This document shows positions 1 to 29,045 of a stretch of 29,045 nucleotides of DNA, piece after piece. Both the position numbers and the translations under genes were made by a program. Each line of letters starts with the position of its first letter. Within the stretch, counting starts at the first letter, position 1. Location of the stretch: IMG/VR virus record IMGVR_UViG_2778261464_000005, one strand, 5' to 3'. Below the pieces are notes generated by a model, which was not told where the DNA came from, searched no databases, and saw nothing but the letters and a program-made list of their open reading frames with translations. The stretch is from a virus (taxonomy: Duplodnaviria > Heunggongvirae > Uroviricota > Caudoviricetes).

Positions 1-77
1 CTTTAATAGATAACTATAATAAAGTTAAAAAATATTTAGATGGTTTTAAATCTCATTGCTATAAGTATAAATGTGGA

Positions 78-626
78 GTGGAGTATAAAAGACGCGCCGC
101 AACAGCCTTAGCTCATGGTATTTATGGGGATACTGATGAGGCTATCAGGAAATTTAATGATATTAACAGTGAAATAATAAAAGATCATGAAGAATCTGTC
201 CGGGCTAGATTATGCTATCAAATCGGAGCGTTTACACCTGTTATAGTATTGTCAGTAATTCTATTATTTATTTATCTGTTTAGAGATGCTGTTTTTTTTG
301 TAAAAAACCCCCTGTTTCTAACCTTACCTGTTTGTTTATTTTGGGCTTCTTTAGGGGGATATCTTTCTGTTTCACTAACCATAAAAAACACAGATCGAGA
401 AAAATCTTTAAAGAGAAGAATCTATTATTTTTATGGTGTAGAAAGATGTTTAATTGCTTTAGTGGCTGGTGTCATTTGTTATGCTATAATAAAAAGCGGA
501 TTAGTTCTTGATTTACTAAACAAAGAAGACAATAAATATGTGTTGTTTATAATATATTTACTTTCTGGGTTTAGCGAGACACTTATTCCAAATGCGCTTA
601 AAAGTATTGAGCGAAAGATAGACTAA
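78..626 (+). CDS. Polytopic membrane protein, function unknown; probably 5'-truncated by the window edge
   Basis: Track ORF begins with GTG at 78, but the same frame has no stop back to position 3, so the true start may lie upstream of the window. About four hydrophobic helices (VIVLSVILLFIYLF, LFLTLPVCLFWASLGG, LIALVAGVICYAII, YVLFIIYLLSGF). AT-rich and Lys-rich, unlike the prophage backbone. Confidence 0.45.
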   Translation: MEYKRRAATALAHGIYGDTDEAIRKFNDINSEIIKDHEESVRARLCYQIGAFTPVIVLSVILLFIYLFRDAVFFVKNPLFLTLPVCLFWASLGGYLSVSLTIKNTDREKSLKRRIYYFYGVERCLIALVAGVICYAIIKSGLVLDLLNKEDNKYVLFIIYLLSGFSETLIPNALKSIERKID

Positions 627-640
627 ATGTAAATTGTATT

Positions 641-1830
641 AGCTCAGACCTGATCTGACAGTTACCGGTTATTTATACAGGTATCTGTCAGATTACATCT
701 GGCTTAAATTTTTCTCGGCCCAGATGCGCTTTCCATCAAGTAACGTTTCCATTGGCGTCCGCCCATTGCACATTTTTCCCTGATGGGTTCGCTCATTATT
801 ATAGTGAGCCAGCCATTCATCAAGATCCGACTGTAATGTATCAAGATCGCCGTACAGTTTTTTACGGAACGTTACCTGATAAAATTCGTTCAGGATTGTT
901 TTATGGAACCGCTCGCAGATGCCGTTGGTCTGCGGGGACATCGCCTTTGTTTTCGTGTGTTCTACATCGTTTATTGCCAGATAAAGCTGATAATCATGCT
1001 GCTCTACTTTGCCACAGTACTCCGTGCCTCTGTCGGTCAGTATTCTCAGTATCGGCAGGCCCTGAGACGCATAAAACGGCAGTACACGATCATTCAGTAA
1101 GTCAGCCGCGGTAATCGGTGTTTTGGTGACGTAAAGCTTACAGTGAGCCACTTTCGAGTACGTATCAACGAACGTCTGCTGATAAATACGCCCGGCACCT
1201 TTCAGGTTGCCTACATAGAACGTGTCCTGCGAACCCAGATATCCCGGATGAGCCGTTTCGATTTCGCCACAGGCCTCGTCATCACTGGCTTTACGCTCCA
1301 GTGCTGCGATCTGGCTGTCAGTTAACTCAATGCCATCACGGGCTACTTTTTCTTCCAGTGCTTTCGGACGTTTTTTGAAATTCTCAAGGTTATGGCGTAA
1401 CCAGACAGAATGGACACCACTGCCGGAGATAAAAACGCCCTGTTTACGCAGCTCGTTGCTGCGTCCGGTGCTGACTGTGTGCCGGGAAAGCGACGGCGTA
1501 ATCAACAACAGCCTGTTCAGTTGCCTCATCGGTACGGTTCTTAAGGTTAGGAGCGCGGCGACTACGATTAATCAGCGCATCCACACCACCTTCATCGACC
1601 AGTTCGCGGTAACGATAAAACGTATCACGCGAAACGCCCATGATTTTACAGGCTTTTGATACGTTGCTGAGTTCTTCAGCCAGATTGAGCAAACCGGTTT
1701 TGTGTTTGATAACGGGATTGGTAGTATGAAGCATGAGAGTTACCTCGTGTTTTGTATAAGGATTCGACACCCATATCAAAACCGGTAACTCTCAACCTTT
1801 CAAGGCTCAGTGTCAGATCAAGTCGCGACT
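641..1830 (-). mobile_element. IS481-family (YagA-like) insertion sequence, about 1.2 kb, between the left-edge ORF and the 3' end of int
   Basis: Encloses the HTH + rve/DDE transposase ORFs. Ends share TGATCTGACA (about 651-660; reverse complement at about 1811-1820) and GTTACCGGTT (about 661-670; reverse complement at about 1781-1790), but the right end has about 20 extra bp between the two blocks, so the terminal inverted repeats are asymmetric. Boundaries approximate. Confidence 0.55.
693..1779 (-). pseudogene. IS481-family transposase (HTH + rve integrase core, YagA-like), split by a frameshift into two overlapping ORFs
   Basis: ORF 1444..1779 (111 aa) has the N-terminal HTH (SKACKIMGVSRDTFYRYRELVDEGG) and ends ...AFPAHSQHRT; ORF 693..1529 (278 aa) has the DDE/rve core (TDRGTEYCG ... 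SPQTNGICERFHKT). Together about 380 aa, the size of one IS481-type transposase. IS481-family transposases are normally a single ORF, so the split reads as a disrupting frameshift rather than a programmed one. Confidence 0.7.
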
Positions 1831-1845
1831 AATACATGTAAATAT

Positions 1846-2976
1846 TCATATTGTTAAAGTTACCCAATTTTTTCCGCGGAGATCGTTATAACGATCAGTT
1901 TGTTGCTGGGTTTTATGTCCCAGCAATTTCTGAGTATCTATTCCCTGTTCTTTGTATAGCCTTTCTGACAATGAACGTTGCTCATGAAAGGTTGCTGGGG
2001 TTCCTTCACCCCAATCAATTTCAGCCAGATCCCTTGCTTTGCTAAAATTCATAGTCAGAGTATTAGCTTTTACTTGTGCCCCACGTTCTGCCTGTGAAGT
2101 TGATCTGAAAAAATGTACTAAGTATGGACTATCTACATAGTCACGGCAGCGAGCTACAACATCGCGCAGGCTCCAGTTGATTACATTCAAACGAAGAGAA
2201 AGAGGAATGGCTATTTTGCTGCCGGTTTTTTCCTGTTCGATATGCAGATGATCATCCCAGATATCGCTGAATTTCATTTTGGATATATCTCCCAAACGTT
2301 GGCCAGTAACCAGCGCTAACAGCATGGCATTTCCCATGTAACGATGAGTGGAGTCTGCGATATCAAAAATTTTTTGCCATTCTTCCAGGCTGAGGCGTTG
2401 ACGGGTGATTTTCCTTCTGGGTTGCTTCGTCGCAAGAGCAGGGTTATACCCTGGTGGAACTTCGCCATAATGCTGTGCTTCCTTAAACACATCGATTAAT
2501 ACAGACCTTACGACTTGGGCCATTCTAGGCTGTCCAGCTGTAATATACTCATCAAGCAATTGTGCTATATCTCTGACATCAACGGATGAGATCAACTTCA
2601 TTCCTGCTCGTTCTCTGAGCAAGGATACTGGTTTGGCTTTTTGCTTATAGGTATTGAGTCTTATATCACCACTTTTGAGCCTATCATCCTGGATCGCTTG
2701 ATAGCGATCTAACCAGGTTGACGTTGTGATCGCTTTTCCTTTGCAGGTTGCGATCCTGTCACTGATAGCCAGAATCTGTCGGGTTCTTTGTTCAGCCAGG
2801 CGTGTATTGGCTTCAGTGGCAATAGCGATGGCTTCAGCTTCGTTAGTTCCCAACGCATGAAATTTCCCTGTTACTGGATGCTTATACCGCCAATAGACTT
2901 TATTTACCTTCCTACTATAAAGCGGATATAAGTTAGGTACTGAAACATTATTCTTACGCGGTCTGGCTGCCATCAC
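1846..2976 (-). CDS. int: Lambda-family tyrosine integrase
   Basis: 376 aa with N-terminal arm-binding-type region (NLYPLYSRKVNKVYWRYKHPVTGKFHALG) and C-terminal catalytic region (FHEQRSLSERLYKEQ...LLGHKTQQQTDRYNDLRGKNW) colinear with lambda Int as I recall it. Overlapping xis immediately upstream on the same strand. Confidence 0.9.
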   Translation of the reverse strand: MMAARPRKNNVSVPNLYPLYSRKVNKVYWRYKHPVTGKFHALGTNEAEAIAIATEANTRLAEQRTRQILAISDRIATCKGKAITTSTWLDRYQAIQDDRLKSGDIRLNTYKQKAKPVSLLRERAGMKLISSVDVRDIAQLLDEYITAGQPRMAQVVRSVLIDVFKEAQHYGEVPPGYNPALATKQPRRKITRQRLSLEEWQKIFDIADSTHRYMGNAMLLALVTGQRLGDISKMKFSDIWDDHLHIEQEKTGSKIAIPLSLRLNVINWSLRDVVARCRDYVDSPYLVHFFRSTSQAERGAQVKANTLTMNFSKARDLAEIDWGEGTPATFHEQRSLSERLYKEQGIDTQKLLGHKTQQQTDRYNDLRGKNWVTLTI

Positions 2977-3199
2977 TCAAGATCCGTTGCAAAAGTAATG
3001 AGTCATTTTTCTTGATTACTGGTGTTACCAACTCCCCAACTAACTCAGCGTCCTCACGCACTCGCCATAACCGACCTTGTTTCATGGCCGGTGGGCAAAA
3101 TAAATTCTGCTTAGCATAACGACGCAATGTGGACACACTTGGAGGATTACTTCTGTATTTTTCAGAGGCCCATTCTTCAAGAGTTAACATTTGAAGCAT
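2954..3199 (-). CDS. xis: Excisionase (lambda Xis-like)
   Basis: 81 aa, MLTLEEWASEKYRSNPPSVSTLRRYAKQNLFCPPAMKQGRLWRVRED resembles the lambda Xis winged-helix N-terminus. Overlaps the int start by 23 nt, the classic xis-int arrangement. True start may be the internal Met at about 3190. Confidence 0.75.
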   Translation of the reverse strand: MLQMLTLEEWASEKYRSNPPSVSTLRRYAKQNLFCPPAMKQGRLWRVREDAELVGELVTPVIKKNDSLLLQRILSDGSQTA

Positions 3200-3272
3200 A
3201 TGCGATCACCTTGTTACTTCACTAACTGTTCAGTCTCTGCATATCGACCCTGCAAGGTCGGTTAGTTTCTCC

Positions 3273-3361
3273 ACAAAACAGAGAAGAGCACCTGTGGCCA
3301 CAACTATCAGGATGGATCGGGTTATGACCCCGTCATCCGGGGATACTCTTCTCTGTTTTGT
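3273..3361. repeat. Perfect 16-bp inverted repeat (ACAAAACAGAGAAGAG / CTCTTCTCTGTTTTGT) flanking a 57-bp spacer
   Basis: Read directly from the sequence; lies in an ORF-poor GC-rich stretch between xis and the next gene. Coordinates approximate. Confidence 0.6.
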
Positions 3362-3367
3362 AAAAAG

Positions 3368-3408
3368 GGCGGTACCAGCCGGAAGCAAGGGTACAAGCTG
3401 GTACCGCC
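3368..3408. repeat. Perfect 12-bp inverted repeat (GGCGGTACCAGC / GCTGGTACCGCC) with a 17-nt loop
   Basis: Read directly. The loop contains GGTACAAG, the same octamer as the half-site of the OR palindrome at 5230-5250. Further GC-rich stem-loops follow up to about 3560. Confidence 0.55.
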
Positions 3409-3625
3409 AAGACTACACACAGCATAAAGTTGTGGTGCCGGGTGCCTCCCGGTGCCTGGCGAAGGTTGCACACCAGGCGGGTGGGTATCCACAGAAGGTC
3501 GACTGTCAGCCTCAACCTTAACCCGCGTGCGCTGAGCCGCATTCACCACAACGCTAAGGATTCTCTCTGGTTGAAAATACTTAGCTGTTATGTGCCTGCT
3601 TTTAGCCACATCAGGCGAGGTGGAC

Positions 3626-3680
3626 CTGGTTATTCCCCAACAACAAGGATTCGGTTAATCTGGTTATCCCCAACAACGCA
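3626..3680 (+). repeat. Two copies of a ~20-bp direct repeat (CTGGTTAT(T)CCCCAACAAC) spaced ~34 bp, directly upstream of the 3693 start codon
   Basis: Read directly; the position suggests a regulator-binding or promoter element for the moron at 3693..4127. Confidence 0.5.
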
Positions 3681-3692
3681 AAAGGAAAAGAA

Positions 3693-4127
3693 ATGTCCGG
3701 TAATATCTATACGCTGTACAAATCCCACTGTGAAAATGTTGGAAAGTATCGGGGCATTGAAATCAGTGGGGTAGTGTCATCAGTCGAAATAAGCAAAGTT
3801 GAATCAAGGGCAACATTACTAACTCTTCTGGACCTTGTGTTACATGAGCACCGGAAGAAATTCGGCACTCCCTATAATCAGTTGAATGGGAAAAAGGCTC
3901 TGGTTCACCTTATTCTGATGAAGCATCACTGGATGCCAAAACAGATTAATGAGATGAAATTTGATGAACTTCTTCTTTCAATTCAGGATGAACTCACACT
4001 TGATAAAATAAGCGTAACCGCCCAGAAATTTTTAGATTATCGAGACTGGAGATCACAAATTCATCACTTTGATGATTTTGACGAAAATGAATGGGATCCT
4101 AATTTGTCTGCACAATATCTAAAGTAA
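3693..4127 (+). CDS. Hypothetical protein (AT-rich moron between xis and the immunity region)
   Basis: 144-aa ORF with no recognisable motif, transcribed opposite to int/xis/cI, lower GC than neighbours, preceded by the direct repeats above. Confidence 0.55.
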   Translation: MSGNIYTLYKSHCENVGKYRGIEISGVVSSVEISKVESRATLLTLLDLVLHEHRKKFGTPYNQLNGKKALVHLILMKHHWMPKQINEMKFDELLLSIQDELTLDKISVTAQKFLDYRDWRSQIHHFDDFDENEWDPNLSAQYLK

Positions 4128-4305
4128 CATCCTGTGATAAAACCGTGATTTCCTGATCCAGTTTTTTTAAGGAGTCTATTGTTTCCTGTCGATAAGACAG
4201 CACTTCACGAAGCTGGTTTATAGCTGCCAGCTTCTTTGTCATCCACTCATAAATTTCCTCATCTGTGTAGTCAGGCGCGACGATTTTGGGTTCTGTTTTG
4301 TGCAT
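4099..4305 (-). CDS. Small hypothetical protein (68 aa), first gene of the leftward early transcript
   Basis: Internal ATG at 4305 preceded by GAGGAGG (spacing ~6). Its 3' end overlaps the 3' end of the convergent 3693..4127 gene by 29 nt. No arginine-rich N-like motif. Confidence 0.45.
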   Translation of the reverse strand: MHKTEPKIVAPDYTDEEIYEWMTKKLAAINQLREVLSYRQETIDSLKKLDQEITVLSQDVTLDIVQTN

Positions 4306-4363
4306 TTCACACCTCCTCAAGTTATCAGTTACTTGTTGATGGGGACCAGATTGTTAAAGAGCT

Positions 4364-4388
4364 AAGCGTCCTGTAGGGCGCTTTTTTG
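4364..4388 (+). terminator. Putative intrinsic terminator (hairpin AAGCGTCC-TGTA-GGGCGCTT followed by T6)
   Basis: Stem with one G:T wobble plus TTTTTTG run, read directly. It could stop plus-strand transcription from the 3693 moron before the immunity region. Confidence 0.45.
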
Positions 4389-4454
4389 TTGCTAACGAAT
4401 CATCCTGGACTTCATATGCCCCAGGCGGCTACTTCGTGGGCGTCCTGCCTGTTT

Positions 4455-4500
4455 GTTGTTTTTCTTGGGTACATTATGTATCTCAAAGGTACATTGTCAA
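4455..4500. promoter_or_regulatory. Putative leftward operator/promoter region (OL/PL-like) carrying two GGTACA half-sites
   Basis: GGGTACATTATGTA and AGGTACATTGTCAAG share the GGTACA core with the OR palindrome. Sits between the cI terminator and the leftward small gene. Confidence 0.35.
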
Positions 4501-4502
4501 GT

Positions 4503-4526
4503 ATAAAAAAACCTGCCGAAGCAGGT
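4503..4526 (-). terminator. Intrinsic terminator downstream of cI (minus strand)
   Basis: Perfect hairpin ACCTGC-CGAA-GCAGGT (4511-4526) with an A7 run on the plus strand, i.e. a U-run after the hairpin on the minus strand, 14 nt past the cI stop. Confidence 0.6.
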
Positions 4527-4539
4527 TCATAAACATTGA

Positions 4540-5214
4540 TTAGGCTTTGATTTTGTATCTTCTTGGTTTTCCTGAGAAAATCACAGTACCAATTATAGAG
4601 CAATTACCGTTGATCTTAATGTAAGGCTCAGGCCAGTTTGGGTTTAACGCTTTGAGATAACGCTGTGTCCCATCTTCTATCAACCTTTTGAAGGTGGTTT
4701 CACCTGTATCGTGCATCAATGCAATAACGTCGTCACCGTGGCAGGCAGGTACTTCAGGATCGACAAAAATCATGTCTCCCGGGCGGTACTCATCAATCAT
4801 TGAATCACCTATCACCCGCAAGATATAAGTCATTTCCCCACAGGGTACAGGGCAGGGATACGTTTCTGCTGTGCTCAAATCAACCTCAGAATATCCAACT
4901 TCTTTCCATGCTCCGGCCTGTACCCATGATATGACAGGGACTAATGTGATTTGTTTATTAGTGATTGAAACATCAGGTTTTTTTGTGATGTTCGTTGTCT
5001 GGTGTTCTTGATCGAGCCATCCGACAGGCAGGTCGAAACATTTTTCGATGTGTCGTGCCATGCTGTCACCGATATTTTTAGTAGCACCATCTCCCATAAA
5101 CCTGCTGGTTTGGGTTGGCTCGCGATCAATCATAGTGGCAAAGGAAGAATTCCCGCCAACACCATCTCTCAGTTTTCTGGCGTTAGACCGCCGGATGTCA
5201 TGGATTGTTTTCAT
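4540..5214 (-). CDS. cI: CI-type prophage repressor (N-terminal HTH + C-terminal S24 LexA-like autopeptidase)
   Basis: 224 aa. The C-terminal segment VIGDSMIDEYRPGDMIFVDPE...FKRLIEDG...LKALNPNWP matches the S24 peptidase motif of lambda CI/LexA. Divergent from the Cro-like gene across an operator-bearing intergenic region. Confidence 0.85.
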   Translation of the reverse strand: MKTIHDIRRSNARKLRDGVGGNSSFATMIDREPTQTSRFMGDGATKNIGDSMARHIEKCFDLPVGWLDQEHQTTNITKKPDVSITNKQITLVPVISWVQAGAWKEVGYSEVDLSTAETYPCPVPCGEMTYILRVIGDSMIDEYRPGDMIFVDPEVPACHGDDVIALMHDTGETTFKRLIEDGTQRYLKALNPNWPEPYIKINGNCSIIGTVIFSGKPRRYKIKA

Positions 5215-5229
5215 AACGAAATTAAAACC

Positions 5230-5250
5230 CTTGTACCGTTAAGGTACAAG
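5230..5250. promoter_or_regulatory. OR-like operator: perfect palindrome CTTGTACC-GTTAA-GGTACAAG in the cI/cro intergenic region
   Basis: 8-bp arms with a 5-bp spacer, read directly. A candidate PR follows (TTGAAG at ~5255, TAATAT at ~5277), and another GGTACA lies at ~5293. Confidence 0.55.
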
Positions 5251-5304
5251 TATCTTGAAGGTTCATTTTAATCATGTAATATGTATATTGGAGGTACATA
5301 TTGT

Positions 5305-5505
5305 ATGAAAGCGTATTGGGACTCTTTAACCAAAGAACAGCAGGGCGAGTTGGCCGGAAAAGTTGGCTCAACACCTGGCTACTTACGGCTGGTTTTCAAT
5401 GGCTATAAAAAAGCCAGTTTTGTGCTGGCTAAAAAACTTGAGCAATGCACGTCAGGTGCAATTACGAAATCTGACTTAAGACCGGATATCTATCCGAAAG
5501 ATTAG
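5305..5505 (+). CDS. cro: Cro/YdaS-like HTH regulator
   Basis: Start taken at the internal ATG 5305 (MKAYWDSLTKEQQGELAGKVGSTPGYLRLVFNGYKKAS...), preceded by GGAGG ~9 nt upstream. Small HTH protein divergent from cI. Confidence 0.7.
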   Translation: MKAYWDSLTKEQQGELAGKVGSTPGYLRLVFNGYKKASFVLAKKLEQCTSGAITKSDLRPDIYPKD

Positions 5506-5536
5506 CAGAACACTTTCAATTTTTAACCACAGAACG

Positions 5537-6106
5537 ATGAGGCTAATCGTGGGTAAGCATCACTGGAAAATAGAAAAACAGCCTGAGTGGTACATGAAAG
5601 CTGTCAGAAAAACTATCGCGGCGTTGCCGGGTGGTTACGCTGAAGCCGCTGACTGGCTGGATGTAACAGAGAACGCTTTATTCAACCGCCTTCGTGCAGA
5701 TGGCGATCAGATTTTTCCGCTGGGATGGGCAATGGTTTTACAGCGTGCTGGTGGCACTCACTTCATTGCTGATGCTGTGGCGCAGTCTGCAAATGGCGTA
5801 TTTGTGTCTCTTCCTGACGTCGAGGATGTGGACAACGCCGATATTAACCAGCGTCTGCTGGAAGTCATTGAACAGATCGGCAGTTATTCAAAACAGATTC
5901 GTTCAGCAATCGAAGACGGTGTAGTGGAACCGCATGAGAAGACAGCAATTAACGACGAGCTGTATCTCTCAATTTCGAAGCTGCAGGAGCATGCAGCACT
6001 GGTCTACAAAATCTTTTGCATTTCAGAAAGTAATGACGCCCGCGAGTGTGCAGCTCCGGGCGTCGTGGCGTCGATTGCTTCTGGTTGTGGAGAAACTAAC
6101 GCATGA
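5537..6106 (+). CDS. CII-like / YdaT-family regulatory protein
   Basis: 189 aa directly after the Cro-like gene; size and position fit the Rac-type YdaS-YdaT pair. Start uncertain (ATG 5537, or GTG 5551 with a better SD). Confidence 0.55.
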
Positions 6107-6461
6107 ACAGTTTAACAACACACTACCGTCGCTCGCAACTGATTGCGCTTCCTGTACCGGGTGGAAAAGCGAAGGTGGAATATTGCTATGCAGTGAATGT
6201 ACCAGGTGACAGGGAAATTGTAACCCACAGCTTTGCAGAGTGGGCTGTGGGTGATTTCAACCGGCAGAAGGAGACAGTCCTTTGCGACAAGTTAACCGCT
6301 GGTTCAAAGATCACTACGGAGTGCCCGTCAGAGTTATTCGTTGGGAGCCGGAAACACAACGGGTTATCTACCTCCGTGAAGGCTATGAGCATGAGTGCTT
6401 CAGCCCGCTCGAACAGTTTCGTCGTAAATTCAGGGAAATAGAGGTCGGTCATGAGCACTAA
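6103..6461 (+). pseudogene. Small gene between the CII-like and replication genes that needs a frame change to be read through
   Basis: ATG 6103 overlaps the upstream stop (ATGA). The protein-like N-terminal half is in that frame to about 6270. The protein-like C-terminal half (...[59 protein letters not shown]) is in the -1 frame, open from 6255, and ends at TAA 6459-6461 overlapping the replication gene start. The original frame continues as a Ser-rich, low-complexity tail to TAG 6441. Confidence 0.4.
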
Positions 6462-7392
6462 ATTAACCGGCTATGTATGGGATGGTTGCGCTGCGTCAGG
6501 CATGAAATTATCCAGCGTGGCAATTATGGCCCGCCTGGCTGATTTCAGTAATGACGAAGGTGTGTGCTGGCCATCAATTGAAACCATTGCCCGTCAGATT
6601 GGCGCGGGGATGAGTACCGTCAGAACGGCTATCGCACGGCTGGAAGCAGAAGGCTGGTTAACGCGTAAGGCGCGTCGCCAGGGTAACCGCAATGCGTCGA
6701 ATGTTTATCAGCTTAACGTTGCGAAGCTTCAGGCAGCGGCATTTTCTCAACTGTCAGATTCTGACCCGTCAAAATCTGACGCATCAAAATCTGACCCGTC
6801 AAAATTTGATGCGTCGAAATCTGGCAAAAAAGCGGGTTTTCACCCGTCAGAATCTGGCGGGGATCCGTCAGTAAAATCAAAACATGATCCGTCAGATAAA
6901 AAACCTTCTCGTCCGGACGCTTCGCAACCGGACACGCAGACGGCTGAACAGGATTTTTTAACTCGCCATCCTGATGCGGTTGTATTCAGCCCTAAAAAGC
7001 GCCAGTGGGGGACGCAGGATGATTTGACCTGCGCACAGTGGCTCTGGAAAAAAATCATCGCCCTGTACGAGCAGGCTGCCGAATGTGACGGCGAGGTGGT
7101 TCGTCCCAAAGAACCGAACTGGACAGCCTGGGCAAACGAAATTCGCCTGATGTGTGTACAGGATGGGCGTACTCACAAACAAATCTGCGAGATGTACAGC
7201 CGCGTCAGCCGCGATCCGTTCTGGTGCCGTAACGTGCTCAGCCCGTCGAAGCTGCGGGAAAAATGGGATGAGCTTTCCCTGCGCTTATCGCCGTCCGTCA
7301 GCACGTACACCGAAAAACGCGAGGACCCGTACTTCAAAGCCAGTTACGACAACGTGGACTACAGCCAGATCCCGGCAGGATTCAGAGGGTGA
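6451..7392 (+). CDS. Replication initiation protein (N-terminal HTH; iteron-encoded repeat linker; C-terminal Trp-rich domain)
   Basis: 313 aa. N-terminal LSSVAIMARLADFSNDEGVCWPSIETIARQIGAGMSTVRTAIARLEAEGWL is typical of phage replication-initiator HTH domains. The middle SDPSK/SDASK/SDPSK/FDASK repeats are encoded by the tandem DNA repeats. Position after cII mirrors lambda O. Confidence 0.75.
   Translation: MSTKLTGYVWDGCAASGMKLSSVAIMARLADFSNDEGVCWPSIETIARQIGAGMSTVRTAIARLEAEGWLTRKARRQGNRNASNVYQLNVAKLQAAAFSQLSDSDPSKSDASKSDPSKFDASKSGKKAGFHPSESGGDPSVKSKHDPSDKKPSRPDASQPDTQTAEQDFLTRHPDAVVFSPKKRQWGTQDDLTCAQWLWKKIIALYEQAAECDGEVVRPKEPNWTAWANEIRLMCVQDGRTHKQICEMYSRVSRDPFWCRNVLSPSKLREKWDELSLRLSPSVSTYTEKREDPYFKASYDNVDYSQIPAGFRG
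6755..6900 (+). repeat. Iteron array (probable origin of replication) inside the replication initiator gene
   Basis: Five tandem 15-bp units (TCTGACCCGTCAAAA, TCTGACGCATCAAAA, TCTGACCCGTCAAAA, TTTGATGCGTCGAAA, TCTGGC...) followed by three more CCGTCAG-containing units and an A-rich tract (GATAAAAAACC). Coordinates approximate. Confidence 0.6.
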
Positions 7393-7394
7393 TC

Positions 7395-7883
7395 ATGAGT
7401 CTGTTAAATGACGTTCAGAAATTCATTGAAGCCCATCCGGGGTGTACTTCCGGAGACATTGCGGATGCTTTTGCAGGTTACTCACGGCAGCGCGTTCTGC
7501 AGTCTGCAAGCAAGTTACGTCAGAGTGGGCGTGTGGCTCACCGTTGTGAAGGAGATACACGCAGACATTTCCCGCGCCTGACTGAGAGAGCGCAGGAACC
7601 GGAACCACAACCAGTTCGAGAAACCAGACCTGTGCGCAATTTCTATGTCGGCACTAACGATCCACGGGTGATTTTGTGCCTGACCCGCCAGGCTGAAGAA
7701 CTGGAGTCCAGGGGCTTATACCGTCGTGCTGCAACCGTGTGGATGGCGGCATTCCGTGAAAGCCACTCCCAGCCAGAACGAAACAATTTTCTGGCGCGTC
7801 GTGAGCTGTGTTTACGTAAAAGCAGCAAGCGCGCTGTATCGAGTGATGAGTGGTATCTGTCAGGGAATTACGTGGGGGCGTAA
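7395..7883 (+). CDS. Hypothetical protein, possibly replication-associated (helix-rich N-terminus)
   Basis: ATG 7395 is 3 nt after the replication gene stop, with AGAGGG upstream; 162 aa. Its stop overlaps the next start (TAATG). Confidence 0.5.
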   Translation: MSLLNDVQKFIEAHPGCTSGDIADAFAGYSRQRVLQSASKLRQSGRVAHRCEGDTRRHFPRLTERAQEPEPQPVRETRPVRNFYVGTNDPRVILCLTRQAEELESRGLYRRAATVWMAAFRESHSQPERNNFLARRELCLRKSSKRAVSSDEWYLSGNYVGA

Positions 7884-8209
7884 TGACGACGTTAACTCAA
7901 TGCCAGCAGCAGGTGCTGGATATGCTGATTTCTTATCAGAAAGAGCGTGGCTTTCCGCCAACCAATCAGGAGGTGGCAACCATGCTGGGATACCGTTCAG
8001 TGAATGCAGCGGTAGAGCATCTTCGCGCACTGGAGAAAAAAGGCGTCATCACGATAAAGCGTGGCGTGGCCCGGGGGATAACGCTTCATACCGCGGTGAA
8101 GGACGACGACAGCGAGGCGGTCGGGATTATCCGCGCACTGCTTGCCGGTGAGGAAAACGCAAGGCTGCGTGCAACCCACTGGTTACATGAGAGGGGCCTG
8201 AAAGTATGA
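7883..8209 (+). CDS. LexA N-terminal DNA-binding-domain-like protein without a peptidase domain
   Basis: Internal ATG 7883 overlaps the upstream stop. LTQCQQQVLDMLISYQKERGFPPTNQEVATMLGYRSVNAAVEHLRALEKKGVITIKRGVARGITL is colinear with the LexA winged-helix N-terminus as I recall it. Only ~108 aa, so no S24 domain. Confidence 0.65.
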   Translation: MTTLTQCQQQVLDMLISYQKERGFPPTNQEVATMLGYRSVNAAVEHLRALEKKGVITIKRGVARGITLHTAVKDDDSEAVGIIRALLAGEENARLRATHWLHERGLKV

Positions 8210-8595
8210 AGCTGATCCTGCCTTTTCCGCCCAGCGTGAACACGTACTGGCGACACCCCAACAAAGGGGCGTTTGCTGGTAAGAGCCTGATAAGCGCGGC
8301 GGGGCGAAAATTCCAGAGCGCAGCGTGCGCAGCAATAGTTGAGCAGTTACGTCGTCTGCCGAAACCAACGTCGGCACCTGCTTCAGTGGAGATCGTGTTG
8401 TTTCCTCCGGATAACCGGATCCGCGATCTGGACAACTATAACAAGGCGCTGTTTGACGCCCTGACCCACGCGGGTGTGTGGGAAGACGACAGCCAAGTGA
8501 AAAGAATGTTGGTGGAGTGGGGACCGGTTATCCCGGAAGGGAAGGTCGAGATCACTATCAGTAAGTACGAGAAACCGGCGGGTGCAGCCGCCTGA
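8206..8595 (+). CDS. rusA: RusA-family Holliday junction resolvase
   Basis: 129 aa; PFPPSVNTYWRH...RDLDNYNKALFDALTHAGVWEDDSQV matches E. coli RusA motifs. Typical nin-region position. Confidence 0.85.
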   Translation: MKLILPFPPSVNTYWRHPNKGAFAGKSLISAAGRKFQSAACAAIVEQLRRLPKPTSAPASVEIVLFPPDNRIRDLDNYNKALFDALTHAGVWEDDSQVKRMLVEWGPVIPEGKVEITISKYEKPAGAAA

Positions 8596-8614
8596 TTAAG
8601 AGGAGAAACGAAGT

Positions 8615-9412
8615 ATGAATAATCTGATGGTCATTGATGGTATTGAAGTTCGTCGTGATGCTTATGGGCGTTACAGCCTGAACGATCTGCACAGGGCTGC
8701 CGGTTCTCTGGATAAGCATAAGCCTGCATTCTGGCTCCGCAATGAGCAAACTGAACGTTTAATAAGCGAGTTGCAGATTTGCAACTCGGTCAATATAGAG
8801 CCAGTTAACGTTATTCGTGGCGGAAATAACCAGGAGACGTATGTCTGCAAAGAACTGGTGTATGCCTATGCAATGTGGATCAGCCCGTCATTCCATCTGA
8901 AGGTGATCCGTACTTTCGATATGGTAACCAGCGCACCGGAAAAATTATCCGGACAGGCTGCTGACAAGATGCAGGCTGGTGTGATTCTGCTGGACTTTAT
9001 GCGCCGGGAATTAAACCTGTCTAACTCTTCAGTGCTTGGTGCCTGTCAGAAACTCCAGGAGGCTGTTGGCTTACCGAATCTGGCACCGCGCTATGCCATT
9101 GATGCTCCTGCTGATGCACTCGATGGCTCAAGCCGCCCTACGCTATCATTGAGTGCACTGCTGAAGCAGTATGGTATCCGCCTTACGGCTAATCAGGCAT
9201 ATCACCAGATGGTGAAGCTGGGGATCGTCGAACAGCGCGAACGATACAGCCGTACCGCGATTAACAACATCAAAAAATTCTGGTCGCTGACAGCGAAAGG
9301 CTGCATGTTCGGCAAGAACATCACCAGTCCCGCAAATCCGCGCGAGACGCAGCCGCACTTTTTCGAATCCCGATTCCCTGAGCTGTTAAAGCTGCTCGAT
9401 ACCGTTCATTGA
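8615..9412 (+). CDS. KilA-N domain protein (antirepressor-like, or a BstA-like abortive-infection protein)
   Basis: N-terminal ~100 aa (VRRDAYGRYSLNDLHRAAG...PAFWLRNEQTERLISEL) looks like a KilA-N domain; C-terminal ~160 aa is unassigned. Confidence 0.65.
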   Translation: MNNLMVIDGIEVRRDAYGRYSLNDLHRAAGSLDKHKPAFWLRNEQTERLISELQICNSVNIEPVNVIRGGNNQETYVCKELVYAYAMWISPSFHLKVIRTFDMVTSAPEKLSGQAADKMQAGVILLDFMRRELNLSNSSVLGACQKLQEAVGLPNLAPRYAIDAPADALDGSSRPTLSLSALLKQYGIRLTANQAYHQMVKLGIVEQRERYSRTAINNIKKFWSLTAKGCMFGKNITSPANPRETQPHFFESRFPELLKLLDTVH

Positions 9413-9419
9413 GGTTACC

Positions 9420-10088
9420 GTGAGAGCACTACTGACCCCTGAAATTGCCCCGCGTATGGGGATCGTATTGTTCAGACCAGGTTCAGAGCTGATGCCCCTG
9501 TTTATGCAGGGGCGTGTCCTGCTGGAGCCTGAGCCGGAGCATTATTCATCTTTCGCCAGTGGTGCCGTTCCCGCGGCATCACAACCGCTGGCGGATGATC
9601 CTGCCGTTCGGGCCGTGTTCCGTAATGAGGCAGTGATTCGTCGTGCTGGTGGGGTGGAATGTCTTGAAAGCTGGTTACTTCGTGAAAAAGGCTGCCAGTG
9701 GCCTCATTCCGACTGGCACAGCGAGAACATGACCACAATGCGACACGCGCCGGGCGCAATCCGTCTGTGCTGGCACTGTGATAACCAGCTGCGCGATCAG
9801 TTCACGGAACGGCTGGAATCAATGGCAACGGATAACTGTGCCCGGTGGGTGTTATCTGTCGTGCGTCGGGATCTCGGTTTTAATGATAGTCACGTTGTGA
9901 CAATGCCGGAACTGTGCTGGTGGCTGGTTCGTAATGACCTGGCGGATGCCTTACCGGAAAGTGCAGCCCGTAAGGCACTGAGATTACCGAAGCCTGTTGT
10001 GCCGTCTGTCACCCGGGAAAGTGACCTTGTGCCTTCGGTTCCTGCCCCAGCATCATCCAGGATAAAGCGAAAAAGGTGCTGGCGCTGA
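9420..10088 (+). CDS. Hypothetical nin-region protein (possibly the N-terminal part of a split DUF968/YdfU-like gene)
   Basis: GTG 9420 preceded by GAGG; 222 aa. Its last ~60 nt overlap the next ORF, whose frame is open from 10025. Confidence 0.45.
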   Translation: MRALLTPEIAPRMGIVLFRPGSELMPLFMQGRVLLEPEPEHYSSFASGAVPAASQPLADDPAVRAVFRNEAVIRRAGGVECLESWLLREKGCQWPHSDWHSENMTTMRHAPGAIRLCWHCDNQLRDQFTERLESMATDNCARWVLSVVRRDLGFNDSHVVTMPELCWWLVRNDLADALPESAARKALRLPKPVVPSVTRESDLVPSVPAPASSRIKRKRCWR

Positions 10089-10408
10089 AAGTGGATCCGG
10101 AGTCGCCGGAGTCTTTTATGTTACGCCCCAAACGTCGCCGCTGGGTTAATGAAAAGTACACGCGCTGGGTTAAGACGCAGCCGTGCGCATGTTGTGGAAA
10201 GCCTGCTGATGATGCCCACCACCTGATAGGTCACGGTCAGGGTGGAATGGGTACAAAAGCGCATGACCTTTTTGTGTTGCCTTTGTGCAGAAAGCATCAC
10301 GACGAGCTGCATGCGGATACCGTGGTATTTGAAGAGAAGTATGGCTCCCAGTTGGAGCTGATATTTCGTTTTATTGATCGTGCGCTGGCAATTGGCGTGC
10401 TGGCCTGA
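10076..10408 (+). CDS. DUF968-like zinc-binding protein
   Basis: Motif CACCGKPADDAHHLIGHGQGGMGTKAHDLFVLPLCRKHHDELH (Cys/His cluster), which I recall as characteristic of phage DUF968/YdfU proteins. GTG start; the true N-terminus may lie in the upstream ORF. Confidence 0.5.
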   Translation: MLALKVDPESPESFMLRPKRRRWVNEKYTRWVKTQPCACCGKPADDAHHLIGHGQGGMGTKAHDLFVLPLCRKHHDELHADTVVFEEKYGSQLELIFRFIDRALAIGVLA

Positions 10409-10422
10409 TTTGGTGGAGAAAG

Positions 10423-10773
10423 TTGATGCGTGATATGTATGAAGTATTGGACCGCTGGGGAGCATGGGCTGCAGCAGAAAATAGTGGTGTGGACTGGCAG
10501 CCGATAGCGGCTGGTTTCAAGGGACTTTTACCACACGGTAAAAAGTCACGTCTCCAGTGTGATGATGATGAAGGCATCATGATAGATAGTTGTGTGGCTA
10601 GGTTGCGTAAATATAAGCCGGAAGAGTATGAGCTGATAATTGCTCACTTTGTTATCGGTATCTCATTACGCACTATTGCGAAGAAGAGAAAATGCTCTGA
10701 TGGGACTATAAGAAAAAAGTTGCAAGCTGCATTGGGATTTATTGATGCAGTTATATATATAATACATGGGTAA
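10423..10773 (+). CDS. Q: Late-gene antiterminator Q
   Basis: 116 aa; VLDRWGAWAAAENSGVDWQPIAAGFKGLLPHGKKSRLQCDDDEGIMIDSCVARL...CSDGTIRKKL matches the phage antitermination protein Q family. Sits just before the late region. Confidence 0.8.
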   Translation: MMRDMYEVLDRWGAWAAAENSGVDWQPIAAGFKGLLPHGKKSRLQCDDDEGIMIDSCVARLRKYKPEEYELIIAHFVIGISLRTIAKKRKCSDGTIRKKLQAALGFIDAVIYIIHG

Positions 10774-10780
10774 TTTATTA

Positions 10781-10799
10781 GACGGCCATATTGGCCGTC
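10781..10799. terminator. Perfect hairpin (GACGGCCA-TAT-TGGCCGTC) between convergent Q and the minus-strand cassette; possible bidirectional terminator
   Basis: 8-bp perfect stem read directly; overlaps the stop codon of the 10798..11976 gene and lies 8 nt after the Q stop. No strong U-run on either side. Confidence 0.4.
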
Positions 10800-11976
10800 A
10801 GCTAAATAAATATGTAATAGCATAAGGCGTAAGTAAAAAGTAGAATCTAAATGTAAGATATAAGCCACATAAAACTATAATTCCTAATGAGGCAAAAACA
10901 ACTTTCTGAACAAGCAATCTTGTGGTTAAACTATCAAATGTATCCTTTATATCTTCGTAAATAGCCTTGAAGTTATATTCTGCTTGTTGTTTTTTATGAT
11001 TTAACTCATCATTTATTGCTGTTAAAGTTTGCCATTGATTAAATAGAACAAATAGAATCATAATAGTGAAGAACAATGCACCCAACACTACAGCTGTGTT
11101 TATTAATGCTTGACTATCCCAACCATTAGCCTGCTTCATTTGAGTCGCAACGATAATTGTTGCGACGGGGATACCTAATATCTGATTTTGTATGTCACTG
11201 AATACTTTATGTATTTTCCCCATCTCTTCTATTTTGGCTACTCGTAACTGATCCAGTATTTTCTCGTAAGAAAAACCAGAAACGAATACTTTGTATCCTT
11301 TTTGATAACTTTCATAAAGTTGTCCTAAATCCCTTAACATGAAGGAAAAAGAGGTTTCTTTAGTTTTAGATTCACATGATGATTTTATACTACTTGCTAA
11401 AATAGTAAGTTTTTGATCTTTATGCGTATCTTCTGCAAAGTTTGCGATCAAATTATGAATCAGATCTCCATTAACATTCATAAGATCATCGCTAGAATAA
11501 TTTACTGGAATTTTTAGTACGTTGGATTCGACGAATACCAATTCAAAATTTGTTTCATCTAAATAAGCAGAACAATCTTTGAATAAAGTAATTAAGCTCA
11601 AAACATCTCTGTACTTGGATATAATAGCAGGCGACTTTTTATCCCTGTTGTGATAATTAAGTTCGATTATAAAGAAGTTACTGGCTTCCTTTATCCTATT
11701 TTTAGGATTTTTTAAATACTCATTAAAAGAGAAATGTAGCTGCCCCAATCGTAATTTGGGGGGGGTTATATGTAAGGTTATAGTTTGGCCTAACTCAATG
11801 TTGCCAGATTCAAGGGTGATGCCAAAATCATGGGGATTCTCTGTGATATCGTTGATGATGTCACAGAGCTCCTCGTTTGAAAGAATGAGTGATGCTTCAG
11901 ATAGGGTACCTGCAAATGTAGCGGCCTTGTAAATAGTCACTAAGTCTTTGAAGGTTCTCTGATTGTTACTGCTCAT
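10798..11976 (-). CDS. Hypothetical protein with ~280-aa soluble N-terminal domain and two C-terminal transmembrane helices (candidate membrane effector)
   Basis: ATG 11976 preceded by AGGTGA; starts 7 nt after the upstream gene stop (operon). Hydrophobic helices ALINTAVVLGALFFTIMILFVLF and VVFASLGIIVLCGLYLTFRFYFLL. AT-rich, no recognisable enzymatic motif. Confidence 0.7.
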   Translation of the reverse strand: MSSNNQRTFKDLVTIYKAATFAGTLSEASLILSNEELCDIINDITENPHDFGITLESGNIELGQTITLHITPPKLRLGQLHFSFNEYLKNPKNRIKEASNFFIIELNYHNRDKKSPAIISKYRDVLSLITLFKDCSAYLDETNFELVFVESNVLKIPVNYSSDDLMNVNGDLIHNLIANFAEDTHKDQKLTILASSIKSSCESKTKETSFSFMLRDLGQLYESYQKGYKVFVSGFSYEKILDQLRVAKIEEMGKIHKVFSDIQNQILGIPVATIIVATQMKQANGWDSQALINTAVVLGALFFTIMILFVLFNQWQTLTAINDELNHKKQQAEYNFKAIYEDIKDTFDSLTTRLLVQKVVFASLGIIVLCGLYLTFRFYFLLTPYAITYLFS

Positions 11977-13000
11977 CCTCTTCACCTAATTCTGATAAAA
12001 TCTCTGATCTTAGCGTATCCGGAATCTCGGTAAGTATCAATTTATCGTTTTCTGAATCATAAAGAACGCTGCCATCATGCAAGGCCGCACGCTCGAATTT
12101 CAGAGACCAATGTTTGGACTTTCCTTTGAAACTAACAAGCCCACGTATAACGTTGCCATCAGGCACGAACCCATCAGAGAACTCCAGATCGTCATTGGTT
12201 AACTTTTCAACTAACAACTCAGGAGCAGTTGGCCATATCTCGTTTGCAAAAATTTGAGTGTCGAAAGTTTCACCAGAACGATTTAAATTTTTTAATTTTT
12301 CATGAGCCTTATTTAGGAACTCTTCACGTGCCTCTGGTTCAAAACCTCTTTCAGTAGCAAATTCTAAAAGTGCATTCCGTAATTTTGTTGTTTCTTGTTT
12401 GGCAATTAGAATATCGTTGCAACCTAAAAACTTTTTGAAATAACCTGCTACTGAATTTTGCCCCTTTAGAAAGCTAATATATCTCTCTTTGCCATTCTGG
12501 CGCCCAGTTAAGTCAATTCGTCCCGCTACTCGAAGTTTAGCAATGTCTAGATATTCACTTTCTTGAATTTCAAAATCGTGGACTGAAGAGCCAACTGCTG
12601 ATGTTAGGATTGCAACCATCAAATAATGATTTCCATTTACCTCATTATGGGCAATTATTACATAACCACCAGTAGACATTGATTCATCATCGGCTCTGGC
12701 TTTTAAATGATTGATCATTCGGATACTAGTATCATAAAAACTATGTGTTTTATTTACGAAATAATCATCAACGATATTACCCATAGGGTAACTATCGCGG
12801 TCATCTTCAAATTTCCCATATCCTTTACCTGCTCTCCCAGAGTACCTTTCAGTAAGTGCGTTAGAGAGGTCTTTTGATGCTTGCTGAACAGGTTTTTCTG
12901 AAGGACAAGGAATAATGGTGGCTAACCCCTGTTGTTCCTTGTTCATAATGTGAACAATAAACTTATGAGTGATATTAGTGGGGGTCGCTGATGCAGTCAT
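11966..13000 (-). CDS. Divergent NdpA/YejK-family (NA37) nucleoid-associated protein homologue
   Basis: 344 aa, about the size of YejK (~335 aa). Colinear blocks with E. coli YejK as I recall it: [20 protein letters not shown] vs [41 protein letters not shown] vs [40 protein letters not shown] vs [25 protein letters not shown]. AT-rich. Confidence 0.7.
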   Translation of the reverse strand: [344 protein letters not shown]

Positions 13001-13117
13001 AACAACATCCTTTTAATGGTTTTGAACAATTGGTGTTGATAATACTTCAAAAAATACTAATGCGTACGCAAAAAATACAGTACTCTGTTAAGAGTGGTTA
13101 CTTCGCCACACAGCTTA

Positions 13118-13146
13118 AACCCGCCGTCGAGCGGGTTTTGTCGTTT
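13118..13146 (+). terminator. Hairpin + U-tract upstream of the holin gene (tR'-like terminator/attenuator)
   Basis: AACCCGC-CGTCGA-GCGGGTT followed by TTGTCGTTTCT, read directly. By position this corresponds to the late-transcript terminator that Q-modified polymerase reads through; I could not identify PR' itself. Confidence 0.45.
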
Positions 13147-13290
13147 CTGGGCTTTGGTATTCGTTGGGCTTGGTCTATCTAGCTCTTATCCATTGGCTCG
13201 GCTTCTTTTACGTTTCCGCTTCTGATTTGCGGTTCGTGGTACTCCCTCAATTTGCACCTCTTGTATCGGCGAGGTGAGAGATAACTACAA

Positions 13291-13617
13291 ATGCCTCATA
13301 ACCCAAATACTTGGCTGGAGTTGGTCCAGAGCTGGTGGCGTGGAGACACACCGCTGGGCGCAGTGATTATGTCGATTGTTATGGCTGGTTTGCGCATTGC
13401 CTATTTTGGCGGTGGTGGTGGCTGGAAGCGAAAAACACTCGAAATTCTACTCTGTGGCGCTCTGACGCTGACTTTTGCATCCGCTCTTGAGTATGTCGGA
13501 TGGCCTAAATCGCTTTCTGTTGCCATTGGTGGTGGGGTGGGGCTGATCGGTGTCGATGCTATTCGTGGGGCTGCAATGAGAGTAATCGGTAATAAGTTTG
13601 GTGGCTCTAAGGAGTAA
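13291..13617 (+). CDS. Holin (three-TM, lambda S-like architecture)
   Basis: 108 aa with hydrophobic segments and a charged C-terminus, directly upstream of the endolysin. Confidence 0.8.
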   Translation: MPHNPNTWLELVQSWWRGDTPLGAVIMSIVMAGLRIAYFGGGGGWKRKTLEILLCGALTLTFASALEYVGWPKSLSVAIGGGVGLIGVDAIRGAAMRVIGNKFGGSKE

Positions 13618-13620
13618 TTT

Positions 13621-14097
13621 ATGCAGGTACTAAATTCCCAGCGTAAAGCTTTCCTCGATATGGTGGCATGGTCAGAAGGAACGGATAACGGGCGACAACC
13701 GACACGTAACCACGGTTATGATGTTATTGTTGGTGGTGAACTGTTCACTGATTACTCCGATCACCCTCGCAAACTTGTCACGCTAAACCCAAAACTCAAA
13801 TCAACAGCCGCCGGACGTTACCAGCTTCTTTCCCGTTGGTGGGATGCCTACCGTAAGCAGCTTGGCCTGAAAGACTTCTCTCCAAAAAGCCAGGACGCTG
13901 TGGCATTGCAGCAGATTAAGGAGCGTGGCGCTTTACCGATGATTGATCGCGGTGATATTCGTCAGGCTATCGACCGTTGCAGCAATATCTGGGCTTCACT
14001 GCCGGGCGCTGGTTATGGCCAGTTCGAGCATAAGGCTGACAGCCTGATTGCAAAATTCAAAGAGGCTGGCGGAACGGTCAGAGAGATTGAGGTATGA
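13621..14097 (+). CDS. R: Endolysin, lambda R-type lytic transglycosylase
   Basis: 158 aa, nearly identical along its length to lambda R as I recall it ([149 protein letters not shown]). Confidence 0.92.
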
Positions 14098-14531
14098 GCA
14101 GAGTCACCGCGATTATCTCCGCTCTGATTATCTGCATCATCGTCTGCCTGTCATGGGCTGTTAATCATTACCGTGATAACGCCATCGCCTACAAAGAGCA
14201 GCGCGATAAAGCCACATCCACAATCGCTGACATGCAGAAGCGTCAACGTGATGTAGCAGAACTTGACGCCAGATACACAAAGGAGCTTGCTGATGCTAAC
14301 GCGACTATCGAAAGTCTCCGTGCTGATGTTTCTGCTGGTCGTAAGCGCCTGCAAGTCGCCGCCACCTGTGCAAAGTCAACGACCGGAGCCAGCAGCATGG
14401 GCGATGGAGAAAGCCCAGGACTTACAGCAGATGCTGAACTCAATTATTACCGTCTCCGAAGTGGAATCGACAGGATAACCGCGCAGGTTAACTACCTGCA
14501 GGAATACATCAGGACGCAATGCCTTCGATGA
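14094..14531 (+). CDS. Rz: Rz i-spanin
   Basis: N-terminus [31 protein letters not shown] matches lambda Rz; overlaps the R stop; contains the embedded Rz1 frame. Confidence 0.85.
14293..14478 (+). CDS. Rz1: Rz1 o-spanin lipoprotein (embedded in Rz in another frame)
   Basis: Signal peptide with lipobox ([20 protein letters not shown]) followed by a proline-rich stretch ([16 protein letters not shown]). Start chosen at the internal Met of track ORF 14263..14478. Confidence 0.7.
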
Positions 14532-14720
14532 TAGCGATAATTTTACTCATCATCCTTCACATCTGGCTCTGTAGACAGGGTGGTGCTTACTTCTGGAGCG
14601 AATCCAGATTAAACATCTCATTGCTGATGCTTGATATTGAGCATCTGGCGCGCGGTAAGGGCTGTGTTGAGATAAGTGCCAGTTCATTACAAAGCTATAT
14701 CTAATGGAACCTGAAATAAT

Positions 14721-14738
14721 TTGTCATTGTCATGACAA
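14721..14738. promoter_or_regulatory. Palindromic operator-like site TTGTCA-TTGTCATGACAA upstream of the 14782 moron
   Basis: Perfect 12-bp palindrome TTGTCATGACAA (14727-14738) preceded by a direct repeat of the half-site, about 45 bp upstream of the start codon. Confidence 0.35.
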
Positions 14739-14781
14739 GAAAATTCATTAATGATGAGCTCTCATTATACGGGAGGTAGAT

Positions 14782-15030
14782 ATGGCATTTCGTTATTTTG
14801 AACTTACCGAAAATATTCCTTTTGAGGATGCAAGAGAGCTTCACGTACAGTTCAAACACCACTTAGAATATGTTGTAAAGGCATTATTTATGTTAGGAAC
14901 ACATGAAAAGCATTTAATTGTTGAAGGCCGGGATGACGAATCGATAACACAGATATTTGGTGGGCATGATGAAAAGTTTATGCATCTTTATCATATCGAT
15001 GAATATGAAAAACGTGAAGACTTAATCTAA
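14782..15030 (+). CDS. Small acidic His-rich hypothetical protein (moron)
   Basis: 82 aa, strong SD (GGGAGGTAGATATG), AT-rich, palindromic site upstream. Confidence 0.55.
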   Translation: MAFRYFELTENIPFEDARELHVQFKHHLEYVVKALFMLGTHEKHLIVEGRDDESITQIFGGHDEKFMHLYHIDEYEKREDLI

Positions 15031-15145
15031 CCTCCTACGACTGTTTTTATTGCCATCATAAAAGCCATTCCTTGCAGAGTGGCTTTGATAATGGATATCC
15101 CAACAAGCGGATAAGACAATAAATATACCCACCAGGGGATAAACA

Positions 15146-15391
15146 ATGTCTAAAATCACGGTTACACCTGCATAGCAGATCCGCTTAAACCTGCTGGCGA
15201 AACTGAACTATGACACCGCCGCTGCAGCAGACGCGATTAAGTTTGTTGGTGACGATCCGTTGAAGTATCAAATCTTTGTGAACCAGTTAAGCTGGGTAAT
15301 ATCTGAAAGCGGGCTGGTAGCCAGAACGACGAAAGCTATCAAAGAGTCGGAAGACACACTACTGTGGTTTGAAGCTGAATCTGGTTCATAA
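15146..15391 (+). pseudogene. Small gene interrupted by an in-frame amber (TAG) codon at codon 10
   Basis: ATG 15146 with AGGGGA upstream gives MSKITVTPA, then TAG at 15173-15175, then 71 further protein-like codons (QIRLNLLAKLNYDTAAAADAIKFVGDDPLKYQIFVNQLSWVISESGLVARTTKAIKESEDTLLWFEAESGS) to TAA 15389-15391. No ATG downstream of the TAG in that frame. Confidence 0.4.
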
Positions 15392-15439
15392 GTGAATGAA
15401 TGTGGTAATTTAATCCTCCGCAAAAAAAAGGGGATAAAA

Positions 15440-15661
15440 ATGCTAAAGAATGTCATAGCTATTTTACCGGGTGACGCGTTTGATCATGTTGTTGTCCAGG
15501 ACGACCTGGAGATTGTTACCTTCAGGGGTGACAAGGGCGGCGTGCTTACTATGCCTATCGAGGAGTACGAACTAGACGGGATAAGTTATAACGTCGCACG
15601 TTGTGACGGTATGGTCACTGACGAAAAAGTTGAGAAGGCTATCAGACACTTCACCAAGTAA
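15440..15661 (+). CDS. Small hypothetical protein
   Basis: Internal ATG 15440 of track ORF 15392..15661, preceded by AGGGGA; 73 aa; followed by an intrinsic terminator. Confidence 0.55.
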   Translation: MLKNVIAILPGDAFDHVVVQDDLEIVTFRGDKGGVLTMPIEEYELDGISYNVARCDGMVTDEKVEKAIRHFTK

Positions 15662-15678
15662 TAATCAGCTTCCGAACC

Positions 15679-15704
15679 AAGCCTCGCAATAGCGAGGCTT
15701 TTTA
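15679..15704 (+). terminator. Intrinsic terminator (AAGCCTCGC-AATA-GCGAGGCTT + T-run)
   Basis: Perfect 9-bp stem and T5 read directly, ~20 nt after the stop of the 15440 gene. Confidence 0.6.
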
Positions 15705-15715
15705 ACGACAGAGGT

Positions 15716-15910
15716 ATGACAGTGGTTCTTACAGCTAAGCAGTTTGAAGACCTTGCATCCTTCGCGAAGGAAGATAGCCAGCCTCAATACACCATCGCAA
15801 CCGGAATAATCCCAGAATTCGAAGATGATTGTGAGTTTATCCCCGTTTATGCCGGGCTCATCGCTTATTTAGAGTTACTGAATCACGGTGTATTGCAACT
15901 CGACCACTAG
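15716..15910 (+). CDS. Small acidic hypothetical protein
   Basis: 64 aa; start ambiguous (ATG 15716 sits right against the SD; GTG 15722 has better spacing). Confidence 0.45.
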   Translation: MTVVLTAKQFEDLASFAKEDSQPQYTIATGIIPEFEDDCEFIPVYAGLIAYLELLNHGVLQLDH

Positions 15911-15984
15911 CGACATTACGCCAAGTATTCATCAAGTGCCTAGTTTAATGTTAAATTATTCCCTCATTCATAAAAGGGAATGTT

Positions 15985-16386
15985 ATGAAAATAGATCACG
16001 AGTATTTGAAAGGTCTTTTGGAAGCTTTCGAGGCGTCTGAAGAGCCGCATACTGATATAAAGCAGCTGCAGCTGGCTGGGTATGACTACAGCACCGATGA
16101 ATTTTTATTCCATATGCGTTTATTGGCTGATCGTCAACTAATTGCTAGAACAGACGGCAAGTATGGGTTTGGTTTCTCTGAGGCTGCTGATGGAGGATCA
16201 TGGTTCGTTATACCGTTACGATTAACTTCAAGCGGTCATGACTTCCTTGAAGCTCTCAGGAATAAAGAGGTTTGGAATTCTCTCAAGACCGGCTTTAAAG
16301 ATGCAAGCATTGGAACATTAGTTGACGTTTCAAGGCGTTTGCTGGATGGTTATATTCAGAAAAAAATTGACGACTTAATTGGCTAA
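15985..16386 (+). CDS. Hypothetical protein (AT-rich moron, 133 aa)
   Basis: Clean ORF with its own terminator downstream; no motif recognised with confidence. Confidence 0.6.
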   Translation: MKIDHEYLKGLLEAFEASEEPHTDIKQLQLAGYDYSTDEFLFHMRLLADRQLIARTDGKYGFGFSEAADGGSWFVIPLRLTSSGHDFLEALRNKEVWNSLKTGFKDASIGTLVDVSRRLLDGYIQKKIDDLIG

Positions 16387-16403
16387 TATTTTATATAACC
16401 ATC

Positions 16404-16429
16404 AGCCCCGCAATCGCGGGGCTTTTTTA
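16404..16429 (+). terminator. Intrinsic terminator (AGCCCCGC-AAT-GCGGGGCT + T6)
   Basis: Perfect 8-bp GC-rich stem followed by TTTTTT, read directly. Confidence 0.65.
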
Positions 16430-16520
16430 TTGCCATTATGATGGCAGATATATTGCTATGGCGTAACAGGATTTCAACTATGAACCCAACAGAAGCAGCT
16501 ACATCACCGAAGGACGGATA

Positions 16521-16871
16521 ATGCCACCACGCACACCAAAAGCCTGCCGTGTTCGCGGGTGCCGCCATACCACCACTGACCCGTCAGGTTATTGCGAAAG
16601 CCACAAAAGCGAAGGCTGGAAGCAATACAAGCCAGGACAATCCCGTCATCAGCGCGGCTACGGTTCGAAGTGGGATGTTATCCGCGCGCGTGTGCTGAAG
16701 CGTGACAAAGGTTTATGTCAGTTATGTCTGCGTGCCGGTGTGGTGCGTGAGGCGAAAACCGTTGACCACATCATCCCTAAAGCGCATGGCGGCACTGATG
16801 CCGACAGCAATCTGCAGAGCCTGTGCTGGCCGTGTCATAAGGCGAAGACGGCCCGTGAACGGTTGAAGTAA
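16521..16871 (+). CDS. HNH endonuclease (packaging-associated, adjacent to terminase)
   Basis: 116 aa; Cys pairs plus HNH-type motif (TVDHIIPKAHGGTDADSNLQSLCWPCHKAKT); sits immediately upstream of the terminase small subunit, as in HK97-like packaging modules. Confidence 0.8.
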   Translation: MPPRTPKACRVRGCRHTTTDPSGYCESHKSEGWKQYKPGQSRHQRGYGSKWDVIRARVLKRDKGLCQLCLRAGVVREAKTVDHIIPKAHGGTDADSNLQSLCWPCHKAKTARERLK

Positions 16872-16897
16872 GAACCAGTTCCCACTGCCAGAGGGGA

Positions 16898-16957
16898 GGG
16901 GCGGGTCAAATCTCTGTGACCTGACGTCTTCCGGACTGCCCGCCCCATCGTTTTTTT
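16898..16957 (+). other. GC-rich inverted repeat (GGGGCGGG ... CCCGCCCC) followed by T7; candidate terminator and/or cos/packaging-site region
   Basis: 8-bp arms separated by ~33 nt, then TTTTTTT, read directly. Lies between the HNH and terminase small subunit genes, where cos sites sit in HK97-like phages. Confidence 0.3.
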
Positions 16958-16996
16958 ATACCCGCGAAAAATGAAATTTAAACAGGAGTGCCGCAT

Positions 16997-17491
16997 ATGG
17001 CTGGAACGGCGGGGCGTTCCGGGCGTCGCCCCAAGCCAACGGCGCGCAAGGCGCTGGCCGGAAACCCCGGCAAGCGAGCCCTGAACAAAGATGAACCTGT
17101 TTTTACGCCCATCAAAGGGGTTGAGCCACCGGAGTGGTTCGCAGAAGAAAATCTCCCTCTCGCTACGATCATGTGGCAACTGACAACCAAAGAACTCTGC
17201 GGTCAGGGCCTGCTGTGCGTGACTGACCTCGCGGTGCTTGAGCGGTGGTGCGTAGCCTATGAGTTCTGGCGACGTGCCGTGAAAAATATTGCCAGCCAGG
17301 GCAACACCATCACCGGTGCAATGGGCGGTATGGTCAAAAATCCGGAGCTGACCGCCAAGAAAGAACAGGAGTCCGAGATGAGCAGCACGGGGGCAATGCT
17401 CGGACTCGACCCCAGCAGCCGCCAGCGTCTGATTGGCCTGGCGGGGCAGAAGAAAGCCACTAACCCGTTTCTGAAAATTATCGAATCATGA
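16997..17491 (+). CDS. Terminase small subunit (P27 family)
   Basis: [34 protein letters not shown] is the characteristic P27-family N-terminus; AGGAG 8 nt upstream of ATG 16997; overlaps the large subunit start. Confidence 0.85.
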
Positions 17492-19221
17492 GCCGGAAAT
17501 CTTACCCCAACGTAAATGCAGCCAATCAGTATGCCCGTGATGTCGTGCGCGGAAAGATTGTGGCCTGCCAGTTTGTGATTCAGGCCTGCCAGCGCCATCT
17601 TGATGACCTGATGGCGGAAAAAAGTAAGTCGTTTCGTTACCGCTTCGACAAGGACCTGGCTGAACGGGCCGCGAAATTTATTCAGCTGTTGCCGCACACC
17701 AAGGGTGAGTGGGCATTCAAACGGATGCCCATCACGCTGGAGCCGTGGCAGCTATTTGTGATCTGCTGTGCGTTTGGCTGGGTCAATAAAGGCACCCGGT
17801 TGCGCCGCTTCCGGGAGGTGTATACCGAAATCCCCCGTAAGAACGGCAAATCAGCAATCTCTGCCGGTGTTGCCCTGTATTGTTTTGCCTGTGATAACGA
17901 GTTTGGCGCGGAAGTGTATTCCGGTGCCACGACAGAGAAACAGGCGTGGGAAGTCTTTCGCCCGGCGCGACTGATGTGTAAACGCACACCCATGCTGACG
18001 GAAGCGTTCGGGATTGAGGTTAACGCCTCAAACATGAACCGTCCGGAGGATGGCGCGCGGTTTGAACCGCTGATCGGTAACCCTGGTGATGGTTCATCAC
18101 CCCACTGTGCGGTGGTGGATGAATATCACGAGCACGCCACCGATGCGCTTTATACCACGATGCTTACCGGGATGGGGGCGCGACGTCAGCCACTGATGTG
18201 GGCCATCACCACCGCCGGGTACAACATTGAGGGGCCGTGCTACGACAAGCGGCGGGAAGTTATCGAGATGCTCAACGGTTCGGTACCCAACGATGAACTG
18301 TTCGGGATCATCTATACCGTTGATGAAGGTGACGACTGGACCGACCCGCAGGTGCTGGAAAAAGCCAATCCAAATATTGGCGTGTCGGTTTATCGCGAAT
18401 TTTTGTTAAGTCAGCAGCAGCGTGCTAAAAATAACGCCCGTCTGGCAAACGTCTTTAAAACAAAACACCTCAATATCTGGGTGTCGGCGCGTTCGGCGTA
18501 TTTCAACCTGGTGAGCTGGCAGAGCTGCGAGGATAAATCACTGACCCTTGAGCAGTTCGAGGGGCAGCCGTGCATTCTGGCCTTTGACCTGGCGCGTAAG
18601 CTGGATATGAACAGCATGGCGCGACTTTATACCCGCGAGATTGACGGTAAAACGCATTACTACAGTGTGGCCCCGCGTTTCTGGGTACCGTATGACACGG
18701 TGTACAGCGTCGAGAAAAATGAAGATCGCCGGACAGCCGAACGCTTTCAGAAATGGGTGGAAATGGGCGTTCTGACTGTTACCGCTGGTGCGGAGGTGGA
18801 TTATCGCTACATCCTCGAGGAGGCCAAAGCGGCGAACAAAATCAGCCCGGTCAGTGAGTCACCCATCGACCCCTTCGGGGCGACCGGGCTGTCGCATGAC
18901 CTTGCTGATGAAGACCTGAACCCCATCACCATCATTCAGAACTACACCAACATGTCCGATCCGATGAAAGAGCTGGAAGCGGCGATTGAATCGGGGCGCT
19001 TTCATCATGACGGCAATCCCATCATGACCTGGTGTATCGGCAACGTGGTCGGCAAAACCATTCCGGGTAACGATGATGTGGTGAAGCCTGTCAAGGAGCA
19101 GGCGGAAAACAAAATCGATGGTGCGGTTGCACTGATTATGGCGATCGGTCGGGCAATGCTCAAAGAACCCGACGATTTCCTCTCATCTCTTGATCCGGAC
19201 GATGCTCTCTTAATTCTATGA
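17488..19221 (+). CDS. Terminase large subunit (HK97-like)
   Basis: 577 aa with ATPase region ([18 protein letters not shown], ...AVVDEYHEH) and nuclease region; position between the small subunit and portal. Confidence 0.9.
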
Positions 19222-19379
19222 AATCACTAATTGCTGATGTTATCGGGCTGGCTGGTTTTGGCCTGCTTACGTGCGGGTTTTACCTGCAGTTTGGTATGGC
19301 TCCGGCTCTGATGCTGTCCGGCGGTTTACTGCTGGTGGGCGCACTGGCTATGGCCAGAAGGGGGACGCGTGCTGCTTGA
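19218..19379 (+). CDS. Possible small membrane protein (53 aa) between terminase and portal
   Basis: ATG overlaps the terminase stop (ATGA); hydrophobic ([43 protein letters not shown]); overlaps the portal start. Below the ORF-track size cut-off, so weak. Confidence 0.3.
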
Positions 19380-20595
19380 TGCTCTGTTCAGAAGTAAATC
19401 ACTGGAGAATCCTTCCACCCCGATAACCGGGGATGCCGTTGATACTGATGGGCTGTTCCGGGCAGACGTTTATGTCAGTCCTGAAACTGCGATGAAACTG
19501 GCTGCGGTGTATTCCTGTATCTATGTCCTGTCTTCCAGCCTTGCCCAGATGCCGTTGCATGTTATGCGCAGGCACAATGGGAAGGTTGAGCCCGCACGCG
19601 ATCATCCGGCGTTTTATCTGGTTCATGATGAGCCCAATACCTGGCAAACCAGTTACAAATGGCGCGAACTGAAGCAACGTCACATCCTTGGCTGGGGGAA
19701 TGGGTATACCTGGGTGAAACGTAATCGTCGCGGTGAAGTCATATCCCTGGATTGCTGTATGCCGTGGGAAACGACGCTGATGAATACTGGTGGCCGATAC
19801 ACCTACGGTTTGTACAACGAATATGGGGCGTTTGCGATCAGCCCCGACGATATGATCCACATCCGTGCGCTGGGTAATAATCAGAAGATGGGGCTGAGTC
19901 CGATTATGCAACATGCCGAAACAATAGGCATGGGGATGAGCGGTCAGAAATACACAGAAAGCTTCTTCAGCGGTAATGCCCGTCCGGCGGGGATAGTATC
20001 CGTTAAAAGCGGACTCAATAAGGACAGCTGGGGCTGGCTTAAAGATCAGTGGCAGAAGGCATCGCAGGCGTTACGCAGCCAGGAAAACAAAACCATGCTG
20101 CTGCCAGCCGATCTGGATTACAAGGCACTGACTGTGTCGCCAGTTGACGCTCAGATCATTGACATGATGAAACTGAACCGTTCAATGATTGCCGGTATTT
20201 TCAATATTCCTGCGCACATGATTAATGACCTCGAAAAAGCCACCTTCTCCAATATTTCTGCGCAGGCGATTCAGTTTGTCCGCTACACGATGATGCCGTG
20301 GGTGACGAACTGGGAGCAGGAGCTTAACCGTCGCTTGTTTACCCGCGCTGAGTTAGCCGCCGGGTATTACGTCAGGTTCAATCTGACGGGGCTTTTACGC
20401 GGAACTCCACAGGAGCGCGCGCAATTCTATCACTTCGCTATTACCGATGGATGGATGAGCCGTAATGAGGCCCGTGCATTCGAGGATATGAATCCGGTTG
20501 AAGGGCTGGATGAGATGCTGGTAAGCGTGAATGCTGCTAACCCGGCAGGAGATTTTAAGCCCCCAAAAAATGATGAGGGAAAAACCAATGAATGA
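19369..20595 (+). CDS. Portal protein (HK97 family)
   Basis: 408 aa; size, position after terminase and conserved-looking core (FSGNARPAGIVSVKSGLNKDSWGWLKDQWQ). GTG start. Confidence 0.85.
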   Translation: MLLDALFRSKSLENPSTPITGDAVDTDGLFRADVYVSPETAMKLAAVYSCIYVLSSSLAQMPLHVMRRHNGKVEPARDHPAFYLVHDEPNTWQTSYKWRELKQRHILGWGNGYTWVKRNRRGEVISLDCCMPWETTLMNTGGRYTYGLYNEYGAFAISPDDMIHIRALGNNQKMGLSPIMQHAETIGMGMSGQKYTESFFSGNARPAGIVSVKSGLNKDSWGWLKDQWQKASQALRSQENKTMLLPADLDYKALTVSPVDAQIIDMMKLNRSMIAGIFNIPAHMINDLEKATFSNISAQAIQFVRYTMMPWVTNWEQELNRRLFTRAELAAGYYVRFNLTGLLRGTPQERAQFYHFAITDGWMSRNEARAFEDMNPVEGLDEMLVSVNAANPAGDFKPPKNDEGKTNE

Positions 20596-21190
20596 CCGTG
20601 AAATCCGTTGTTACAGCGGTGAGGTGCGTGCTGAGCGGCATGACGATAACCCTGCGCACATTATCGGTTATGGATCGGTGTTTGACTGTCGTTCTGAGCT
20701 GATATTTGGTTCATTCCGCGAAATCATCCGGCCCGGCGCTTTTGACGATGTGCTTGGTGATGATGTACGCGCACTGTTTAACCACGATCCTAATTTTATT
20801 CTTGGGCGTAGTGCAGCAGGCACGCTGAATCTTTCAGTTGATGAGCGCGGATTGCGCTATGACATCCAGGCTCCGGAGACACAGACCATTCGTGATCTGG
20901 TGCTGGCCCCGATGCAACGTGGAGATATTAACCAGTCATCTTTTGCTTTCCGTGTCGCCCGTGACGGCGAGGAGTGGTATCAGGATGAGGACGGGGTTGT
21001 TATTCGCGAGATAACCCGCTTTTCCCGTCTGCTGGATGTCAGTCCTGTGACATATCCTGCCTATCAGGAGGCTGACTCGGCTGTTCGCTCCATGAAAGCA
21101 TGGCAGGAGGCGCGCAACAGCGGCGCGCTACAGAAAGCCATTAATCAACGTATGGCGCGTGAACGCGTCCTGACCCTTCTTAACGCGTAA
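20588..21190 (+). CDS. Prohead maturation protease (HK97 family)
   Basis: ATG 20588 overlaps the portal stop; ~200 aa; lies between portal and capsid. Confidence 0.8.
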   Translation: MNDREIRCYSGEVRAERHDDNPAHIIGYGSVFDCRSELIFGSFREIIRPGAFDDVLGDDVRALFNHDPNFILGRSAAGTLNLSVDERGLRYDIQAPETQTIRDLVLAPMQRGDINQSSFAFRVARDGEEWYQDEDGVVIREITRFSRLLDVSPVTYPAYQEADSAVRSMKAWQEARNSGALQKAINQRMARERVLTLLNA

Positions 21191-21200
21191 AGGAAACATC

Positions 21201-22430
21201 ATGAAACTGCATGAACTGAAACAGAAACGTAATACTATCGCAACTGACATGCGCGCCCTGAATGAAAAAATTGGTGATAACGCATGGACGGAAGAGCAGC
21301 GCACTGAGTGGAACAAAGCAAAATCCGAACTGGAAGCTCTTGATGAACGAATTGCACGCGAAGAAGAACTGCGTCGTCAGGATCAGGCGTACATTGAAAG
21401 CAATGAGGAAGAGCAGCGTCAGAATCTTGATCCGGAAAACAATTCGCAACAGGATGAGAAACGAGCTCAGGTTTTTGATAAGTGGATGCGTCACGGTGCC
21501 AGTGAGCTGACATCAGAAGAGCGAAAGGCGTTGCGTGAACTTCGTGCCCAGGGTGTAGCTCAGGATGAAAAGGGCGGATATACCGTACCAGAAACATTCC
21601 TGGCGAAAGTTGTTGAGAAGATGAAATCCTACGGTGGCATCGCCAGTGTGGCGCAGATTCTGACCACTTCTGACGGTCGCACCATGGAGTGGGCAACAGC
21701 TGATGGTACTTCCGAAGTTGGTGTTCTGCTGGGCGAAAATGAAGAAGCCGGTGAAGAAGACACCGATTTCGGTATGGGAAGTCTTGGGGCGCTCAAAATG
21801 ACATCGAAAATCATTCGTGTGTCTAATGAGTTGCTGCAGGACAGCGCGATCGATATGGAAGCTTATCTTGCCCGTCGCATTGCTGAACGTATTGGTCGTG
21901 GTGAAGCCCGTTATCTGATTCAGGGGACGGGGGCTGGTACGCCTAAACAACCCAAAGGGCTGGTCGCATCTGTGACCGGCACAACACAGACTGCCGCGGC
22001 AAATACGGTGAAGTGGCAGGAAATTCTGGCTCTGAAACACAGCATTGATCCTGCATATCGTCGCGGACCGAAATTCCGCCTGGCGTTTAACGATAATACG
22101 CTGAAACTGATCAGTGAGATGGAAGACGGTCAGGGACGCCCTTTATGGTTGCCGGATATTGTTGGTGTGGCACCTGCTTCAGTGTTGAATGTACCGTATG
22201 TCATTGATCAGGAAATTGATGATATCGGGGCGGGTAAAAAATTCATGTTCTGTGGTGACTTTGATCGCTTCATTATCCGTCGTGTGCGATACATGATTCT
22301 TAAACGTCTGGTTGAGCGTTACGCGGAATATGATCAGACCGGTTTTCTGGCCTTCCATCGTTTTGACTGTATCCTGGAAGACACCTCTGCCATTAAAGCG
22401 CTGGTGGGGAAAGGTAGCGTTGGTGGTTGA
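21201..22430 (+). CDS. Major capsid protein (HK97 fold, with N-terminal coiled-coil delta/scaffold domain)
   Basis: 409 aa; N-terminal ~110 aa is charged and coiled-coil-like (ELEALDERIAREEELRRQDQAYIE), followed by the capsid domain; directly after the protease. Confidence 0.85.
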   Translation: MKLHELKQKRNTIATDMRALNEKIGDNAWTEEQRTEWNKAKSELEALDERIAREEELRRQDQAYIESNEEEQRQNLDPENNSQQDEKRAQVFDKWMRHGASELTSEERKALRELRAQGVAQDEKGGYTVPETFLAKVVEKMKSYGGIASVAQILTTSDGRTMEWATADGTSEVGVLLGENEEAGEEDTDFGMGSLGALKMTSKIIRVSNELLQDSAIDMEAYLARRIAERIGRGEARYLIQGTGAGTPKQPKGLVASVTGTTQTAAANTVKWQEILALKHSIDPAYRRGPKFRLAFNDNTLKLISEMEDGQGRPLWLPDIVGVAPASVLNVPYVIDQEIDDIGAGKKFMFCGDFDRFIIRRVRYMILKRLVERYAEYDQTGFLAFHRFDCILEDTSAIKALVGKGSVGG

Positions 22431-22454
22431 TTAGTCTTTTTACGTAATACAGCA

Positions 22455-22498
22455 CGCCGCGTAATGCGGTTTTTTTGTGCCCGCGTTCTGGCGGGCAC
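22455..22498 (+). terminator. Tandem hairpins after the capsid gene (attenuator)
   Basis: Hairpin CCGCG-TAAT-GCGG + T7 (~22455-22477), then perfect hairpin GTGCCCGC-GTTCTG-GCGGGCAC (~22477-22498) right before the SD of the next gene. Confidence 0.5.
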
Positions 22499-22508
22499 AG
22501 GAGGTTTT

Positions 22509-22832
22509 ATGCTGTTAAAAATGGAAGAGATTAAGCTTCAGCTCCGTCTGGATGATGATTTCTCTGATGAAGATGAGTTGCTTGAACTGCTTGGTAAGGC
22601 CGCTCAGAGTCGTACGGAAAACTTCCTTAACCGTAAGTTGTATGCAACCGCAGATGACAGGCCTGCGGATGATCCTGATGGGCTTGTGATATCTGATGAT
22701 GTGAAGCTGGCGCTTCTGCTACTTGTCAGCCATTTCTACGAAAACCGCTCAACGGTTACAGACGTTGAGAAAATGGAGTTGCCAATGAGTTTTAACTGGT
22801 TGGTTGCTCCTTATCGCCTTATACCACTATGA
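22509..22832 (+). CDS. Head-tail connector protein (gp6-like)
   Basis: ATG 22509 after AGGAGG; ~107 aa acidic protein in the connector position after the capsid. Confidence 0.65.
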   Translation: MLLKMEEIKLQLRLDDDFSDEDELLELLGKAAQSRTENFLNRKLYATADDRPADDPDGLVISDDVKLALLLLVSHFYENRSTVTDVEKMELPMSFNWLVAPYRLIPL

Positions 22833-23239
22833 AAATTCGTCAGGCGCAGACCAGCGCAACCTACATACTGCCGGACCCAGGCGAGCTGAATAAACGCGTC
22901 CTGATCCGCCAGCGGGTGGATATGCCCGCGGATAACTTTGGCGTGGAGCCTCAATACCCGGTTGCGTTCCGGGCATGGGCGAAGGTTATCCAGACCAGTG
23001 CCACCACCTGGCAGGAAACCGCGCAGATCGGAGACGCCATCACCCATTACATCACCATTCGCTACCGCCGGGGGATCACTGCTGATTATGAGGTGGTCTG
23101 TGATGACAGTGTGTACCGGGTGAAACGTCAGCGTGATCTGAACGGGGCGCGGCGCTTTCTGCTGCTGGAGTGTACGGAACTGGGTGCCGAAGAACAAATG
23201 GGAGGACGCAGTGGAGCAGACAGCATTTTTACACGTTGA
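22829..23239 (+). CDS. Head-tail adaptor / head closure protein
   Basis: 136 aa; start overlaps the upstream stop (ATGA); position and size fit head-tail joining proteins. Confidence 0.65.
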   Translation: MKIRQAQTSATYILPDPGELNKRVLIRQRVDMPADNFGVEPQYPVAFRAWAKVIQTSATTWQETAQIGDAITHYITIRYRRGITADYEVVCDDSVYRVKRQRDLNGARRFLLLECTELGAEEQMGGRSGADSIFTR

Positions 23240-23258
23240 TTTCAAACAACCGGAGGAG

Positions 23259-23735
23259 ATGGAGTTTAATCGTGCCAGGCTCCGAAGGGCATTTGTTCAA
23301 ATCGGGCGTGTCTATATGCGTGATGCCCGGCGGCTGGTGATGCGACGTGGTCGGTCTGCTCCAGGTGAAAACCCCGGCTATCAGACCGGACGACTTGCGC
23401 GTTCTATAGGTTATTACGTCCCCCGTAAAAGCTCCCGTCGTTCTGGCCTGATGGTCAGGATTTCCCCTAACCAGAAAAACGGGCAGGGTAACCGGCGTTT
23501 TCCTGAAGGTTCTGCGTATTATCCGGCGTTTCTGTATTACGGTGTGCGTCATGCCGCATACGGGATGAGCAAAAAGGATAAGCGCCAGAAAAAGCAGCAT
23601 TCATCCCGCTGGCGGCTGGCACCACGTAATAACTTTATGGCTGATGTCATCGACCAGCGTCGTTACTGGACACAAAAGTTACTGTCCCGTGAGTTACAGC
23701 GGTCATTACGTCCTGTAAGAAGGAAAAAAACATGA
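23259..23735 (+). CDS. HK97 gp10-like tail-completion / neck protein
   Basis: Basic ~158-aa protein; start ambiguous (ATG 23259 after the upstream stop, or GTG 23184 overlapping it). Confidence 0.55.
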   Translation: MEFNRARLRRAFVQIGRVYMRDARRLVMRRGRSAPGENPGYQTGRLARSIGYYVPRKSSRRSGLMVRISPNQKNGQGNRRFPEGSAYYPAFLYYGVRHAAYGMSKKDKRQKKQHSSRWRLAPRNNFMADVIDQRRYWTQKLLSRELQRSLRPVRRKKT

Positions 23736-24292
23736 AACTGACGCCTGTTATTGCTGCGCTGCGTGCCCGCTGCCCGTATTTTGAAAACCGGGTGGCAGGC
23801 GCGGCCCAGTTCAAAAATCTGCCGGAGGTCGGAAAGCTGAAACTCCCGGCGGCATATGTGGTACCGGGGGATGATTCTCCGGGAGAAAACAAAAGCCAGA
23901 CCGACTACTGGCAGGAGCTGAAAGAGGGCTTCTCCGTGGTTGTCATACTGAGTAACTGGCGTGATGAGCGCGGTCAGTTTGCCTCGTATGATGTGGTGGA
24001 CGATGTCCGGCAGATGCTCTTTAAGGCCCTGCTGGGCTGGAACCCGGAAGCGTGCGGTAACCCGATTACCTATGACGGCGGCACGCTGCTGGATCTGAAT
24101 CGTCATGAGCTGATTTATCAGTTCGATTTTTCGGTCATCAGCGAGCTGACCGAAGACGATACCCGCCAGCAGGATGAGCTGAACAGTCTGGATGAACTGC
24201 GAACGCTGGCGATTGATGTTGATTATCTCGATCCCGGTAACGGGCCTGACGGCGATATCGAACATCACACCGAAATAACCATTCCTTCCTGA
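23732..24292 (+). CDS. Tail-associated structural protein (Mu-like, possibly tail terminator/sheath stabiliser)
   Basis: 186 aa, start overlapping the upstream stop, lying before the sheath gene; family recalled only vaguely. Confidence 0.5.
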   Translation: MKLTPVIAALRARCPYFENRVAGAAQFKNLPEVGKLKLPAAYVVPGDDSPGENKSQTDYWQELKEGFSVVVILSNWRDERGQFASYDVVDDVRQMLFKALLGWNPEACGNPITYDGGTLLDLNRHELIYQFDFSVISELTEDDTRQQDELNSLDELRTLAIDVDYLDPGNGPDGDIEHHTEITIPS

Positions 24293-24300
24293 GAATCTTC

Positions 24301-24471
24301 ATGTTTGTGAAACCTGTTAAAGGGCGGTCAGTGCCTGACCCTGCCCGCGGTGACCTTTTGCCCACCGAAGGGCGAAATGTTGACGAGAACAACTACTGGC
24401 TGCGCCGTGAAGCAGCGGGTGATATCCGGCGCGTGAATAAAAAGGTGAACACCGATGACGATAAGCTTTAA
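24301..24471 (+). CDS. Small tail-module protein (56 aa)
   Basis: ATG 24301; MFVKPVKGRSVPDPARGDLLPTEGRNVDENNYWLRREAAGDIRRVNKKVNTDDDKL; overlaps the sheath gene start. Below the ORF-track size cut-off. Confidence 0.45.
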   Translation: MFVKPVKGRSVPDPARGDLLPTEGRNVDENNYWLRREAAGDIRRVNKKVNTDDDKL

Positions 24472-25951
24472 CACCATTCCGTCGAATACGCTGGTTCCGC
24501 TGTTTTATGCGGAAATGGATAACTCGGCGGCGAATACTGCACAGGACAGCGGGGCATCGTTGCTGATTGGTCACGCCAATAACGGTGCAGAGATTGTTGC
24601 CAACAGTCTGGTGCTGATGCCGTCGGCAGACTATGCACGCCAGATTTGTGGTGTGGGAAGTCAGCTGGCGCGTATGGTCGAGGCTTATCGCCAGACCGAC
24701 CCGTTTGGCGAGCTGTATGTGATTGCCGTTCCGGAAGCCACAGGCGCGGCGGCAACGGTTACGCTGACGGTGACCGGAGCAGCAACCGAAACCGGCACGG
24801 TGAATGTTTATGTGGGACGTACCCGCGTGCAGGCACCGGTGACCAACGGCGATAACGTCACGACGATTGCCAGCAGTATCAAAGATGCCATCAATGCCGT
24901 TCCGGCCCTGCCGTTTACGGCTTCATCTTCGGCAGGCGTGGTCACACTGACCGCGCGTCATAAGGGGCTTTGCGGGAATGAAATTCCTGTCAGCCTCAAT
25001 TACTACGGCTTTGGTGGGGGCGAAGTGCTGCCAGCGGGCGTACAGATTGCCGTGGCGACGGGTACCGCCGGAACGGGTGCTCCGGTTCTCACCGGCGCGG
25101 TGGCTGCAATGGCGGATGAGCCGTTTGATTATATCGGACTGCCGTTCAACGACACGGCCTCCGTTAACACGCTGGTGACCGAGATGAACGATACCAGCGG
25201 TCGCTGGAGCTATGCGCGTCAGCTGTATGGTCATGTGTATACGGCAAAGATCGGCACGCTGTCAGAACTGGTGACCGCAGGTGACCAGTTTAACCAGCAG
25301 CACATTACCCTGGCGGGGTACGAAAAAGAGACCCAGACGCCTGCCGACGAACTGGCGGCAAGCCGTACCGCCCGCGCAGCGGTGTTTATTCGCAACGATC
25401 CGGCACGTCCCACGCAGACCGGTGAGCTGGTGGGTATGCTGCCTGCGCCGAAGGGGAAACGGTTCACGATGACCGAACAACAGACCCTGCTGTCTCATGG
25501 CGTGGCAACGGCGTATGTCGAAAGCGGGGTACTGCGCATTCAGCGTGATGTCACCACGTACAGGAAAAACGCTTACGGGGTTGCGGATAACAGCTACCTA
25601 GACAGTGAGACTCTGCATACCAGCGCGTATGTACTGCGCAAACTGAAATCCGTCATTACCAGTAAGTACGGGCGTCACAAGCTTGCCAGTGACGGTACCC
25701 GCTTTGGTCCCGGTCAGGCGATTGTCACCCCGGCGGTGATCAAAGGGGAACTGCTGGCAACCTACCGTCAGCTTGAGCGTGCGGGGATCGTGGAAAACTA
25801 CGCACTGTTTAAGCAGTACCTGGTTGTGGAGCGTGATGCCAGCGATCCGAACCGCCTGAACACGCTGTTCCCGCCTGACTATGTTAACCAGTTGCGTGTC
25901 TTTGCCGTGGTTAACCAGTTCCGTCTTCAGTATTCAGAGGAGTCCGCATAA
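24455..25951 (+). CDS. Contractile tail sheath protein (Mu-like)
   Basis: 498 aa directly upstream of the tube and chaperone genes; size and order match myovirus sheath proteins. Confidence 0.75.
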   Translation: MTISFNTIPSNTLVPLFYAEMDNSAANTAQDSGASLLIGHANNGAEIVANSLVLMPSADYARQICGVGSQLARMVEAYRQTDPFGELYVIAVPEATGAAATVTLTVTGAATETGTVNVYVGRTRVQAPVTNGDNVTTIASSIKDAINAVPALPFTASSSAGVVTLTARHKGLCGNEIPVSLNYYGFGGGEVLPAGVQIAVATGTAGTGAPVLTGAVAAMADEPFDYIGLPFNDTASVNTLVTEMNDTSGRWSYARQLYGHVYTAKIGTLSELVTAGDQFNQQHITLAGYEKETQTPADELAASRTARAAVFIRNDPARPTQTGELVGMLPAPKGKRFTMTEQQTLLSHGVATAYVESGVLRIQRDVTTYRKNAYGVADNSYLDSETLHTSAYVLRKLKSVITSKYGRHKLASDGTRFGPGQAIVTPAVIKGELLATYRQLERAGIVENYALFKQYLVVERDASDPNRLNTLFPPDYVNQLRVFAVVNQFRLQYSEESA

Positions 25952-26307
25952 TGGCCCGTATCGGGGGAACCTGTTATTTCAAAATTGACGGTCAGCAGCT
26001 ATCGCTGACCGGCGGCATTGAGGTGCCCATGAACAGGACGGTCAATGATGACATCATCGGCCTGGACGGTTCAGTGGACCGCAAGGAAACTCACCGTGCG
26101 CCTTATGTCAAAGGGACCTTCAAGGTGCCGAAGAATTTTCCGGTGAGCAAAATCACCTCGTCTGATGAGATGACCATCACTGCCGAGCTGGCGAACGGTC
26201 AGGTCTATGTACTGTCGTCTGCCTGGCTGCACGGCGAAGCGAACCATAATGCCGAAGAAGGCACGGTCGATCTTGAGTTCCACGGTGAAGAAGGGGATTA
26301 CCAGTAA
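25951..26307 (+). CDS. Tail tube protein
   Basis: 118 aa between the sheath and the tail assembly chaperone; start overlaps the sheath stop. Confidence 0.7.
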   Translation: MARIGGTCYFKIDGQQLSLTGGIEVPMNRTVNDDIIGLDGSVDRKETHRAPYVKGTFKVPKNFPVSKITSSDEMTITAELANGQVYVLSSAWLHGEANHNAEEGTVDLEFHGEEGDYQ

Positions 26308-26576
26308 TGAAAGAGCTTGAGTTAAAGAAACCGATTACCGCTCATGGCGAGACACTCTCCGTACTGGAGTTTGATGAGCCCACCGGGAAAGATGTCCGCG
26401 AGCTGGGGTATCCCTACCAGATGAATCAGGATGAGTCCGTCAGACTTCTGGCGCATGTGGTGTCGAAATACATTGTGCGGCTGGCGAAAGTGCCGCAAAG
26501 CTCTGTCGACCAGATGTCTCCGGCAGACCTGAATGCAGCGGCGTGGCTTGTGGCTGGTTTTTTCCTCCAGGCCTGA
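26307..26576 (+). CDS. Tail assembly chaperone (G-like, zero-frame product)
   Basis: 89 aa immediately upstream of the tape measure gene; ends ...WLVAGFFLQA and contains the slippery heptamer. Confidence 0.7.
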   Translation: MKELELKKPITAHGETLSVLEFDEPTGKDVRELGYPYQMNQDESVRLLAHVVSKYIVRLAKVPQSSVDQMSPADLNAAAWLVAGFFLQA

Positions 26577-26725
26577 CGGCTGAATACCTCACTGATCGCT
26601 TCTTTGACTGCGCCAGCTACTGGCGCATTAATCCCTTCGAATTGCTGAATATGCCGATCAGTGAAATTCCCTTGCTGGTCAGTCAGGCAAACAGGATAGA
26701 GCAGGAGAAACGCACACATGGCTGA
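26307..26725 (+). CDS. Tail assembly chaperone frameshift fusion product (GT-like)
   Basis: Zero frame 26307..26563 joined by -1 slippage to the frame of ORF 26543..26725; the conserved G/GT arrangement upstream of tape measure genes. Confidence 0.55.
26558..26564 (+). promoter_or_regulatory. Slippery heptamer T_TTT_TTC for programmed -1 ribosomal frameshift (G to GT fusion)
   Basis: In the zero frame the codons are GGT TTT TTC. A -1 slip continues into the frame of track ORF 26543..26725 (FFPPGLTAEYL...EKRTHG), which ends at 26725 overlapping the tape measure start. Confidence 0.6.
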
Positions 26726-28550
26726 ATTTGAGCTTAAGGCGTTGATCACCGGTGTCGACAGGCTTTCTCCCGCGCTGTCGAAAATGCAAAAGAAAATCCG
26801 GGGATTTAAACGCCAGGCGGAAGAAGCGTCACAGGGTGGGCTGGCGCTTGGTGGAGGACTGGCAGCGGGGCTGACGCTTTCCCTGAAATCTTATGCCGAT
26901 CAGGAAAACGCCGCTACCGGGCTGAAAGTCGCCATGATGGATGCGAACGGCGAGGTTGGAAAGAGCTTTCAGGACATCAATAAACTGGCTATTGGCCTGG
27001 GTAACCAGCTACCCGGTACAACGGCTGATTTCCAGAACATGATGCAGATGCTGGTGCGTCAGGGGATCCCGGCAGAAAACATTCTGGGTGGTGTGGGTAA
27101 AGCGACAGCTTATCTTGCGGTACAACTGAAAAAAACACCGGAAGCGGCTGCTGAGTTTGCTGCAAAGATGCAGGATGCTACCGGAACGGCGTCAGAAGAC
27201 ATGATGGGGCTGTTCGACACTATCCAGAAGGCGTTTTATCTGGGCGTTGACGATACCAACATGTTGTCCTTCTTCACTAAAACCAGTTCTGTTCTGAAGA
27301 TGGTGAACAAGGACGGTCTTCAGGCTGCACAGAGCCTTGCCCCCATCAGCGTCATGATGGATCAGATGGGGATGAACGGGGAGTCGGCAGGTAATGCCCT
27401 GCGAAAAGTTATCCAGTCCGGATTAAGTGTTAAGAAAATCAGGGACGTCAATAAAGTCATGGCCCGCCAGAAACTCGGGGTACAGCTCGATTTTACTGAC
27501 GGCAAAGGAAGTTTTGGCGGTCTTGATAACATGTTCAGGCAACTGGCAAAGTTGCGAAAACTGACCGACGTTAAGCGAACAGGCGTACTTAAGGCAATAT
27601 TTGGTGATGATGCCGAAACCCTTCAGGTGGTCAATGCCCTGATCGATAAAGGAAAGGATGGCTACGATCAGATCCAGCAGAAGATGAATAAACAGGCCAG
27701 CCTGAATAAACGTGTTCAGGCTCAGCTTGGTACGCTGTCCAACCTGTGGGAGGCAATGACGGGGACCGCAACTAACGGTCTTGCAGCTATTGGCGGAGCA
27801 TTTTCTGGTGACGCTAAAAATATCACGCAATGGCTGGGGGAGTTGGGGGAAAAATTCACGAAGTTTGCGGATGAAAATCCCCGGGTTATTCGCGGCGTCG
27901 TCGGGCTTGCTGCCGGTCTTGCGATTCTGAAACTGGGATTGATGGGCGTTGGCGGTGCCATCAGTATTGTCAGCAGGATCATGTCGATGACGCCGATTGG
28001 CATGATTGCGACGGCGATAGCCCTGGCTGCGGGATTAATTATCACTAACTGGGATGTTGTCGGACCTTATTTTAAGAAACTCTGGGAAACCATTGGTCCT
28101 TATTTTGAGGCTGGCTGGGAACTCCTTAAGAAAGTTTTTGCCTGGTCGCCGCTGGGGATGGTGATCAATAACTGGGGGCCGGTTGTTAAGTGGTTTCAGG
28201 ATATGTGGGACAAGCTGAAGCCAATTATTGAGTGGTTTACCGACAGTTCCGGTGACACGGTCGATGCCATTAACTCTGCGCAGTGGGGCGCGGGTGCTTA
28301 TGATGCTTATGGGACGGGAATACCGACGCGGGGATACACACCTTATCCGGCGGTGGATCCGGCTCAGTCAAACAACGCCTCCGATGCCACAGGCCCGAAT
28401 CCCTTCATGATTAACAAAGCTATCGCGCCAAAAGTTGATGGCGAGATCAAGGTTTCATTTATGAATATGCCACCAGGTATGCGGGTTACGGAAACACGTT
28501 CCAGTGGCATTGATATTAATCACGATGTTGGGTACACCAGATTTAGGTAA
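26718..28550 (+). CDS. Tail tape measure protein
   Basis: 610 aa, helix-rich with Gly/Ala-rich and hydrophobic segments (GLAAGLAILKLGLMGVGGAISIV), directly after the chaperone pair. Confidence 0.8.
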   Translation: MAEFELKALITGVDRLSPALSKMQKKIRGFKRQAEEASQGGLALGGGLAAGLTLSLKSYADQENAATGLKVAMMDANGEVGKSFQDINKLAIGLGNQLPGTTADFQNMMQMLVRQGIPAENILGGVGKATAYLAVQLKKTPEAAAEFAAKMQDATGTASEDMMGLFDTIQKAFYLGVDDTNMLSFFTKTSSVLKMVNKDGLQAAQSLAPISVMMDQMGMNGESAGNALRKVIQSGLSVKKIRDVNKVMARQKLGVQLDFTDGKGSFGGLDNMFRQLAKLRKLTDVKRTGVLKAIFGDDAETLQVVNALIDKGKDGYDQIQQKMNKQASLNKRVQAQLGTLSNLWEAMTGTATNGLAAIGGAFSGDAKNITQWLGELGEKFTKFADENPRVIRGVVGLAAGLAILKLGLMGVGGAISIVSRIMSMTPIGMIATAIALAAGLIITNWDVVGPYFKKLWETIGPYFEAGWELLKKVFAWSPLGMVINNWGPVVKWFQDMWDKLKPIIEWFTDSSGDTVDAINSAQWGAGAYDAYGTGIPTRGYTPYPAVDPAQSNNASDATGPNPFMINKAIAPKVDGEIKVSFMNMPPGMRVTETRSSGIDINHDVGYTRFR

Positions 28551-28557
28551 AGACGAA

Positions 28558-28579
28558 CAGGGAGGGCCGTCCCTCCCTG
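28558..28579. terminator. Perfect hairpin (CAGGGAGGG-CCGT-CCCTCCCTG) between the tape measure gene and the convergent moron; likely bidirectional terminator
   Basis: 9-bp perfect stem read directly; 8 nt after the tape measure stop and 4 nt after the minus-strand gene stop. Confidence 0.5.
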
Positions 28580-28582
28580 AAC

Positions 28583-29029
28583 TTACTGTGCGAACACGCA
28601 ATTTCGGCCTGATGGGGAGCCGACAATTCTGGACATTTTTTCGCAAATAACAGTTACTTGTTCTCCTTTTTTAAGAGCAGCAGCTGTTGATTTTTCAGAG
28701 TCTTGCATCTCCATTCTTGCTGGCATGAATTCATTTTCAGTTCTGAATTTAATAATTATAGAGTCAGTAAAGTCCTTATCAATGGATTGTACGATACCTC
28801 TAACGGCGATTAATTTACCTTTTAACTGTTCATCGGTAGCGACTTCATTTTCTTCATACTCTTTAAACAGCTGTCGAGCAGTAGTGTTGTAGATTTCTTT
28901 TTGCGGTGCCGCAGCTTCCGTATCGGATGAGTATGAAGAATTAGAGCCTTTATCGTTATTGCCTGCAAAATATCCAATAATCACCAACCCGATGAAAATA
29001 TATAAAATCCATTTTAATAATTTCTTCAT
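28583..29029 (-). CDS. Membrane-anchored/secreted hypothetical protein (AT-rich moron convergent with the tail genes)
   Basis: 148 aa with N-terminal signal/anchor (MKKLLKWILYIFIGLVIIGYFAG) and no lipobox Cys; AAGGTGA SD; low GC, on the opposite strand inside the tail cluster. Confidence 0.6.
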   Translation of the reverse strand: MKKLLKWILYIFIGLVIIGYFAGNNDKGSNSSYSSDTEAAAPQKEIYNTTARQLFKEYEENEVATDEQLKGKLIAVRGIVQSIDKDFTDSIIIKFRTENEFMPARMEMQDSEKSTAAALKKGEQVTVICEKMSRIVGSPSGRNCVFAQ

Positions 29030-29045
29030 GTTATCACCTTAATGC

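Follow-up and report, generated by a model that had tools for sequence, protein, structure and literature searches.

An ISErp1-like IS481-family element with a frameshifted transposase between a cargo gene and intE in an e14-type prophage

The window analyzed here, a stretch of 29,045 nucleotides from a caudovirus (IMG/VR record IMGVR_UViG_2778261464_000005), begins with the 3' part of an orphan cargo gene on the plus strand (positions 1 to 626, with a TAA stop codon at 624-626). In the Escherichia coli genome NZ_CP104114 this gene is present in full (11222-12067 of the locus L001) with a GC content of about 31%, and it encodes a hypothetical protein of 281 aa (WP_000892216) that has no match in Pfam, NCBIfam or PADLOC. 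Convergent with it on the minus strand is intE (1846-2973), which encodes an e14-type integrase of the lambda family, 375 aa in length, with matches to Pfam Arm-DNA-bind_1 (128 bits) and Phage_integrase (63 bits). The excisionase gene xisE follows at 2954-3199, also on the minus strand; it matches Pfam Exc and is annotated as xisE at the same locus elsewhere. Between the cargo gene and intE lies an insertion sequence (IS) of the IS481 family, at 635-1836 on the minus strand, which is the subject of this analysis. Beyond xisE the window carries lambdoid early genes, lysis genes, terminase, portal and capsid genes, and the sheath and tube genes of a tail. The minus-strand stretch at 3230-3549, between xisE and a gene of the ECs1072 family, corresponds to a hypothetical gene that is frameshifted at the same locus elsewhere and occupies the position of ymfH in K-12.

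Many other E. coli copies of the IS are matched by BLAST, with matches that stop at window positions 635 and 1836/1837, and alignment to an intact copy places the ends at 635 and 1836. The element is complete within these limits and measures 1,202 bp including one extra base, for a native length of 1,201 bp, with TGTATTAG... at 635 and ...CTAATACA at 1836. A preliminary description of this DNA had drawn the element at 641-1830, which falls six bases short on each side. The terminal inverted repeats are 26 nt long and 81% complementary, with IRR at the end downstream of the transposase gene (635-660) pairing with IRL at the end upstream of it (1811-1836). Immediately outside the element, TGTAAAT is directly repeated without mismatch at 628-634 and 1837-1843; this 7-bp repeat is the target-site duplication that the preliminary description had proposed to look for in the flanks. 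Such a perfect duplication shows that the insertion was a simple one, with no rearrangement at the junctions. Two other copies with undisturbed flanks have 7-bp duplications of their own, CATTAAA in NZ_CP148401 (L002, between yhcG and nanQ) and CATTATA in strain 28Eco12; the latter is the reverse complement of the TATAATG tabulated for the same 28Eco12 coordinates (PMC6963479).

From the duplication it can be deduced that before insertion the cargo gene and intE, which are convergent, lay 10 bp apart (ATGTAAATAT). The stop codons of both genes lie outside the duplicated heptamer, and neither gene is cut by the IS. The intE gene is full length and ends with a TGA stop codon at 1848-1846 on the minus strand, 9 bp from the end of the IS, where a distance of about 20 bp had initially been given.

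The assignment to the IS481 family, already made in the preliminary description, holds up well. Two overlapping minus-strand frames are present in the element, the upstream one encoding a winged-helix HTH domain (Pfam HTH_29, 78 bits) and the downstream one an integrase-core fold (rve_3, 47 bits; rve, 32 bits). The near-identical intact copy in NZ_CP148401 encodes its transposase (WP_024236841) in a single continuous ORF of 346 aa, with no programmed frameshift, and this protein scores 292.6 bits against the NCBIfam model NF033577 (transpos_IS481), for which the cutoff is 224 bits. Between it and the repaired window protein there are 7 differences in 346 residues. The size of the element, in the range of about 1-1.3 kb, its terminal inverted repeats starting 5'-TGTA, and its short target-site duplications, 7 bp at three independent sites, are likewise what is expected of this family.

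Within the family, the copy in E. coli 28Eco12 (CP038505 891175..892368) has been tabulated as IS481 / ISErp1 with the 7-bp duplication TATAATG (PMC6963479). By its coordinates this copy is one of our BLAST hits (H11, locus L018), and over its whole length it is 98.1% identical to the window element. The two agree in their terminal sequences, and each is flanked by a 7-bp duplication. The damage in the two copies is different, however, being a 7-bp deletion in 28Eco12 and the extra C plus nine private substitutions in the window. Since the ISErp1 label reaches the window element through this 98%-identical copy, sequence comparison would justify the name ISErp1-like at most. Our literature search found the element named in PMC6963479 alone. 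The IS is nonetheless already known: public E. coli genomes carry an annotation for this frameshifted element in the same place, adjoining intE, as 'IS481 family transposase, frameshifted'. The term YagA-like, used in the preliminary description, turned out to be a loose one: the window transposase and YagA of the K-12 prophage CP4-6 have the broad HTH plus rve (DDE) architecture in common, but they are 24% identical over 307 residues (E = 4e-15 in a single pairwise comparison) and are neither close relatives nor products of the same element.

The two ends of the IS are not alike internally. At the left end the subterminal block GTTACCGGTT (661-670) is contiguous with the terminal repeat, while at the right end about 21 bases (1790-1810) part its partner block (1780-1789) from the terminal repeat. 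The preliminary description was right about this asymmetry, but its use of the additional bases as a reason for immobility does not stand. Both ends, 21-bp spacer included, are base-for-base the same in the intact NZ_CP148401 copy, which is 98.9% identical to the window IS at the DNA level and is itself flanked by a 7-bp duplication; this copy lacks the extra C, has a continuous transposase ORF and sits at a different genomic site. Three more full-length copies (L018, L021 and L022) agree in the layout of the right end, spacer included. Since the spacer is identical in the intact copy and in these three others, it is native architecture upstream of the transposase start rather than damage, and it is uninformative on immobility. 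Close to the left end there is also an internal inverted repeat (645-701), with 25-nt arms that are 80% complementary and enclose a loop of 7 nt. It overlaps the stop codon of the transposase gene and contains a further occurrence of the TCTGACAG motif found in the terminal repeats, and it may act as a nested transposase-binding site or form an RNA hairpin. A scan of the whole window against Rfam found no RNA family.

Compared with the intact copy, the window element has one extra C at position 1462, which turns GCTG-GTCC on the plus strand into GCTGCGTCC. The transposase is inactivated by this single base, in agreement with the earlier report that it was split by a frameshift. The truncated N-terminal product (1444-1734 on the minus strand, ATG at 1734-1732 and stop at 1446-1444) is 96 aa long and consists of 91 native residues, which comprise the HTH domain (HTH_29), followed by 5 out-of-frame residues. 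The downstream frame, at 693-1529 on the minus strand, holds the catalytic (rve/DDE) part of the transposase and has lost its natural start. When the extra C is removed in silico the transposase is again 346 aa in length, with 7 residues that differ from the intact protein. The same C is found in all 11 of the other assemblies in which the full IS at this locus was read (L001, L003 and L005-L013), so it is a real, inherited mutation and not the sequencing artefact that had been considered as an alternative in the preliminary description. Its site lies outside any homopolymer run.

Copies of the IS at this locus differ from each other by 0-2 bases and one indel. Three of the assemblies (L003, L008 and L010) have a further 1-bp deletion at 1770, which we rejected as a compensating change; it is upstream of the start codon and the frame stays broken. 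Relative to eight other copies, nine substitutions are private to the window lineage and seven of these are nonsynonymous, as would be expected of a decaying pseudogene. At position 965 the window has a private C where all other copies compared, including those at the same locus, have T, which corresponds to I257V in the dead transposase frame. Damage is frequent among copies of the IS: of seven others that were fetched, three are truncated, two have frameshifts at full or nearly full length, one has an internal stop and one is intact.

The identical IntE protein is indexed in 477 collection blocks, and we read 10 places that contain it. The order icd, 281-aa gene, IS, intE, xisE was found in 10 of 10; the draft or metagenome places read with identical IntE number nine, and all show it. 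The allele occurs in four complete E. coli genomes (NZ_CP104114, NZ_CP080126, CP173996 [L008] and NZ_CP015912). In the first three of these the full order was read, in each case with the frameshifted IS, while the record of NZ_CP015912 starts inside the IS and the intE side alone was read. When a reconstructed IS-free junction of 800 nt was searched against 5,426 complete E. coli genomes, its flanks were found in four, all split by the IS, and scans for exact 26-mers of the IS-free junction in metagenome contigs and GTDB species-representative genomes found none. We infer the pre-insertion state of the junction between the cargo gene and intE from the target duplication only.

Prophages of full length and prophages with heavy deletions carry the same insertion with the same frameshift, so the insertion predates the diversification of this e14 variant. 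Since the same IS marks remnants and fuller prophages, the prophage deletions came after the IS insertion. The IS can thus conveniently serve to mark the lineage of this e14 variant. The remnants, of about 9 kb (NZ_CP104114 [L001], L003, L008, L010 and L014), have lost most or all of the early, lysis and head genes and keep the tail-fibre genes alone, with tfaE, pinE and mcrA retained; the prophages in the window and in L007, L009 and L011 are much fuller.

The recombination module identifies the prophage as e14-type. Its IntE is 94% identical to that of e14 in K-12, both being 375 aa, and in both prophages xisE overlaps intE in the same way. They also have in common integration into icd with a duplicated icd 3' end (icd::e14 in K-12) and a cargo slot between attL and intE. 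One contig, L009, matches window positions 1-6973 with one mismatch and continues leftwards through the cargo gene into icd. In NZ_CP104114, at the same locus, icd carries a replacement 3' end and is annotated as complete, and this 3' end aligns with the displaced icd' fragment beyond mcrA from ATGTTACGCC... onward. Transferred from these near-identical contigs, the attL crossover region would lie about 1.15 kb leftward of the IS, near coordinate -515 of the window. A search of the whole window for the icd repeat, with 3 mismatches allowed, did not find it, and neither att site is inside the window.

The distance between the attachment site and intE is variable among e14-type prophages. In K-12 the left boundary of e14 is annotated at 165 bp into icd, and between it and intE there are 3.5 kb of cargo (ymfD-ymfE-lit), while in strain 2c3 there are 2.6 kb of cargo between att and intE, with a HAD hydrolase gene and a DprA-like gene. 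The window prophage has a single 281-aa orphan gene in this position. Unlike e14 of K-12 it keeps replication, lysis, head and tail genes, and K-12 e14 has no IS at the equivalent position. Lit is an abortive-infection protease, and the slot between attL and intE looks like a variable cargo slot, possibly one for defence. Because this slot lies between icd/attL and intE, proximity to the int stop codon should not be taken as proximity to att, and for e14-type prophages the expectation that int sits at the prophage edge needs to be corrected.

This arrangement bears directly on the proposal, made in the preliminary description, that the IS abuts the int-proximal end of the prophage and may have inserted into or next to the attachment site expected beside the int stop codon, so that it could block or alter excision. 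The end of the IS is indeed only 9 bp from the intE stop codon, and in phage lambda att is close to int. The sequence to the left of the IS, however, is not host DNA; the left 626 bp of the window are still a prophage cargo gene, and the icd/icd' repeat lies beyond it. In e14-type prophages att is in icd and cargo separates it from intE, by 3.5 kb in K-12, by 2.6 kb in 2c3 and by about 1.15 kb plus the IS here. Both icd and the displaced icd' are present and alignable in NZ_CP104114, which means that an undisturbed att core exists elsewhere, the very observation that the preliminary description had named as one that would speak against it, and the perfect 7-bp duplication shows a simple insertion without a rearranged junction. 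As to the location of att this reading is already refuted, and as an account of the locus we consider it extremely improbable. A lambda-type att requires only about 240 bp around the core (lambda attP). With the IS 1.15 kb from attL, inside the prophage and beyond any plausible att arm region, interference with the recombination substrate is not expected, and the insertion should have no direct effect on Int/Xis recombination or excision. Even less credible, to the point of being negligible, is the idea that the split frame is functional, or else an artefact of sequencing. The transposases of the IS481 family have relatives in the IS3 family, where programmed -1 frameshifting is used, and there is a weak match to NF033516 (transpos_IS3, 81.5 bits). 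Intact copies, though, have one continuous 346-aa ORF, the extra base is present among the copies listed at this locus and in one plasmid fragment only, its site offers neither a slippery heptamer nor a homopolymer, and an artefact is ruled out by the 11 independent assemblies that carry it.

The plasmid fragment raises the question of when the C was gained. A 5'-truncated fragment of the IS on plasmid pCFSAN004181P (NZ_CP012499; L017 2155-2910) has the same +C at the equivalent of 1462, as do related plasmids of about 225 kb that carry the same fragment, and this is a locus unrelated to the prophage. One explanation is that the frameshift is older than the arrival of the element, i.e., that an already frameshifted IS was mobilized in trans into the prophage, in which case the copy would not be immobile. 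In favor of this, the +C is at the same position at two unrelated loci and is absent from the other copies listed, full or partial, and recurrence is not expected at a site outside a homopolymer. If the +C copies have a common ancestry, then a frameshifted element must have been mobilized in trans at least once. On the other hand, the window copy and L017 have no other derived substitution in common. Over window positions 1083-1836 L017 has the consensus base at 7 of 7 private positions of the window lineage, along with about 11 private changes of its own, and independent mutation or gene conversion between copies may also account for the common +C. The comparison covers nine copies, while copies that include position 1462 occur in 177 E. 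coli records. We put common ancestry at close to even odds and lean slightly against mobilization of an already frameshifted element; gain of the C in place, after insertion, is a possible alternative. Rather different is the suggestion that the IS has been kept for a use, with the 96-aa HTH fragment acting as a regulator or transposition inhibitor, or with the insert uncoupling convergent transcription of the cargo gene and intE. Every place read with this IntE allele has the IS, the searches for an empty site found none, the truncated product retains an intact HTH domain, and truncated N-terminal transposase fragments inhibit transposition in IS1 and IS3. Copies of the locus that are 0-2 bases and one indel apart nevertheless point to recent common descent as the explanation of fixation. 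The mostly nonsynonymous substitutions of the lineage are those of a pseudogene, and promoter-like and terminator-like matches in a scan around the IS were no more frequent than in shuffled sequence. We regard retention for use as very unlikely. Similarly doubtful, and to be given very little weight, is a combined scenario in which a +1C sub-lineage kept transposing with the help of intact copies, reached the prophage and was retained there, as a whole copy or for its 96-aa HTH fragment, as a modulator of transposition or of the convergent cargo and intE transcription units.

With regard to mobility, the window copy is best called non-autonomous, not structurally immobile. It cannot move alone because its transposase is broken by the +1C, and it is non-autonomous rather than structurally dead because its ends match those of the intact copy. 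In the four complete genomes with the locus, each chromosome record has a single occurrence of the 71-nt segment that surrounds the frameshift, with no second copy that could serve as helper, and the plasmid records of those four strains are not among the matches listed for this segment. The conclusion of the preliminary description that the copy is probably immobile can therefore be kept in a practical sense, on the grounds that it has no working transposase and no helper copy in the four complete genomes, while the asymmetric ends drop out as a reason. Mobilization of the window copy in trans would be a possibility.

Taken as a whole, the locus is with high probability explained by an ordinary, non-autonomous copy of an IS481-family element inside an e14-type prophage, about 1.15 kb from attL and probably without a direct effect on excision. 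Under this explanation a single transposition of an ISErp1-like IS, by ordinary cut-and-insert chemistry, would have placed the element in the 10 bp that lay between the cargo gene and intE, duplicating the 7-bp target TGTAAAT and interrupting neither of the convergent genes. The +1C breaks the 346-aa transposase into the 96-aa HTH-only fragment and a start-less catalytic frame, and the IS would since have persisted in this prophage lineage as a passenger, fixed and decaying. As an ordinary decayed copy of a known element in a known type of prophage, it matters little in itself. With it the phage genome is 1.2 kb longer, and new sequence begins 9 bp past the end of intE; the insertion may affect 3'-end processing or stability of the intE mRNA, or antisense transcription across the cargo gene.

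Two further features of the prophage deserve mention. In IntE, which is 94% identical to its K-12 counterpart, only the last ~15 residues diverge, and at window positions 1846-1900 the window, K-12 and strain 2c3 differ strongly from one another in the last ~15 intE codons and in the DNA beyond them. This pattern of divergence suggests that cargo is exchanged by recombination at a junction within the 3' end of intE. Farther along the window, at 10798-13000 on the minus strand, a 395-aa orphan gene overlaps a gene for a 344-aa nucleoid-associated protein of the NA37 type (PF04245, 233 bits). Both are transcribed against the late-gene flow, and in the 2c3 prophage the pair is located between a Q-like antiterminator gene and the holin gene; it is likely to be a moron.

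Follow-up and report, generated by a model that had tools for sequence, protein, structure and literature searches.

A predicted pseudoknotted RNA of the STnc100/PasD family in the early-left leader of an e14-type prophage

What should be made of the 490 nucleotides or so that separate xisE from the neighbouring moron in prophages of the e14 type? In databases the region carries the annotation "ymfH" or "frameshifted hypothetical protein", that is, a gene or the remains of one. A first reading of the letters (hereafter the original prediction) proposed instead a structured non-coding RNA, or else a protein-binding or recombination site. We have considered this question in a window of 29,045 nucleotides, by which we mean the whole stretch of DNA analysed (virus record IMGVR_UViG_2778261464_000005), a lambdoid prophage of the e14 type with icd as its integration site. 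The relevant part of its gene map, taken from the window's ORF list, is the following.

1846-2976, minus strand: intE
2954-3199, minus strand: xisE
3200-3690: region under study, between xisE and the moron
3693-4127, plus strand: ECs1072-family moron, divergent
4099-4320, minus strand: ymfJ-like ORF
4540-5214, minus strand: repressor (ymfK, CI-like)
5281-5505, plus strand: cro

Of 5426 complete E. coli genomes, 2267 (about 40%) have the locus. E. coli USDA-ARS-USMARC-51408, where it is 99.8% identical to the window, has the annotated order icd, an IS481-family transposase, intE, xisE, a 'hypothetical protein, frameshifted', an ECs1072-family protein, a small hypothetical protein, ymfK (annotated as a LexA-family repressor) and a cro-like gene; two further genomes near-identical to the window have the same layout, and in K-12 e14 the equivalent stretch is named 'protein YmfH'.

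The features that first drew attention to the region are genuine. It is GC-rich, with 0.547 across 3301-3600 against about 0.43-0.45 to either side. A perfect 16-bp inverted repeat (arms 3273-3288 and 3346-3361, 57 nt apart) and a perfect 12-bp one (arms 3368-3379 and 3397-3408, 17 nt apart) are both 100% complementary, and when 3200-3690 was shuffled 1000 times with its dinucleotides preserved, a perfect inverted repeat with a loop of 3-80 attained 12 nt once and 16 nt never. Taken as a structural signal these repeats are real, but they are not the conserved core of the RNA: one appears to be a terminator, the other a hairpin of the downstream leader. The core occupies a less conspicuous stretch, 3421-3559, and its helices are the further GC-rich stem-loops that had been seen up to about 3560. 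The structure had also been described on the plus strand, and in this the description must be reversed, as the functional RNA is on the minus strand, in the direction of xis and int.

A covariance-model scan with Rfam, which the original prediction had proposed as a check, aligns 3359-3582 of the minus strand with STnc100 (RF02076) over model positions 1-206 of 206, at 45.2 bits (E 3.5e-8), a sub-threshold score that falls 1.8 bits short of the gathering score of 47 bits. Scanned at the gathering threshold, the whole window gives no Rfam match, STnc100 being seen only at a permissive E-value threshold, and pipelines based on Rfam miss the locus by less than 2 bits. The syntenic regions of SfV, ST64B, phiES15, P1 and RCS47 also match STnc100 below threshold. 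More generally, the common type A members score 55-208 bits with RF02076, and a single one of the nine type B members tested passes, at 47.8 bits. We collected the family by scanning one genome per species for its invariant 21-mer, which gave at least 120 stretches, and built a covariance model of our own, R1, from 85 representatives. This model scores the window core at 81.6 bits and relatives on which it was not trained (P1, RCS47 and the phages Tritos and mEp460_ev081) at 72-82 bits; the invariant family blocks GUGGUGAAU, on the 5' side, and ACCGGGAGGCACCCGGCACCA, on the 3' side, are both unchanged on the window minus strand. Judged by sequence, the window element is a divergent type B member of the STnc100/PasD family, just under the curated cut-off. 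It is worth emphasizing that STnc100 is an already known and very abundant prophage RNA family; what is new here is the sub-threshold locus. Its core is built as follows.

3421-3559, minus strand: STnc100-family structured core, type B (RF02076 match, model R1, covariation, pseudoknot permutation test)
3544-3552 with 3429-3437, minus strand: closing helix P1
3536-3540 with 3525-3530, minus strand: hairpin P2
3513-3519 with 3462-3468, minus strand: pseudoknot helix S1
3471-3478 with 3454-3461, minus strand: hairpin S2
3448-3452 with 3438-3442, minus strand: hairpin P5, invariant, stacked beside P1

The loop of hairpin S2 pairs with an upstream strand to form S1, which makes an H-type pseudoknot, and in the window each of the five helices consists of standard pairs throughout, 34 in total. 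Compensatory change among relatives, the other comparison proposed at the outset, is found in all helices across 129 distinct sequences: in the model-based alignment 88% of the cells are paired and 27 of the 34 pairs have changed on both sides. None of 500 shuffles attains the observed values, and a shift of the partner by 1-3 columns abolishes the signal. S1 had been left out of the model, and it displays double changes in each of its six pairs (for example GC 54, AU 42, GU 17). Because a MAFFT alignment (A2) put the window's pseudoknot strand in the wrong place, we relied on the model-based alignment and on an alignment-free permutation of own versus cross duplexes, which gave 0 of 5000 for S1 and likewise for S2. 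G-U pairs are frequent in these helices, and the minus strand of the window must therefore be the functional one. The full-length Rfam match, the covariation in every helix and the non-coding pattern of substitutions and indels, to which we return below, bear out the proposal that the region is a structured non-coding RNA and not spacer. The covarying pseudoknot may be an addition to the family structure, apparently undescribed in the literature that we examined; we offer it as a lead, not as a conclusion. A likeness to tRNA or tmRNA (P1 stacked on a T-arm-like P5, 'CACCA') was considered and rejected: ARAGORN finds none in 3000-4000, and the CACCAC strand is fully paired, with covariation.

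Among close variants, 9 of the 139 core sites are variable (6%), against 37-53% in loops, and this low variation points to selection. Two sequence blocks are invariant across genera, an invariance that was partly imposed by the search pattern used to gather the set. Conservation as extreme as that of the two blocks is more typical of RNAs that bind a protein or a machine, and it counts against an sRNA that works by seed pairing.

How close is this RNA to the known members of its family? With STnc100 as represented by EcOnc27 (sRNA103) of E. coli O157 it shares the blocks GGUGAAU and ACCGGGAGGCACCCGGCACCA, a full-length model alignment, the closing helix P1 with helices P2, S2 and P5, a rho-independent terminator at the 3' end and carriage by a prophage. 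Type B departs from type A mainly in P2, which reads GCGGC/GC.CGC in the window and CCCCC/GG.GGG in STnc100 type A, all five pairs being compensated. The other differences lie around the core: the terminator hairpin is DicF-like, unlike that of STnc100; the canonical copy has been described from the late region, where it follows stx2, and the window RNA is found in an early-left leader; and while an obvious promoter accompanies many type A copies, none was recognised that would belong to the window RNA itself. EcOnc27/sRNA103 is an Hfq-bound sRNA (PMC12711010). So is the prophage sRNA PasD (bioRxiv 10.64898/2026.05.13.724894), and the authors of that work place PasD1 and PasD2, from EPEC, in the STnc100 superfamily. 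These are prophage-borne, intergenic and structured, as is the window RNA, to which we liken them by description; PasD was defined by RIL-seq and is a late-region RNA, close to Q and lpxR. ManS/STnc500, suggested by a link between nanS and KdgM, proved to be an unrelated RNA.

Downstream of the core, the minus strand carries a succession of elements that leads to xisE.

3409-3428, minus strand: linker between core and terminator, mostly unpaired, UUUAUGCUGUGUGUAGUCUU (DicF model alignment)
3360-3408, minus strand: predicted intrinsic terminator, the 12-bp repeat (GGCGGUACCAGC / GCUGGUACCGCC) followed by CUUUUU (-29 kcal/mol, z -5.3)
3268-3366, minus strand: long leader hairpin with the 16-bp repeat at its base (fold energy asymmetry, arm conservation)
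3243-3262, minus strand: small conserved hairpin (CGACC...GGUCG), 3' end of the shared module
3200-3239, minus strand: e14-specific junction with the xis ribosome-binding site (AAGGUGA; ATG at 3199); homology to non-e14 phages ends at 3240

The 12-bp perfect repeat is, as far as its sequence allows us to predict, the intrinsic terminator of the minus-strand RNA. The STnc100 match ends in this hairpin, and ST64B and phiES15 have kept a terminator at the same place, with an unrelated stem sequence. The Rfam model of DicF (RF00039) also matches this hairpin, weakly, at 24.9 bits (E 0.0088 in a 1.5-kb search), where the cut-off is 48 bits and true DicF scores 76.7 bits. DicF, too, is a small RNA that forms part of an early operon under repressor control, and its 3' hairpin, GGCGGUA.CAG...CUG..CCGCCCUUUUU, can be aligned with the window together with the single strand that precedes it, so that the linker 3409-3428 corresponds to the 5' single-stranded arm of DicF. 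The loop with which DicF pairs to ftsZ, however, has a different sequence in the window hairpin, and the order of the elements is not the same: core then hairpin in the window, DicF then core in Qin-type phages. Some SfV-type variants have the Qin pre-dicF sequence before the terminator hairpin, and in Tritos and mEp460_ev081 a type B core stands between dicF and dicB. It is known that DicF is cut from an early-operon transcript, RNase III and RNase E acting together with termination (PMC5069750). The 72-nt end that RNase III is reported to give DicF falls at the same place as the 16-bp P1 helix of the core that follows, a lead that is apparently undescribed in the literature examined. As for the linker, it may be considered a candidate seed region; in its part 3409-3420, 10 of 12 sites vary among close variants, via module exchange.

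On the minus-strand RNA the 16-bp repeat grows to about 25 bp, via G-U pairs and the U-tract of the terminator. The long hairpin that results has a folding energy of -58.3 kcal/mol (z -7.3), against -47.6 (z -4.9) on the plus strand, and its counterpart in SfV displays the same asymmetry between strands. Among close variants its arms vary at 2 of 32 sites and its apical part at 21 of 57 (37%). Its support consists of this G-U asymmetry and of one compensatory pair, G-C to A-U, in ST64B; the loci gathered with SfV orf32, all with 100%-identical proteins, served for the map of variability and not for deep covariation of the hairpin. Because the helix is long and regular, as is typical of RNase III substrates, we propose that it is probably a site of RNase III processing in read-through transcripts. 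In the intact relatives SfV and ST64B the long hairpin precedes the first early-left gene, and the leader of lambda N has an RNase III hairpin before the first gene. The stem at 3243-3262 is replaced by GGCGG...CCGCC in ST64B.

This arrangement can be understood as the remains of a longer operon. SfV, mEp460 and ST64B are functional phages, and in them the homologous stretch has the repressor side on one flank and the first early-left gene on the other; the leader is followed by orf32/sb37 (yfdP-like), by yfdQ- and yfdR-like genes and eventually by xis and int. Homology to these phages stops at window 3240, which argues that a deletion in the e14 lineage joined the leader directly to xis. To judge from this comparison of sequences, the ancestral early-left genes were deleted at the 3200-3239 junction, and the leader is fused to xis in this prophage. 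On the other side, SfV and K-12 cease to be homologous at window 3623, and the elements between core and repressor are these.

3553-3585, minus strand: small hairpin directly 5' of the core, arms 3573-3585 and 3553-3565 (inverted repeat I5, centroid fold)
3583-3623, minus strand: conserved 5' leader block, CCACCUCGCCUGAUGUGGCUAAAAGCAGGCACAUAACAGC, start of homology with other phages
3619-3686, plus strand: imperfect 34-nt tandem duplication upstream of the moron 3693-4127 (repeat family D1)
4350-4363, minus strand: rrn-type boxA-like sequence, AGCUCUUUAACAAU, just past a hairpin and downstream of the pL-like promoter
4473-4500, minus strand: likely early-left promoter (TTGACA-16-CATAAT, 11 of 12 matches in a promoter scan), overlapped by GGTACA operator-like sites

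The block 3583-3623 is conserved in K-12 e14, SfV, Cronobacter phiES15 and the DicF-carrying phage mEp460_ev081. A direct repeat had been announced immediately before 3693, and it is indeed present, but imperfect, 3619-3637 and 3653-3671 having 79% identity without gaps; read by eye, its unit is CTGGTTAT(T)CCCCAACAAC, with 18 of 19 matches, one indel and a spacing of 34 nt. The duplication accompanies the moron in homology matches covering query positions 41-493, and it appears to be part of the moron module, not of the RNA.

How would the RNA be made? Directly upstream of the core, 3583-3623 included, neither a promoter scan nor inspection by eye finds a sigma-70 promoter; we therefore take the RNA as made from the pL transcript after SOS induction, and its 5' end may require processing. 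At 4350-4363, the sequence is identical to what we take to be the core of the rrn boxA consensus. BoxA elements shield long untranslated or non-coding transcripts from Rho (PMC7665894), and by analogy this one could protect the long untranslated leader. An SOS-induced origin at pL is consistent with the LexA-dependent induction by AZT of ymfH, xisE and intE in K-12 (PMC11228462), with the handling of ymfH-xisE-intE as one operon (PMC12133099) and with the precedent of DicF.

We may now assemble these elements into a scenario. Inactivation of the CI-like repressor (ymfK) would permit leftward transcription from the pL-like promoter at 4473-4500 into the region, where the leader transcript would fold into the pseudoknotted core of roughly 140 nt at 3421-3559. 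Most transcripts would end at the DicF-like terminator, 3360-3408, leaving an sRNA of about 200-260 nt whose linker is exposed and which ends in a U-tail. This sRNA may act in trans on host or phage mRNAs, presumably in dependence on Hfq, by analogy with DicF and with the Hfq-binding family members EcOnc27 and PasD. Transcripts that read through would form the 25-bp hairpin at 3268-3366, and an RNase III cut there would part the RNA from the message that follows it, which is xis-int here and, in intact relatives, consists of the yfdP-like early genes. Our best guess, drawn by analogy, is thus an sRNA that is released from the SOS-induced pL transcript and acts in trans. For this reading as a whole, in which the region is a non-coding leader of the leftward early operon, transcribed from the minus strand, with the sRNA and its processing as just outlined, our estimate is a probability of about 0.55.

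The genomic contexts of related cores are diverse. Tritos and mEp460_ev081 have a type B core 19 nt before dicB, directly after dicF; the ban operon of P1 has one 23 nt before tciA; and in Buttiauxella the distance to yfdP-like genes downstream is about 50 nt. A type B core also precedes kil in phiES15, and one lies downstream of a CI-like repressor in Lelliottia. That a type B subgroup heads early-left operons, the spacer between dicF and dicB being among its sites, is apparently undescribed in the literature examined, and we consider it a lead and not a conclusion. As many as 13 of 20 type B cores run straight into the next ORF without a terminator, an observation that counts against a free sRNA. 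A subgroup of type A precedes chromosomal genes for porins of the KdgM family. Many members of the family have a promoter and a terminator of their own and no downstream gene in phase, and some stand in tandem arrays.

The main rival to the trans-acting sRNA, which we hold tentatively and at odds clearly below even, is a leader that acts in cis: the core would control the downstream genes of its own transcript, here xis-int, with the terminator as attenuator. This could come about through binding of a protein or a ligand, through modification of RNA polymerase in the manner of the HK022 put RNA, or through stabilisation or processing of the mRNA. It accords with the position of type B cores at the head of early-left operons, 19-53 nt before the first ORF without a terminator (tciA of P1, dicB of Tritos and mEp460_ev081, Lelliottia, the yfdP-like genes of Buttiauxella), with the type A cores in front of KdgM-family porin genes and with the two blocks invariant across genera. 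In addition, the SfV annotation has two putative terminators between cI and orf32, and no N-like antiterminator gene appears in the stretch displayed. It is less easily reconciled with the many members that combine their own promoter and terminator with the lack of an in-phase downstream gene, or with the tandem arrays. A core of the Qin type lies downstream of the dicF terminator and so cannot help polymerase past it, and the present prophage already has a boxA-like element after pL. The put paradigm itself deserves attention, since putL of HK022 and nutL of lambda occupy the same map position, where the leftward early transcript begins with a structured RNA. However, put RNA is about 70 nt long with two stem-loops (PMC9378689), whereas the window core is about 140 nt long with a pseudoknot, and no boxB-like N site was recognised. 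A search of HK022 19000-40751 with model R1, filters off, gave no match (best 7.2 bits, E above 1), which also speaks against the cis-acting leader in its put-like form; on the missing match and the different architecture we reject homology to a put-like antiterminator.

A further reading, rather doubtful in our view, would make of the pseudoknotted core a portable cis-acting RNA device, placed before dosage-critical genes (dicB, kil, the TerB-like tciA, yfdP-like genes, xis-int, KdgM-type porins), and not primarily a seed-pairing sRNA. Such a device could work via a conserved host protein, a small ligand or RNA polymerase. Were this true, the phenotypes ascribed to e14 'ymfH', triggering of the retron-Sen2 toxin for instance, would be mediated by RNA, and the known RNase III cut 19 nt past the 53-nt DicF would fall within the P1 helix of the core.

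Could the region after all be a decayed protein gene, a frameshifted ymfH on the minus strand or a protein of the phrog_3651 type on the plus strand, with hairpins that are incidental? The original prediction had named a degraded remnant of a known gene as what would speak against an RNA, and this is what databases report: PGAP calls a frameshifted hypothetical protein at the equivalent of 3230-3549 (minus strand), 'protein YmfH' in K-12, while the plus-strand ORF 3294-3521 matches phrog_3651 (E 5.6e-44) and a minus-strand ORF matches phrog_33599. The evidence opposes the annotation, and we regard this explanation as very improbable. The ORFs of the region overlap and have no Pfam match, in keeping with the first impression that none is convincing; those of the two strands overlap each other, crossing the terminator and the hairpins. 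When 29 distinct close variants were aligned over window 3240-3623, the 74 variable sites showed no codon periodicity, the counts by codon position in four candidate frames being even (20/17/18, 16/15/14, 11/16/13 and 5/4/7), and indels of 1 and 8 nt occurred among them; the region is therefore non-coding. Between relatives, indels of 1 and 20 nt break the frame, and the RNA helices covary. PHROG families come from predicted ORFs, so that a conserved RNA gene yields 'families' of this kind, and the simplest explanation of the PHROG matches is that ORFs were predicted on top of such a gene.

Least credible is a site that would act at the level of DNA, the palindromes being a CI operator, a recombination or Xis/IHF site, an origin-like element or a cruciform: the palindromes do go far beyond chance, the region does adjoin xis, and the operator-like octamer GGTACAAG does sit at 3390, within the loop of the 12-bp repeat, its sole other occurrence in the window being the OR palindrome 5230-5250, but this is a lone half-site with no partner at operator spacing (OR reads CTTGTACC-N5-GGTACAAG), any given 8-mer should turn up about 0.9 times by chance in 29 kb, both strands counted, the helix extensions depend on G-U pairs that function on one strand only, the module stands several genes away from xis and int in intact relatives, and attL lies beyond int, on its far side from the region. 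The octamer is absent from the K-12 e14 copy, and the loop differs there and in other variants; as the K-12 e14 repressor (WP_000848748.1) is the same protein as that annotated in the window's near-identical relatives L001-L003, binding of CI, like a role in recombination, finds no support.

The consequence of the RNA reading is that about 40% of complete E. coli genomes carry a conserved structured RNA under the label of a protein or pseudogene. Published 'ymfH' phenotypes, SOS induction and triggering of a retron toxin, need to be read again in this light. In particular, over-expression of the K-12 'ymfH' clone is reported to trigger the retron-Sen2 toxin (bioRxiv 10.1101/2020.06.22.160242), and, if the locus is non-coding, this trigger merits re-examination as an RNA effect. 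The STnc100/PasD family now reaches from late-region, Stx-associated loci to positions at the head of early-left operons, with the P1 ban operon and the spacer between dicF and dicB included, and a clean SOS-inducible copy in K-12-like backgrounds makes a handy experimental entry to the function of the family.

It is worth considering first the control sites of the early region, which may be laid out along the window as follows:

4350-4363, minus strand: boxA-like element AGCTCTTTAACAAT, directly after the stem-loop 4364-4383
4468-4500: two GGTACA sites overlapping a promoter (4473-4500) that matches at 11 of 12 positions
5230-5250: perfect palindrome CTTGTACC-TTAAC-GGTACAAG, between the repressor and cro genes

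The palindrome is likely to be OR, while the GGTACA sites together with the promoter are likely to constitute OL/pL. About 100 nt downstream of this pL-like promoter, AGCTCTTTAACAAT is identical to the core of the rrn boxA. It is kept in all three of the closest E. coli relatives, and was not found within the compared stretches of K-12 e14, SfV and ST64B. It may be understood as a site of Nus-factor antitermination for a long untranslated leftward transcript.

The region of the conserved RNA has also been annotated as protein coding. Two PHROG families, 3651 and 33599, both listed as proteins of unknown function, match ORFs at 3294-3521 (plus strand) and 3230-3388 (minus strand) respectively. 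One ORF thus lies on each strand of this one region, and the two families probably arose from spurious ORF calls. As for the STnc100-family core, P5 is altered in the copy of K-12 e14 (locus L007, 3721-3858), where its loop carries a deletion and a G of its stem is replaced by A. The score is 64.7 bits for this copy and 81.6 bits for that of the window, which suggests that the copy of the laboratory strain may be partly decayed.

Two further elements of the window are the following:

3619-3686, plus strand: imperfect 34-nt tandem duplication, unit CTGGTTAT(T)CCCCAACAAC
693-1779, minus strand: frameshifted IS481-family transposase, flanked by intE and the icd-side attachment region

The duplication, immediately 5′ of the ECs1072-family moron, accompanies this gene elsewhere among phages as well; it could represent a binding site for a regulator or a duplicated promoter. 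The transposase is placed identically in the closest relative, and an AT-rich ORF (78-626) lies upstream of it. In their rightward early region, the related phages mEp460 (L004, 6160-6348), SfV (L005, 6472-6660) and ST64B (L006, 6232-6420) each have genes for isrK and the C4 antisense RNA side by side, with Rfam scores of 64-84 bits; the window has no match to either at the Rfam gathering level.

Cores of the divergent subgroup to which that of the window belongs (type B) occur elsewhere:

L213, 2566-2708: phage mEp460_ev081, filling the dicF-dicB spacer
L214, 2566-2708: phage Tritos, filling the same spacer
L008, 2400-2538: phage P1, ban operon, full core
L009, 2496-2635: RCS47, full core

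The two spacer cores reach 72-77 bits with our own covariance model, below the Rfam cut-off, and their P1 is a perfect 16-bp helix, inside which the published 72-nt 3′ end of DicF, made by RNase III, would fall. In the P1-family phages the core shares an operon with an annotated 'dicF-like region' and phage tRNAs, and tciA (TerB-like) starts 23 nt downstream.

Head-to-tail STnc100 arrays of two or three copies, spaced by about 220-270 nt, were observed in Superficieibacter and Enterobacter (L038, 6361-7009; L049, 2825-3216; L075, 1912-2308; L034, 3437-3792). A 142-nt subgroup of the common type A members (L084, L032, L029, L039, L041, L047, L057, L077, L082, L091 and L112) is found in Kosakonia, Klebsiella, Raoultella, Citrobacter and other hosts, with a conserved gene for a 233-aa KdgM-family porin (Pfam E 6e-72) 70-190 nt downstream, and this position upstream of the porin gene suggests a leader role outside prophages.

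Follow-up and report, generated by a model that had tools for sequence, protein, structure and literature searches.

Why should the early-left operon of a lambdoid prophage contain a gene that is read against it? The question is raised by a pair of convergent, overlapping genes in the window, that is, the whole 29,045-nucleotide stretch of virus DNA analysed here (IMG/VR record IMGVR_UViG_2778261464_000005). The window belongs to a prophage of the e14/SfIV type, located at icd. The original prediction had placed the pair in the early-left region, and the flanking genes bear this out: int (1846-2976) and xis (2954-3199) are found on the left of the cassette, while the gene of a YmfK/CohE-type S24 repressor (ymfK-like; 4540-5214, minus strand), with its terminator directly after it (4509-4528, minus strand), and cro (5281-5505) are found on the right. 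A PL-like promoter (4457-4500, minus strand; TTGACA-16-CATAAT, 11 of 12 consensus matches) is overlapped by the repeated operator-like motifs GGTACAT/TACATTATGTA and lies upstream of the smaller gene of the pair, which is the first ORF after it. Past the cassette in the direction of PL transcription, beneath the 'ymfH' pseudo-ORF, Rfam covariance models place a putative STnc100/PasD-like small RNA with a DicF-like 3' hairpin (3359-3582, minus strand). The STnc100 model (RF02076) is matched there over its full length (1-206) with 45.2 bits, just below the gathering score of 47 (E about 4e-8), and the DicF model scores 24.9 bits on 3367-3421.

The convergent gene pair

The larger gene, a 144-aa ORF, occupies 3693-4127 on the plus strand and is opposed to the early-left direction, at the position and in the orientation predicted. 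Its product is an ECs1072-family protein. The NCBIfam profile of the family (NF033230) matches residues 4-144 with 157.8 bits (cut-off 70), and phrog_5286 matches the entire protein (residues 1-144) with an E-value of 1.5e-90; the namesake protein of Sakai, ECs_5703, matches the family profile with an E-value of 4e-15. The ORF behaves as a genuine gene: its dN/dS ratio against the E. albertii allele is 0.23, RefSeq annotates both ORFs of the pair, and both match PHROG profiles over their full length. The gene is AT-rich (GC 38.2%, compared with 48.7% for the whole window), as had been noted and in agreement with the moron-like character that it had been given, and the site that it occupies, between xis and the repressor gene, is hypervariable.

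The 144-aa protein is cytoplasmic and all-alpha (AF2 model, pLDDT 94.7), hydrophilic overall (GRAVY -0.47), and belongs to a family that is otherwise uncharacterised. A fold search with the model gave no significant match to a known fold, and the family profile matched no sequence in the PDB. An HD, HD-GYP or HDOD phosphohydrolase fold was considered and rejected, as the combination of a structural match with an H...HD...D motif was not found. PADLOC-DB 2.0 contains no match at E <= 1 for either protein of the pair, nor a match for 47 members of the ECs1072 family. Searches of Pfam, NCBIfam and PADLOC with both proteins, the 47 family members and the other cargoes of the slot returned no function-informative match, and both proteins are absent from the lists in the DefensePredictor supplements. 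The suggestion that the larger gene serves in defence has thus gained neither a PADLOC model nor a fold match, and such a role can be proposed only tentatively. No functional study of ECs1072, its RefSeq accession, ymfH or YdfC was found in the literature. ECs1072 does appear in a table of expression changes at a growth transition, from a microarray analysis of Sakai in glucose minimal medium, with a log ratio of -2.13 (PMC2241611).

The partner had been described simply as a small leftward gene. Judged by its sequence, it is an intact early gene of the YdfC family, located at 4099-4305 on the minus strand (ATG at 4305, stop at 4099). A mechanical ORF starting from the TTG at 4320 would give 73 aa. 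The 68-aa product is 42% identical to YdfC of K-12 over 66 aa (BLASTP, E 1e-18) and matches phrog_1744 with an E-value of 4.5e-35, the same PHROG that is matched by K-12 YdfC. It is an acidic, hydrophilic protein (GRAVY -0.55) specified by a conserved coding gene with a GC content of 40.1%, again compared with 48.7% for the window, and its C-terminal tail is variable among YdfC-like proteins. A PDB sequence search with the 68-aa protein gave weak matches only, the best with an E-value of about 0.01. Two classes of toxin-antitoxin system were considered for the pair and rejected. Type II is at odds with the convergent genes, the lack of a toxin or antitoxin Pfam match and the lack of a significant fold match; type I, in which a hydrophobic toxin of less than about 60 aa is paired with a non-coding antisense RNA, is at odds with two hydrophilic proteins and a 68-aa gene that is coding.

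The two genes overlap by 29 nt at their 3' ends (4099-4127), as predicted. A consensus scan detects no terminator between the two ORFs, and the rightward and leftward transcripts are for that reason expected to be antisense to each other. The prediction of antisense transcripts therefore stands, but their extent would go far beyond the 29 nt to which it had been confined. The strongest rightward terminator lies past the 5' end of the 68-aa gene (4364-4383), and PL transcripts would cross the entire 144-aa gene before reaching the small RNA, xis and int. A terminator-like hairpin within the 68-aa gene (4209-4234, plus strand), detected by the consensus scan only, is a possible early stop of the rightward mRNA. 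Convergent genes with overlapping ORFs and no terminator between their stop codons have the layout of an excludon, and this is the layout found here.

The e14 element of K-12 carries a comparable pair, ymfI and ymfJ, at the same site between 'ymfH' and the ymfK repressor gene. These genes are also convergent with a 3' overlap (63 nt there), and the leftward gene is also the first in the PL operon. YmfI and YmfJ were examined as possible relatives of the 144-aa and 68-aa proteins, and the sequence tests show no relationship. The pairs ymfI-ymfJ and sieB-ydaF of K-12 have been listed as excludons on the basis of RNA-seq (PMC12288877), and late SOS induction has been described for ymfJ, the positional analogue of the 68-aa gene (PMC11002266). 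By analogy with the K-12 pairs, the expression of the two genes at the present locus may be reciprocal in the manner of an excludon.

Linkage and recurrence of the pair

The ECs1072-like and YdfC-like genes form a two-gene module. Among the loci that carry the conserved leader described below, a YdfC-like gene is present in all 154 with an ECs1072 cargo and in none of the 40 with another cargo. The pair recurs, convergent and overlapping, down to about 33% identity. It is found in E. albertii (72% identity), at L133, L177 and L100/L101, at L099 (37%), in Sakai Sp4 between a cII-like gene and O, and between Q and the holin gene both at L110 and in Serratia (L018; 35%). In the recurrent pairs, the YdfC-like gene always shares the orientation of the lytic operon, to which the large gene is always opposed, whether the operon is driven by PL, PR or PR', and the overlap varies in length from 9 to 95 nt. 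The L110 and Serratia pairs occupy the Q-holin moron slot, the position of stx, and have a PR'-like promoter and terminators upstream of them. The module of the window differs from this arrangement in lying in the early-left operon; the large gene is, moreover, antisense to the late transcript in that slot, whereas stx is not.

ECs1072 homologues that lack a YdfC-like gene are known from L006, L102/L103 and L108/L109, and YdfC occurs in the absence of ECs1072 in Qin and in PPompW phages, so that the partnership is frequent but not obligatory. In Qin, the YdfC homologue is likewise part of a repressor-controlled early-left operon (ydfABC-dicF-dicB) and is followed by a DicF-like/STnc100-like small RNA; the antisense gene after ydfC is absent there, and related phages have other, unrelated convergent genes at this position. 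The large protein of E. coli is 28% different from its E. albertii counterpart, yet residues 1-47 of the YdfC-like protein are almost unchanged, which speaks against a protein-protein antidote in tight co-evolution with its target. The large gene has been replaced by IS1 in 11 loci, and truncated large genes also occur. In a survey of complete E. coli genomes, this cargo is present in 422 of 5,426 genomes and a sister cargo of the same slot in 650. The module is also present in the functional Shigella phage SfIV.

The architecture of the slot

Two direct repeats of about 20 bp had been reported upstream of the 144-aa gene, and both were found. R1, CTGGTTATTCCCCAACAAC (3626-3644, plus strand), is 19 nt long and conserved in more than 200 loci; R2, CTGGTTATCCCCAACAAC (3660-3677, plus strand), is 18 nt long; a single inserted T sets them apart. 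The window contains two matches to the repeat, compared with 0.00 expected from 100 shuffles. Both repeats are included in a conserved leader, some 95-110 nt long. The left half of this block (3590-3625, plus strand), seen in an alignment of 15 loci with unrelated upstream DNA, is kept in K-12 e14 as well. Identity to E. albertii is 98.5% in the leader, compared with 78.9% in the coding sequence. The leader is common to at least four unrelated types of cargo: ECs1072 alleles with 33-100% identity, a coiled-coil/Zn-ribbon family, a Pro-rich peptide with a 2TM protein, and a secreted LprI-like protein. Contrary to the original suggestion, the repeats are not specific to the 144-aa gene. Every cargo is oriented rightward, with its start fixed at 10-15 nt past the leader.

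How the cargo would be expressed from this leader is suggested only by a weak candidate promoter, TTATTC/TAATCT, the putative -10 hexamer of which (TAATCT, 3657-3662, plus strand) overlaps the left inverted-repeat arm described below. A scan for consensus promoters detected none of the sigma-70 type ahead of the 144-aa gene, and inspection of the leader by eye gave no convincing sigma-54, IHF, ArcA, lambda-CII or Hin/Pin-site pattern. Paired CsrA sites are a weak idea, based on the double occurrence of ACAAGGAU in the leader; in the Zn-ribbon cargo, the ribosome-binding sites lack the second GGA of the putative pair. The formation of an anti-SD hairpin by each repeat was rejected, because 198-199 of 200 shuffled versions fold better than the plus-strand leader itself (z about +2).

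The direct repeats lie just upstream of the 144-aa gene, as described, but this is only one side of the arrangement, since one of them has an inverted partner beyond the cassette. The left arm of the inverted repeat, IR-L (3657-3676, plus strand), overlaps R2 and the candidate -10 hexamer. The right arm, IR-R (4333-4352, plus strand), is complementary to IR-L and to R1. A rho-independent terminator of rightward transcripts (about 4364-4389, plus strand) is conserved behind every cargo type, and the right-hand inverted repeat is likewise common to all of them. The duplex formed by the arms has an energy of -19 to -34 kcal/mol in all 24 distinct arm pairs, compared with a null of -8.8 +/- 2.9 kcal/mol, and compensatory differences between the arms are seen in L127, in L177 and in the group to which the window belongs. 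Neither G-U pairs nor duplex energies revealed a strand preference of the stem, the difference between the minus strand (-26.8 kcal/mol) and the plus strand (-25.1 kcal/mol) being slight. The stem could act in the PL transcript, or at the level of DNA, instead of in the cargo mRNA.

The pair represents one of the alternative occupants of a swappable cargo slot, which is reversed within the early-left (PL) operon. K-12 e14 is different in this respect, as it has no R1/R2 pair, no right inverted-repeat arm and no rightward terminator. The slot resembles the P2 and P4 anti-phage hotspots, and other cargo hotspots of prophages, in that unrelated, mostly uncharacterised cargo alternates between conserved flanks at one fixed position in related phages. 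Unlike those hotspots, it provides both a leader and a terminator, is oriented against the lytic operon and lies between complementary inverted repeats. A further difference is that none of its cargoes fits a known defence model; a PADLOC search with another cargo of the slot gave only insignificant 2TM-effector matches. With integron cassettes and pdif modules the slot shares a varied, promoter-less cargo behind a common upstream element and imperfect inverted repeats as bounds. It differs from both in having no associated integron integrase or Xer-type recombinase, no array and no empty site, and from integrons in that the gene lies between the arms and not beside a compact attC. An integron gene cassette was rejected, as the arms only near-match the core sites and the sole integrase is the prophage Int.

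A working model and its alternatives

The reading that we favour is that the 144-aa gene is a lysogen-expressed accessory gene, which is silenced head-on by PL transcription after induction; to this model of slot and module as a whole we assign a probability of about 45%. In the lysogen, the YmfK-type repressor would close PL, and the rightward mRNA alone would be produced. The 3' part of this mRNA would be antisense to the entire ydfC-like gene, as far as the terminator at 4364-4383. Upon induction, transcription from PL would result in production of the YdfC-like protein first. It would then meet the 144-aa gene head-on and silence it by transcriptional interference and antisense RNA, and the transcript would go on into the STnc100-like small RNA, xis and int. 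The 144-aa protein would thus be an accessory factor of the lysogenic phase, with superinfection exclusion, anti-phage defence or host modulation as its most plausible functions, and the YdfC-like protein would be its lytic-phase counterpart, possibly its antidote.

The sieB genes of Rac, lambda and P22 offer a precedent for such a scheme, being lysogen-expressed accessory genes that are opposed in direction to the PL operon; the sieB-ydaF pair of Rac is listed as a convergent excludon. The sieB/esc system of P22 follows the logic of a self-immunity factor, which is comparable here. The likeness ends at the level of the proteins, because the 144-aa protein is hydrophilic, has no sequence or fold similarity to SieB and does not match the SieB Pfam family. 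Esc, furthermore, is an internal product of sieB and not the product of a separate convergent gene. A bolder version of the favoured model is improbable as it stands. It would make the locus a mini-integron-like expression slot of e14/SfIV-group phages, built of a fixed leader, complementary inverted repeats as bounds and a fixed terminator, antisense in the PL operon, through which lysogen-expressed protective genes are swapped; ECs1072 and YdfC would be a new abortive-infection or exclusion protein and its lytic-phase antidote, and the inverted repeats a switch or processing element tying cargo expression to the lysis-lysogeny state.

The interaction of the two genes could also take place at the level of their proteins, in a toxin/antidote or an abortive-infection/self-immunity module in which the 144-aa protein harms phages or the cell and the YdfC-like protein, produced first from the lytic promoters, neutralises it for the benefit of the phage's own lytic cycle. 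This logic resembles that of SieB/Esc of P22 or of BstA/aba. The tight linkage and the fixed relative orientation in three operon positions speak for it, as does the small gene, which is always promoter-proximal and along the lytic operon, and the loss of the large gene to IS1 or truncation fits a gene that is costly. Against it stand a gene arrangement foreign to type II toxin-antitoxin operons, a fold search in which no toxin turned up, large-gene homologues that occur without the small gene, and a small protein whose conserved part shows no covariation with the large one. We regard this explanation as unlikely, if worth keeping in mind.

Direct and inverted repeats may instead serve chiefly in the leftward PL transcript, where a stem of 19-20 bp would loop out the cargo and be a site of processing, by RNase III or otherwise, for maturation of the small RNA or for insulation of xis and int; the cargoes would then be passengers. 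The STnc100-like RNA with its DicF-like hairpin is encoded immediately downstream on the same, minus strand, and DicF of Qin is excised from the ydfABC-dicF-dicB transcript. The slightly more stable minus-strand duplex and the retention of the stem regardless of cargo point the same way. A stem of this kind leaves unexplained why all cargoes are rightward with a fixed start, and why a rightward terminator is conserved behind them, and it is accordingly a doubtful account of the locus.

Still less probable is the use of the inverted repeats as recombination sites, at which a site-specific or structure-directed recombinase would exchange cassettes in the style of integron attC or pdif, R1 being a relic or a spare. 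The same arms bound cargo of unrelated families. The constant parts of both arms together make up a near-perfect palindrome, AATCTGGATATCCAGATT, and the apical parts vary with cargo type, as if they were cassette-borne. The CCCCAAC and GTTGGGG of the arms each agree at 6 of 7 positions with the integron cores, RYYYAAC and GTTRRRY, and this near-match counts in favour of such sites. Prophage int and xis are, however, the only recombination genes present, none being dedicated to the slot, and no empty slot turned up in a search of IMG/VR. The mosaics are explained equally well by homologous recombination within the flanks, which are highly conserved, and the replacement in K-12 e14 reaches past the arms. 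That these are ordinary, tightly packed early genes, with an overlap that arose by stop-codon drift and repeats that are a neutral tandem duplication, would suit the variable overlap, the variable YdfC-like tail and two uncharacterised proteins, but this reading is already disfavoured and very improbable in view of the 154/154 versus 0/40 association, the maintenance of the pair in three operons down to about 33-35% identity, a leader far more conserved than the coding sequence, and complementary arms in every distinct pair.

Significance

The whole module is annotated as hypothetical in spite of being common, and the present findings lead to several testable claims. The first is that ECs1072-family and YdfC-family proteins act together, which would provide the first functional handle on YdfC, a y-gene of K-12. 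The second is that the pair, being always antisense in a major lytic operon (PL, PR or PR'), is predicted to have its expression tied to the lysis-lysogeny state. The third is that an inverted-repeat slot with its own leader and terminator gathers unrelated, uncharacterised genes, and it would make a good hunting ground for exclusion and defence functions. If the arms are functional, they would represent an unusual long-range element, one that is placed around whole genes.

The convergent gene pair in the early-left operon

The window is an e14/SfIV-type lambdoid prophage at icd. Its best E. coli match (99.7% identity) contains icd, an IS481 remnant, intE, xisE, a frameshifted 'hypothetical' ORF, the gene pair and ymfK. 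The window itself carries int (1846-2976), xis (2954-3199), the S24 repressor gene (4540-5214), cro (5281-5505) and a CII-like gene (5537-6106). A frameshifted IS481-family transposase in two ORFs (693-1779, - strand) is situated between the attachment-site side and int, and the closest E. coli genome has the same annotation for this split gene. Next to it, at the left window edge, is a very AT-rich ORF (78-626, + strand, about 30% GC) with a hydrophobic-looking product, which may be a further accessory gene of the prophage end.

The pair consists of a 144-aa ORF (3693-4127, + strand) and a 68-aa ORF on the - strand (ATG at 4305, stop at 4099), both read from the sequence. They share 29 nt at their 3' ends (4099-4127), as the original prediction stated, and the AT-richness ascribed to the larger gene was also found: its GC content is 38%, and that of the small gene 40%, versus 48.7% for the window. 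The two direct repeats, R1 CTGGTTATTCCCCAACAAC (3626-3644) and R2 CTGGTTATCCCCAACAAC (3660-3677), lie just 5' of the 144-aa gene and are equally real, the pattern having two matches in the window versus 0.00 expected from shuffles.

A strong PL-like promoter (TTGACA-16-CATAAT, 4500-4473, - strand), overlapped by repeated GGTACAT motifs, is located upstream of the 68-aa gene. This position, together with a separate terminator for the repressor gene (4528-4509), makes the 68-aa gene the first one that early-left transcription reaches. There are two terminator-like hairpins on the + strand, at 4209-4234 and at 4364-4383; the latter, situated past the 68-aa start codon and followed by a T-run, is the more convincing. 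The segment between this rightward terminator and PL (4390-4456, GCTAACGAATCATCC...GGCGGCTACTTCGTGGGCGTCCTGCCTGTT) is kept downstream of every type of cargo and also in K-12 e14. Forming the 5' leader of the transcript from PL, it might be an element of the put or nut type.

The element at 3359-3582 (- strand), elsewhere annotated as a ymfH pseudo-ORF or a frameshifted hypothetical ORF, matches the prophage sRNA family STnc100 just under the threshold (45.2 bits, gathering score 47, E 4e-8) and is closed by a DicF-like terminator hairpin. It is therefore probably an sRNA gene (STnc100/PasD) rather than a protein gene. The order of the early-left operon would then be PL, ydfC-like gene, antisense cargo, sRNA, xis and int, an order that parallels ydfABC-dicF-dicB of Qin.

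The ECs1072-YdfC module

The 144-aa protein belongs over its full length to NCBIfam NF033230, the 'ECs1072 family phage-associated protein' (157.8 bits, cut-off 70), and to phrog_5286. A complete HMMER scan gave 76 cluster representatives of the family, almost all of 145-155 aa, in which L50, R54, L64, G66, A69 and H72 are near-invariant and W134 is invariant. The AlphaFold model, calculated with the family alignment as input, is confident and all-helical (pLDDT 94.7, pTM 0.89); Foldseek found no match to it in the PDB or BFVD, and none of 47 family members has a Pfam or PADLOC match. With a dN/dS of 0.23 against the E. albertii allele, the ORF is under purifying selection and hence a real gene. 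The 68-aa protein is a homologue of K-12 YdfC (42% identity, E 1e-18) and shares its PHROG; ydfC is an uncharacterised gene of the early-left operon ydfABC-dicF-dicB of Qin.

The ECs1072-like and YdfC-like genes form a module. Convergent, 3'-overlapping pairs are found in the early-left position beside various repressors in E. albertii (72% identity) and at loci L133, L177, L099 (37%) and L100/L101. The pair lies between the Q antiterminator and holin genes in Serratia L018 (35%) and in L110, where a PR'-like promoter and two terminators are upstream. In Sakai Sp4, the family namesake ECs1072 (now ECs_5703) is antisense between a cII-like gene and a replication gene. An unannotated ORF of this prophage (L229, 19168-19677, + strand) converges on ECs_5703 (19361-19816, - strand) within the PR operon; it has a YdfC-like N-terminal motif, with a modest match of 14.5 bits. 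In all these pairs the small gene is co-oriented with a lytic operon (PL, PR or PR'), against which the large gene is transcribed. Overlap lengths lie between 9 and 95 nt and change together with the C-terminal tail of the small protein, so that what is conserved is the convergent, abutting layout and not the 29 nt. The same pair occurs at about 99% identity in SfIV, Kati and other phages, and ECs1072 cargo is present in 422 of 5,426 complete E. coli genomes (Zn-ribbon cargo in 650).

The partnership is frequent, not obligatory: the ECs1072 homologues of L006, L102/L103 and L108/L109 have no YdfC-like neighbour, and the YdfC homologues of Qin-type phages have other neighbours. At L006 (about 4560-4830), a few hundred nt of GC-rich and apparently structured DNA stand in for the YdfC-like gene; this segment has no Rfam match and is shared by L131, where it lies 5' of the leader. 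Two Qin-type loci carry unrelated small antisense genes, one directly downstream of ydfC (L106, 2723-3016, - strand) and a different one a gene further away (L105, 3127-3360, - strand), which suggests a second variable antisense slot near ydfC.

A cargo slot with its own leader, arms and terminator

A search of viral contigs with the repeat-containing leader, pooled with the other loci analysed, gave at least 209 leader-bearing sites. The conserved stretch begins near 3590 and finishes with R2, 10-15 nt 5' of the start codon; compared with E. albertii, the leader is 98.5% and the coding sequence 78.9% identical. The block is kept even where the DNA farther 5' is unrelated. Among the sites listed, it precedes ECs1072 alleles of 33-100% identity, a coiled-coil protein of 155-208 aa with two CxxC pairs (the Zn-ribbon cargo, at least 15 alleles), a proline-rich peptide of 26-32 aa followed by a two-TM protein of 150-162 aa, and a secreted LprI-like protein; no slot cargo matched a defence model. 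The repeats are thus part of the slot, in contrast to the dedicated regulation of the 144-aa gene that had been suggested. The YdfC-like gene accompanies ECs1072 cargo at 154 of 154 listed leader-bearing loci versus 0 of 40 with other cargo, and therefore belongs to that cargo and not to the phage backbone.

At L014 and 10 similar loci, IS1 lies directly 3' of the leader, the 144-aa gene is replaced and the ydfC-like gene truncated; at L013 the large gene is cut to 63 aa. The ACAAGGAU motif of the leader resembles a CsrA site, and a phage-encoded CsrA homologue (2-169, - strand) is the divergent neighbour of the L099 ECs1072 homologue, perhaps by coincidence. A hairpin-type riboswitch is disfavoured, since the leader has unusually little structure on the + strand (z about +2).

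The right-hand sequence common to all cargo types, ...GGGGATATCCAGATTGTTAAAGAGC, is followed by the terminator hairpin and in its first portion repeats R2 in inverted form. Positions 3657-3676 of the window can pair with 4333-4352, and 3634-3647 (R1) with 4332-4345. The duplex energy of the arms lies between -19 and -34 kcal/mol in each of the 24 distinct pairs, compared with -8.8 +/- 2.9 for shuffled arms. Differences between loci occur jointly on both sides: T..A in the window group is A..T elsewhere, L127 has GGATGACT/AGTCATCC, and L177 has CAACAATG on both arms. In mini-constructs, stems of about 19-20 bp form beside the terminator (z-scores -3 to -5.6). Neither strand is clearly favoured, the + strand giving the stabler duplex in 9 of 24 pairs, and the arms may act in the cargo mRNA, the PL transcript or DNA. 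A search for an empty slot in IMG/VR found none.

Proposed working and possible role

Hypervariable moron or defence slots beside prophage repressors, antisense accessory genes (sieB) and excludons are known kinds, and both protein families are catalogued, though uncharacterised. We found no earlier description of the ECs1072-YdfC linkage, of its consistent antisense placement in all three lytic operons, or of a cargo slot that has inverted repeats at its borders and brings its own leader and terminator. The K-12 e14 genes ymfI/ymfJ, a reported excludon (PMC12288877), occupy the same place as the window pair but are unrelated; ymfJ is induced late in the SOS response (PMC11002266).

The model builds on the observed slot anatomy, antisense orientation and repressor-type PL promoter. 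No terminator lies between the convergent ORFs, and the conserved rightward one is situated past the 68-aa gene. In the lysogen, PL would be off and the rightward mRNA, which would cover the ydfC-like gene as antisense RNA, would be on. Once the prophage is induced, transcription from PL would yield the YdfC-like protein, and would collide with and silence the 144-aa gene. A consensus scan detected no promoter for the latter; TTATTC...TAATCT within R1 and R2 is a weak candidate. Two analogies speak for this working: the ymfI/ymfJ excludon with its late SOS induction of ymfJ, and a Sakai microarray study (glucose minimal medium) that lists ECs1072 among the genes with changed expression at a growth transition (log ratio -2.13; PMC2241611). 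From position, cargo diversity, AT-richness and the mosaic evolution seen in the comparison with E. albertii, we infer that the cargo may serve in defence, in exclusion or as an antidote.

Follow-up and report, generated by a model that had tools for sequence, protein, structure and literature searches.

Five 17-bp candidate operators of a lambdoid immunity switch in an e14/SfV-type prophage

The immunity region of the prophage described here (IMG/VR record IMGVR_UViG_2778261464_000005, Caudoviricetes; the window, that is, the whole stretch of DNA analyzed, comprises 29,045 nucleotides) contains five 17-bp sites that are very probably the operators of a lambdoid switch of the e14/SfV/SfIV type, read by the HTH of the repressor CI and probably by Cro as well. 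These sites are conserved, are located over three promoters, and track one family of HTH domains. At the level of sequence, the region displays every feature by which a lambdoid CI/Cro switch would be recognized: divergent genes, a repressor combining HTH and S24 domains, three OR sites, and an OL cluster.

Between positions 4300 and 5600, the DNA is 98–99% identical to that of the Shigella phages SfIV and SfV and of e14 of E. coli K-12 (98–100% across published phages), and the remainder of the window is an SfV/SfIV-like prophage. The immunity module of the e14/SfV/SfIV group contains cohE/ymfK (encoding CI), croE/ymfT, and ymfL, and the corresponding genes of the window are the following:

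4540–5214, minus strand: cI (cohE/ymfK type), 224 amino acids, N-terminal HTH plus Peptidase_S24 (E = 1.5e-26)
5305–5505, plus strand: cro (croE/ymfT type), 66 amino acids, YdaS-like HTH
5537–6106: open reading frame for a CP76/CII-like protein (ymfL)

The genes cI and cro are divergent, with a 90-bp intergenic region between them. CI is 100% identical to that of SfIV and 98.7–99.6% identical to the others. Its translation contains the motifs VQAG, GDSM, and FKRL, corresponding to the Ala-Gly, Ser, and Lys of the self-cleaving S24 type, and its C-terminal domain is closest to that of lambda CI, FKRL being aligned to lambda FKKL. The N-terminal domain was modeled (pLDDT 85) as a four-helix, XRE/lambda-repressor-like fold with the HTH at residues 22–28 and 33–40, the recognition helix corresponding approximately to residues 33–40 (PTQTSRFM). 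The module is widespread: the stretch was matched in 2,169 of 5,426 complete E. coli genomes (at least 80% covered in 1,316) and also in Stx2c-converting phages and Shigella serotype-converting phages. Homology to other phage types stops at 4443–4457, the outer edge of OL, which is the position where an immunity module should end; left of OL, the gene content of SfV, SfIV, and e14 differs from that of the window.

The earlier note had described a perfect palindrome in the cI/cro intergenic region, and this was borne out; it occupies 5230–5250 and consists of CTTGTACC (5230–5237), GTTAA (5238–5242), and GGTACAAG (5243–5250), that is, 8 + 5 + 8 nucleotides. The hexamer GGTACA, which had been reported to recur at ∼5293, is present as an exact match at 5293–5298. 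Two further copies had been claimed for the leftward operator region at ∼4462 and ∼4481; both exist, although 6–7 nt away from these positions, at 4468–4473 and 4488–4493. Overall, GGTACA occurs 19 times in the window, compared with 8.7 ± 2.8 expected (none of 100 shuffles reached 19), and 11 of the 19 copies are located between 3390 and 6203. The GGTACA/TGTACC motif is, thus, real and nonrandom. When the pattern TGTACC-N5-GGTACA was searched for, sites were found starting at 5232 (no mismatch), 4477 (one), 5282 and 4833 (two each), and 4457 and 5249 (three each). Allowing for no more than one mismatch, this 17-mer yields two sites versus 0.075 expected (0 of 200 block shuffles), and allowing for two, four sites versus 0.96 expected (2 of 200 block shuffles). 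A repeat finder independently assigned 4477, 5232, 5249, and 5282 to one 17-nt family and paired 4457 with 4477. Judged from these patterns, the putative operator unit is the 17-bp TGTAYC-N5-GGTACA and not the lone hexamer. The motif statistics from the window alone are moderate, and the decisive support comes from the comparison with related loci. The sites considered as candidate operators are:

4457–4473: OL2, weak candidate operator, TGTTTTTCTTGGGTACA; three mismatches; from the last base of the −10 hexamer of PL, approximately −7 to +10
4477–4493: OL1, candidate operator, TGTATCTCAAAGGTACA; one mismatch; fills the −35/−10 spacer of PL exactly
5232–5248: OR3-like candidate operator, TGTACCGTTAAGGTACA; perfect consensus; −18 to −34 of PRM
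5249–5265: OR2-like candidate operator, AGTATCTTGAAGGTTCA (AGTATC-TTGAA-GGTTCA); degenerate; centered at −43 of PRM; contains the −35 of PR
5282–5298: OR1-like candidate operator, TGTATATTGGAGGTACA; from the last base of the −10 of PR to approximately +10; covers the Shine-Dalgarno sequence of cro, GGAGG

The set, thus, consists of three OR and two OL sites, which overlap PRM, PR, and PL. The centers of the OR sites are 33 bp and 17 bp apart, those of the OL sites 20 bp. The OR2-like site directly abuts the OR3-like site, and the OR1-like site is placed relative to PR exactly as OL2 is relative to PL. The degenerate third OR site (5249–5265) was absent from the list of the earlier note.

The promoters, and the terminator bordering one of them, were placed as follows:

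4473–4500, minus strand: PL, leftward early promoter; TTGACA (4500–4495), 16-nt spacer, CATAAT (4478–4473); 11 of 12 consensus bases
4509–4528, minus strand: Rho-independent terminator of cI, from a terminator scan; also annotated in SfV
5221–5249, minus strand: PRM; −35 TTGTAC (5249–5244), 17-nt spacer, −10 TTTAAT (5226–5221); start at the A of the cI ATG (5214), leaderless
5255–5282, plus strand: PR; −35 TTGAAG (5255–5260), 16-nt spacer, −10 TAATAT (5277–5282); read from the sequence

PL sits just past the cI terminator, its start is predicted near 4466, and it is nearly invariant among relatives, with a C at the base after the −35 in 1 of 16. The RNA of its leader (4322–4467, minus strand) was predicted to fold no better than shuffled sequences (z = −0.4). 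The −10 and −35 elements of PRM could be placed because the transcription start of K-12 ymfK is the A of its ATG, with a leader length of 0 (differential RNA-seq; PMC4681348, text and supplement), and because K-12 and the window are identical from the cI ATG through 5265. The AAT of this −10 element and its distance to the ATG are kept in most relatives. PR, with a start predicted near 5289, is weak (8 of 12 consensus bases) and falls under the threshold of the promoter scan; the positions of its hexamers are conserved, the −10 being CATAAT in some relatives.

The start of the cI transcript is relevant to whether the palindrome, just upstream of cI, acts as an RNA hairpin (terminator or attenuator on the minus strand) and not as a protein site. 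The terminator scan does list 5250–5230 of the minus strand, with an 8-bp stem and a 5-nt loop, followed by GGTTTTAATT. However, as the cI mRNA starts at its own ATG, the hairpin lies outside that transcript, and its U-tract is poor. Furthermore, the stems of the palindrome are kept as exact sequence without compensatory changes, whereas the loop varies, and the same hexamers are found at OL and in sites unable to form good hairpins (5249–5265 and 4457–4473). A function as an RNA hairpin is, therefore, regarded as extremely unlikely, and the palindrome is treated below as a candidate protein-binding site.

Related loci were collected by a scan of one genome per species, which resulted in 16 loci from other enterobacterial genera (including Klebsiella, Pantoea, Rahnella, Edwardsiella, and Leclercia), the CI proteins of which are 73–88% identical to that of the window. 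According to the earlier note, absence of the motif from the operators of phages sharing this repressor would count against its proposal; the motif was conserved at fixed OR and OL positions in these 16 loci. The centers of the OR sites are located at −26, −43, and −76/−77 from the cI ATG, OL1 lies 60–97 bp past the cI stop codon, and OL2 another 20 bp further out. Within ∼5.6 kb per locus, no other sites with two or fewer mismatches were found, except one located 51 bp beyond OL1 in a single locus (L017), compared with ∼0.2 expected by chance. In the alignment of the intergenic region (17 taxa), half-site columns had an identity of 0.96 and an entropy of 0.14, whereas the corresponding values were 0.73 and 0.86 for the central 5 bp and 0.73 and 0.94 for the other intergenic columns (Mann-Whitney p = 1e-9 for the difference of the half-sites). 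Identity within the OR3-like site was 0.99 in the half-sites versus 0.49 in the center (17 taxa). At OL1, the half-sites are likewise conserved and the center is free to vary (16 genera). The right half of OL2 is GGTACA in 16 of 17 taxa and AGTACA in the remaining one, its left half being loose (nGTnnC). The OR2-like site deviates from the consensus by an A at position 1 and a T at position 14, and these deviations are themselves conserved in enterobacteria. Variation on a shorter scale was assessed with 80 prophages, that is, loci with an identical N-terminal domain of CI, which were used for polymorphism and not for divergence; it was mostly confined to the central 5 bp and to OL2, the latter being polymorphic (GATACA) in some E. 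coli prophages.

Because promoter hexamers coincide in part with several of the half-sites, some of the conservation of the latter could stem from promoter function: TTGTAC doubles as the −35 of PRM, the final base of the −10 hexamer is, at PR as well as at PL, the first T of a half-site, and the −35 of PR is inside the OR2-like site. Extended to all sites, this would mean that the conserved hexamers are promoter elements or spacing constraints of PL, PR, and PRM only, and not repressor sites. Yet the half-sites are equally conserved where they do not coincide with a promoter hexamer: within the PRM spacer (OR3-like site, left half), within the PR spacer (GGTTCA), and at +5 to +10, where both OL2 and the OR1-like site have their right halves. 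Moreover, one 6-mer occurring five times in inverted pairs with a fixed 5-bp spacing is not a feature of sigma-70 promoters, and the motif tracks the DNA-binding domain of the repressor into Pseudomonas phages, the promoters of which are different. Promoter function as the sole cause of conservation is, thus, given very little weight compared with the reading of the sites as putative operators.

Among the Pseudomonas phages, vB_Pae_BR133a encodes a repressor with 59% identity to the window CI over the first 71 residues. Its S24 domain cannot be aligned with that of the window CI, and its Cro is only 33% identical. The intergenic region of BR133a contains TGTACC-TCCTG-GGTACA (at −77), TGTACC-GTCAA-GGTTCT (at −42), and TGTACA-TTTCT-GGTACA (at −26); no OL-like pair was found within 900 bp downstream. 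The perfect site is, thus, proximal to cro in BR133a and proximal to PRM in the window. The GGTTC of the middle site and the placement of the OR1-like site over the Shine-Dalgarno sequence of cro are both kept in Pseudomonas phages. In 63 further viral loci, with N-terminal domains 56–100% identical to that of BR133a, the helix REPTQxSR was present without exception and upstream motif sites were kept, in most of them at approximately −26, −43, and −77. Two lineages among these loci have the sites farther from the annotated ATG, several loci have only the two outer sites at two or fewer mismatches, and some also contain OL-like sites downstream. The motif was absent from chromosomal homologues of ∼50% identity (124–133 amino acids), which have the helix RAQTQVSR. 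Sequences resembling TGTAkC-N5-GGsTAT are found beside the −10 of the latter, but these are only suggestive.

Motif and layout are, hence, kept in Pseudomonas and other phages where only the DNA-binding domain is shared, the N-terminal domains of these phages being 56–86% identical among themselves, which favors the claim of the earlier note that the half-site family common to both operators is the likely recognition sequence of CI and Cro. Which of the two proteins reads it is less readily derived from such data, as all lineages examined, those of Pseudomonas among them, have a Cro homologue beside the motif, and the comparison cannot separate CI from Cro. The sole reader of the sites could, then, be Cro (YmfT type) or a different early protein, for example the CII-like YmfL, with CI binding elsewhere. 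However, the repeat finder returned no other repeated element in OR or OL, and positions over PL and PR are those that a maintenance repressor has to occupy. It is also the helix of CI that is conserved wherever the motif is conserved, although the domain as a whole varies between 56 and 100%, and that is altered in the ∼50% identical homologues without the motif; the Cro of BR133a, by comparison, shares the mentioned third of its residues with that of the window. Exclusive recognition by Cro or another early protein is considered very improbable, and recognition by the HTH of CI, probably shared with Cro, remains the preferred reading.

The following switch is proposed on this basis. The HTH of CI (CohE/YmfK type) would recognize the five twofold-symmetric operators, as would, probably, Cro (YmfT type), which is envisaged to use the same sites. 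At OL, two sites 20 bp apart would occlude PL, one from within the −35/−10 spacer and the other over the start. The OR1-like site would cover the start of PR and the ribosome-binding site of cro, the OR2-like site would cover the −35 of PR while being centered at −43 of PRM, the position of lambda OR2, and the OR3-like site would overlap the −35 and the spacer of PRM, the position of lambda OR3. In a lysogen, PL and PR would be silenced by CI dimers bound at OL1, OL2, and the pair of OR sites nearest to PR; synthesis of CI from PRM would be kept in check through the OR3-like site. During the SOS response, RecA-stimulated self-cleavage of the lambda-like S24 domain would release both operons. 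As we infer, this scheme may also include an order in which the sites are filled, activation of PRM through the OR2-like site, and cooperativity or looping. The site matching the consensus best is situated over PRM and not over PR, unlike a simple lambda order of affinities, mismatch counts not being equivalent to affinities. The 17 bp between the centers of the OR3-like and OR2-like sites place them on roughly opposite faces of the helix, which is unusual for cooperative neighbors.

An SOS-inducible function that is not controlled by LexA has been reported for e14. In favor of the proposed switch, both e14 operons, left and right, vary together with sulA and recN, two SOS genes, in the “YmfT iModulon.” A LexA box (CTGT-N8-ACAG) was not found in 4300–5400 at up to one mismatch, nor was the 20-bp consensus at up to three mismatches, and the TGT/ACA spacing is 11 in the operators versus 8 in the LexA box.

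Part of this arrangement is already on record. In the GenBank entry of SfV (U82619), 26377–26445 is annotated as “putative operator region,” which corresponds exactly to 5231–5299 of the window and so spans all OR half-sites, first to last; OL is not annotated in that entry. The OR3-like and OR2-like sites of SfV differ from those of the window only in central bases outside the half-sites (GATAG for GTTAA). Those of e14 in K-12 are identical to the window, and its OR1-like site is TGTACACCGGAGGTACA where the window has TGTATATTGGAGGTACA. OL1 and OL2 are nearly identical throughout the e14/SfV group. A literature search by exact sequence and keyword retrieved no experimental binding work on this repressor, its Cro, or the sites, the one match to TGTACC being a primer; the Reg-Seq paper includes ymfT and ymfJ among its promoters, with no footprint given. 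The switch is, thus, an ordinary lambda-style immunity switch that is essentially already known (its OR part being annotated in SfV), and no new kind of mechanism emerges from it. For the e14/SfV immunity type, the analysis defines the likely targets of the repressor at base-pair resolution. This helps in annotation, in predictions of superinfection immunity among these prophages, and in interpreting the SOS-linked induction of e14 genes such as that of the division inhibitor, ymfM.

With lambda, the region shares 17-bp pseudo-symmetric operators, three of them at OR between divergent cI and cro genes and a second cluster at PL; transcription of cI from PRM as a leaderless mRNA; one operator at approximately −42/−43 of PRM over the −35 of PR and another over PRM; and a repressor with a self-cleaving S24 C-terminal domain, that of the window being most similar to that of lambda CI. 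The half-site, in contrast, is TGTACC and not TATCAC as in lambda. The centers of OR3 and OR2 are 23–24 bp apart in lambda versus 17 bp, with zero spacer, in the window, and the 33 bp between the OR2-like and OR1-like sites is also unlike lambda. Further differences are that there are only two OL sites, one of them weak, that the perfect site is PRM-proximal, that OL and OR are only ∼0.77 kb apart, and that no N gene was recognized in the window; according to the SfIV paper, SfIV, SfV, and SfII have no N gene either. The nearest solved relative of the N-terminal domain of CI is the Rep repressor of Salmonella phage SPC32H (PDB 5D50; profile E = 2e-10, Foldseek TM 0.78, 36–38% identity). Rep, which lacks an S24 domain, is switched off by an antirepressor, and as its helix reads RSQNLVNRW where that of CI reads REPTQTSRF, a different operator is expected.

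A wider reading of the comparison is put forward only tentatively and is rather doubtful: enterobacterial and Pseudomonas phages may share an old and portable cassette made up of the helix REPTQxSR and the TGTACC-N5-GGTACA operators belonging to it, with three sites at approximately −26, −43, and −76 and the GGTTC imperfection of the middle site, and the enterobacterial switch logic may perhaps be unlike that of lambda. Such a cassette may be common to phages in which the C-terminal domains of the repressors and the Cro proteins have diverged beyond recognition. A departure from lambda is suggested by the enterobacterial arrangement, in which the strongest site is over PRM and is abutted by the OR2-like site; the differing logic may consist of tight negative autoregulation or a Cro-first shut-off of PRM, without cooperation between OR2 and OR3. 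If the cassette exists, unrelated prophages carrying it could cross-repress one another.

Not all copies of the motif belong to the candidate operators. Within cI, the hexamers at 4844 and 4919 (encoding parts of P-V-P and W-V-Q) were dismissed as codon accidents because the valine codon varies among relatives, and the 17-mer-like site at 4833–4849 (two mismatches) was rejected because conservation is missing at its synonymous positions. No partner half-site accompanies the hexamers at 5589, 6153, and 6198. The earlier note had also pointed to a GGTACA in a hairpin loop at ∼3390. The hexamer is indeed there, as an exact match at 3390–3395, but it is outside the operator system. The hairpin (3368–3408), which on the minus strand precedes CTTTTT in the manner of a terminator, forms the 3′ end of a full-length match to STnc100 (RF02076; 3582–3359, minus strand; E = 8e-9), the score of which, 45.2 bits, is slightly below the gathering score of 47; DicF was matched weakly (24.9 bits versus a gathering score of 48). 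Both matches were obtained with an Rfam search in E-value mode, as at the gathering thresholds Rfam returned no match in the window. The copy was rejected as part of an operator and assigned to the putative terminator of a candidate STnc100/DicF-like sRNA, with the reservation that the scores are sub-gathering. The same segment, with GGTACA in the loop, is present in SfII, where cI is a different one and the 17-mer motif is absent from its vicinity; this indicates that the copy at 3390 is unrelated to immunity.

Comparison of loci from Pseudomonas and other phages (L027 and L115-L177) shows that the perfect operator lies nearest to cro in the Pseudomonas branch and nearest to the repressor gene in enterobacteria. 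The GGTTC deviation of the middle site is retained in Pseudomonas lineages and in enterobacteria. Stand-alone chromosomal homologues of the N-terminal domain of CI, 124-133 aa long and ∼50% identical, occur in Hydrogenovibrio and in metagenomes (L110, L111, and L113); their recognition helix reads RAQTQVSR. Upstream of these genes, the motif TTTGTAkCAAnnTGGsTATATAT adjoins the -10 element. As its left half is similar to TGTAYC, the motif suggests that the specificity of these homologues may be shifted.

For Stx2c phages, as for many prophages of E. coli, similarity to the window begins at 4443-4457, exactly at the outer edge of OL; for e14 of K-12, it begins at ∼4391. Both positions are mosaic boundaries. 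The leader of the transcript from PL, the predicted leftward early promoter, contains downstream of PL the segment GGCGGCTACTTCGTGGGCGTCCTGCC (4424-4452), which is kept in many genera, even with different downstream genes. No significant RNA fold was found for the leader (z = -0.4); as a guess, the segment could be a nut/put-like or a processing site. Farther left lie:

3693-4127, plus strand: rightward gene, ORF homologous to SfIV_36
4099-4320, minus strand: ORF of 73 aa, overlapping the end of the preceding gene
4364-4383, plus strand: strong terminator, facing PL

Since the terminator faces PL, the leftward PL transcript and the rightward transcript of the SfIV_36 homologue converge.

The Rfam family STnc100 gave a full-length match at 3359-3582 on the minus strand (45.2 bits, slightly below the gathering score of 47; E = 8e-9), and the 3′ hairpin of this element (3368-3408) also resembles DicF. 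It is common to SfII, SfV, SfIV, and ST64B and is likely a prophage sRNA transcribed leftward. On the plus strand, 3235-3480 folds far better than its shuffles (z = -5.3).

Toward the start of the window lie:

693-1779, minus strand: insertion-sequence transposase, two overlapping ORFs with HTH_29 and rve/rve_3 domains
1846-2976: lambda-type integrase, directly adjoining the transposase ORFs
2954-3199: excisionase, with the integrase beside the transposase ORFs

The transposase ORFs are probably an insertion sequence at the end of the prophage. On the other side of the immunity region, the replication-protein gene (6451-7392) contains:

6760-6823: tandem array of a 15-bp unit, 4.3 copies, TCTGACCCGTCAAAA

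This iteron-like array inside a replication-protein gene is reminiscent of the lambda origin, which lies within gene O.

Follow-up and report, generated by a model that had tools for sequence, protein, structure and literature searches.

The tandem repeats inside the replication initiator gene of the window, as we call the whole 29,045-nucleotide stretch of viral DNA analysed here, very probably constitute the replication origin of a lambdoid prophage of the SfII/SfIV/CPS-53 type, with an ori-lambda-like organization placed in the part of the gene that encodes the initiator's linker (Table 1). This assignment derives from sequence comparison. The layout itself is textbook; what is distinctive here is the lack of a helicase-loader gene together with a DnaT-type tail on the initiator.

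Table 1. Coordinates of the putative origin, the initiator domains, and neighbouring genes in the window.
Feature	Position	Strand	Basis
CI-like repressor	4540-5214	minus	Pfam S24 peptidase
Cro/YdaS-like gene	5281-5505		Pfam YdaS
CII-like gene	5537-6106		Pfam Phage_CP76
Replication initiator gene, 313 aa	6451..7392	+	ORF, PF13730, phrog_391
N-terminal winged-helix DNA-binding domain (N-domain), aa 1-100	6451..6750	+	HTH_36, GntR, MarR matches at aa 23-81
Five tandem iterons, 13-bp dyads	6753..6825	.	TRF and pattern scan, 15-bp spacing
Disordered protein linker, aa 102-160, encoded by the putative origin DNA	6754..6930	+	AF2 pLDDT <50
Spacer between iterons 5 and 6, A6...T4 motif AAAAAAGCGGGTTTTCACCC	6826..6845	.	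sequence
Sixth iteron GTCAGAATCTGGC	6846..6858	.	0 mismatches to pattern
Class-independent block GATCCGTCAGTAAAATCAAAACATGATCCGTCAGATAAAAAACC, two GATC sites, A-rich top strand	6862..6905	.	stability, conservation
C-domain homologous to the lambda O and phi80 gp15 C-domains	6946..7284	+	BLASTP, AF2 pLDDT >90
C-terminal tail SQIPAGFRG, proposed partner-recruiting peptide	7363..7389	+	8/9 identical to DnaT C-terminus
PerC-family gene, yfdN-like	7389..7883	+	PF06069 E 1e-9, phrog_1324

The initiator matched the Pfam family HTH_36 (PF13730) over amino acids 23-70 (E 4e-11; 42.9 bits, with the gathering cut-off at 25) and phrog_391, annotated as "replication initiation O-like" (E 8e-136). Its homologues include yfdO of CPS-53/KplE1 and the "primosomal/replication protein" of phages SfII, SfIV, and Kati, with DNA identities of 98.8-99.2% to the genes of these three phages and a protein identical (100%) to that of Kati. 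For one homologue the source gives the name "Replication protein 15". The gene lies downstream of the immunity and early-right genes (4540-6106) in the same rightward string, in the order found in SfIV. The N-domain was modelled by AF2 with pLDDT values of 70-89, and its Foldseek matches were winged-helix proteins of the MarR/ArsR type, several of them solved on DNA; it is the presumed reader of the iterons. The linker that follows differs in length among relatives. The C-domain (about aa 162-280) showed 39% identity over aa 166-277 to the C-domain of lambda-type O (BLASTP E 3e-26) and a similar match to phi80 gp15 (E 4e-25), and tblastn matches of the initiator in the O genes of lambda, 434, and Stx phages were likewise at 39% identity. 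When a structure or family for the C-domain was sought by PDB sequence search, NCBIfam, and Foldseek, only the N-terminal winged helix was matched. Regarding the N-domain, Pfam assigned it to HTH_36 and not to Phage_rep_O, and BLASTP found no similarity to the N-domain of lambda O; as this latter domain has been called HTH_36-like in an HHpred analysis (PMC5509034), a distant relation between both is possible.

The putative origin lies between these two domains. Its unit is the 13-bp dyad GTCARAWTCTGRC, with copies starting at 6753, 6768, 6783, 6798, and 6813, thus at a spacing of exactly 15 bp, and a sixth copy set apart at 6846; against the at least four tandem iterons with internal dyad symmetry that were looked for, there are then five at 15-bp spacing plus the sixth. 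TRF delimited an array of 15-bp period at 6760-6823 (4.3 copies, score 86; a period of 30 scores 100). The repeats span codons 101-148 and are translated in frame as SDSDPSKSDASKSDPSKFDASKSGKK..., so that the five tandem 15-bp repeats within the initiator ORF, read as a repeat linker, that the initial annotation had described were borne out. Allowing up to two mismatches, the GTCARAWTCTGRC pattern gave 17 strand-matches in the 29-kb window (4.1 expected), a number reached by none of 100 shuffles, and 11 of the 17 fell inside 6753-6858. No cluster comparable to this one was found elsewhere in the window, only four scattered sites with one or two mismatches (2768, 21376, 21418, and 21652). The iteron core TCARAWTCTGAC is kept across genera, the 3-nt spacer being free to vary. 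The CCAGAATCTGG portion of the sixth iteron is retained in nearly all relatives of class 1, and in the spacer that precedes it (6826-6845) the pattern AAAAA-N-GTTTTSACCC recurs among relatives with a different encoded peptide. Read on the minus strand, this spacer resembles a terminator-like hairpin.

The repeats change with the class of the N-domain. Class-1 N-domains go with TCARAWTCTGAC repeats, and the class-2 N-domain (~45% identical) goes with TTGA-SSSS-TCAA repeats, likewise of 15-bp period, with the site TTGACCCCTCAA; these class-2 repeats are found in both orientations, giving DPS/DPP or EGS/EGL peptides. Two further N-domain classes have repeats of their own at the same place. In line with the origin reading, module boundaries lie immediately 3' of the repeats: many loci have aa 1-168 alone in common with the window protein, joined to a Phg_2220_C domain, and phage mEp460_4F5 shares only nt 443-942 of the gene.

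Three degenerate units containing CCGTCAG (6844, 6865, and 6889) had also been proposed to extend the array. All three are present, but they are not of one kind, as that at 6844 forms part of the sixth full repeat, whereas those at 6865 and 6889 are not degenerate repeats but GATCCGTCAG elements of a separate block independent of N-domain class. Other copies of this heptamer, considered as extra half-sites (6325, 6591, 6617, and 7295), were treated as codon-bias background: although the heptamer is enriched window-wide (18 copies against 2.65 expected), the codons beneath the copies at 6591 and 6617 showed a synonymous identity in relatives of 0.24-0.27, being thus unconserved. An RNA element was discarded too, since no Rfam match reached the gathering score and the strong single-strand fold of 6745-6910 (z -5.6) only restates the dyad symmetry.

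The class-independent block, about 45 bp long (6861-6905) and common to all four N-domain classes, follows the iterons directly and is predicted to melt easily. No 40-mer of the gene is less stable than one in the A-rich tract reported there by the initial annotation (-47.0 kcal/mol, the mean over the gene being -57.3): the least stable 40-mers start at 6862-6873, with the minimum at 6867-6872, 10.3 kcal/mol above the mean, although its A-richness is modest, with 62% A+T and 20 A versus 8 T, and its instability moderate, among the top 6% of the 40-mers of the window. The two GATCCGTCAG elements that sit in it are conserved in all relatives. By position and stability, and by analogy with lambda, the segment 6862-6905 is a candidate for the region of unwinding and helicase entry. 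Alternatively, the block could be a linker promoting the homologous exchange of initiator modules, or a needed peptide motif (GGDPSV...DPSDKK), instead of an unwinding element. The block lies where the match to one relative or another begins or ends (query nt 223, nt 443, and aa 161-169); in addition, the peptide encoded by the block is nearly invariant. However, third codon positions are kept well past the needs of the peptide (GAT in 64/64, GTA in 63/64, and CCG in 60/64), and no part of the gene is less stable than the block, which matches the segments directly behind the iterons of lambda and phi80. We consider this alternative rather unlikely as a replacement for unwinding, and both roles are mutually compatible.

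The arrangement corresponds closely to that of lambda. In lambda, as in 434, 21, and the Stx phages, the origin also lies in the initiator gene between the N- and C-domains, where tandem iterons of dyad symmetry lead into an A-rich segment of least stability, and in lambda the initiator gene likewise belongs to the rightward early string after cro and cII. The iterons of lambda and phi80 occupy codons ~116-146, and in both the least stable 40-mer comes directly afterwards, as in the window, reaching -42.4 kcal/mol in the lambda-type O of phage 434 (gene mean -54.4, difference 12.0) and -46.4 kcal/mol in phi80 gp15 (gene mean -55.7, difference 9.3). This same order and relative position support the lambda O/ori-lambda reading already made in the initial annotation, to which C-domain homology and selection at the DNA level also lend support, all of it evidence from sequence. 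The differences are in detail: lambda has four iterons of ~19 bp at 20-24 bp, whereas the window has six 13-bp dyads, phased at 15 bp; the A-rich segment of lambda is more extreme, and that of the window less so and provided with the two GATCCGTCAG elements. In phi80 gene 15, three internal repeats at 21-bp spacing (nt 367-439), unrelated in sequence to those of the window, precede the least stable segment. Plasmid iterons also serve for handcuffing and autorepression, and the repeats could accordingly be initiator sites that serve to autoregulate, to control copy number, or to exclude related phages, with the true start elsewhere in the genome; nevertheless, the match in layout to lambda-type O and phi80 gp15, at the equivalent position and next to a homologous C-domain, and the lack of a comparable repeat cluster elsewhere in the window make this improbable.

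Regarding other systems, in the E. coli ydaU-ydaV module of the type of Rac, the prophage of oriJ, the YdaU-type initiators (P0102, P0116) share with the window an HTH_36 N-domain, a linker array of 15-bp period, the GATCCGTCAG block, a related C-domain, and an ...EIPPGFRG tail, but they differ in having a class-2 N-domain with TTGA-SSSS-TCAA repeats and an IstB/DnaC-like loader of their own (248 aa) downstream. Iteron plasmids (pSC101 RepA, R6K pi, RK2 TrfA) also employ a winged-helix initiator on tandem iterons beside an A+T-rich region, and they use the host DnaB/DnaC without a plasmid-encoded loader; their origins, however, are intergenic and carry DnaA boxes, whereas the array of the window is intragenic. 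No DnaA box (TTWTNCACA) was found in the whole window, so a DnaA-dependent origin of plasmid type is not supported, and a Pfam search for a Rep_3-type initiator domain gave no match. Most of the matches in PLSDB, considered as possible evidence of autonomous replication, were prophages within large replicons or else circles of phage size, and the one small circle pZ1322PEC0161-2 (15,977 bp) was discarded because its YdaU-type copy is frameshifted. An oriJ-based plasmid is cited as reference 62 in PMC11014345.

Of 5,426 complete E. coli genomes that were searched, about 1,600 carry the replication module, with the ORF intact and at least 98% identical. It is also present in SfII and SfIV, two phages that convert the serotype of Shigella, the latter isolated and characterised (PMC3851460), and in the K-12 cryptic prophage CPS-53, where the initiator gene is 5'-truncated. 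In a spread sample of E. coli genomes, used instead of the sizes of 90%-identity protein clusters because such clusters may mix length variants, the number of tandem units ranged from 5 to 8. The initial annotation would have counted a freely varying repeat number against an origin, provided that the variation was without effect; variation as such was seen. Working Stx-phage origins of the O type also differ from lambda in iteron number. The database proteins P0015 and P0017 lack most of the repeat units, which shows that the gene can persist in a prophage without an intact array.

The claim that no helicase-loader gene follows the initiator proved correct, as tblastn searches for homologues of lambda P, phi80 gp14, and DnaC in the window and in phage Kati gave none (E > 0.8). 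In contrast to lambda, where the gene of P, the partner that delivers DnaB, lies downstream and O ends in NTDWIYGVDL, and to phi80, where the P-like gene 14 comes immediately after the initiator gene and the tail is Trp-acidic, the place of P is taken here by the PerC-family gene, which overlaps the stop codon of the initiator and shows no similarity to P or DnaC loaders, and the initiator ends in IPAGFRG. It could be argued that such a module is a decayed remnant which lost its loader by gene loss, the phage replicating by recombination or from host forks, as no P or DnaC is present, some relatives in the family do have P or DnaC-like genes, and the K-12 CPS-53 copy is truncated; but the isolated phages SfII, SfIV, and Kati show the same loader-less arrangement, the ORF is conserved intact in the E. 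coli genomes mentioned above, and about 58 of the 80 loci from other species lack a linked loader while keeping intact initiators, so that we regard this explanation as very improbable.

The tail itself may offer a clue to the partner. E. coli DnaT ends in SQIPPGFRG, which matches the window tail at 8 of 9 residues, both at the very C-terminus, and some relatives match DnaT over about 20 residues (RDVNxxSxxDxxIPxGFRG). The likeness is confined to the terminal ~19 residues: hhalign of the initiator against DnaT aligned 19 columns only (E 0.0095, probability 4%), no homology to the N- or C-terminal globular domains of DnaT was found, and the PDB sequence search gave no DnaT hit. The label "primosomal protein" given to the phage gene is thus misleading, and, unlike the window initiator gene, DnaT has neither a sequence-specific DNA-binding domain nor iterons. 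Among the initiators compared, all 10 that are followed by a P homologue carry a Trp-acidic tail and none of the GFRG-tailed ones is followed by P, whereas an IstB/DnaC-like gene follows the YdaU-type genes and L069, both of them GFRG-tailed, just as E. coli dnaT lies directly upstream of dnaC; across relatives, GFRG tails are accompanied by a loader of the DnaC type or by none. Given the lack of a P or DnaC gene and the DnaT-type ...IPxGFRG tail, we hypothesise from this correlation that host DnaB-DnaC is probably captured directly through the initiator tail. More broadly, and tentatively, with rather less than even confidence, the tail may act as an exchangeable "loader address", where Trp-acidic tails (NTDWIYGVDL, HWNSPEAWENTL) would dock loaders of the lambda P type and IPxGFRG those of the DnaC type, with loader-less phages copying the host DnaT tail to capture DnaB-DnaC at the origin. 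A 2026 preprimosome structure paper points to the N-domain of DnaT, not its tail, as the possible recruiter of DnaB/DnaC (PMC13377028).

Selection on the repeats was analysed at synonymous sites in 63 loci from other species, using the window as reference and considering residues identical to those of the window. The codon was identical in 924 of 1042 such residues (0.887) in the 22-codon 3' block, against 1965 of 4596 (0.428) in the N-domain, and the 3' block exceeded the N-domain in 63 of the 63 loci, counts that are non-independent because of the shared ancestry of the relatives and the concerted evolution of repeats. Of the Ser codons in the tandem part, 83% are TCA or TCT (26% in the rest of the same genes), and of the Lys codons 97% are AAA (62% in the rest). 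Synonymous conservation, the covariation of N-domain and repeats, and the orientation flips of class 2 all indicate selection on the DNA and not on the peptide. Hence, it is hardly credible that the repeats are a low-complexity protein linker (SDxSK repeat) made by slippage with no role as DNA, for, although they are translated in frame, predicted to be disordered, and differ in length between close relatives in steps of five codons, their synonymous positions are far more conserved than those of the N-domain, their Ser and Lys codons are strongly skewed to the motif, the variable residue falls on the 3-nt spacer between dyads, the class-2 motif occurs in both orientations with different peptides, and the repeats change with the class of the N-domain and not with the C-domain. 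We propose that the encoded repeat peptide is a disordered spacer whose sequence arises mostly as a by-product of the signal in the DNA.

Under the preferred reading of the array as an ori-lambda-like origin, the initiator would be made by rightward early transcription, as the gene order suggests, and dimers of its winged-helix N-domain would then bind the six dyads at 6753-6858, five of them phased at 15 bp, to form a nucleoprotein complex, a step supported by the covariation of N-domain class with repeat sequence. The A-rich block would subsequently be opened, as its position, stability, and likeness to lambda suggest, and the lambda-O-like C-domain and the tail would bring in the replicative helicase, probably by capture of host DnaB-DnaC. 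A classification of phage replication modules is said to have been given by Weigel and Seitz in 2006. Our literature search found no experimental report of binding, unwinding, or origin activity for this initiator family, and no paper on iterons or the origin of SfII, SfIV, SfV, or CPS-53; the SfIV genome paper names a "replication module", orf41 to orf45, and nothing more.

In conclusion, the family constitutes a natural experiment in modular design, with three separately exchanged units, namely the domain that reads the DNA together with its repeats, the C-domain, and the tail at the end, which lets one ask which of them picks the helicase-loading route. The probable origin and its recognition sequence provide a target for studies of induction, incompatibility, and exclusion, and for vector building. 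In addition, the tail common to DnaT offers a cheap and direct test of how a loader-less origin, and perhaps the restart primosome, engages DnaB-DnaC. The 2026 preprimosome structure paper (PMC13377028) calls unknown the step by which DnaT passes DnaB/DnaC on to the restart primosome, and, if the "loader address" idea is true, the IPxGFRG peptide would be the missing link in this handover, and a descent of the dnaT-dnaC pair from a phage initiator-loader pair would be suggested.

The window is a lambdoid prophage of the SfII/SfIV/CPS-53 (KplE1) type. Its initiator gene (ORF 6451-7392) showed 98.8–99.2% DNA identity to the genes annotated as "primosomal/replication protein" in phages Kati, SfIV, and SfII, the Kati protein being 100% identical to its product. 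A search of 5,426 complete E. coli genomes recovered at least 80% of this gene in 1,576. Upstream of it lie, in this order, genes for a CI-like repressor, a Cro/YdaS-like protein, and a CII-like protein, followed by two small ORFs, and downstream a PerC-family gene, a LexA-DNA-binding-domain gene, and RusA (Table). The PerC-family gene sits in the slot that P, the helicase-loader gene, has in lambda, and it follows initiators in 24 scanned loci from many genera, with both C-domain types (lambda-O-like, as in the window, and Phg_2220_C). Two ORFs in different frames at 6103-6461 overlap by around 160 nt; this could correspond to a programmed frameshift or to two genuine genes that overlap, or else be an artefact of annotation.

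Table. Location of features in and around the initiator gene (window positions).
Feature	Position	Strand	Details
CI-like repressor gene	4540-5214	minus	5' of the initiator gene
ORF, 112 aa	6103-6441		phrog_1170, E 2e-69; annotated in the SfIV record
ORF, 59 aa	6282-6461		DUF4222, E 9e-19; annotated by RefSeq
Initiator gene	6451-7392	plus	313 aa
Dyad iterons GTCARAWTCTGRC, 13 bp	starts 6753, 6768, 6783, 6798, 6813, and 6846		first five spaced by exactly 15
15-bp-period array	6760-6823		TRF
Segment between iterons 5 and 6	6826-6846		AAAAAAGCGGGTTTTCACCCG; minus strand 6846-6833, terminator-like hairpin, then T-run
A-rich block	6862-6905		45 bp; 20 A vs 8 T; 62% A+T
CCGTCAG copies	6865 and 6889		part of a separate element, GATCCGTCAG...GATCCGTCAG
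C-terminal tail SQIPAGFRG	7363-7389		
PerC-family gene	7389-7883		yfdN-like, N-terminal half MarR-like; overlaps the initiator stop codon

The initial annotation had placed a repeat array inside the initiator ORF, and this array is real: it was recovered by TRF, its unit in register is a 13-bp dyad at 15-bp spacing, and the dyad pattern gave 17 strand-matches in the window against 4.1 expected, a number that none of 100 shuffles reached; 11 of these matches fall within 6753-6858. The heptamer CCGTCAG is also in excess along the window (18 copies against 2.65 expected from dinucleotide shuffles), with 11 copies far from the origin; this excess is probably due to biased codon and dicodon usage (CCG, CGT-CAG) and not to dispersed half-sites. 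The A-run/T-run pattern between iterons 5 and 6 was seen again in relatives where the encoded peptide differs, and it may act as a bend or as a terminator of anti-sense transcription.

Translation of the array gives SDSDPSKSDASKSDPSKFDASKSGKK... In an AlphaFold model of the initiator, for which 52 homologues were used, a winged-helix N-domain (aa 1-100) and a confident helical C-domain (aa 162-280) flank a disordered stretch, aa 102-160, which is exactly the part that the repeats encode. Foldseek matches of the N-domain were MarR/ArsR-type winged-helix proteins, a group whose members usually bind dyad sites as dimers. The only variable residue of each unit corresponds to the 3-nt spacer between dyads.

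A scan of a genome collection for initiator relatives yielded 80 loci from other species, and synonymous sites were compared in 63 loci sharing the class-1 N-domain of the window initiator (71-92% identity in residues 1-90), by scoring, among residues identical to those of the window, the fraction with an identical codon. This fraction was 0.428 in the N-domain (1965/4596) and 0.887 (924/1042) in a 22-codon block covering repeat six together with the A-rich element, the block value being the higher one in 63 of 63 loci. Within the block, Asp is GAT in 64/64 sequences and Val is GTA in 63/64. In the tandem part, TCA/TCT make up 83% of the Ser codons and AAA 97% of the Lys codons, compared with 26% and 62% elsewhere in the same genes. 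In addition, where the N-domain of a relative differs, so do the repeats found at this position: TTGA-SSSS-TCAA, also with a 15-bp period, in class 2 (around 45% identical N-domain), GTTCAGAWTCTGAAC in one locus, and GGCTCAC/GTGAGCC in another. The class-2 site appears in both orientations, TTGACCCCTCAA and TTGAGGGGTCAA, encoding DPS/DPP and EGS/EGL, respectively; thus, the word is preserved in the DNA under different peptides. Four independent observations, on synonymous sites, codon skew, class-specific repeats, and orientation flips, point to a signal in the DNA. This signal is confined to the linker: the CCGTCAG copies located 5' of it, where the N-domain is encoded, showed no synonymous-site conservation in relatives.

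The A-rich block that follows is common to all four N-domain classes and both C-domain types, with conserved synonymous positions, and is thus not the initiator-specific part; it was found, among the loci compared, in L006, L009, L010, L014, L016, L019, L024, L057, L059, and L076. The least stable 40-mers of the initiator gene start at 6862-6873 (-47.0 vs a mean of -57.3 kcal/mol). The block, GATCCGTCAGTAAAA...GATCCGTCAGATAAAAAA, carries 2-3 GATC (Dam) sites, two of them in the window copy. It could be a recombination linker at a module junction, since this is where mosaic relatives gain or lose homology to one another. Our proposal is that the block, with its two Dam sites, would serve as the unwinding and helicase-entry element.

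The same order, iterons and then the least stable 40-mer, is found in the lambda-type O gene of phage 434 (classical iterons at nt ~348-434; -42.4 vs a gene mean of -54.4 kcal/mol directly after them) and in phi80 gene 15 (nt ~367-439; -46.4 vs -55.7 kcal/mol), and the least stable 40-mer also follows the repeats in class-2 and Phg_2220_C relatives. The initiator C-domain (aa ~166-278) is homologous to those of phage 434 O (E 3e-26) and phi80 gp15 (E 4e-25). Unlike lambda, the window has an HTH_36 DNA-binding domain, 13-bp sites at 15-bp phasing, no P, and a DnaT-type tail. No DnaA box was detected anywhere in the window, and Rfam gave no match. The lambda O/ori-lambda reading of the initial annotation thus gains support from the dyad iterons, the low-stability block, and the lambda-O-like C-domain, and the 6753-6905 region is very likely a phage origin of the lambda type, in which class-specific dyad iterons and then a common A-rich low-stability block would lie inside the initiator linker. 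Such an arrangement is what a specialist would expect here; our literature search found no publication describing the origin of SfII/SfIV/CPS-53-type prophages.

Repeat number varies among close relatives. In 32 full-length copies evenly drawn from the E. coli matches, the gene had the window length in 30, with 15 and 45 additional nt in one copy each, and a third E. coli strain showed 30 additional nt, all these differences being whole units of TCAAAATCTGACGCA. There are also deposited proteins that are 10, 26, or 31 residues shorter, with identity of at least 99% where they align. Counting protein records, tandem units range from one to eight, the five-unit form being the commonest. Iteron number in functional Stx-phage origins likewise departs from that of lambda. 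The K-12 copy, in the CPS-53 prophage, lacks the first 233 nt; it begins at nt 234 (e.g., NZ_CP014272.1, 2575024-2575732), adjoins yfdN, and retains the iteron array in full, as well as the C-domain, but little of the DNA-binding domain. This copy, yfdO of K-12, is an origin without its reader.

That no helicase-loader gene follows the initiator proved correct: tblastn of the window and the whole Kati genome with lambda P, phi80 gp14 (its counterpart), a family P homologue, and two DnaC-like proteins gave no match (E > 0.8). A PF06992 lambda-P homologue lies immediately downstream of the initiator in eight scanned loci, an IstB/DnaC-like gene in loci L069 and L074 and after Rac-like YdaU-type genes, and neither of them in around 58 of the 80 loci. 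Across around 90 loci (L003-L096), the kind of tail correlates with the kind of loader gene: Trp-acidic with lambda P, and GFRG with a DnaC-like gene or with no loader. A Trp-acidic tail (NTDWIYGVDL, HWNSPEAWENTL) was present in 10 of 10 initiators with P next, lambda-type O and phi80 gp15 among them, whichever the C-domain, and an [IV]PxGFR[GS] C-terminus in around 45 initiators, none followed by P. Where a DnaC-like gene is next, the L069 and YdaU-type initiators carry this motif and that of L074 a variant, IPEGF... A third type, ...F/AxxxW[NA]xIW[KQ][EQ]...QR..., was observed on both C-domain types in Providencia, Rahnella, Yersinia, and Buttiauxella (L013, L016-L022, L038, L054, L056, L063, L064, L071, L075-L078, L081, L082), with no P or DnaC-like gene within 3 kb downstream. 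Separately, the 15,977-bp circular record L087 (NZ_CP148542.1), submitted as a plasmid, comprises a lambdoid early/late-regulatory segment alone, with cI, cro, an initiator of the YdaU type frameshifted in the conserved block, a DnaC-like gene, Q, and lysis genes; it recalls lambda-dv plasmids and may be an assembly artefact.

The window tail matches the C-terminus of E. coli DnaT, SQIPPGFRG, at 8 of 9 residues, and hhalign of the initiator against DnaT aligned the tail alone, which probably explains the misleading "primosomal protein" label of the phage gene. In E. coli, dnaT (L086, 4979-5518) is directly upstream of dnaC. According to a preprimosome structure paper (PMC13377028), how DnaT recruits DnaB/DnaC is unknown, its N-domain being favoured. 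From the correlation among related sequences, together with the DnaT-like end, we propose that the tail may act as a loader address, through which this loader-less phage would capture the host DnaC-DnaB. This correlation between tail and loader is the part worth testing.

Follow-up and report, generated by a model that had tools for sequence, protein, structure and literature searches.

What does a LexA DNA-binding domain do in a prophage when the autocleavage domain of LexA is missing from the protein? The SOS response governs prophage induction, mutagenesis, persistence and toxin release. If the product of such a gene bound SOS boxes, a very common prophage gene could override the DNA-damage switch of its host and the induction of neighbouring prophages, with consequences for SOS control and for competition among prophages in E. 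coli and Klebsiella, and a class of antirepressor operons under LexA control would gain its missing regulator. Otherwise it would be another small phage transcription factor. The question is raised by a gene in a 29,045-nucleotide stretch of DNA from a tailed-phage genome record (IMG/VR IMGVR_UViG_2778261464_000005), referred to below as the window. A preliminary description of this DNA, made from the sequence alone, proposed that the protein could occupy SOS boxes without being cleavable through RecA, or could repress a phage antirepressor. Here we follow up both proposals by analyses of the protein, of its gene neighbourhood and of the SOS boxes in the window and in related loci.

A LexA-type DNA-binding domain with a tail of its own

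The gene (Table 1) runs from an ATG to a TGA and encodes a product of 108 amino acids. In a Pfam profile search, residues 1-65 aligned with the whole of the LexA_DNA_bind domain (PF01726, profile positions 1-65/65) at 69 bits (cutoff 23.7, E = 2.9e-19), which bears out the initial statement that the protein is colinear with the winged-helix N-terminal domain of LexA. The same kind of search returned no match to Peptidase_S24 in the 108-residue protein, and the S24 autocleavage domain is missing as originally described. PHROG 362 ('transcriptional repressor') matched over the full length (residues 1-108 on profile positions 1-106/106, E = 1.2e-59). The NCBIfam lexA model TIGR00498 gave 70.5 bits, under its equivalog cutoff of 110.95, with only profile positions 1-91 of 203 aligned. 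The closest sequence match in the PDB was the N-terminal domain of E. coli LexA (1lea, E = 6e-16), and the best solved relatives were this domain and full-length LexA (E about 1e-15). A sequence alignment of the window protein with E. coli LexA gave 44% identity. Together with the S24 domain, Ser119 and Lys156 are absent, there is no conserved Ala-Gly pair, and the protein stops at residue 108, where RusA follows. Since there is neither an S24 domain nor a cleavage site, activated RecA cannot inactivate this protein. The product, which is RecA-proof, consists of a LexA-type winged-helix domain for DNA binding and, after it, a tail of two helices that is specific to the family.

Table 1. Positions of the LexA-like gene, of the parts of its product and of neighbouring genes in the window.
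Feature	Position	Strand	Evidence
cI-type repressor with S24, ymfK/cohE type	4540..5214	-	Peptidase_S24 E 1.5e-26; NCBIfam LexA/UmuD C-terminal matches
PerC-family gene yfdN, upstream	7389..7883	+	Pfam PerC E 1.1e-9; yfdN in E. coli genomes
LexA-NTD-like protein gene (SfV orf42 homologue, PHROG 362)	7883..8209, stop included	+	ORF, Pfam, PHROG
Winged helix-turn-helix domain, residues 1-68	7883..8086	+	AF2 secondary structure, Foldseek
Recognition helix VNAAVEHLRALEK, residues 40-52	8000..8038	+	Alignment to E. coli LexA, conservation
Family-specific two-helix C-terminal tail, residues 74-88 and 93-103	8102..8191	+	AF2, conservation
RusA Holliday-junction resolvase	8206..8595	+	Pfam RusA E 6e-15
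KilA-N domain gene, putative antirepressor/regulator	8615..9412	+	Pfam KilA-N E 7e-25; PHROG 129
DUF968/HNH-like gene, split into ORFs 9420-10088 and 10076-10408	9420..10408	+	Pfam DUF968
Q antiterminator, end of conserved LexA-like...DUF968-Q block	10423..10773	+	Phage_antitermQ E 1.2e-44

An AF2 model of the protein, built on an alignment of 16 family sequences (mean pLDDT 84), has helices at residues 6-22, 28-35 and 40-52 and a beta wing formed by residues 56-58 and 66-68. After a poorly defined linker (71-75), two more helices are predicted at 74-88 and 93-103 (pLDDT about 90). Residues 1-68 of the model superpose on the LexA-DNA complex 3jso with an rmsd of 1.0 Å over 68 columns at 50% identity, and Foldseek matches to 3jso and 1lea gave rmsd values of 1.0-1.3 Å and 49-51% identity over the 67-70 superposed residues. 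For the tail, Foldseek found nothing in the PDB that matches beyond the N-terminal domain.

The helix-3 contact residues of LexA are S39, N41, A42, E44 and E45 (PMC3091678). In the window protein S39 directly precedes the recognition helix, and S39 together with residues 40-52 is the equivalent of LexA helix 3. These published contact residues were compared with 165 distinct full-length family members. S39 is conserved in 100%, N41 in 99% and A42 in about 95% of the members, and about 100% have the R64-G65-I66 wing. At position 45 about 83% have E or D and about 15% have L, T or I, the latter including clades located behind SOS boxes. Position 44 is never E in the 165 members, which have V, A, L, T or F instead, and position 28, an R in LexA, is never R. 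As E44 and R28 of LexA are never kept, the operator specificity of the family may differ from that of LexA. The tail follows the consensus EAVxxIRALLxxExxARxRAxxWLxxRG, in which A97 and L101 are invariant, and it is conserved in distant homologues. The two-helix tail is probably a module for dimerisation or for the binding of a partner. New in this analysis, at the level of sequence comparison, are the conserved tail of the family and the retention of S39, N41, A42 and the wing alongside the loss of E44 and R28.

Pairwise dN/dS values among eight family members ranged from 0.12 to 0.61 (window vs. SfV, 0.15), and an exhaustive HMMER search found the full-length architecture of 106-135 amino acids, with its own C-terminal tail, kept in relatives down to ~39% identity. 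The gene is under purifying selection, and its synteny is conserved. The overlap with RusA, the kept architecture and the dN/dS values rule out a chance ORF as well as a piece of a frameshifted lexA, the latter a case that the preliminary description had itself named as a possible refutation. The only PADLOC defence model to match was a CARF-associated one, with a weak winged-helix similarity (E = 3.6e-4, 18 bits), and a role in a defence system was dropped for want of a meaningful match.

The object as such is not new: it is already annotated and widespread, and in kind it is a phage-encoded truncated LexA homologue with a tail of its own. Of 5426 complete E. coli genomes, 2233 contain the same DNA, with few exceptions as one copy, and chromosomal E. 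coli copies with 100% identity carry the annotation 'LexA family transcriptional regulator'. Phages SfV, SfII, Kati and 2H10 and several Stx2a, Stx2c and Stx2k converting phages also carry the gene; the SfV copy is orf42, labelled 'unknown' in the original record. Strain 1190 has a prophage at icd with intE, xisE, ymfK, ymfT and ymfL, a site and gene set that identify it as a prophage of the e14/SfV family. A viral sequence scan with P0213 gave no matches. In the literature we found no experimental study on the enterobacterial LexA-like family; papers on Gifsy-1 RtcR and Klebsiella DinR were inspected and set aside, as they concern other genes.

Gene context and SOS boxes in two layouts

The gene lies in the replication/nin module, where the preliminary description had placed it, between PerC/yfdN and RusA and ahead of DUF968 and Q. 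Its ATG shares one nucleotide with the TAA stop of PerC/yfdN (TAATG) and its stop overlaps the start of RusA (ATGA), a gene whose adjacency is kept in distant homologues. No promoter or terminator of its own was found immediately upstream on the + strand, and there is no spacer either. The KilA-N gene, said at first to follow directly, is indeed downstream, but RusA stands between the two; in the window KilA-N starts 20 bp past RusA, and this interval contains no SOS box. Intact versions of the DUF968 gene, which is split in the window, encode 329-331 amino acids in strain 1190 and in locus L007, and 343-349 in distant loci. The claim that the cI repressor of the prophage carries an S24 domain also holds, and this S24-type cI places the window phage in the first of two layouts, type A.

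The two layouts emerged from a context sample of seven distant-homologue loci and 34 further viral loci. Type A comprises the window, SfV, L083-L088, L091/L092 and L120-L125, all with an S24-containing cI. The order in its rightward early operon is a replication gene, an optional PerC gene, an optional Dam/DNA methylase gene, the LexA-like gene, RusA, an optional KilA-N or Rha/ANT gene, DUF968 and Q. Type B (L089, L090, L093-L119, L126, L128/129) is found in prophages of Klebsiella, Raoultella, Enterobacter and Cedecea. Its repressor, as read from the immunity regions of L089, L128 and L129, is an HTH_3 protein of 128-151 amino acids without S24. The type-B arrangement starts with a terminator, followed by a sigma-70 promoter; a canonical SOS box overlaps the -10 region of this promoter or lies right next to it. 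Then come an optional DinI gene, an ORF of 75-101 amino acids without a Pfam family, the LexA-like gene, whose product has a 25-residue N-terminal extension in these loci, an ORF of 67 amino acids, an optional RusA, DUF968 and Q. The KilA-N/Ant gene is missing in L088, L089 and L090, so the antirepressor-like gene is optional across the family. The constant neighbours of the LexA-like gene are DUF968, in nearly all loci, and Q, usually with RusA; most type-B loci with the LexA-like gene lack RusA.

SOS boxes were scored with a position-weight matrix built from 21 E. coli boxes that are attributed to Lewis 1994 and Fernandez de Henestrosa 2000. On this matrix the training boxes themselves range from 13 to 27 bits. 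The scan for CTGT-N8-ACAG boxes that had been proposed for the prophage was negative in the window. There is no perfect box and no site of at least 16 bits, and the best site (663-682, between convergent genes) reaches 15.5 bits, within the range of shuffled sequences (maximum 17.6). Matches with one mismatch numbered 12, vs. 9.4 expected. In type B, a box of 17-30 bits is located upstream of the LexA-like gene in 30/30 loci, which represent roughly six to eight sequence lineages; its distance is at most 2.4 kb in 30/30 and at most 700 bp in 27/30. Within 2.5 kb upstream of the gene, type A has an SOS box in 0/16 loci.

We also scanned 80 close-relative loci from IMG/VR in which the protein is 99-100% identical to that of the window. 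At least one box of at least 18 bits was present within 6 kb in 45 of the 80. In 10 of them the box TACTGTATTTATGAACAGTG occupies a 150-bp spacer between RusA and KilA-N, directly before the KilA-N gene (in L007 at 6765-6784). Downstream of Q, 24 loci have a second box, TACTGTAAAAATAAACAGTG, at the 5' end of a methyltransferase gene, which is orf48 in SfV, and in 24 loci an SOS box lies inside a cI coding sequence. The box of the L105 phage is TACTGTTTATTTATACAGTA. The constant (RusA)-DUF968-Q context and the linkage to SOS boxes in the sister clade (type B) and in ten near-identical E. coli loci are, as sequence associations, new in this analysis. An upstream SOS box is needed for control by host LexA anyway, and its presence does not demonstrate binding by the LexA-like protein.

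Proposed function and rival explanations

The gene is functional and belongs to the delayed-early class of a lambdoid E. coli prophage of e14/SfV type. It is transcribed from the rightward early operon together with early and nin genes, with translational coupling to PerC and RusA, and in many relatives it is closely linked to promoters under LexA control. The best reading of its product is a RecA-proof binder of SOS-box-type operators, a preference that we hold tentatively and at somewhat less than an even chance. The tail would stand in for the C-terminal domain of LexA as the dimerisation module, and the dimer would read SOS-box-type (CTGT-type) palindromes. A point against this reading is that, in work by Little, Schnarr and colleagues, the isolated N-terminal domain of LexA reportedly binds operators only weakly. 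After cleavage of host LexA, or upon infection, the LexA-like protein would put back repression on SOS-box promoters. Its targets in related phages may be their own LexA-controlled operon of dinI, the small ORF and the LexA-like gene, the KilA-N gene, and the methyltransferase moron. In type B it would thus exert a delayed negative feedback on the DinI/small-ORF operon, in the manner of P22 Arc, and in L007-type phages the LexA-controlled KilA-N gene would be turned off. Because the window has no SOS box, canonical targets there would be limited to SOS genes of the host and to elements under LexA control on prophages or plasmids in the same cell.

The gene arrangements of the relatives suggest regulation of damage-controlled phage promoters. 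Together with the retained S39, N41, A42 and wing of the family, they lend circumstantial support to the two functional ideas of the preliminary description, SOS-box mimicry and repression of an antirepressor. Against both ideas stand the missing box in the window, the optional KilA-N/Ant gene and the lack of conservation of E44 and R28. Since E44 and R28 are replaced and dimerisation via the tail is putative, we do not rate SOS-box binding any higher than the tentative preference given above.

We are more doubtful about a wider version, in which the protein is a genome-wide anti-SOS factor, that is, a RecA-proof mimic that re-represses SOS-box promoters upon induction or infection. If it were true, host SOS functions would be shut off, ruvAB among them, and the co-transcribed RusA could substitute for the latter; that RusA compensates for re-repressed ruvAB is speculation. 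Rival mobile elements would have their LexA-controlled antirepressors, colicins and toxins silenced, sister phages would subject an SOS-controlled antirepressor operon of their own to Arc-like feedback, and the factor would be a widespread one, present in ~41% of complete E. coli genomes.

The main alternative to SOS-box binding is that the protein, like gp6 of phage GIL01, reads an operator that has moved away from the SOS box; such a sequence-specific regulator would activate or repress a phage promoter and leave the host SOS regulon untouched. A nin-region, late or moron promoter would be the candidate target. Precedent exists in gp6, itself a truncated LexA homologue and, at profile level, homologous to the family (hhalign, 96.4%), and the systematic replacement of LexA E44 and R28 and the lack of an SOS box in the window point the same way. 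To look for shared operators, we enumerated exact 5+5 palindromes with spacers of 0-12 in 9 type-B lineage representatives and 11 type-A loci. The method recovered ACTGT-N8-ACAGT in 8/9 type-B representatives. In the 11 type-A loci the same method found no common non-coding palindrome, only cI/Cro operators and palindromes in coding sequence, and a private operator for type A is therefore not supported; as the enumeration covers exact 5+5 palindromes only, degenerate sites could escape it. The family moreover keeps S39, N41 and A42, which gp6 has altered, and the late genes of the window already have the Q antiterminator. On balance we consider a diverged operator rather unlikely.

It is improbable that the protein works instead with the RusA/DUF968 recombination-nuclease block as an accessory that binds DNA, there to direct or tune junction resolution or HNH cutting and not transcription. 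The stop/start overlap with the adjoining RusA is found in all type-A and several type-B loci, DUF968 follows in nearly every locus, and one database protein (P0158) fuses a LexA-like N-terminal domain to the C-terminal HNH part of DUF968. This fusion is, however, a single cluster that may be a deletion in a decaying prophage, and RusA is missing in most of the type-B loci that keep the LexA-like gene. The recognition helix shows the conservation expected of a base-specific reader, and lambdoid nin regions often pass on their gene order en bloc without functional coupling.

A damage-responsive LexA remnant with a cleavage-site region, cut in trans by the S24 domain of host LexA, cI or a UmuD-type protein, is highly implausible: the HMMER alignment does extend to LexA residues 79-86 and sets window Ala88-Gly89 ('LLAGE') opposite LexA Ala84-Gly85 ('VAAGE'), but the pair is not conserved (AN or VG in close relatives; TR, ER, DD, CS or DT in distant ones) and sits at the end of the confident AF2 helix 74-88 and not in an exposed strand or loop, and Ala88-Gly89 was rejected as a remnant autocleavage site on these two grounds.

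Comparison with known systems

The closest precedent for a RecA-proof LexA-type binder is gp6 of GIL01, a tectivirus of Bacillus thuringiensis. This truncated LexA homologue activates the late promoter P3 via GaCACAnnTGTGaC (Fornelos et al. 2018, PMC6182141) and has 44% identity to the LexA N-terminal domain of its own host (PMC6182141). No other characterised phage-encoded truncated LexA homologue was found in the literature. Like the family described here, gp6 is a phage-encoded LexA winged-helix domain without a cleavage site or S24 domain, and the profile comparison gave a probability of 96.4% with 32% identity over 63 columns. BLASTP produced no pairwise alignment between gp6 and the window protein. 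The two share a domain superfamily but are likely to be separate lineages, each probably taken up independently from a host of its own. With 66 amino acids gp6 has no tail, whereas the LexA-like family has a conserved two-helix tail of 35-40 residues. The essential K38 of gp6 aligns with N41 of the family, the residue also found in LexA, and gp6 has K, T, H and R at positions 41, 42, 44 and 45. Since the recognition residues of gp6 are changed, and S39, N41 and A42 are kept in the family, the family is closer to LexA than gp6 is. The type of phage and the gene context of gp6 also differ from those of the family. The palindrome that gp6 recognises at its late promoter is a different one, and no conserved non-SOS palindrome was found in the 11 type-A loci.

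Bacterial LexA shares with the family the DNA-binding fold and most residues of helix 3 and the wing. LexA dimerises via its C-terminal domain, whereas in the LexA-like protein the helical tail is the only candidate for this function. Uncleavable LexA(Ind-) and the LexA 1-84 fragment are further counterparts, and LexA(Ind-) resembles the LexA-like protein in giving no response to activated RecA. P22 Arc is a feedback repressor of the arc-ant operon, and its likeness to the LexA-like gene is functional only.

For type B, the nearest counterpart is the LexA-controlled dinI-antirepressor-irsA operon of the Gifsy phages, whose layout is matched by the type-B series of terminator, SOS-box promoter, dinI, small ORF and LexA-like gene. 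In the Gifsy scheme antirepressors are under LexA control (Lemire et al. 2011, PMC3121763), and type-B repressors without S24 fit it. The match is one of layout: identity of the LexA-like protein with Gifsy IrsA was rejected, as the irsA homologue of Gifsy-2, STM1020, is a DUF1367 protein (E = 4e-98) without LexA_DNA_bind, and the type-B small ORF showed no similarity to Gifsy-2 STM1020.1n. The window phage departs from Gifsy in its S24-type cI and in lacking an SOS-box operon. The SOS-box promoter known from Gifsy, 186 Tum and N15 AntC, absent in the window, has a counterpart in 30/30 loci of the sister clade.

SOS boxes in the window and in related loci

Locus L007 is one of the 80 close loci (IMG/VR loci whose LexA-like protein is 99-100% identical to that of the window), and its 150-bp RusA/KilA-N spacer contains an SOS box together with a promoter-like sequence. 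The same spacer arrangement was found in L016, L026, L039, L040, L053, L054, L059, L062, and L069. Because these two elements precede it, the KilA-N gene of the L007-type phages appears, from sequence, to be directly controlled by LexA. The C-terminal half of its product is near-identical to that of the window's KilA-N protein; the RusA/KilA-N spacer of the window is only 20 bp long and has no SOS box. The top-scoring SOS-like site of the window is located between convergent ORFs, beside an IS-type transposase with rve domains and to the left of the integrase, and is probably a chance match.

In 24 of the 80 related loci, strong canonical SOS boxes (e.g. TACTGTTTTTACATACAGTA) were also present within the coding region of a cI repressor of the HTH+S24 type. 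In the relative L004 the box falls in the linker between the HTH and S24 domains. No intragenic SOS box was found in the cI allele of the window. To our knowledge, no role has been described for a LexA site located inside the cI gene.

Features of the window and of related loci. Bit scores are from a position-weight matrix of 21 E. coli SOS boxes.
Feature	Locus	Position	Strand	Size or score
SOS box, RusA/KilA-N spacer	L007	6765-6784		
Top-scoring SOS-like site, TACCGGTTATTTATACAGGT	window	663-682		15.5 bits
IS-type transposase	window	693-1529		
SOS box within cI	L004	1540-1559		
SOS box within cI	L083 (type A)	836-855		
SOS box within cI	L124 (type A)	about 2531-2550		
Conserved small ORF	L089 (sister clade)	4713-4961		
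Conserved small ORF	L090 (sister clade)	4724-4951		
Conserved small ORF	L105 (sister clade)	5589-5894		
Conserved small ORF	L128 (sister clade)	9670-9960		
dam-type methylase gene	L001 (related locus)	6495-7148		
PerC/LexA-like gene junction	window	7880-7885		
DUF968/HNH-like gene, two overlapping ORFs	window	9420-10088 + 10076-10408		222 aa + 110 aa
DUF968/HNH-like gene, single ORF	L002 (strain 1190)	13538-14527		
DUF968/HNH-like gene, single ORF	L007	7699-8694		
SOS box TACTGTAAAAATAAACAGTG at methyltransferase gene	L001 (related locus)	11051-11070		
SOS box TACTGTAAAAATAAACAGTG at methyltransferase gene	L090 (sister clade)	7739-7758		
SOS box TACTGTAAAAATAAACAGTG at methyltransferase gene	L095 (sister clade)			
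SOS box TACTGTAAAAATAAACAGTG at methyltransferase gene	L121 (type A)			
Two cargo genes, Q-holin slot	window	10798-13000	-	

Genes flanking or fused to the LexA-like domain

In the sister clade, where the repressors lack S24, the LexA-like gene is always preceded by a conserved ORF of 75-101 aa, which itself follows the SOS-box promoter (or DinI). It matched no Pfam family, and BLASTP revealed no relationship to Gifsy-2 STM1020.1n. Its position makes this ORF a candidate for a LexA-controlled antirepressor.

In SfV, SfII, and many Stx phages, PerC is separated from the LexA-like gene by a dam-type methylase gene of ~650 bp; this methylase gene is missing from the window, where PerC directly abuts the LexA-like gene. 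Distant relatives (L083, L088, L090, and L091) also often carry a DNA methylase just upstream of the LexA-like gene.

The DUF968/HNH-like gene, a single ORF of 329-331 aa in close relatives, is split in the window, probably by a frameshift or as a pseudogene in this prophage copy. A single database protein of 240 aa (P0158) is a fusion of a LexA-like winged-helix domain (residues 33-94) with the HNH portion from the C-terminus of DUF968 (residues 112-237). The fusion is either the product of a deletion in a prophage undergoing decay or a Rosetta-stone hint that the two parts are functionally linked. Other proteins, among them P0132, P0133, P0148, P0151, P0153, and P0156, have a tandem pair of LexA_DNA_bind domains within a single chain and lack S24; they would be covalent pseudo-dimers.

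Cargo between Q and the lysis genes

A DNA methyltransferase gene situated between Q and the lysis genes (orf48 of SfV) has a recurrent SOS box at its 5' end; this box was present in 24 of the 80 close loci. On sequence grounds, this gene is apparently a LexA-controlled orphan methylase moron. Of the two cargo genes in the Q-holin slot of the window, one encodes an NA37 (YejK-like nucleoid-associated) protein of 343 aa (E 8e-69); the product of the other is 394 aa long and matched no Pfam family. The slot holds a TIR-domain protein in strain 1190 and the methylase in SfV.

Follow-up and report, generated by a model that had tools for sequence, protein, structure and literature searches.

What does the KilA-N gene of this prophage do? 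The gene lies at positions 8615..9412 on the plus strand of the window, by which we mean the whole 29,045-nucleotide stretch of DNA analysed here, and it is a complete, intact open reading frame of 265 amino acids in which a KilA-N head is followed by a conserved, unnamed C-terminal domain. An earlier note on this DNA had offered two possible answers, an ANT/Bro-type antirepressor or a BstA-like abortive-infection protein. We find that the head contains a short hypervariable cassette, and that this cassette carries a palindrome that differs from allele to allele. The gene itself is ordinary and has been annotated for a long time, and no functional study of this KilA-N protein was found in the literature searched. 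Nor did this literature link any palindrome to genes of the KilA-N type, so that the combination of a specificity cassette and a selected, allele-specific palindrome inside it seems to be so far undescribed.

Genomic context and distribution

The source of the window is an e14/SfV-like prophage. Its genes run in the order cI-like, cro-like, ymfL, replication protein, PerC-like, LexA-like, rusA, the KilA-N gene, DUF968/YdfU, Q and lysis genes, and E. coli AMSHJX01, SfV and mEp460 are annotated likewise. The cI-like repressor gene (4540-5214, minus strand) is about 3.4 kb away from the KilA-N gene and on the opposite strand. The upstream neighbor, with conserved synteny, is rusA, encoding a Holliday-junction resolvase (8206..8595, plus strand; Pfam RusA, 6e-15); 19 nt separate its stop codon from the start of the KilA-N gene, and a ribosome-binding site (AAGAGGAG, GAGGAG; 8598..8605, plus strand) can be read in the sequence 9 nt 5´ of the ATG. 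Downstream, after 7 nt, comes the gene for a DUF968/YdfU HNH-type protein (9420..10408, plus strand; Pfam match), which in the window is split by a 1-nt deletion near 10046 and at the locus L001 has an intact counterpart of 330 aa. The antiterminator gene Q (10423-10773) follows. A scan for promoters and terminators near the KilA-N gene gave nothing convincing, with counts not above those of shuffled sequences. The KilA-N gene belongs to the early-right operon, which the repressor controls, and lies shortly before Q; by this position it is a delayed-early lytic gene, and because this operon is repressed, expression in the lysogen should be off and the gene silent.

This arrangement is widespread. 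The triad of rusA, the KilA-N gene and DUF968 also occurs in phages of Vibrio (Pm34), Yersinia (YeP1), Morganella and Salmonella (ST64B), and E. coli, Shigella, Salmonella, Vibrio, Yersinia, Morganella, Klebsiella, Pseudomonas, APSE and Paenibacillus phages all retain the position in the early operon. More distant phages with the C-terminal domain (Pseudomonas F10, APSE-2, Klebsiella LASTA and Paenibacillus Pagassa) have it in early operons 3´ of cro-like genes. The KilA-N gene is extremely common: of 5426 complete E. coli genomes, megablast detects it in 2293, with ~3000 copies in all and at most 4 per genome, and it is also found in SfV (orf44), SfII, SfIV, ST64B (sb46), cdtI, mEp460, and Stx2a and Stx2c phages; a Shigella flexneri chromosome (L017) is 99% identical to the window at this gene.

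Existing annotation says little about function. PHROG 129, labelled "transcriptional regulator", matches the protein over its full length (8e-127), and relatives are annotated as "antirepressor" or "transcriptional regulator". A match to the PADLOC candidate system PDC-S22 was rejected because it is not full-length: aa 68-104 align with 37 of 281 profile positions (E=6.9e-5), and this stretch is the conserved half of KilA-N. Solved structures, searched by the sequence of the protein, gave nothing significant.

Domain architecture of the protein

Calling this a KilA-N domain protein, as the earlier note had done, proved correct. The Pfam KilA-N model (PF04383) matches aa 7-105 (8633..8929, plus strand) with 87.4 bits against a cutoff of 23.8 (E=7e-25), and the head has the APSES-type DNA-binding fold. 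In APSES domains, including the Mbp1 and PCG2 structures, winged-helix-type helices and a wing read DNA. The head is the sole tie to the fungal APSES transcription factors (Mbp1, Swi4, Bqt4), which are eukaryotic and have other partners and other C-terminal regions.

The remainder of the protein had been described as unassigned, and aa 106-265 indeed fall outside every Pfam, NCBIfam and PADLOC model. The conserved C-terminal domain spans aa 113-265 (8951..9409, plus strand). An exhaustive HMMER search with aa 106-265 returned 811 clusters at 50% identity (E<=1e-3), and conservation extends from phages of Enterobacteria to those of Pseudomonas, Paenibacillus and Ruminococcus. Among 84 diverse full-length members, the heads preceding this domain are Phage_pRha (29), Bro-N (18), KilA-N (9), AntA (7), ORF6N (5) and P22_AR_N (1), and the representative search added a match with a Phage_ASH head (P0121). 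Domain swapping among phage regulators of the Bro-network and KilA-N type was reportedly set out by Iyer, Koonin and Aravind in 2002. The term "Bro network" denotes such domain-swapping phage DNA-interactive proteins (PMC10111431). Here we find a network head and a C-terminal module that recurs behind other network heads, and head swapping is the signature of the network; judged by sequence, the C-terminal domain is thus a Bro-network member without a Pfam name. As elsewhere in the network, a KilA-N head is joined to a module that recombines with Rha, Bro-N, AntA, ORF6N, P22_AR_N and Ash heads among early genes, but the module is none of the named ones, such as ANT, P22_AR_C, ORF11CD3 or ORF6C. 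Apparent fusions of the domain to Dam, DnaB_C and tail-tip J resemble truncated or chimeric sequences, and no functional conclusion was drawn from them.

AlphaFold, supplied with the 84-sequence alignment, gave a confident model (pLDDT 88.6), which superseded an earlier run on 23 close homologues with an unusable C-terminal domain (pLDDT 40-75). In the model, a helical hairpin (113-151) and a conserved linker with a LAPxYAIDAP...GSSRPT motif lead into a winged-helix-like alpha/beta unit (176-225; helices 179-185 and 192-202, strands 205-211/219-225), followed by two more strands and a terminal helix. The most conserved motif of the domain, the nearly invariant YGKN-x8-RETQPH (aa 232-248), is predicted to lie on these two further strands.

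Relation to antirepressors and to BstA

As a family assignment, the suggestion of an ANT/Bro-type antirepressor found no support, as the protein has no ANT, P22_AR_C or other named C-terminal domain. The ANT model (Pfam PF03374) matched neither the KilA-N protein (E<=0.1) nor any of 84 relatives (E<=0.01), and it recovered the positive control, HK022 Roi, at 9.7e-33. Roi also served as the seed of an ANT profile for hhalign, against which the C-terminal domain scored a probability of 0.6% over 11 columns; this profile is shallow (Neff 1.8). Neither P22_AR_N nor P22_AR_C is found in the KilA-N protein, and of the 84 C-domain relatives a single distant one begins with P22_AR_N and none contains P22_AR_C. 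HK022 Roi (a Rha head plus ANT) and P1 KilA do share the architecture of a Rha or KilA-N head followed by a C-terminal module, ANT/KilA-C, and roi also lies in the nin region, where it adjoins rusA upstream of Q, as the KilA-N gene does. The difference is in the C-terminal domain, which is not ANT by either Pfam or hhalign. In roi, a search for inverted repeats gave nothing significant.

For BstA, the reference was bstA of BTP1 (NC_042346). The PADLOC BstA model (PDLC02356) finds BTP1 BstA at 1.9e-124 and gives no match to the KilA-N protein at E<=1; BLASTP of the KilA-N protein against BTP1 BstA gives E=0.49. The BstA-like C-terminal domain (Pfam PF26567) is present in 120 of 120 listed BstA homologues, and absent from the KilA-N protein and 84 diverse relatives. 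BstA homologues are typically found 3´ of the prophage repressor and expressed in lysogeny (PMC8585504), a location unlike that of the KilA-N gene, which lies between rusA and DUF968/Q and not 3´ of cI. With no profile match, no PF26567 and the wrong location, the membership in the BstA family that the earlier note had proposed is unsupported. BTP1 Rha and HK022 Roi likewise show no similarity to the C-terminal domain.

What is left of the BstA connection in these sequence comparisons is a short motif. By hhalign, the end of the C-terminal domain aligns with BstA 212-240 (29 columns, score 26.1, probability 8%, P=0.004); 1 of 200 column shuffles reached 26.1, and the reversed alignment scored 22.8. 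The segments aligned are K.FW..T..GL.YGKN-x8-RETQPHWY.S.F in the C-terminal domain and hW..n.l..YG-ER.KHPHvYPdWF in BstA. We regard this marginal match as a lead that falls short of evidence for homology. The earlier note had looked to C-terminal profiles to decide between ANT/Bro and BstA; the comparison points to neither family, and the only part of it that speaks for BstA is this marginal resemblance. A second point in favor of the note's idea comes from the DNA: the allele-specific element inside the gene, described below, resembles bstA/aba in concept. On these profile and sequence comparisons, the KilA-N protein is a member of the Bro network with a distinct C-terminal domain, neither of the BstA family nor of the ANT type.

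A hypervariable cassette in the head

Sliding identity to SfV and mEp460 was computed over the 2.2 kb from rusA to DUF968. It drops in a single segment, to 33-57%, with flanks at 95-100% and sharp borders; the drop across the whole region is confined to this segment. Sliding identity, entropy and alignments together define a hypervariable specificity cassette at 8699..8839 (plus strand), corresponding to nt 85-225 of the gene and aa 29-75 of the protein, and the entropy among 102 close homologues of the protein peaks at aa 31-70. In the model, the cassette starts as a loop, continues with helices 37-41 and 44-56 and a second loop, and includes a beta hairpin (64-67/74-77). By analogy, the two helices and the hairpin are presumed to be the DNA-recognition helices and the wing. 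The cassette is a recombining unit with many unrelated alleles.

Cross-phage comparisons reject a linkage of cassette type to the cI/cro, replication or Q modules. The window and SfV are 95% identical across cI-cro and carry different cassettes (A vs F), while L001 has an immunity region (cI) unlike that of the window, yet carries cassette A. A common Q is found in L001, SfV and mEp460, with cassettes A, F and D, respectively, and the replication gene is common to SfV and mEp460, whose cassettes differ. RusA and DUF968 are 95-100% identical across cassette types.

An allele-specific palindrome within the cassette

The cassette of the window contains the palindrome CGAGTTGCA-GATT-TGCAACTCG (8767..8788, no strand assigned), with 9-bp arms and a 4-nt spacer. 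It codes for aa 51-58 (SELQICNS), the end of helix 44-56 and the loop that follows. The palindrome occurs once in the 29-kb window, where no further copies of it or of its arms were found beyond chance, and extra arm copies near 35 loci numbered 5, against 4.8 expected.

Nearly every cassette allele has its own palindrome, a dyad of ~22 bp, at the equivalent position, in DNA that codes for a surface loop. Examples are CAACACCCA-GAATT-TGGGTGTTG in mEp460, ACTACGGGA-GAT-TCCCGTAGT in SfIV, CGCTCCTG-AGATCA-CAGGAGCG in Proteus and Pm34, TCCAAAGGCGGAATTCCGCCTTTGGA in Thiorhodococcus, and CGATACAGGAATTCCTGTATCG, which is found in Pantoea brenneri, Enterobacter (Franconibacter) pulveris, Acinetobacter and Alcaligenaceae. 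ST64B has a tandem pair of cassette loops with one dyad each, and the dyad is degenerate or absent in SfV, L054/L055 and L056; in SfV, whose cassette type F is also that of L025 and L069, it is degenerate. At least nine of the palindrome sequences are mutually unrelated, and a palindrome accompanies KilA-N heads even where these have other C-termini. Among Bro-N- and Rha-headed genes, there is a hint of an embedded dyad of this kind in Pseudomonas F10 gp36.

The frequency of these dyads was assessed in 82 genes, taken from phage records and one GTDB genome scan, which contain 75 distinct cassette DNAs and 51 distinct palindromes. With inverted repeats allowed at most one mismatch and a spacer of at most 8, repeats of at least 8 pairs were found in 89% of the 75 cassettes compared to 8.1% of codon shuffles, and repeats of at least 10 pairs in 64% compared to 0.5%. 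When codons were shuffled per cluster, P was at or below 0.01 in 17 of 35 clusters, which are not independent of one another. In 43 of 55 genes, no inverted repeat elsewhere in the gene is better than the cassette palindrome. The arms are also constrained at synonymous positions: across nine diverged type-A cassettes (from E. coli/Shigella, a Yersinia phage, Enterobacter, Leclercia, Citrobacter, Kluyvera, Phytobacter and Superficieibacter), none of 6 third-codon sites in the arms is variable, compared to 36 of 39 elsewhere (Fisher p=1e-5). Frozen synonymous sites in the arms argue for selection on the nucleic acid, beyond the protein.

The form of the dyads bears on which nucleic acid is selected. 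Many are perfect through the center or have spacers of 0-2 nt (GGAATTCC, GGAAATCC), and an outer frame, CGA-N6-centre-N6-TCG, is common to many dyads with variable inner arms; such a common frame and perfect dyads would be expected of related dimeric binders. As RNA, 8740-8815 is predicted to fold with a 9-bp hairpin in a longer stem (-19.7 kcal/mol, z = -3.2). Mismatches in the arms show no excess of G.U-compatible pairs (31, compared to 35 A.C), and single mismatches are mixed in kind. The perfect centers, the CGA...TCG frame, the lack of G.U preference and the fixed arm sequence within a type lead us to favor a duplex-DNA site for a dimeric protein over an RNA hairpin.

Discussion

We suggest, tentatively and with somewhat less than even confidence, that the KilA-N protein is an early-lytic, sequence-specific DNA binder and that the palindrome is its own cognate site. 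This explanation is ranked first because the palindrome alone travels with the recognition segment. In this model, a dimer of the KilA-N protein would bind the palindrome in the very DNA that encodes the surrounding residues, and the recognition module and its target would be inherited as one unit of ~140 bp. The conserved C-terminal domain could supply dimerisation and a common effector contact. The least certain step is that in lytic growth the protein would act in cis, bound to the DNA of its own phage, where it might serve as a "self" mark among co-infecting or co-resident relatives, or as a throttle on read-through towards DUF968 and Q. It would not inactivate cI, nor would it protect the lysogen in the manner of BstA. 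Self-marking and Q feedback are, as biological roles, conjecture at this point. A lone site within a coding region, with no second copy nearby, is unusual as an operator, and the co-variation of palindrome and protein could reflect no more than linkage in old lineages of the cassette.

There are precedents for DNA-binding proteins with a site inside their own gene, including lambda O with the ori iterons and Spo0J/ParB with parS, and lambdoid O genes exchange their specificity region and sites jointly. BstA with aba (PMC8585504) is a further precedent. What lambda O and Spo0J/ParB would share with the arrangement proposed here is a dyad-symmetric site inside the coding sequence of a DNA-binding protein. 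In contrast, the KilA-N gene has a single site in place of an array and lacks an AT-rich region for unwinding, its protein has a fold unrelated to those of lambda O and Spo0J/ParB, and cassette type is independent of the replication module. A replication or partition role for the KilA-N protein is not indicated.

A bolder version of this idea, which we consider unlikely, is that the ~140 bp form a plug-and-play cassette in which recognition elements and dyad target are combined, with dozens of orthogonal alleles that would serve lytic self/non-self discrimination. With the target placed within the nucleotides coding for the recognition elements, recombination would never separate protein and site. 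Such alleles would circulate in lambdoid and other Proteobacteria phages, and the cassette would then represent the logic of BstA/aba placed in an early operon.

The comparison with BstA deserves attention in its own right. The head of BstA is KilA-N-like, and its gene contains a cognate-specific DNA element, aba, which is 63 bp long, lies at the bstA 5´ end and has terminal direct repeats (PMC8585504). Both genes are prophage-borne, both encode a KilA-N or KilA-N-like N-terminal domain with a second domain of ~150 aa, and each would hold a cognate-specific element internally, to which the marginal C-terminal motif resemblance can be added. One could therefore envisage a BstA-like conflict system in which the protein blocks the replication of competing phages and the palindrome is the aba-like element that switches it off for self-immunity. 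Conflict and self-recognition loci typically show such extreme diversification of alleles within sharp borders, KilA-N gene copies number up to 4 per E. coli genome, and the last ~40 aa match the BstA C-terminal domain over W..YG..R..PH.Y..F (P=0.004, reached by 1 of 200 shuffles). We nevertheless find this quite improbable: the PADLOC BstA model and PF26567 detect no family homology in the KilA-N protein or its 84 relatives, the hhalign probability is just 8% with the reversed alignment at 22.8 against 26.1, and the gene sits in a repressed early lytic operon without co-transcription with cI, not 3´ of it. The elements differ as well, a central dyad here and a 5´ element with direct repeats in aba; at the 5´ end of the KilA-N gene (8570-8660), the direct repeats are trivial ones of 6-7 nt only. 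An ordinary antirepressor, which would inactivate the phage's own cI or the repressor of a co-resident prophage or satellite and so reinforce or spread induction, would fit the annotation of relatives, the presence of the same C-terminal domain behind AntA and P22_AR_N heads that are found in true antirepressors, and the placement of HK022 Roi (Rha plus ANT) beside rusA in the nin region, upstream of Q. This reading is very doubtful, given that ANT and P22_AR_C are missing (hhalign to ANT, 0.6%) and that the variable segment does not follow cI type in the window, SfV and L001. Moreover, the KilA-N gene is itself under cI control, its C-terminal domain is conserved across phages whose repressors are presumably unrelated, and the palindrome would be left unexplained.

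Two further explanations take the palindrome as something other than a binding site for the KilA-N protein. It could act as a structure in RNA or DNA, such as an mRNA hairpin, a cruciform or a recombination substrate, for RusA for instance, unrelated to what the protein binds. For an mRNA hairpin, the options include processing, stability, and ribosome or polymerase pausing before Q. The predicted hairpin of 8740-8815 (z = -3.2), pairing that is kept across wholly different allele sequences in a manner resembling compensatory change, and the position of rusA 19 nt upstream in conserved synteny are consistent with a structural element, but a hairpin loop needs no dyad that is perfect through its center or has a 0-2-nt spacer, as many of these are. 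The mixed mismatches without G.U excess (31 vs 35 A.C) and a type-A arm sequence that, beyond its pairing, is invariant across genera also make this quite unlikely, and cruciform extrusion would usually call for arms longer than 8-13 bp. The palindrome might instead be a present or past cleavage site, with the cassette as a co-conversion tract centered there, the footprint of a nuclease arms race. The cassette does have sharp borders, some 50-70 nt away from the palindrome on either side, a DUF968/HNH gene lies directly downstream in conserved synteny, and the heads of the Bro network have been likened to homing endonucleases (PMC10111431). The KilA-N protein could, on this account, be a targeting subunit for the adjoining HNH (DUF968) nuclease. 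However, DUF968 and RusA are 95-100% identical over different cassette types and so cannot hold the allele specificity, the DUF968 gene of the window is frameshifted and the KilA-N gene intact, and C-domain relatives in Pseudomonas, Klebsiella and Paenibacillus have no DUF968 neighbor. The borders, moreover, fall where protein segments that all alleles conserve begin, which alone would be enough to focus homologous exchange, and we judge a nuclease footprint to be highly unlikely.

Of the complete E. coli genomes, ~40% contain the KilA-N gene; its carriers include Shiga-toxin phages and serotype-converting phages of Shigella, and it lies directly before the late-gene activator Q. With the cassette and its allele-specific palindrome, a "hypothetical regulator" becomes a testable protein-site pair with many natural orthogonal alleles, and the unnamed C-terminal domain, with its 811 clusters at 50% identity, is an addition to the Bro network. 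If the proposed pairing of protein and palindrome is true, it would offer a handle on how co-resident lambdoid prophages distinguish the DNA of relatives from their own, might form a mechanistic link to BstA/aba, and would provide a natural library of orthogonal DNA-binding modules.

Genes surrounding the KilA-N gene

Upstream of the KilA-N gene, the early operon encodes a LexA-like protein of 119 aa (window 7850-8209), immediately preceded by a PerC-family regulator (7389-7883). A homologue of the LexA-like protein is annotated as "LexA family transcriptional regulator", and the protein looks too short to hold a LexA cleavage domain. In one database protein, P0017, LexA_DNA_bind is fused to KilA-N.

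Downstream, the DUF968/YdfU HNH-type gene (9420-10408) is broken into two ORFs, 9420-10088 and 10076-10408. Compared with E. coli AMSHJX01, where the gene is intact and encodes 330 aa, a 1-nt deletion near 10046 has turned GCCACCAG into GCC-CCAG and so caused the split. Either the gene has become a pseudogene or the deletion is a sequencing error. The likeness of the window to phages SfV and mEp460 and to the E. coli locus L001 ends at 10420, placing a module junction directly after DUF968. The Q antiterminator that follows (10423-10773) is a 116-aa protein of the Phage_antitermQ type, unlike the 250-aa Q of these three relatives.

The interval between Q and the lysis genes is a classic slot for morons or toxins. 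Here it holds two overlapping genes on the minus strand (10798-13000), one encoding a YejK-like nucleoid-associated protein of 344 aa (NCBIfam YejK, 2.9e-48) and the other a 395-aa protein in which hydrophobic stretches were recognized by eye. The pair had no PADLOC match, and scored 56 and 70 bits against the NCBIfam anti-phage models DS1_1 and DS1_2, far under the respective cutoffs of 330 and 315. These genes may represent a divergent two-gene defence cassette.

The C-domain and embedded palindromes

Within the C-domain of the KilA-N protein, aa 220-256 (9272-9382) share the short motif W..YG..R..PH.Y..F with aa 212-240 in the C-domain of BstA from BTP1, a marginal match (hhalign P=0.004) whose score was attained by 1 of 200 shuffles.

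Many of the palindromes, including that at 8767-8788 and those of related loci, have in common an outer CGA...TCG frame around an A/T-rich centre, which frequently takes the form of an EcoRI site (GAATTC) or a Dam site (AGATCA). An Ile codon (ATT or ATC) is located at the dyad centre in type A and type B alleles, as well as in the G-I-P class. The cassette of Salmonella phage ST64B sb46 (L011:223-1083) comprises two loop modules in tandem, each with one palindrome, CCGAGGGCGGAATTCCACCCTCGG and AGTGATACCCAAAATTTGGGTATCGCT, an arrangement that suggests cassettes can arise by duplication or fusion.

Genes of the Bro network can lie side by side, as in APSE-2 (L004:4671-7364), where three in a row are flanked by DNA polymerase and helicase: G, with a KilA-N head and the window-type C-domain, P43, with a Bro-N head, and P42, with a Rha head. 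No embedded dyad was seen in P42, P43, Roi, LASTA gp44 or BstA. Pseudomonas phage F10 gp36 (L003:4626-5423), which joins a Bro-N head to the same C-domain as in the window protein, carries an inverted repeat with 9-bp arms, CAAACCGGC-AAATC-GCCGGTTTG, at gene nt 155-177 (whole-gene shuffle P=0.04). Its offset within the gene matches that of the dyads in KilA-N genes. Embedded dyads may extend beyond KilA-N to other heads of the Bro network.

Follow-up and report, generated by a model that had tools for sequence, protein, structure and literature searches.

The interval between Rz/Rz1 and the HNH endonuclease gene of this E. coli prophage is probably an accessory slot of a lambdoid late operon, located where the lysis genes give way to the packaging genes, and several cassettes acquired independently of one another are stacked in it. 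It amounts to an ordinary moron cluster whose families are uncharacterised, of a sort well known from lambda-like phages, and no new kind of system. In the window (the whole 29,045-nt stretch of viral DNA analysed, IMG/VR record IMGVR_UViG_2778261464_000005) the stack consists of (i) a 61-aa membrane ORF and the 82-aa gene, (ii) a DUF2560 pseudogene, the 73-aa gene and a terminator, (iii) the 64-aa gene, which directly follows a terminator, and (iv) the DUF2513 gene with a -10-like site, a leader hairpin pairing the Shine-Dalgarno (SD) sequence, and a terminator (Table 1). The first-pass annotation had already described the region as accessory ('moron'-type) cargo, a description upheld by the swappable modules, the distinct base composition, the conserved terminators and two conserved promoter-like sites.

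Table 1. Features of the lysis-to-packaging region and its surroundings (window coordinates)
Feature	Position (nt)	Strand	Remarks
Q antiterminator gene	10,423–10,773		
tR'	13,117–13,138		
Rz	14,094–14,531		Embedded Rz1
61-aa ORF	14,519–14,704	+	N-terminal hydrophobic helix; overlaps Rz stop codon
Promoter-like site, 82-aa gene	14,727–14,755	+	TTGTCA (14,727–14,732), 17-nt spacer, AATGAT (14,750–14,755)
82-aa gene	14,782–15,030	+	Acidic, His-rich product, pI 5.2
Decayed terminator of 82-aa cassette	15,031–15,054	+	CCTCCTACGACTGTTTTTATTGCC; compared with downstream regions of relatives
Hairpin, inter-cassette linker variant	15,061–15,092	+	AAAGCCATTC / GAGTGGCTTT, then GATAAT
DUF2560 pseudogene	15,146–15,391	+	81 codons; Gln10 CAG to TAG at 15,173–15,175
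73-aa gene	15,440–15,661	+	Acidic, pI 4.6; narrow Enterobacteriaceae family
Intrinsic terminator	15,679–15,704	+	3' end of 73-aa cassette and 5' flank of 64-aa gene; two-module junction
64-aa gene	15,716–15,910	+	Very acidic, pI 4.05
DUF2513 control region	15,949–15,981	+	Extended -10-like TGTTAAATT (15,949–15,957); leader hairpin (15,958–15,981)
DUF2513 gene	15,985–16,386	+	133 aa, pI 5.1; predicted winged-helix domain and three C-terminal helices
Intrinsic terminator of DUF2513 cassette	16,404–16,429	+	
HNH endonuclease	16,521–16,871		

Organisation and composition of the region

Q, holin, lysozyme, Rz, HNH and TerS were identified, the gene order being read from ORFs and profile matches, and the prophage modules for replication, lysis, packaging, head and tail are complete. 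All five small ORFs reported earlier between Rz/Rz1 and HNH (82, 81 with an amber codon, 73, 64 and 133 aa) were found on the plus strand, and the cluster is followed by HNH, a P27-family TerS, TerL and portal genes. At nt 14,700–16,430 the GC content is 41.5%, which confirms the reported AT-richness; the lysis genes stand at 51.3% and HNH-TerL at 55.5%. An SD sequence is present at every intact ORF. The cluster proteins are acidic (pI 4.05–5.2), and no obvious signal peptide, lipobox or membrane segment was seen in the five translations, as judged by eye. A sixth ORF, absent from the earlier list, lies just 5' of the cluster and encodes the 61-aa transmembrane protein (phrog_11822, E = 2e-34). 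Its counterparts in phage records are annotated as Sf6 gene 65 or epsilon34 gene 67, it travels with the P22/Sf6-type lysis cassette, and the stretch is matched in about 1,950 E. coli genomes.

Mosaic distribution of the cassettes

The cassettes were compared across about 120 related loci, and their rarity was counted over 5,426 E. coli genomes. The whole cluster is carried by six of these genomes, the 82-aa module by 10 (with a further six showing the linker only), DUF2560 plus the 73-aa gene by six, and the 64-aa gene plus DUF2513 by 10, the cluster modules being missing from more than 5,400. Each module also occurs alone in the lysis-to-packaging slot of other prophages whose lysis and terminase genes are unrelated. 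Strain BS15R-A, for example, carries the right module alone, with 64-aa/DUF2513 directly after Rz1, while the P22-like S1 prophage has only the left 61-aa/82-aa module, placed before a different terminase. An S1 peptidase is found in place of the 82-aa gene with the flanks unchanged, and most prophages that share HNH-TerS-TerL are without DUF2513. The module joints coincide with terminators or with shared linker sequence, and the terminators and a linker of about 45 nt appear to be the joints of cassette exchange. In some relatives the slot is occupied by sponge genes of the Acb2/Tad1 type (Acb2_Tad1_hairpin).

The 82-aa cassette

A perfect 12-bp palindrome before the first gene had been put forward as a regulatory signal. 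It exists (TTGTCATGACAA, nt 14,727–14,738) as a single copy in the window, but a role as operator was rejected because such palindromes occur at chance frequency (six in the window, 7.1 expected), it is not conserved, and it gives no RNA structure signal (folding no better than shuffled sequence, z = -0.3). It is confined to the window's own lineage, and diverged 82-aa homologues have TTGCCATGCTAC, TTGCCACCACCT, TTGCCGTGTTAC and similar sequences at that place. The conserved part is the TTGTCA half only, a -35-like element, and TTGTCATGACAA is the -35 half of the promoter-like site of the 82-aa gene plus lineage-specific bases. That site has nine of 12 matches and a PWM score of 8.8, which is not above shuffles; the pattern TTGyCA-N17-(rATGAT/GAATAT) is retained in seven diverged upstream variants of the gene, whereas the palindrome is not.

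The 82-aa protein is predicted to adopt a ferredoxin-like alpha+beta fold, and was compared with Cas2/GhoS-like ferredoxin-fold RNases for fold similarity and catalytic residues. The family is limited to Enterobacterales and in the inspected loci always occupies the lysis-to-packaging slot. When diverged homologues are compared, dN/dS is 0.07–0.16 for the 82-aa and 73-aa genes, indicating purifying selection. Directly downstream, relatives carry CCGCC-TCAG-GGCGG-TTTTTTT at the position where the window has the decayed terminator. The linker variant that follows resembles the linker preceding DUF2560 and DUF2513 genes elsewhere; the sequence around it (nt 15,035–15,110) folds with dG = -22.9 (z = -3.8), and the fragment at nt 15,044–15,114 is matched in six further E. 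coli genomes without the 82-aa gene.

The DUF2560 pseudogene and the 73-aa gene

Read from its sequence, the window's DUF2560 gene is a pseudogene of the PF10834 family with the frame broken at codon 10. When repaired, it matches PF10834 (E = 2.5e-14, 53.7 bits against a cut-off of 25) and phrog_571 (E = 1.7e-23), and an intact 81-aa homologue has Q at the amber position. The amber codon is also present in near-identical genomes, and a Citrobacter/E. coli lineage carries a separate frameshift and stop. Independent decay of DUF2560 in two prophage lineages, with the neighbouring gene left intact, fits a function that is dispensable for the lysogen.

That neighbour, the 73-aa gene, stood directly 3' of a DUF2560 gene or its remnant in the loci inspected, which include three packaging types and always place it in the lysis-to-packaging slot. 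Its family comprises 12 clusters with 77–99% identity, and dN/dS for the gene is 0.10–0.15. The protein has no PHROG, and tblastn against phage records gave no match.

The terminators and the 64-aa gene

The stem of the first terminator (nt 15,679–15,700) has 9 bp (dG = -16 kcal/mol, z = -5.6), and that of the second (nt 16,404–16,423) has 8 bp, seven of them G-C pairs (dG = -17.2, z = -4.1); each is followed by a T-run. Both terminators are kept in homologous loci with compensating stem changes. Known RNA families gave only sub-threshold, terminator-driven matches at nt 12,900–17,100. The first terminator is kept after 73-aa homologues, and directly before 64-aa homologues in five upstream contexts; homology with the 64-aa/DUF2513 prophages begins within its stem. 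The two strong terminators noted at first pass are thus real, but their proposed role in insulating the cluster is only half right, as the one at 15,679 lies inside it. Both also need to be read through if the packaging genes 3' of them are to be expressed.

The 64-aa gene begins 12–15 nt past the terminator in all five upstream contexts seen. This position directly behind a terminator leaves no room for a promoter and implies dependence on read-through, so that the gene is probably expressed late only, as far as its layout tells. The protein belongs to phrog_9518 (E = 3e-34), and its family comes to about 18 representative clusters judged genuine, N-terminal extensions being present in some. 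Matches to the long repeat proteins P0145 and P0160 were set aside as repeat or low-complexity artefacts on reading the sequences.

The DUF2513 cassette

The 133-aa protein matches DUF2513 (PF10711) over residues 2–108 with 50.8 bits (gathering cut-off 29.6), and also PHROG 585. Its modelled fold is of the winged-helix type. In the control region, the leader hairpin ATTCCCT...AGGGAAT pairs the SD sequence. The extended -10-like motif TGnTAAATT, unique in the window, is found 23–29 nt before the start with at most one mismatch in 27 of 48 non-redundant homologous loci, as against 25 of 960 shuffles. The SD sequence is paired in 24 of 26 parsable DUF2513 leaders (from 30 sequences) although the stem sequences differ, a count obtained by per-sequence folding in place of alignment folding; RNAalifold on a MAFFT alignment of the leaders gave no consensus structure, the stems being out of register. 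Of 51 non-redundant contexts, at least 41 have a terminator after DUF2513, again with differing stem sequences.

Of 80 viral loci, 53 have DUF2513 flanked by lysis genes on one side and packaging genes on the other; in 18 more one side is recognised, and no recognised gene separates it from the packaging genes in most of the viral loci surveyed. The adjoining terminases are of several types (at least four by Pfam family), and the upstream partners include DUF2560 (about 17 loci), the 64-aa gene (about 11) and Acb2-like genes (about five). DUF2513 is also found in other settings: close to int/xis (phage Chlobot), behind a Type ISP restriction enzyme (Thiothrix) and within an island of Aeromonas. 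Homologues of DUF2513 and of the 64-aa protein are conserved across wide taxonomic distances.

Many DUF2513 genes are preceded by the inverted repeat ACAGGCA-N9-TGCCTGT (7-bp arms, centred near -32). The same linker is also found in loci without DUF2513, where it stands ahead of DUF2560, DUF6979 and other genes; phi80 has it after rha. The window copy is degenerate, with 10 mismatches in 30 positions when aligned by hand and no copy within seven mismatches, and the linker was not found in the Rz-cos region of lambda. The linker was also considered as a LexA or CRP site and dismissed by eye, the half-site orientation being wrong.

The putative recognition helix (residues 38–49, DEFLFHMRLLAD) and the predicted wing are not basic. 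These features and an acidic pI of 5.1 are unusual in a DNA-binding regulator and a point against such a role for DUF2513. MarR/PadR regulators share the modelled winged-helix fold with DUF2513 but differ from it in several respects: no Pfam match to them was obtained at E up to 1 and no profile match in the PDB, DUF2513 has a different C-terminal extension of three helices, and its surface is acidic. The protein may, with low certainty, be a winged-helix protein that binds nucleic acid or a ligand.

Searches for function and promoters

Homology searches for each small protein, proposed as a check on the first-pass annotation, yielded families (except that the 73-aa protein lacks a PHROG) but not functions: Pfam, NCBIfam and PADLOC gave no functional match, and the PHROGs matched were families of unknown function only. 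The NCBIfam and PADLOC models returned nothing for six proteins, and a PDB sequence search with four proteins and two profiles returned nothing meaningful. Virulence-related families were not matched by the small proteins in Pfam or NCBIfam, nor was Acb2/Tad1 (PF24729 or related) matched by any window protein in Pfam. Any pointer to a virulence, anti-defence or lysogenic-conversion role is limited to the Acb2/Tad1-type sponge genes that occupy this slot in some relatives. For DUF2513, DUF2560, PF10711 and PF10834 there is essentially no functional literature.

The cluster had also been credited with its own regulatory signals and with expression independent of the late operon. Promoter-like sites are indeed conserved for the 82-aa and DUF2513 cassettes, a comparative support that is inflated by shared ancestry, but by score alone none of the region's sigma-70 sites exceeds shuffled sequence. 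Independent expression does not extend to every gene, as the 64-aa gene has no promoter room and DUF2560 is a pseudogene. The late promoter was not located with confidence.

Interpretation

During lytic growth, Q-modified RNA polymerase would start at the late promoter and read through tR' and both cassette terminators, so that all cassette genes would be expressed en route to HNH and terminase; that Q allows polymerase to pass downstream terminators is well established for lambda. Unmodified polymerase, in the lysogen, would be halted at the terminators. Low-level products would then come only from the cassettes with their own promoter-like site (82-aa and DUF2513), and the 64-aa gene would be silent. 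The terminators would also form a layered block that keeps stray transcription from the packaging genes. What the small, acidic, cytoplasmic products do is a matter of conjecture; they might benefit the phage by binding host or competitor macromolecules late in infection, for instance to modulate the host or counteract defence. The conserved slot could instead reflect tolerance of insertions, with no shared function.

The genes might be classical lysogenic-conversion morons, transcribed from promoters of their own while the prophage is uninduced, to the host's benefit through virulence, phage exclusion or stress tolerance, but this is unlikely. The conserved succession of promoter-like site, gene and terminator in two cassettes fits such a role, as do the low GC content, the precedent of bor (by annotation) in the same slot of lambda, and the terminators, which would confine such transcripts. 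The 64-aa gene, however, cannot carry its own promoter, mutations have inactivated DUF2560 in two prophage lineages, and the five proteins lack any obvious signal peptide, lipobox or membrane segment, unlike bor, lom and sie-type proteins. PADLOC and virulence-family matches are absent, and the modules are rare (6–16 of 5,426 genomes).

DUF2513 could also be an Aca-like autoregulator closing small anti-defence operons, with the upstream acidic genes (64-aa, DUF2560, 73-aa and, in relatives, Acb2-like) as inhibitors and the inverted repeat ahead of the -10-like site as operator, and this we find hard to credit. Its predicted winged-helix fold, its usual place as last recognised gene before the packaging genes, mostly followed by a terminator, and its variable upstream partners (DUF2560, 64-aa, Acb2-like) would suit such a regulator, and the repeat lies before many DUF2513 genes. 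Yet that linker also occurs in loci without DUF2513 and is degenerate in the window, the protein is acidic without a basic recognition helix, the gene has its own -10-like site rather than co-transcription from an upstream operon promoter, and a terminator separates the 73-aa and 64-aa genes.

A related and rather improbable reading is that the DUF2513 cassette (defined here by the inverted-repeat linker, TGnTAAATT promoter, SD-masking leader, acidic winged-helix protein and terminator) serves in lambda-like phages as a conserved marker of counter-defence loci, with the stacked acidic genes as new immunity inhibitors. If so, DUF2513 would be a regulator or itself an inhibitor, the 64-aa, 73-aa, DUF2560, 82-aa and Acb2-like proteins would be inhibitors of bacterial immunity, and the shared terminators and linker would be recombination joints that shuffle the inhibitor genes.

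It is very unlikely that the genes, especially DUF2513 beside HNH/TerS, are auxiliary lysis or packaging parts such as a cos/pac-recognition helper. One DUF2513 subfamily lies upstream of several unrelated terminase types, the gene also occurs in the Chlobot, Thiothrix and Aeromonas island contexts, it is missing from most prophages that have the same HNH-TerS-TerL, and a terminator stands between it and HNH; these points outweigh its position immediately 5' of the packaging genes in most loci, its modelled nucleic-acid-binding type of fold, and the HK97-type genome end, which adjoins the HNH gene (PMC3592412). Equally little credence is given to decaying junk, with ORFs surviving by chance in a cryptic prophage, since the amber codon, the decayed 82-aa terminator and the degenerate linker copies are set against low dN/dS in the 82-aa and 73-aa genes, wide conservation of DUF2513 and 64-aa homologues, SD sequences at all intact ORFs and complete prophage modules.

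Comparison with known systems

The moron is a concept of Hendrix and Juhala, with examples in lambda bor, between Rz and cos, and the P22 'ant moron'. The cluster agrees with lambdoid morons in consisting of extra genes between late modules that are adjacent in related phages, in its lower GC content, 3' terminators and 5' promoter-like sites (two cassettes), and in content that varies among similar phages (for the definition, see PMC2629481). It differs in that the 64-aa gene lacks a promoter and comes straight after a terminator, and in products that are soluble and acidic, not envelope proteins like Bor or Lom. With anti-defence clusters (acr-aca, Acb2/Tad1) it shares small, acidic, fast-turning-over genes at a fixed slot, Acb2_Tad1_hairpin genes in the slot of relatives and an HTH-type protein at the 3' end, but no window protein matches a known anti-defence family. 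The DUF2513 protein matches its family model (PF10711, PHROG 585) full length and above threshold, and the predicted winged-helix fold and conserved cassette architecture go beyond the available family description.

As an accessory slot, the region is a well-documented case of lambda-like phages stacking and swapping passenger genes at the lysis-packaging junction, with little that is new in kind. The 82-aa, 73-aa, 64-aa and DUF2513 families can now be assigned to one fixed slot that is transcribed late, and as this slot hosts known anti-defence sponges in relatives, the four are reasonable candidates for counter-defence or host-modulation screens. The widespread DUF2513 can be described as a predicted winged-helix protein whose expression cassette is conserved and self-contained.

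In the HK97-type packaging module, a gp74-like HNH endonuclease lies next to cos. The window shares with that module the HNH, P27-family TerS, TerL and portal genes directly 3' of the cluster, but the cluster is not part of the module, and the same cassettes are found beside other terminase types.

Prophage setting and gene content

A near-identical copy of this lambda-like E. coli prophage (97.5-98.6% identity across most of the window) is found in E. coli strain 20, where the annotated genes specify a LexA-type repressor, replication proteins, a Q antiterminator, a lambda-type holin, a GH24 lysozyme and Rz, followed by an HNH endonuclease, P27-family small terminase, large terminase, portal, HK97-type protease, capsid and a sheathed tail. 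Between Rz/Rz1 and the HNH gene the first-pass annotation had described a cluster of small, AT-rich morons, and this picture is right in outline: the cluster is a textbook example of morons as the term is used for bor of lambda and the ant moron of P22 (PMC2629481), and the families that fill it are uncharacterised. All five reported ORFs are present and a sixth, of 61 aa, precedes them. A Shine-Dalgarno sequence precedes every intact ORF, and the GC content is indeed low (41.5% for nt 14700-16430 vs 51.3% for the lysis genes and 55.5% for HNH-TerL). The 61-aa ORF corresponds to Sf6 gene 65 and epsilon34 gene 67, its stretch of DNA has matches in about 1,950 of 5,426 E. coli genomes, and the P22-type lysis cassette may have in it an accessory not recognised so far. 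Further right, in the HNH-TerS gap (nt 16872-16987), a GC-rich long-range inverted repeat (GGGGCGGG ... CCCGCCCC) precedes a T7 run; the gap is a candidate region for cos or a terminator of the HK97-type packaging module.

Features of the lysis-to-packaging region, and of a linker found in loci used for comparison (L numbers)
Feature	Position	Remarks
Q antiterminator	10423-10773	PF06530, E 1e-44
Holin	13291-13617	
Lysozyme	13621-14097	
Rz	14094-14531	embedded lipoprotein frame = Rz1
61-aa ORF	14519-14704	hydrophobic N-terminus; ATGA overlap with Rz stop codon
82-aa ORF	14782-15030	
81-codon ORF (DUF2560)	15146-15391	in-frame TAG at 15173-15175
73-aa ORF	15440-15661	
64-aa ORF	15716-15910	
133-aa ORF (DUF2513, PF10711)	15985-16386	
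HNH endonuclease	16521-16871	
TerS	16988-17491	
~45-nt linker, related loci	L027-L106, L008-L015, phi80 L123:2001-2040	

The 82-aa and 73-aa genes have dN/dS values of 0.07-0.16, measured against homologues whose synonymous sites are saturated or nearly so. Homologues of DUF2513 form 129 clusters, spread across and beyond Gammaproteobacteria, and share 15 invariant residues; for the 64-aa protein there are about 18 representative clusters judged genuine. The 81-codon frame belongs to DUF2560 (PF10834, E 2.5e-14 once the sequence is repaired), and since the TAG at codon 10 replaces the CAG (Gln) of an intact 81-aa homologue, it is a recent pseudogene. The amber codon is common to near-identical genomes. 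In a Citrobacter/E. coli lineage a frameshift plus a stop codon have disrupted the gene independently, next to an intact 73-aa gene. In E. coli 2c3 the DUF2560 stop is lost (TAA to TAC, at the equivalent of nt 15389-15391) and the truncated frame continues, in the same reading frame, into the 73-aa frame; RefSeq labels the 141-aa fusion a 'DUF2560 family protein'.

A mosaic of mobile cassettes

The entire 2-kb cluster occurs in only six of 5,426 complete E. coli genomes, and its parts are found separately in the same set: the 82-aa module in 10 genomes (the linker downstream of it alone in 6 more), DUF2560 with the 73-aa gene in 6, and the 64-aa gene with DUF2513 in 10. In strain BS15R-A, Rz1 is followed directly by the 64-aa and DUF2513 genes and then by the same HNH-terminase genes as in the window, while a P22-like prophage of strain S1 has the 61-aa and 82-aa genes after Rz and a different terminase. 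Strain CFSAN061770 carries an S1-family peptidase in place of the 82-aa gene, with unchanged flanks and an intact DUF2560 next to it. A spanin and a terminase invariably flank the 82-aa family (11 clusters, Enterobacterales), and the terminases are of at least four types. At the loci inspected, members of the 73-aa family (12 clusters, all from Enterobacteriaceae) come immediately 3' of DUF2560, be it a gene or a remnant, and the packaging genes downstream are of the Nu1/gpA, HNH+Terminase_4 or HNH+Terminase_2 type. Of 80 viral contigs that carry DUF2513, lysis genes could be recognised upstream and packaging genes downstream in 53, and one side only in 18 more, with several different large-terminase types. 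DUF2513 is not tied to packaging: phage Chlobot has it close to int/xis, another copy lies in an Aeromonas island, and in Thiothrix nivea (L022:773-4408) it is 31 nt downstream of the gene for a Type ISP/MmeI-like restriction-modification enzyme (1,065 aa), with flanking transposases, a non-phage, defence-island-like context.

The joints between modules fall at regulatory hairpins; homology with the 64-aa/DUF2513 prophages starts within the stem of the terminator at nt 15679.

Terminators, promoter-like sites and leaders

The two strong terminators reported earlier were borne out as stable hairpins at nt 15679-15700 (dG -16 kcal/mol, z -5.6) and 16404-16423 (dG -17.2, z -4.1), each followed by a T-run. 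The former, 3' of the 73-aa gene, is retained with G-U and paired changes in all homologous loci, and also lies directly 5' of the 64-aa gene in five distinct upstream settings. A terminator comes after DUF2513 in at least 41 of the 51 non-redundant contexts, the stem sequences being many and different. Most relatives have a strong terminator 3' of the 82-aa gene, the right arm of which has decayed in the window lineage (CCTCCTACGACTGTTTTT vs CCGCCTCAGGGCGGTTTTTT). The T-runs of successive cassette terminators extend into an identical motif, TTTTTATTGCCAT (nt 15044-15056 and 16424-16436), and tails resembling TTTTTTATTG(C/T)C follow terminators in many related loci; these motifs are possibly shared recombination joints.

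The 12-bp palindrome TTGTCATGACAA, proposed as a regulatory signal, is present at nt 14727-14738 but does not exceed chance, as six perfect 12-bp palindromes were observed in the window vs 7.1 expected. Upstream of the 82-aa gene, TTGyCA-N17-(A/G)ATGAT or GAATAT is conserved in seven diverged variants while the palindrome-forming bases are not, so that the palindrome consists of a -35-like hexamer and bases specific to the lineage. In front of DUF2513, an extended -10-like motif, TGnTAAATT, occurs 23-29 nt from the start codon in 27 of 48 non-redundant loci when no more than one mismatch is allowed (25 of 960 shuffles); the window copy, TGTTAAATT (nt 15949-15957), is unique in the window. No site in the cluster region exceeds shuffled sequence in promoter score, and the two promoter-like sites stand out by conservation instead. 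The proposal that the cluster is expressed independently was too general: the 82-aa and DUF2513 genes may have promoters of their own, but the 64-aa gene has no room for one because it starts 12-15 nt behind a terminator T-run.

Directly after TGnTAAATT comes a leader hairpin (nt 15958-15981 in the window), which pairs the Shine-Dalgarno sequence in 24 of 26 parsable DUF2513 leaders (from 30 sequences; mean z about -2.2). Its stems vary by locus (AUUCCCU/AGGGAAU, UUCCCC/GGGGAA, AACCCCUUU/GGAGGGGUU and others). The hairpin suggests translational damping or 5'-end stabilisation. In related loci an unannotated linker of about 45 nt (GGCATTACAGCAGGCATTCACTGAGTGCCTGTGATAATGC...), with an internal 7-bp inverted repeat, precedes DUF2513 (35 cases), DUF2560 (10), DUF6979 (6) and other small genes, several of them mutually unrelated accessory genes of the lysis-to-packaging slot; shuffled sequences gave zero matches. 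It occurs in 47 phage records, including mEp390, phiP27, ST64B and phi80, where it is immediately 3' of rha, and was not found in the lambda Rz-cos region. All copies in the window (at about nt 15061-15092 and 15915-15948) are degenerate or variant. The linker could serve as an operator, form an RNA hairpin or act as a joint for recombination.

Proteins and possible function

All five cluster proteins are acidic (pI 4.05-5.2), the 61-aa ORF product being near-neutral (pI 6.7). Homology searches suggested at the outset gave no match for the cluster proteins in the PADLOC, NCBIfam or PDB sequence searches run, and no account of DUF2513 or DUF2560 was found in the literature. DUF2513 is confidently modelled (pLDDT 96.4) as a winged-helix domain with three C-terminal helices. 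Pfam and PDB profile searches gave no link to winged-helix regulators of the MarR/PadR type, and the putative recognition helix is not basic.

In lambda, Q-modified polymerase from the late promoter reads through terminators. Upon induction, such a polymerase would ignore tR' (candidate, nt 13117-13138) and both cassette terminators, and the cluster would be transcribed as part of the late operon, en route to the HNH and terminase genes, which the phage needs. Unmodified polymerase in the lysogen would halt at these terminators; only the 82-aa and DUF2513 cassettes would be expressible, weakly, from their own sites, DUF2513 translation being damped by its leader hairpin, and the 64-aa gene would be off. 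Beyond the architecture, mobility, signal conservation and selection on the proteins, which these comparisons establish, we conjecture that the products bind host or rival components and serve the phage late in infection, because the proteins are small, acidic and quickly turned over between phages, DUF2560 decays in prophages, and Acb2/Tad1-type sponge genes occupy the slot in relatives. A gene of the Acb2_Tad1_hairpin family, a known anti-CBASS/anti-Thoeris sponge family, lies in the same post-lysis position in one related locus (L015:4042-4335) and several IMG/VR loci, and is the recognised gene directly upstream of DUF2513 in about five viral loci. The most useful by-products are the anatomy of the DUF2513 cassette and a shortlist of candidates for late accessory proteins.

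Of greater interest than the moron cluster is a pair of overlapping minus-strand genes (nt 10798-11985 and 11966-13000; 35.6% GC) inserted between Q and holin. One specifies a YejK-like nucleoid-associated protein (NAP; PF04245, E 8e-69), and the pair gave sub-threshold matches to both components of the NCBIfam 'DS1' anti-phage pair (E 2.8e-15 and 1.6e-19). NAP-plus-effector operons of this type ('PANGU') are described as abortive-infection systems in a 2026 preprint, and the nt 10798-13000 pair is probably a prophage-borne variant.
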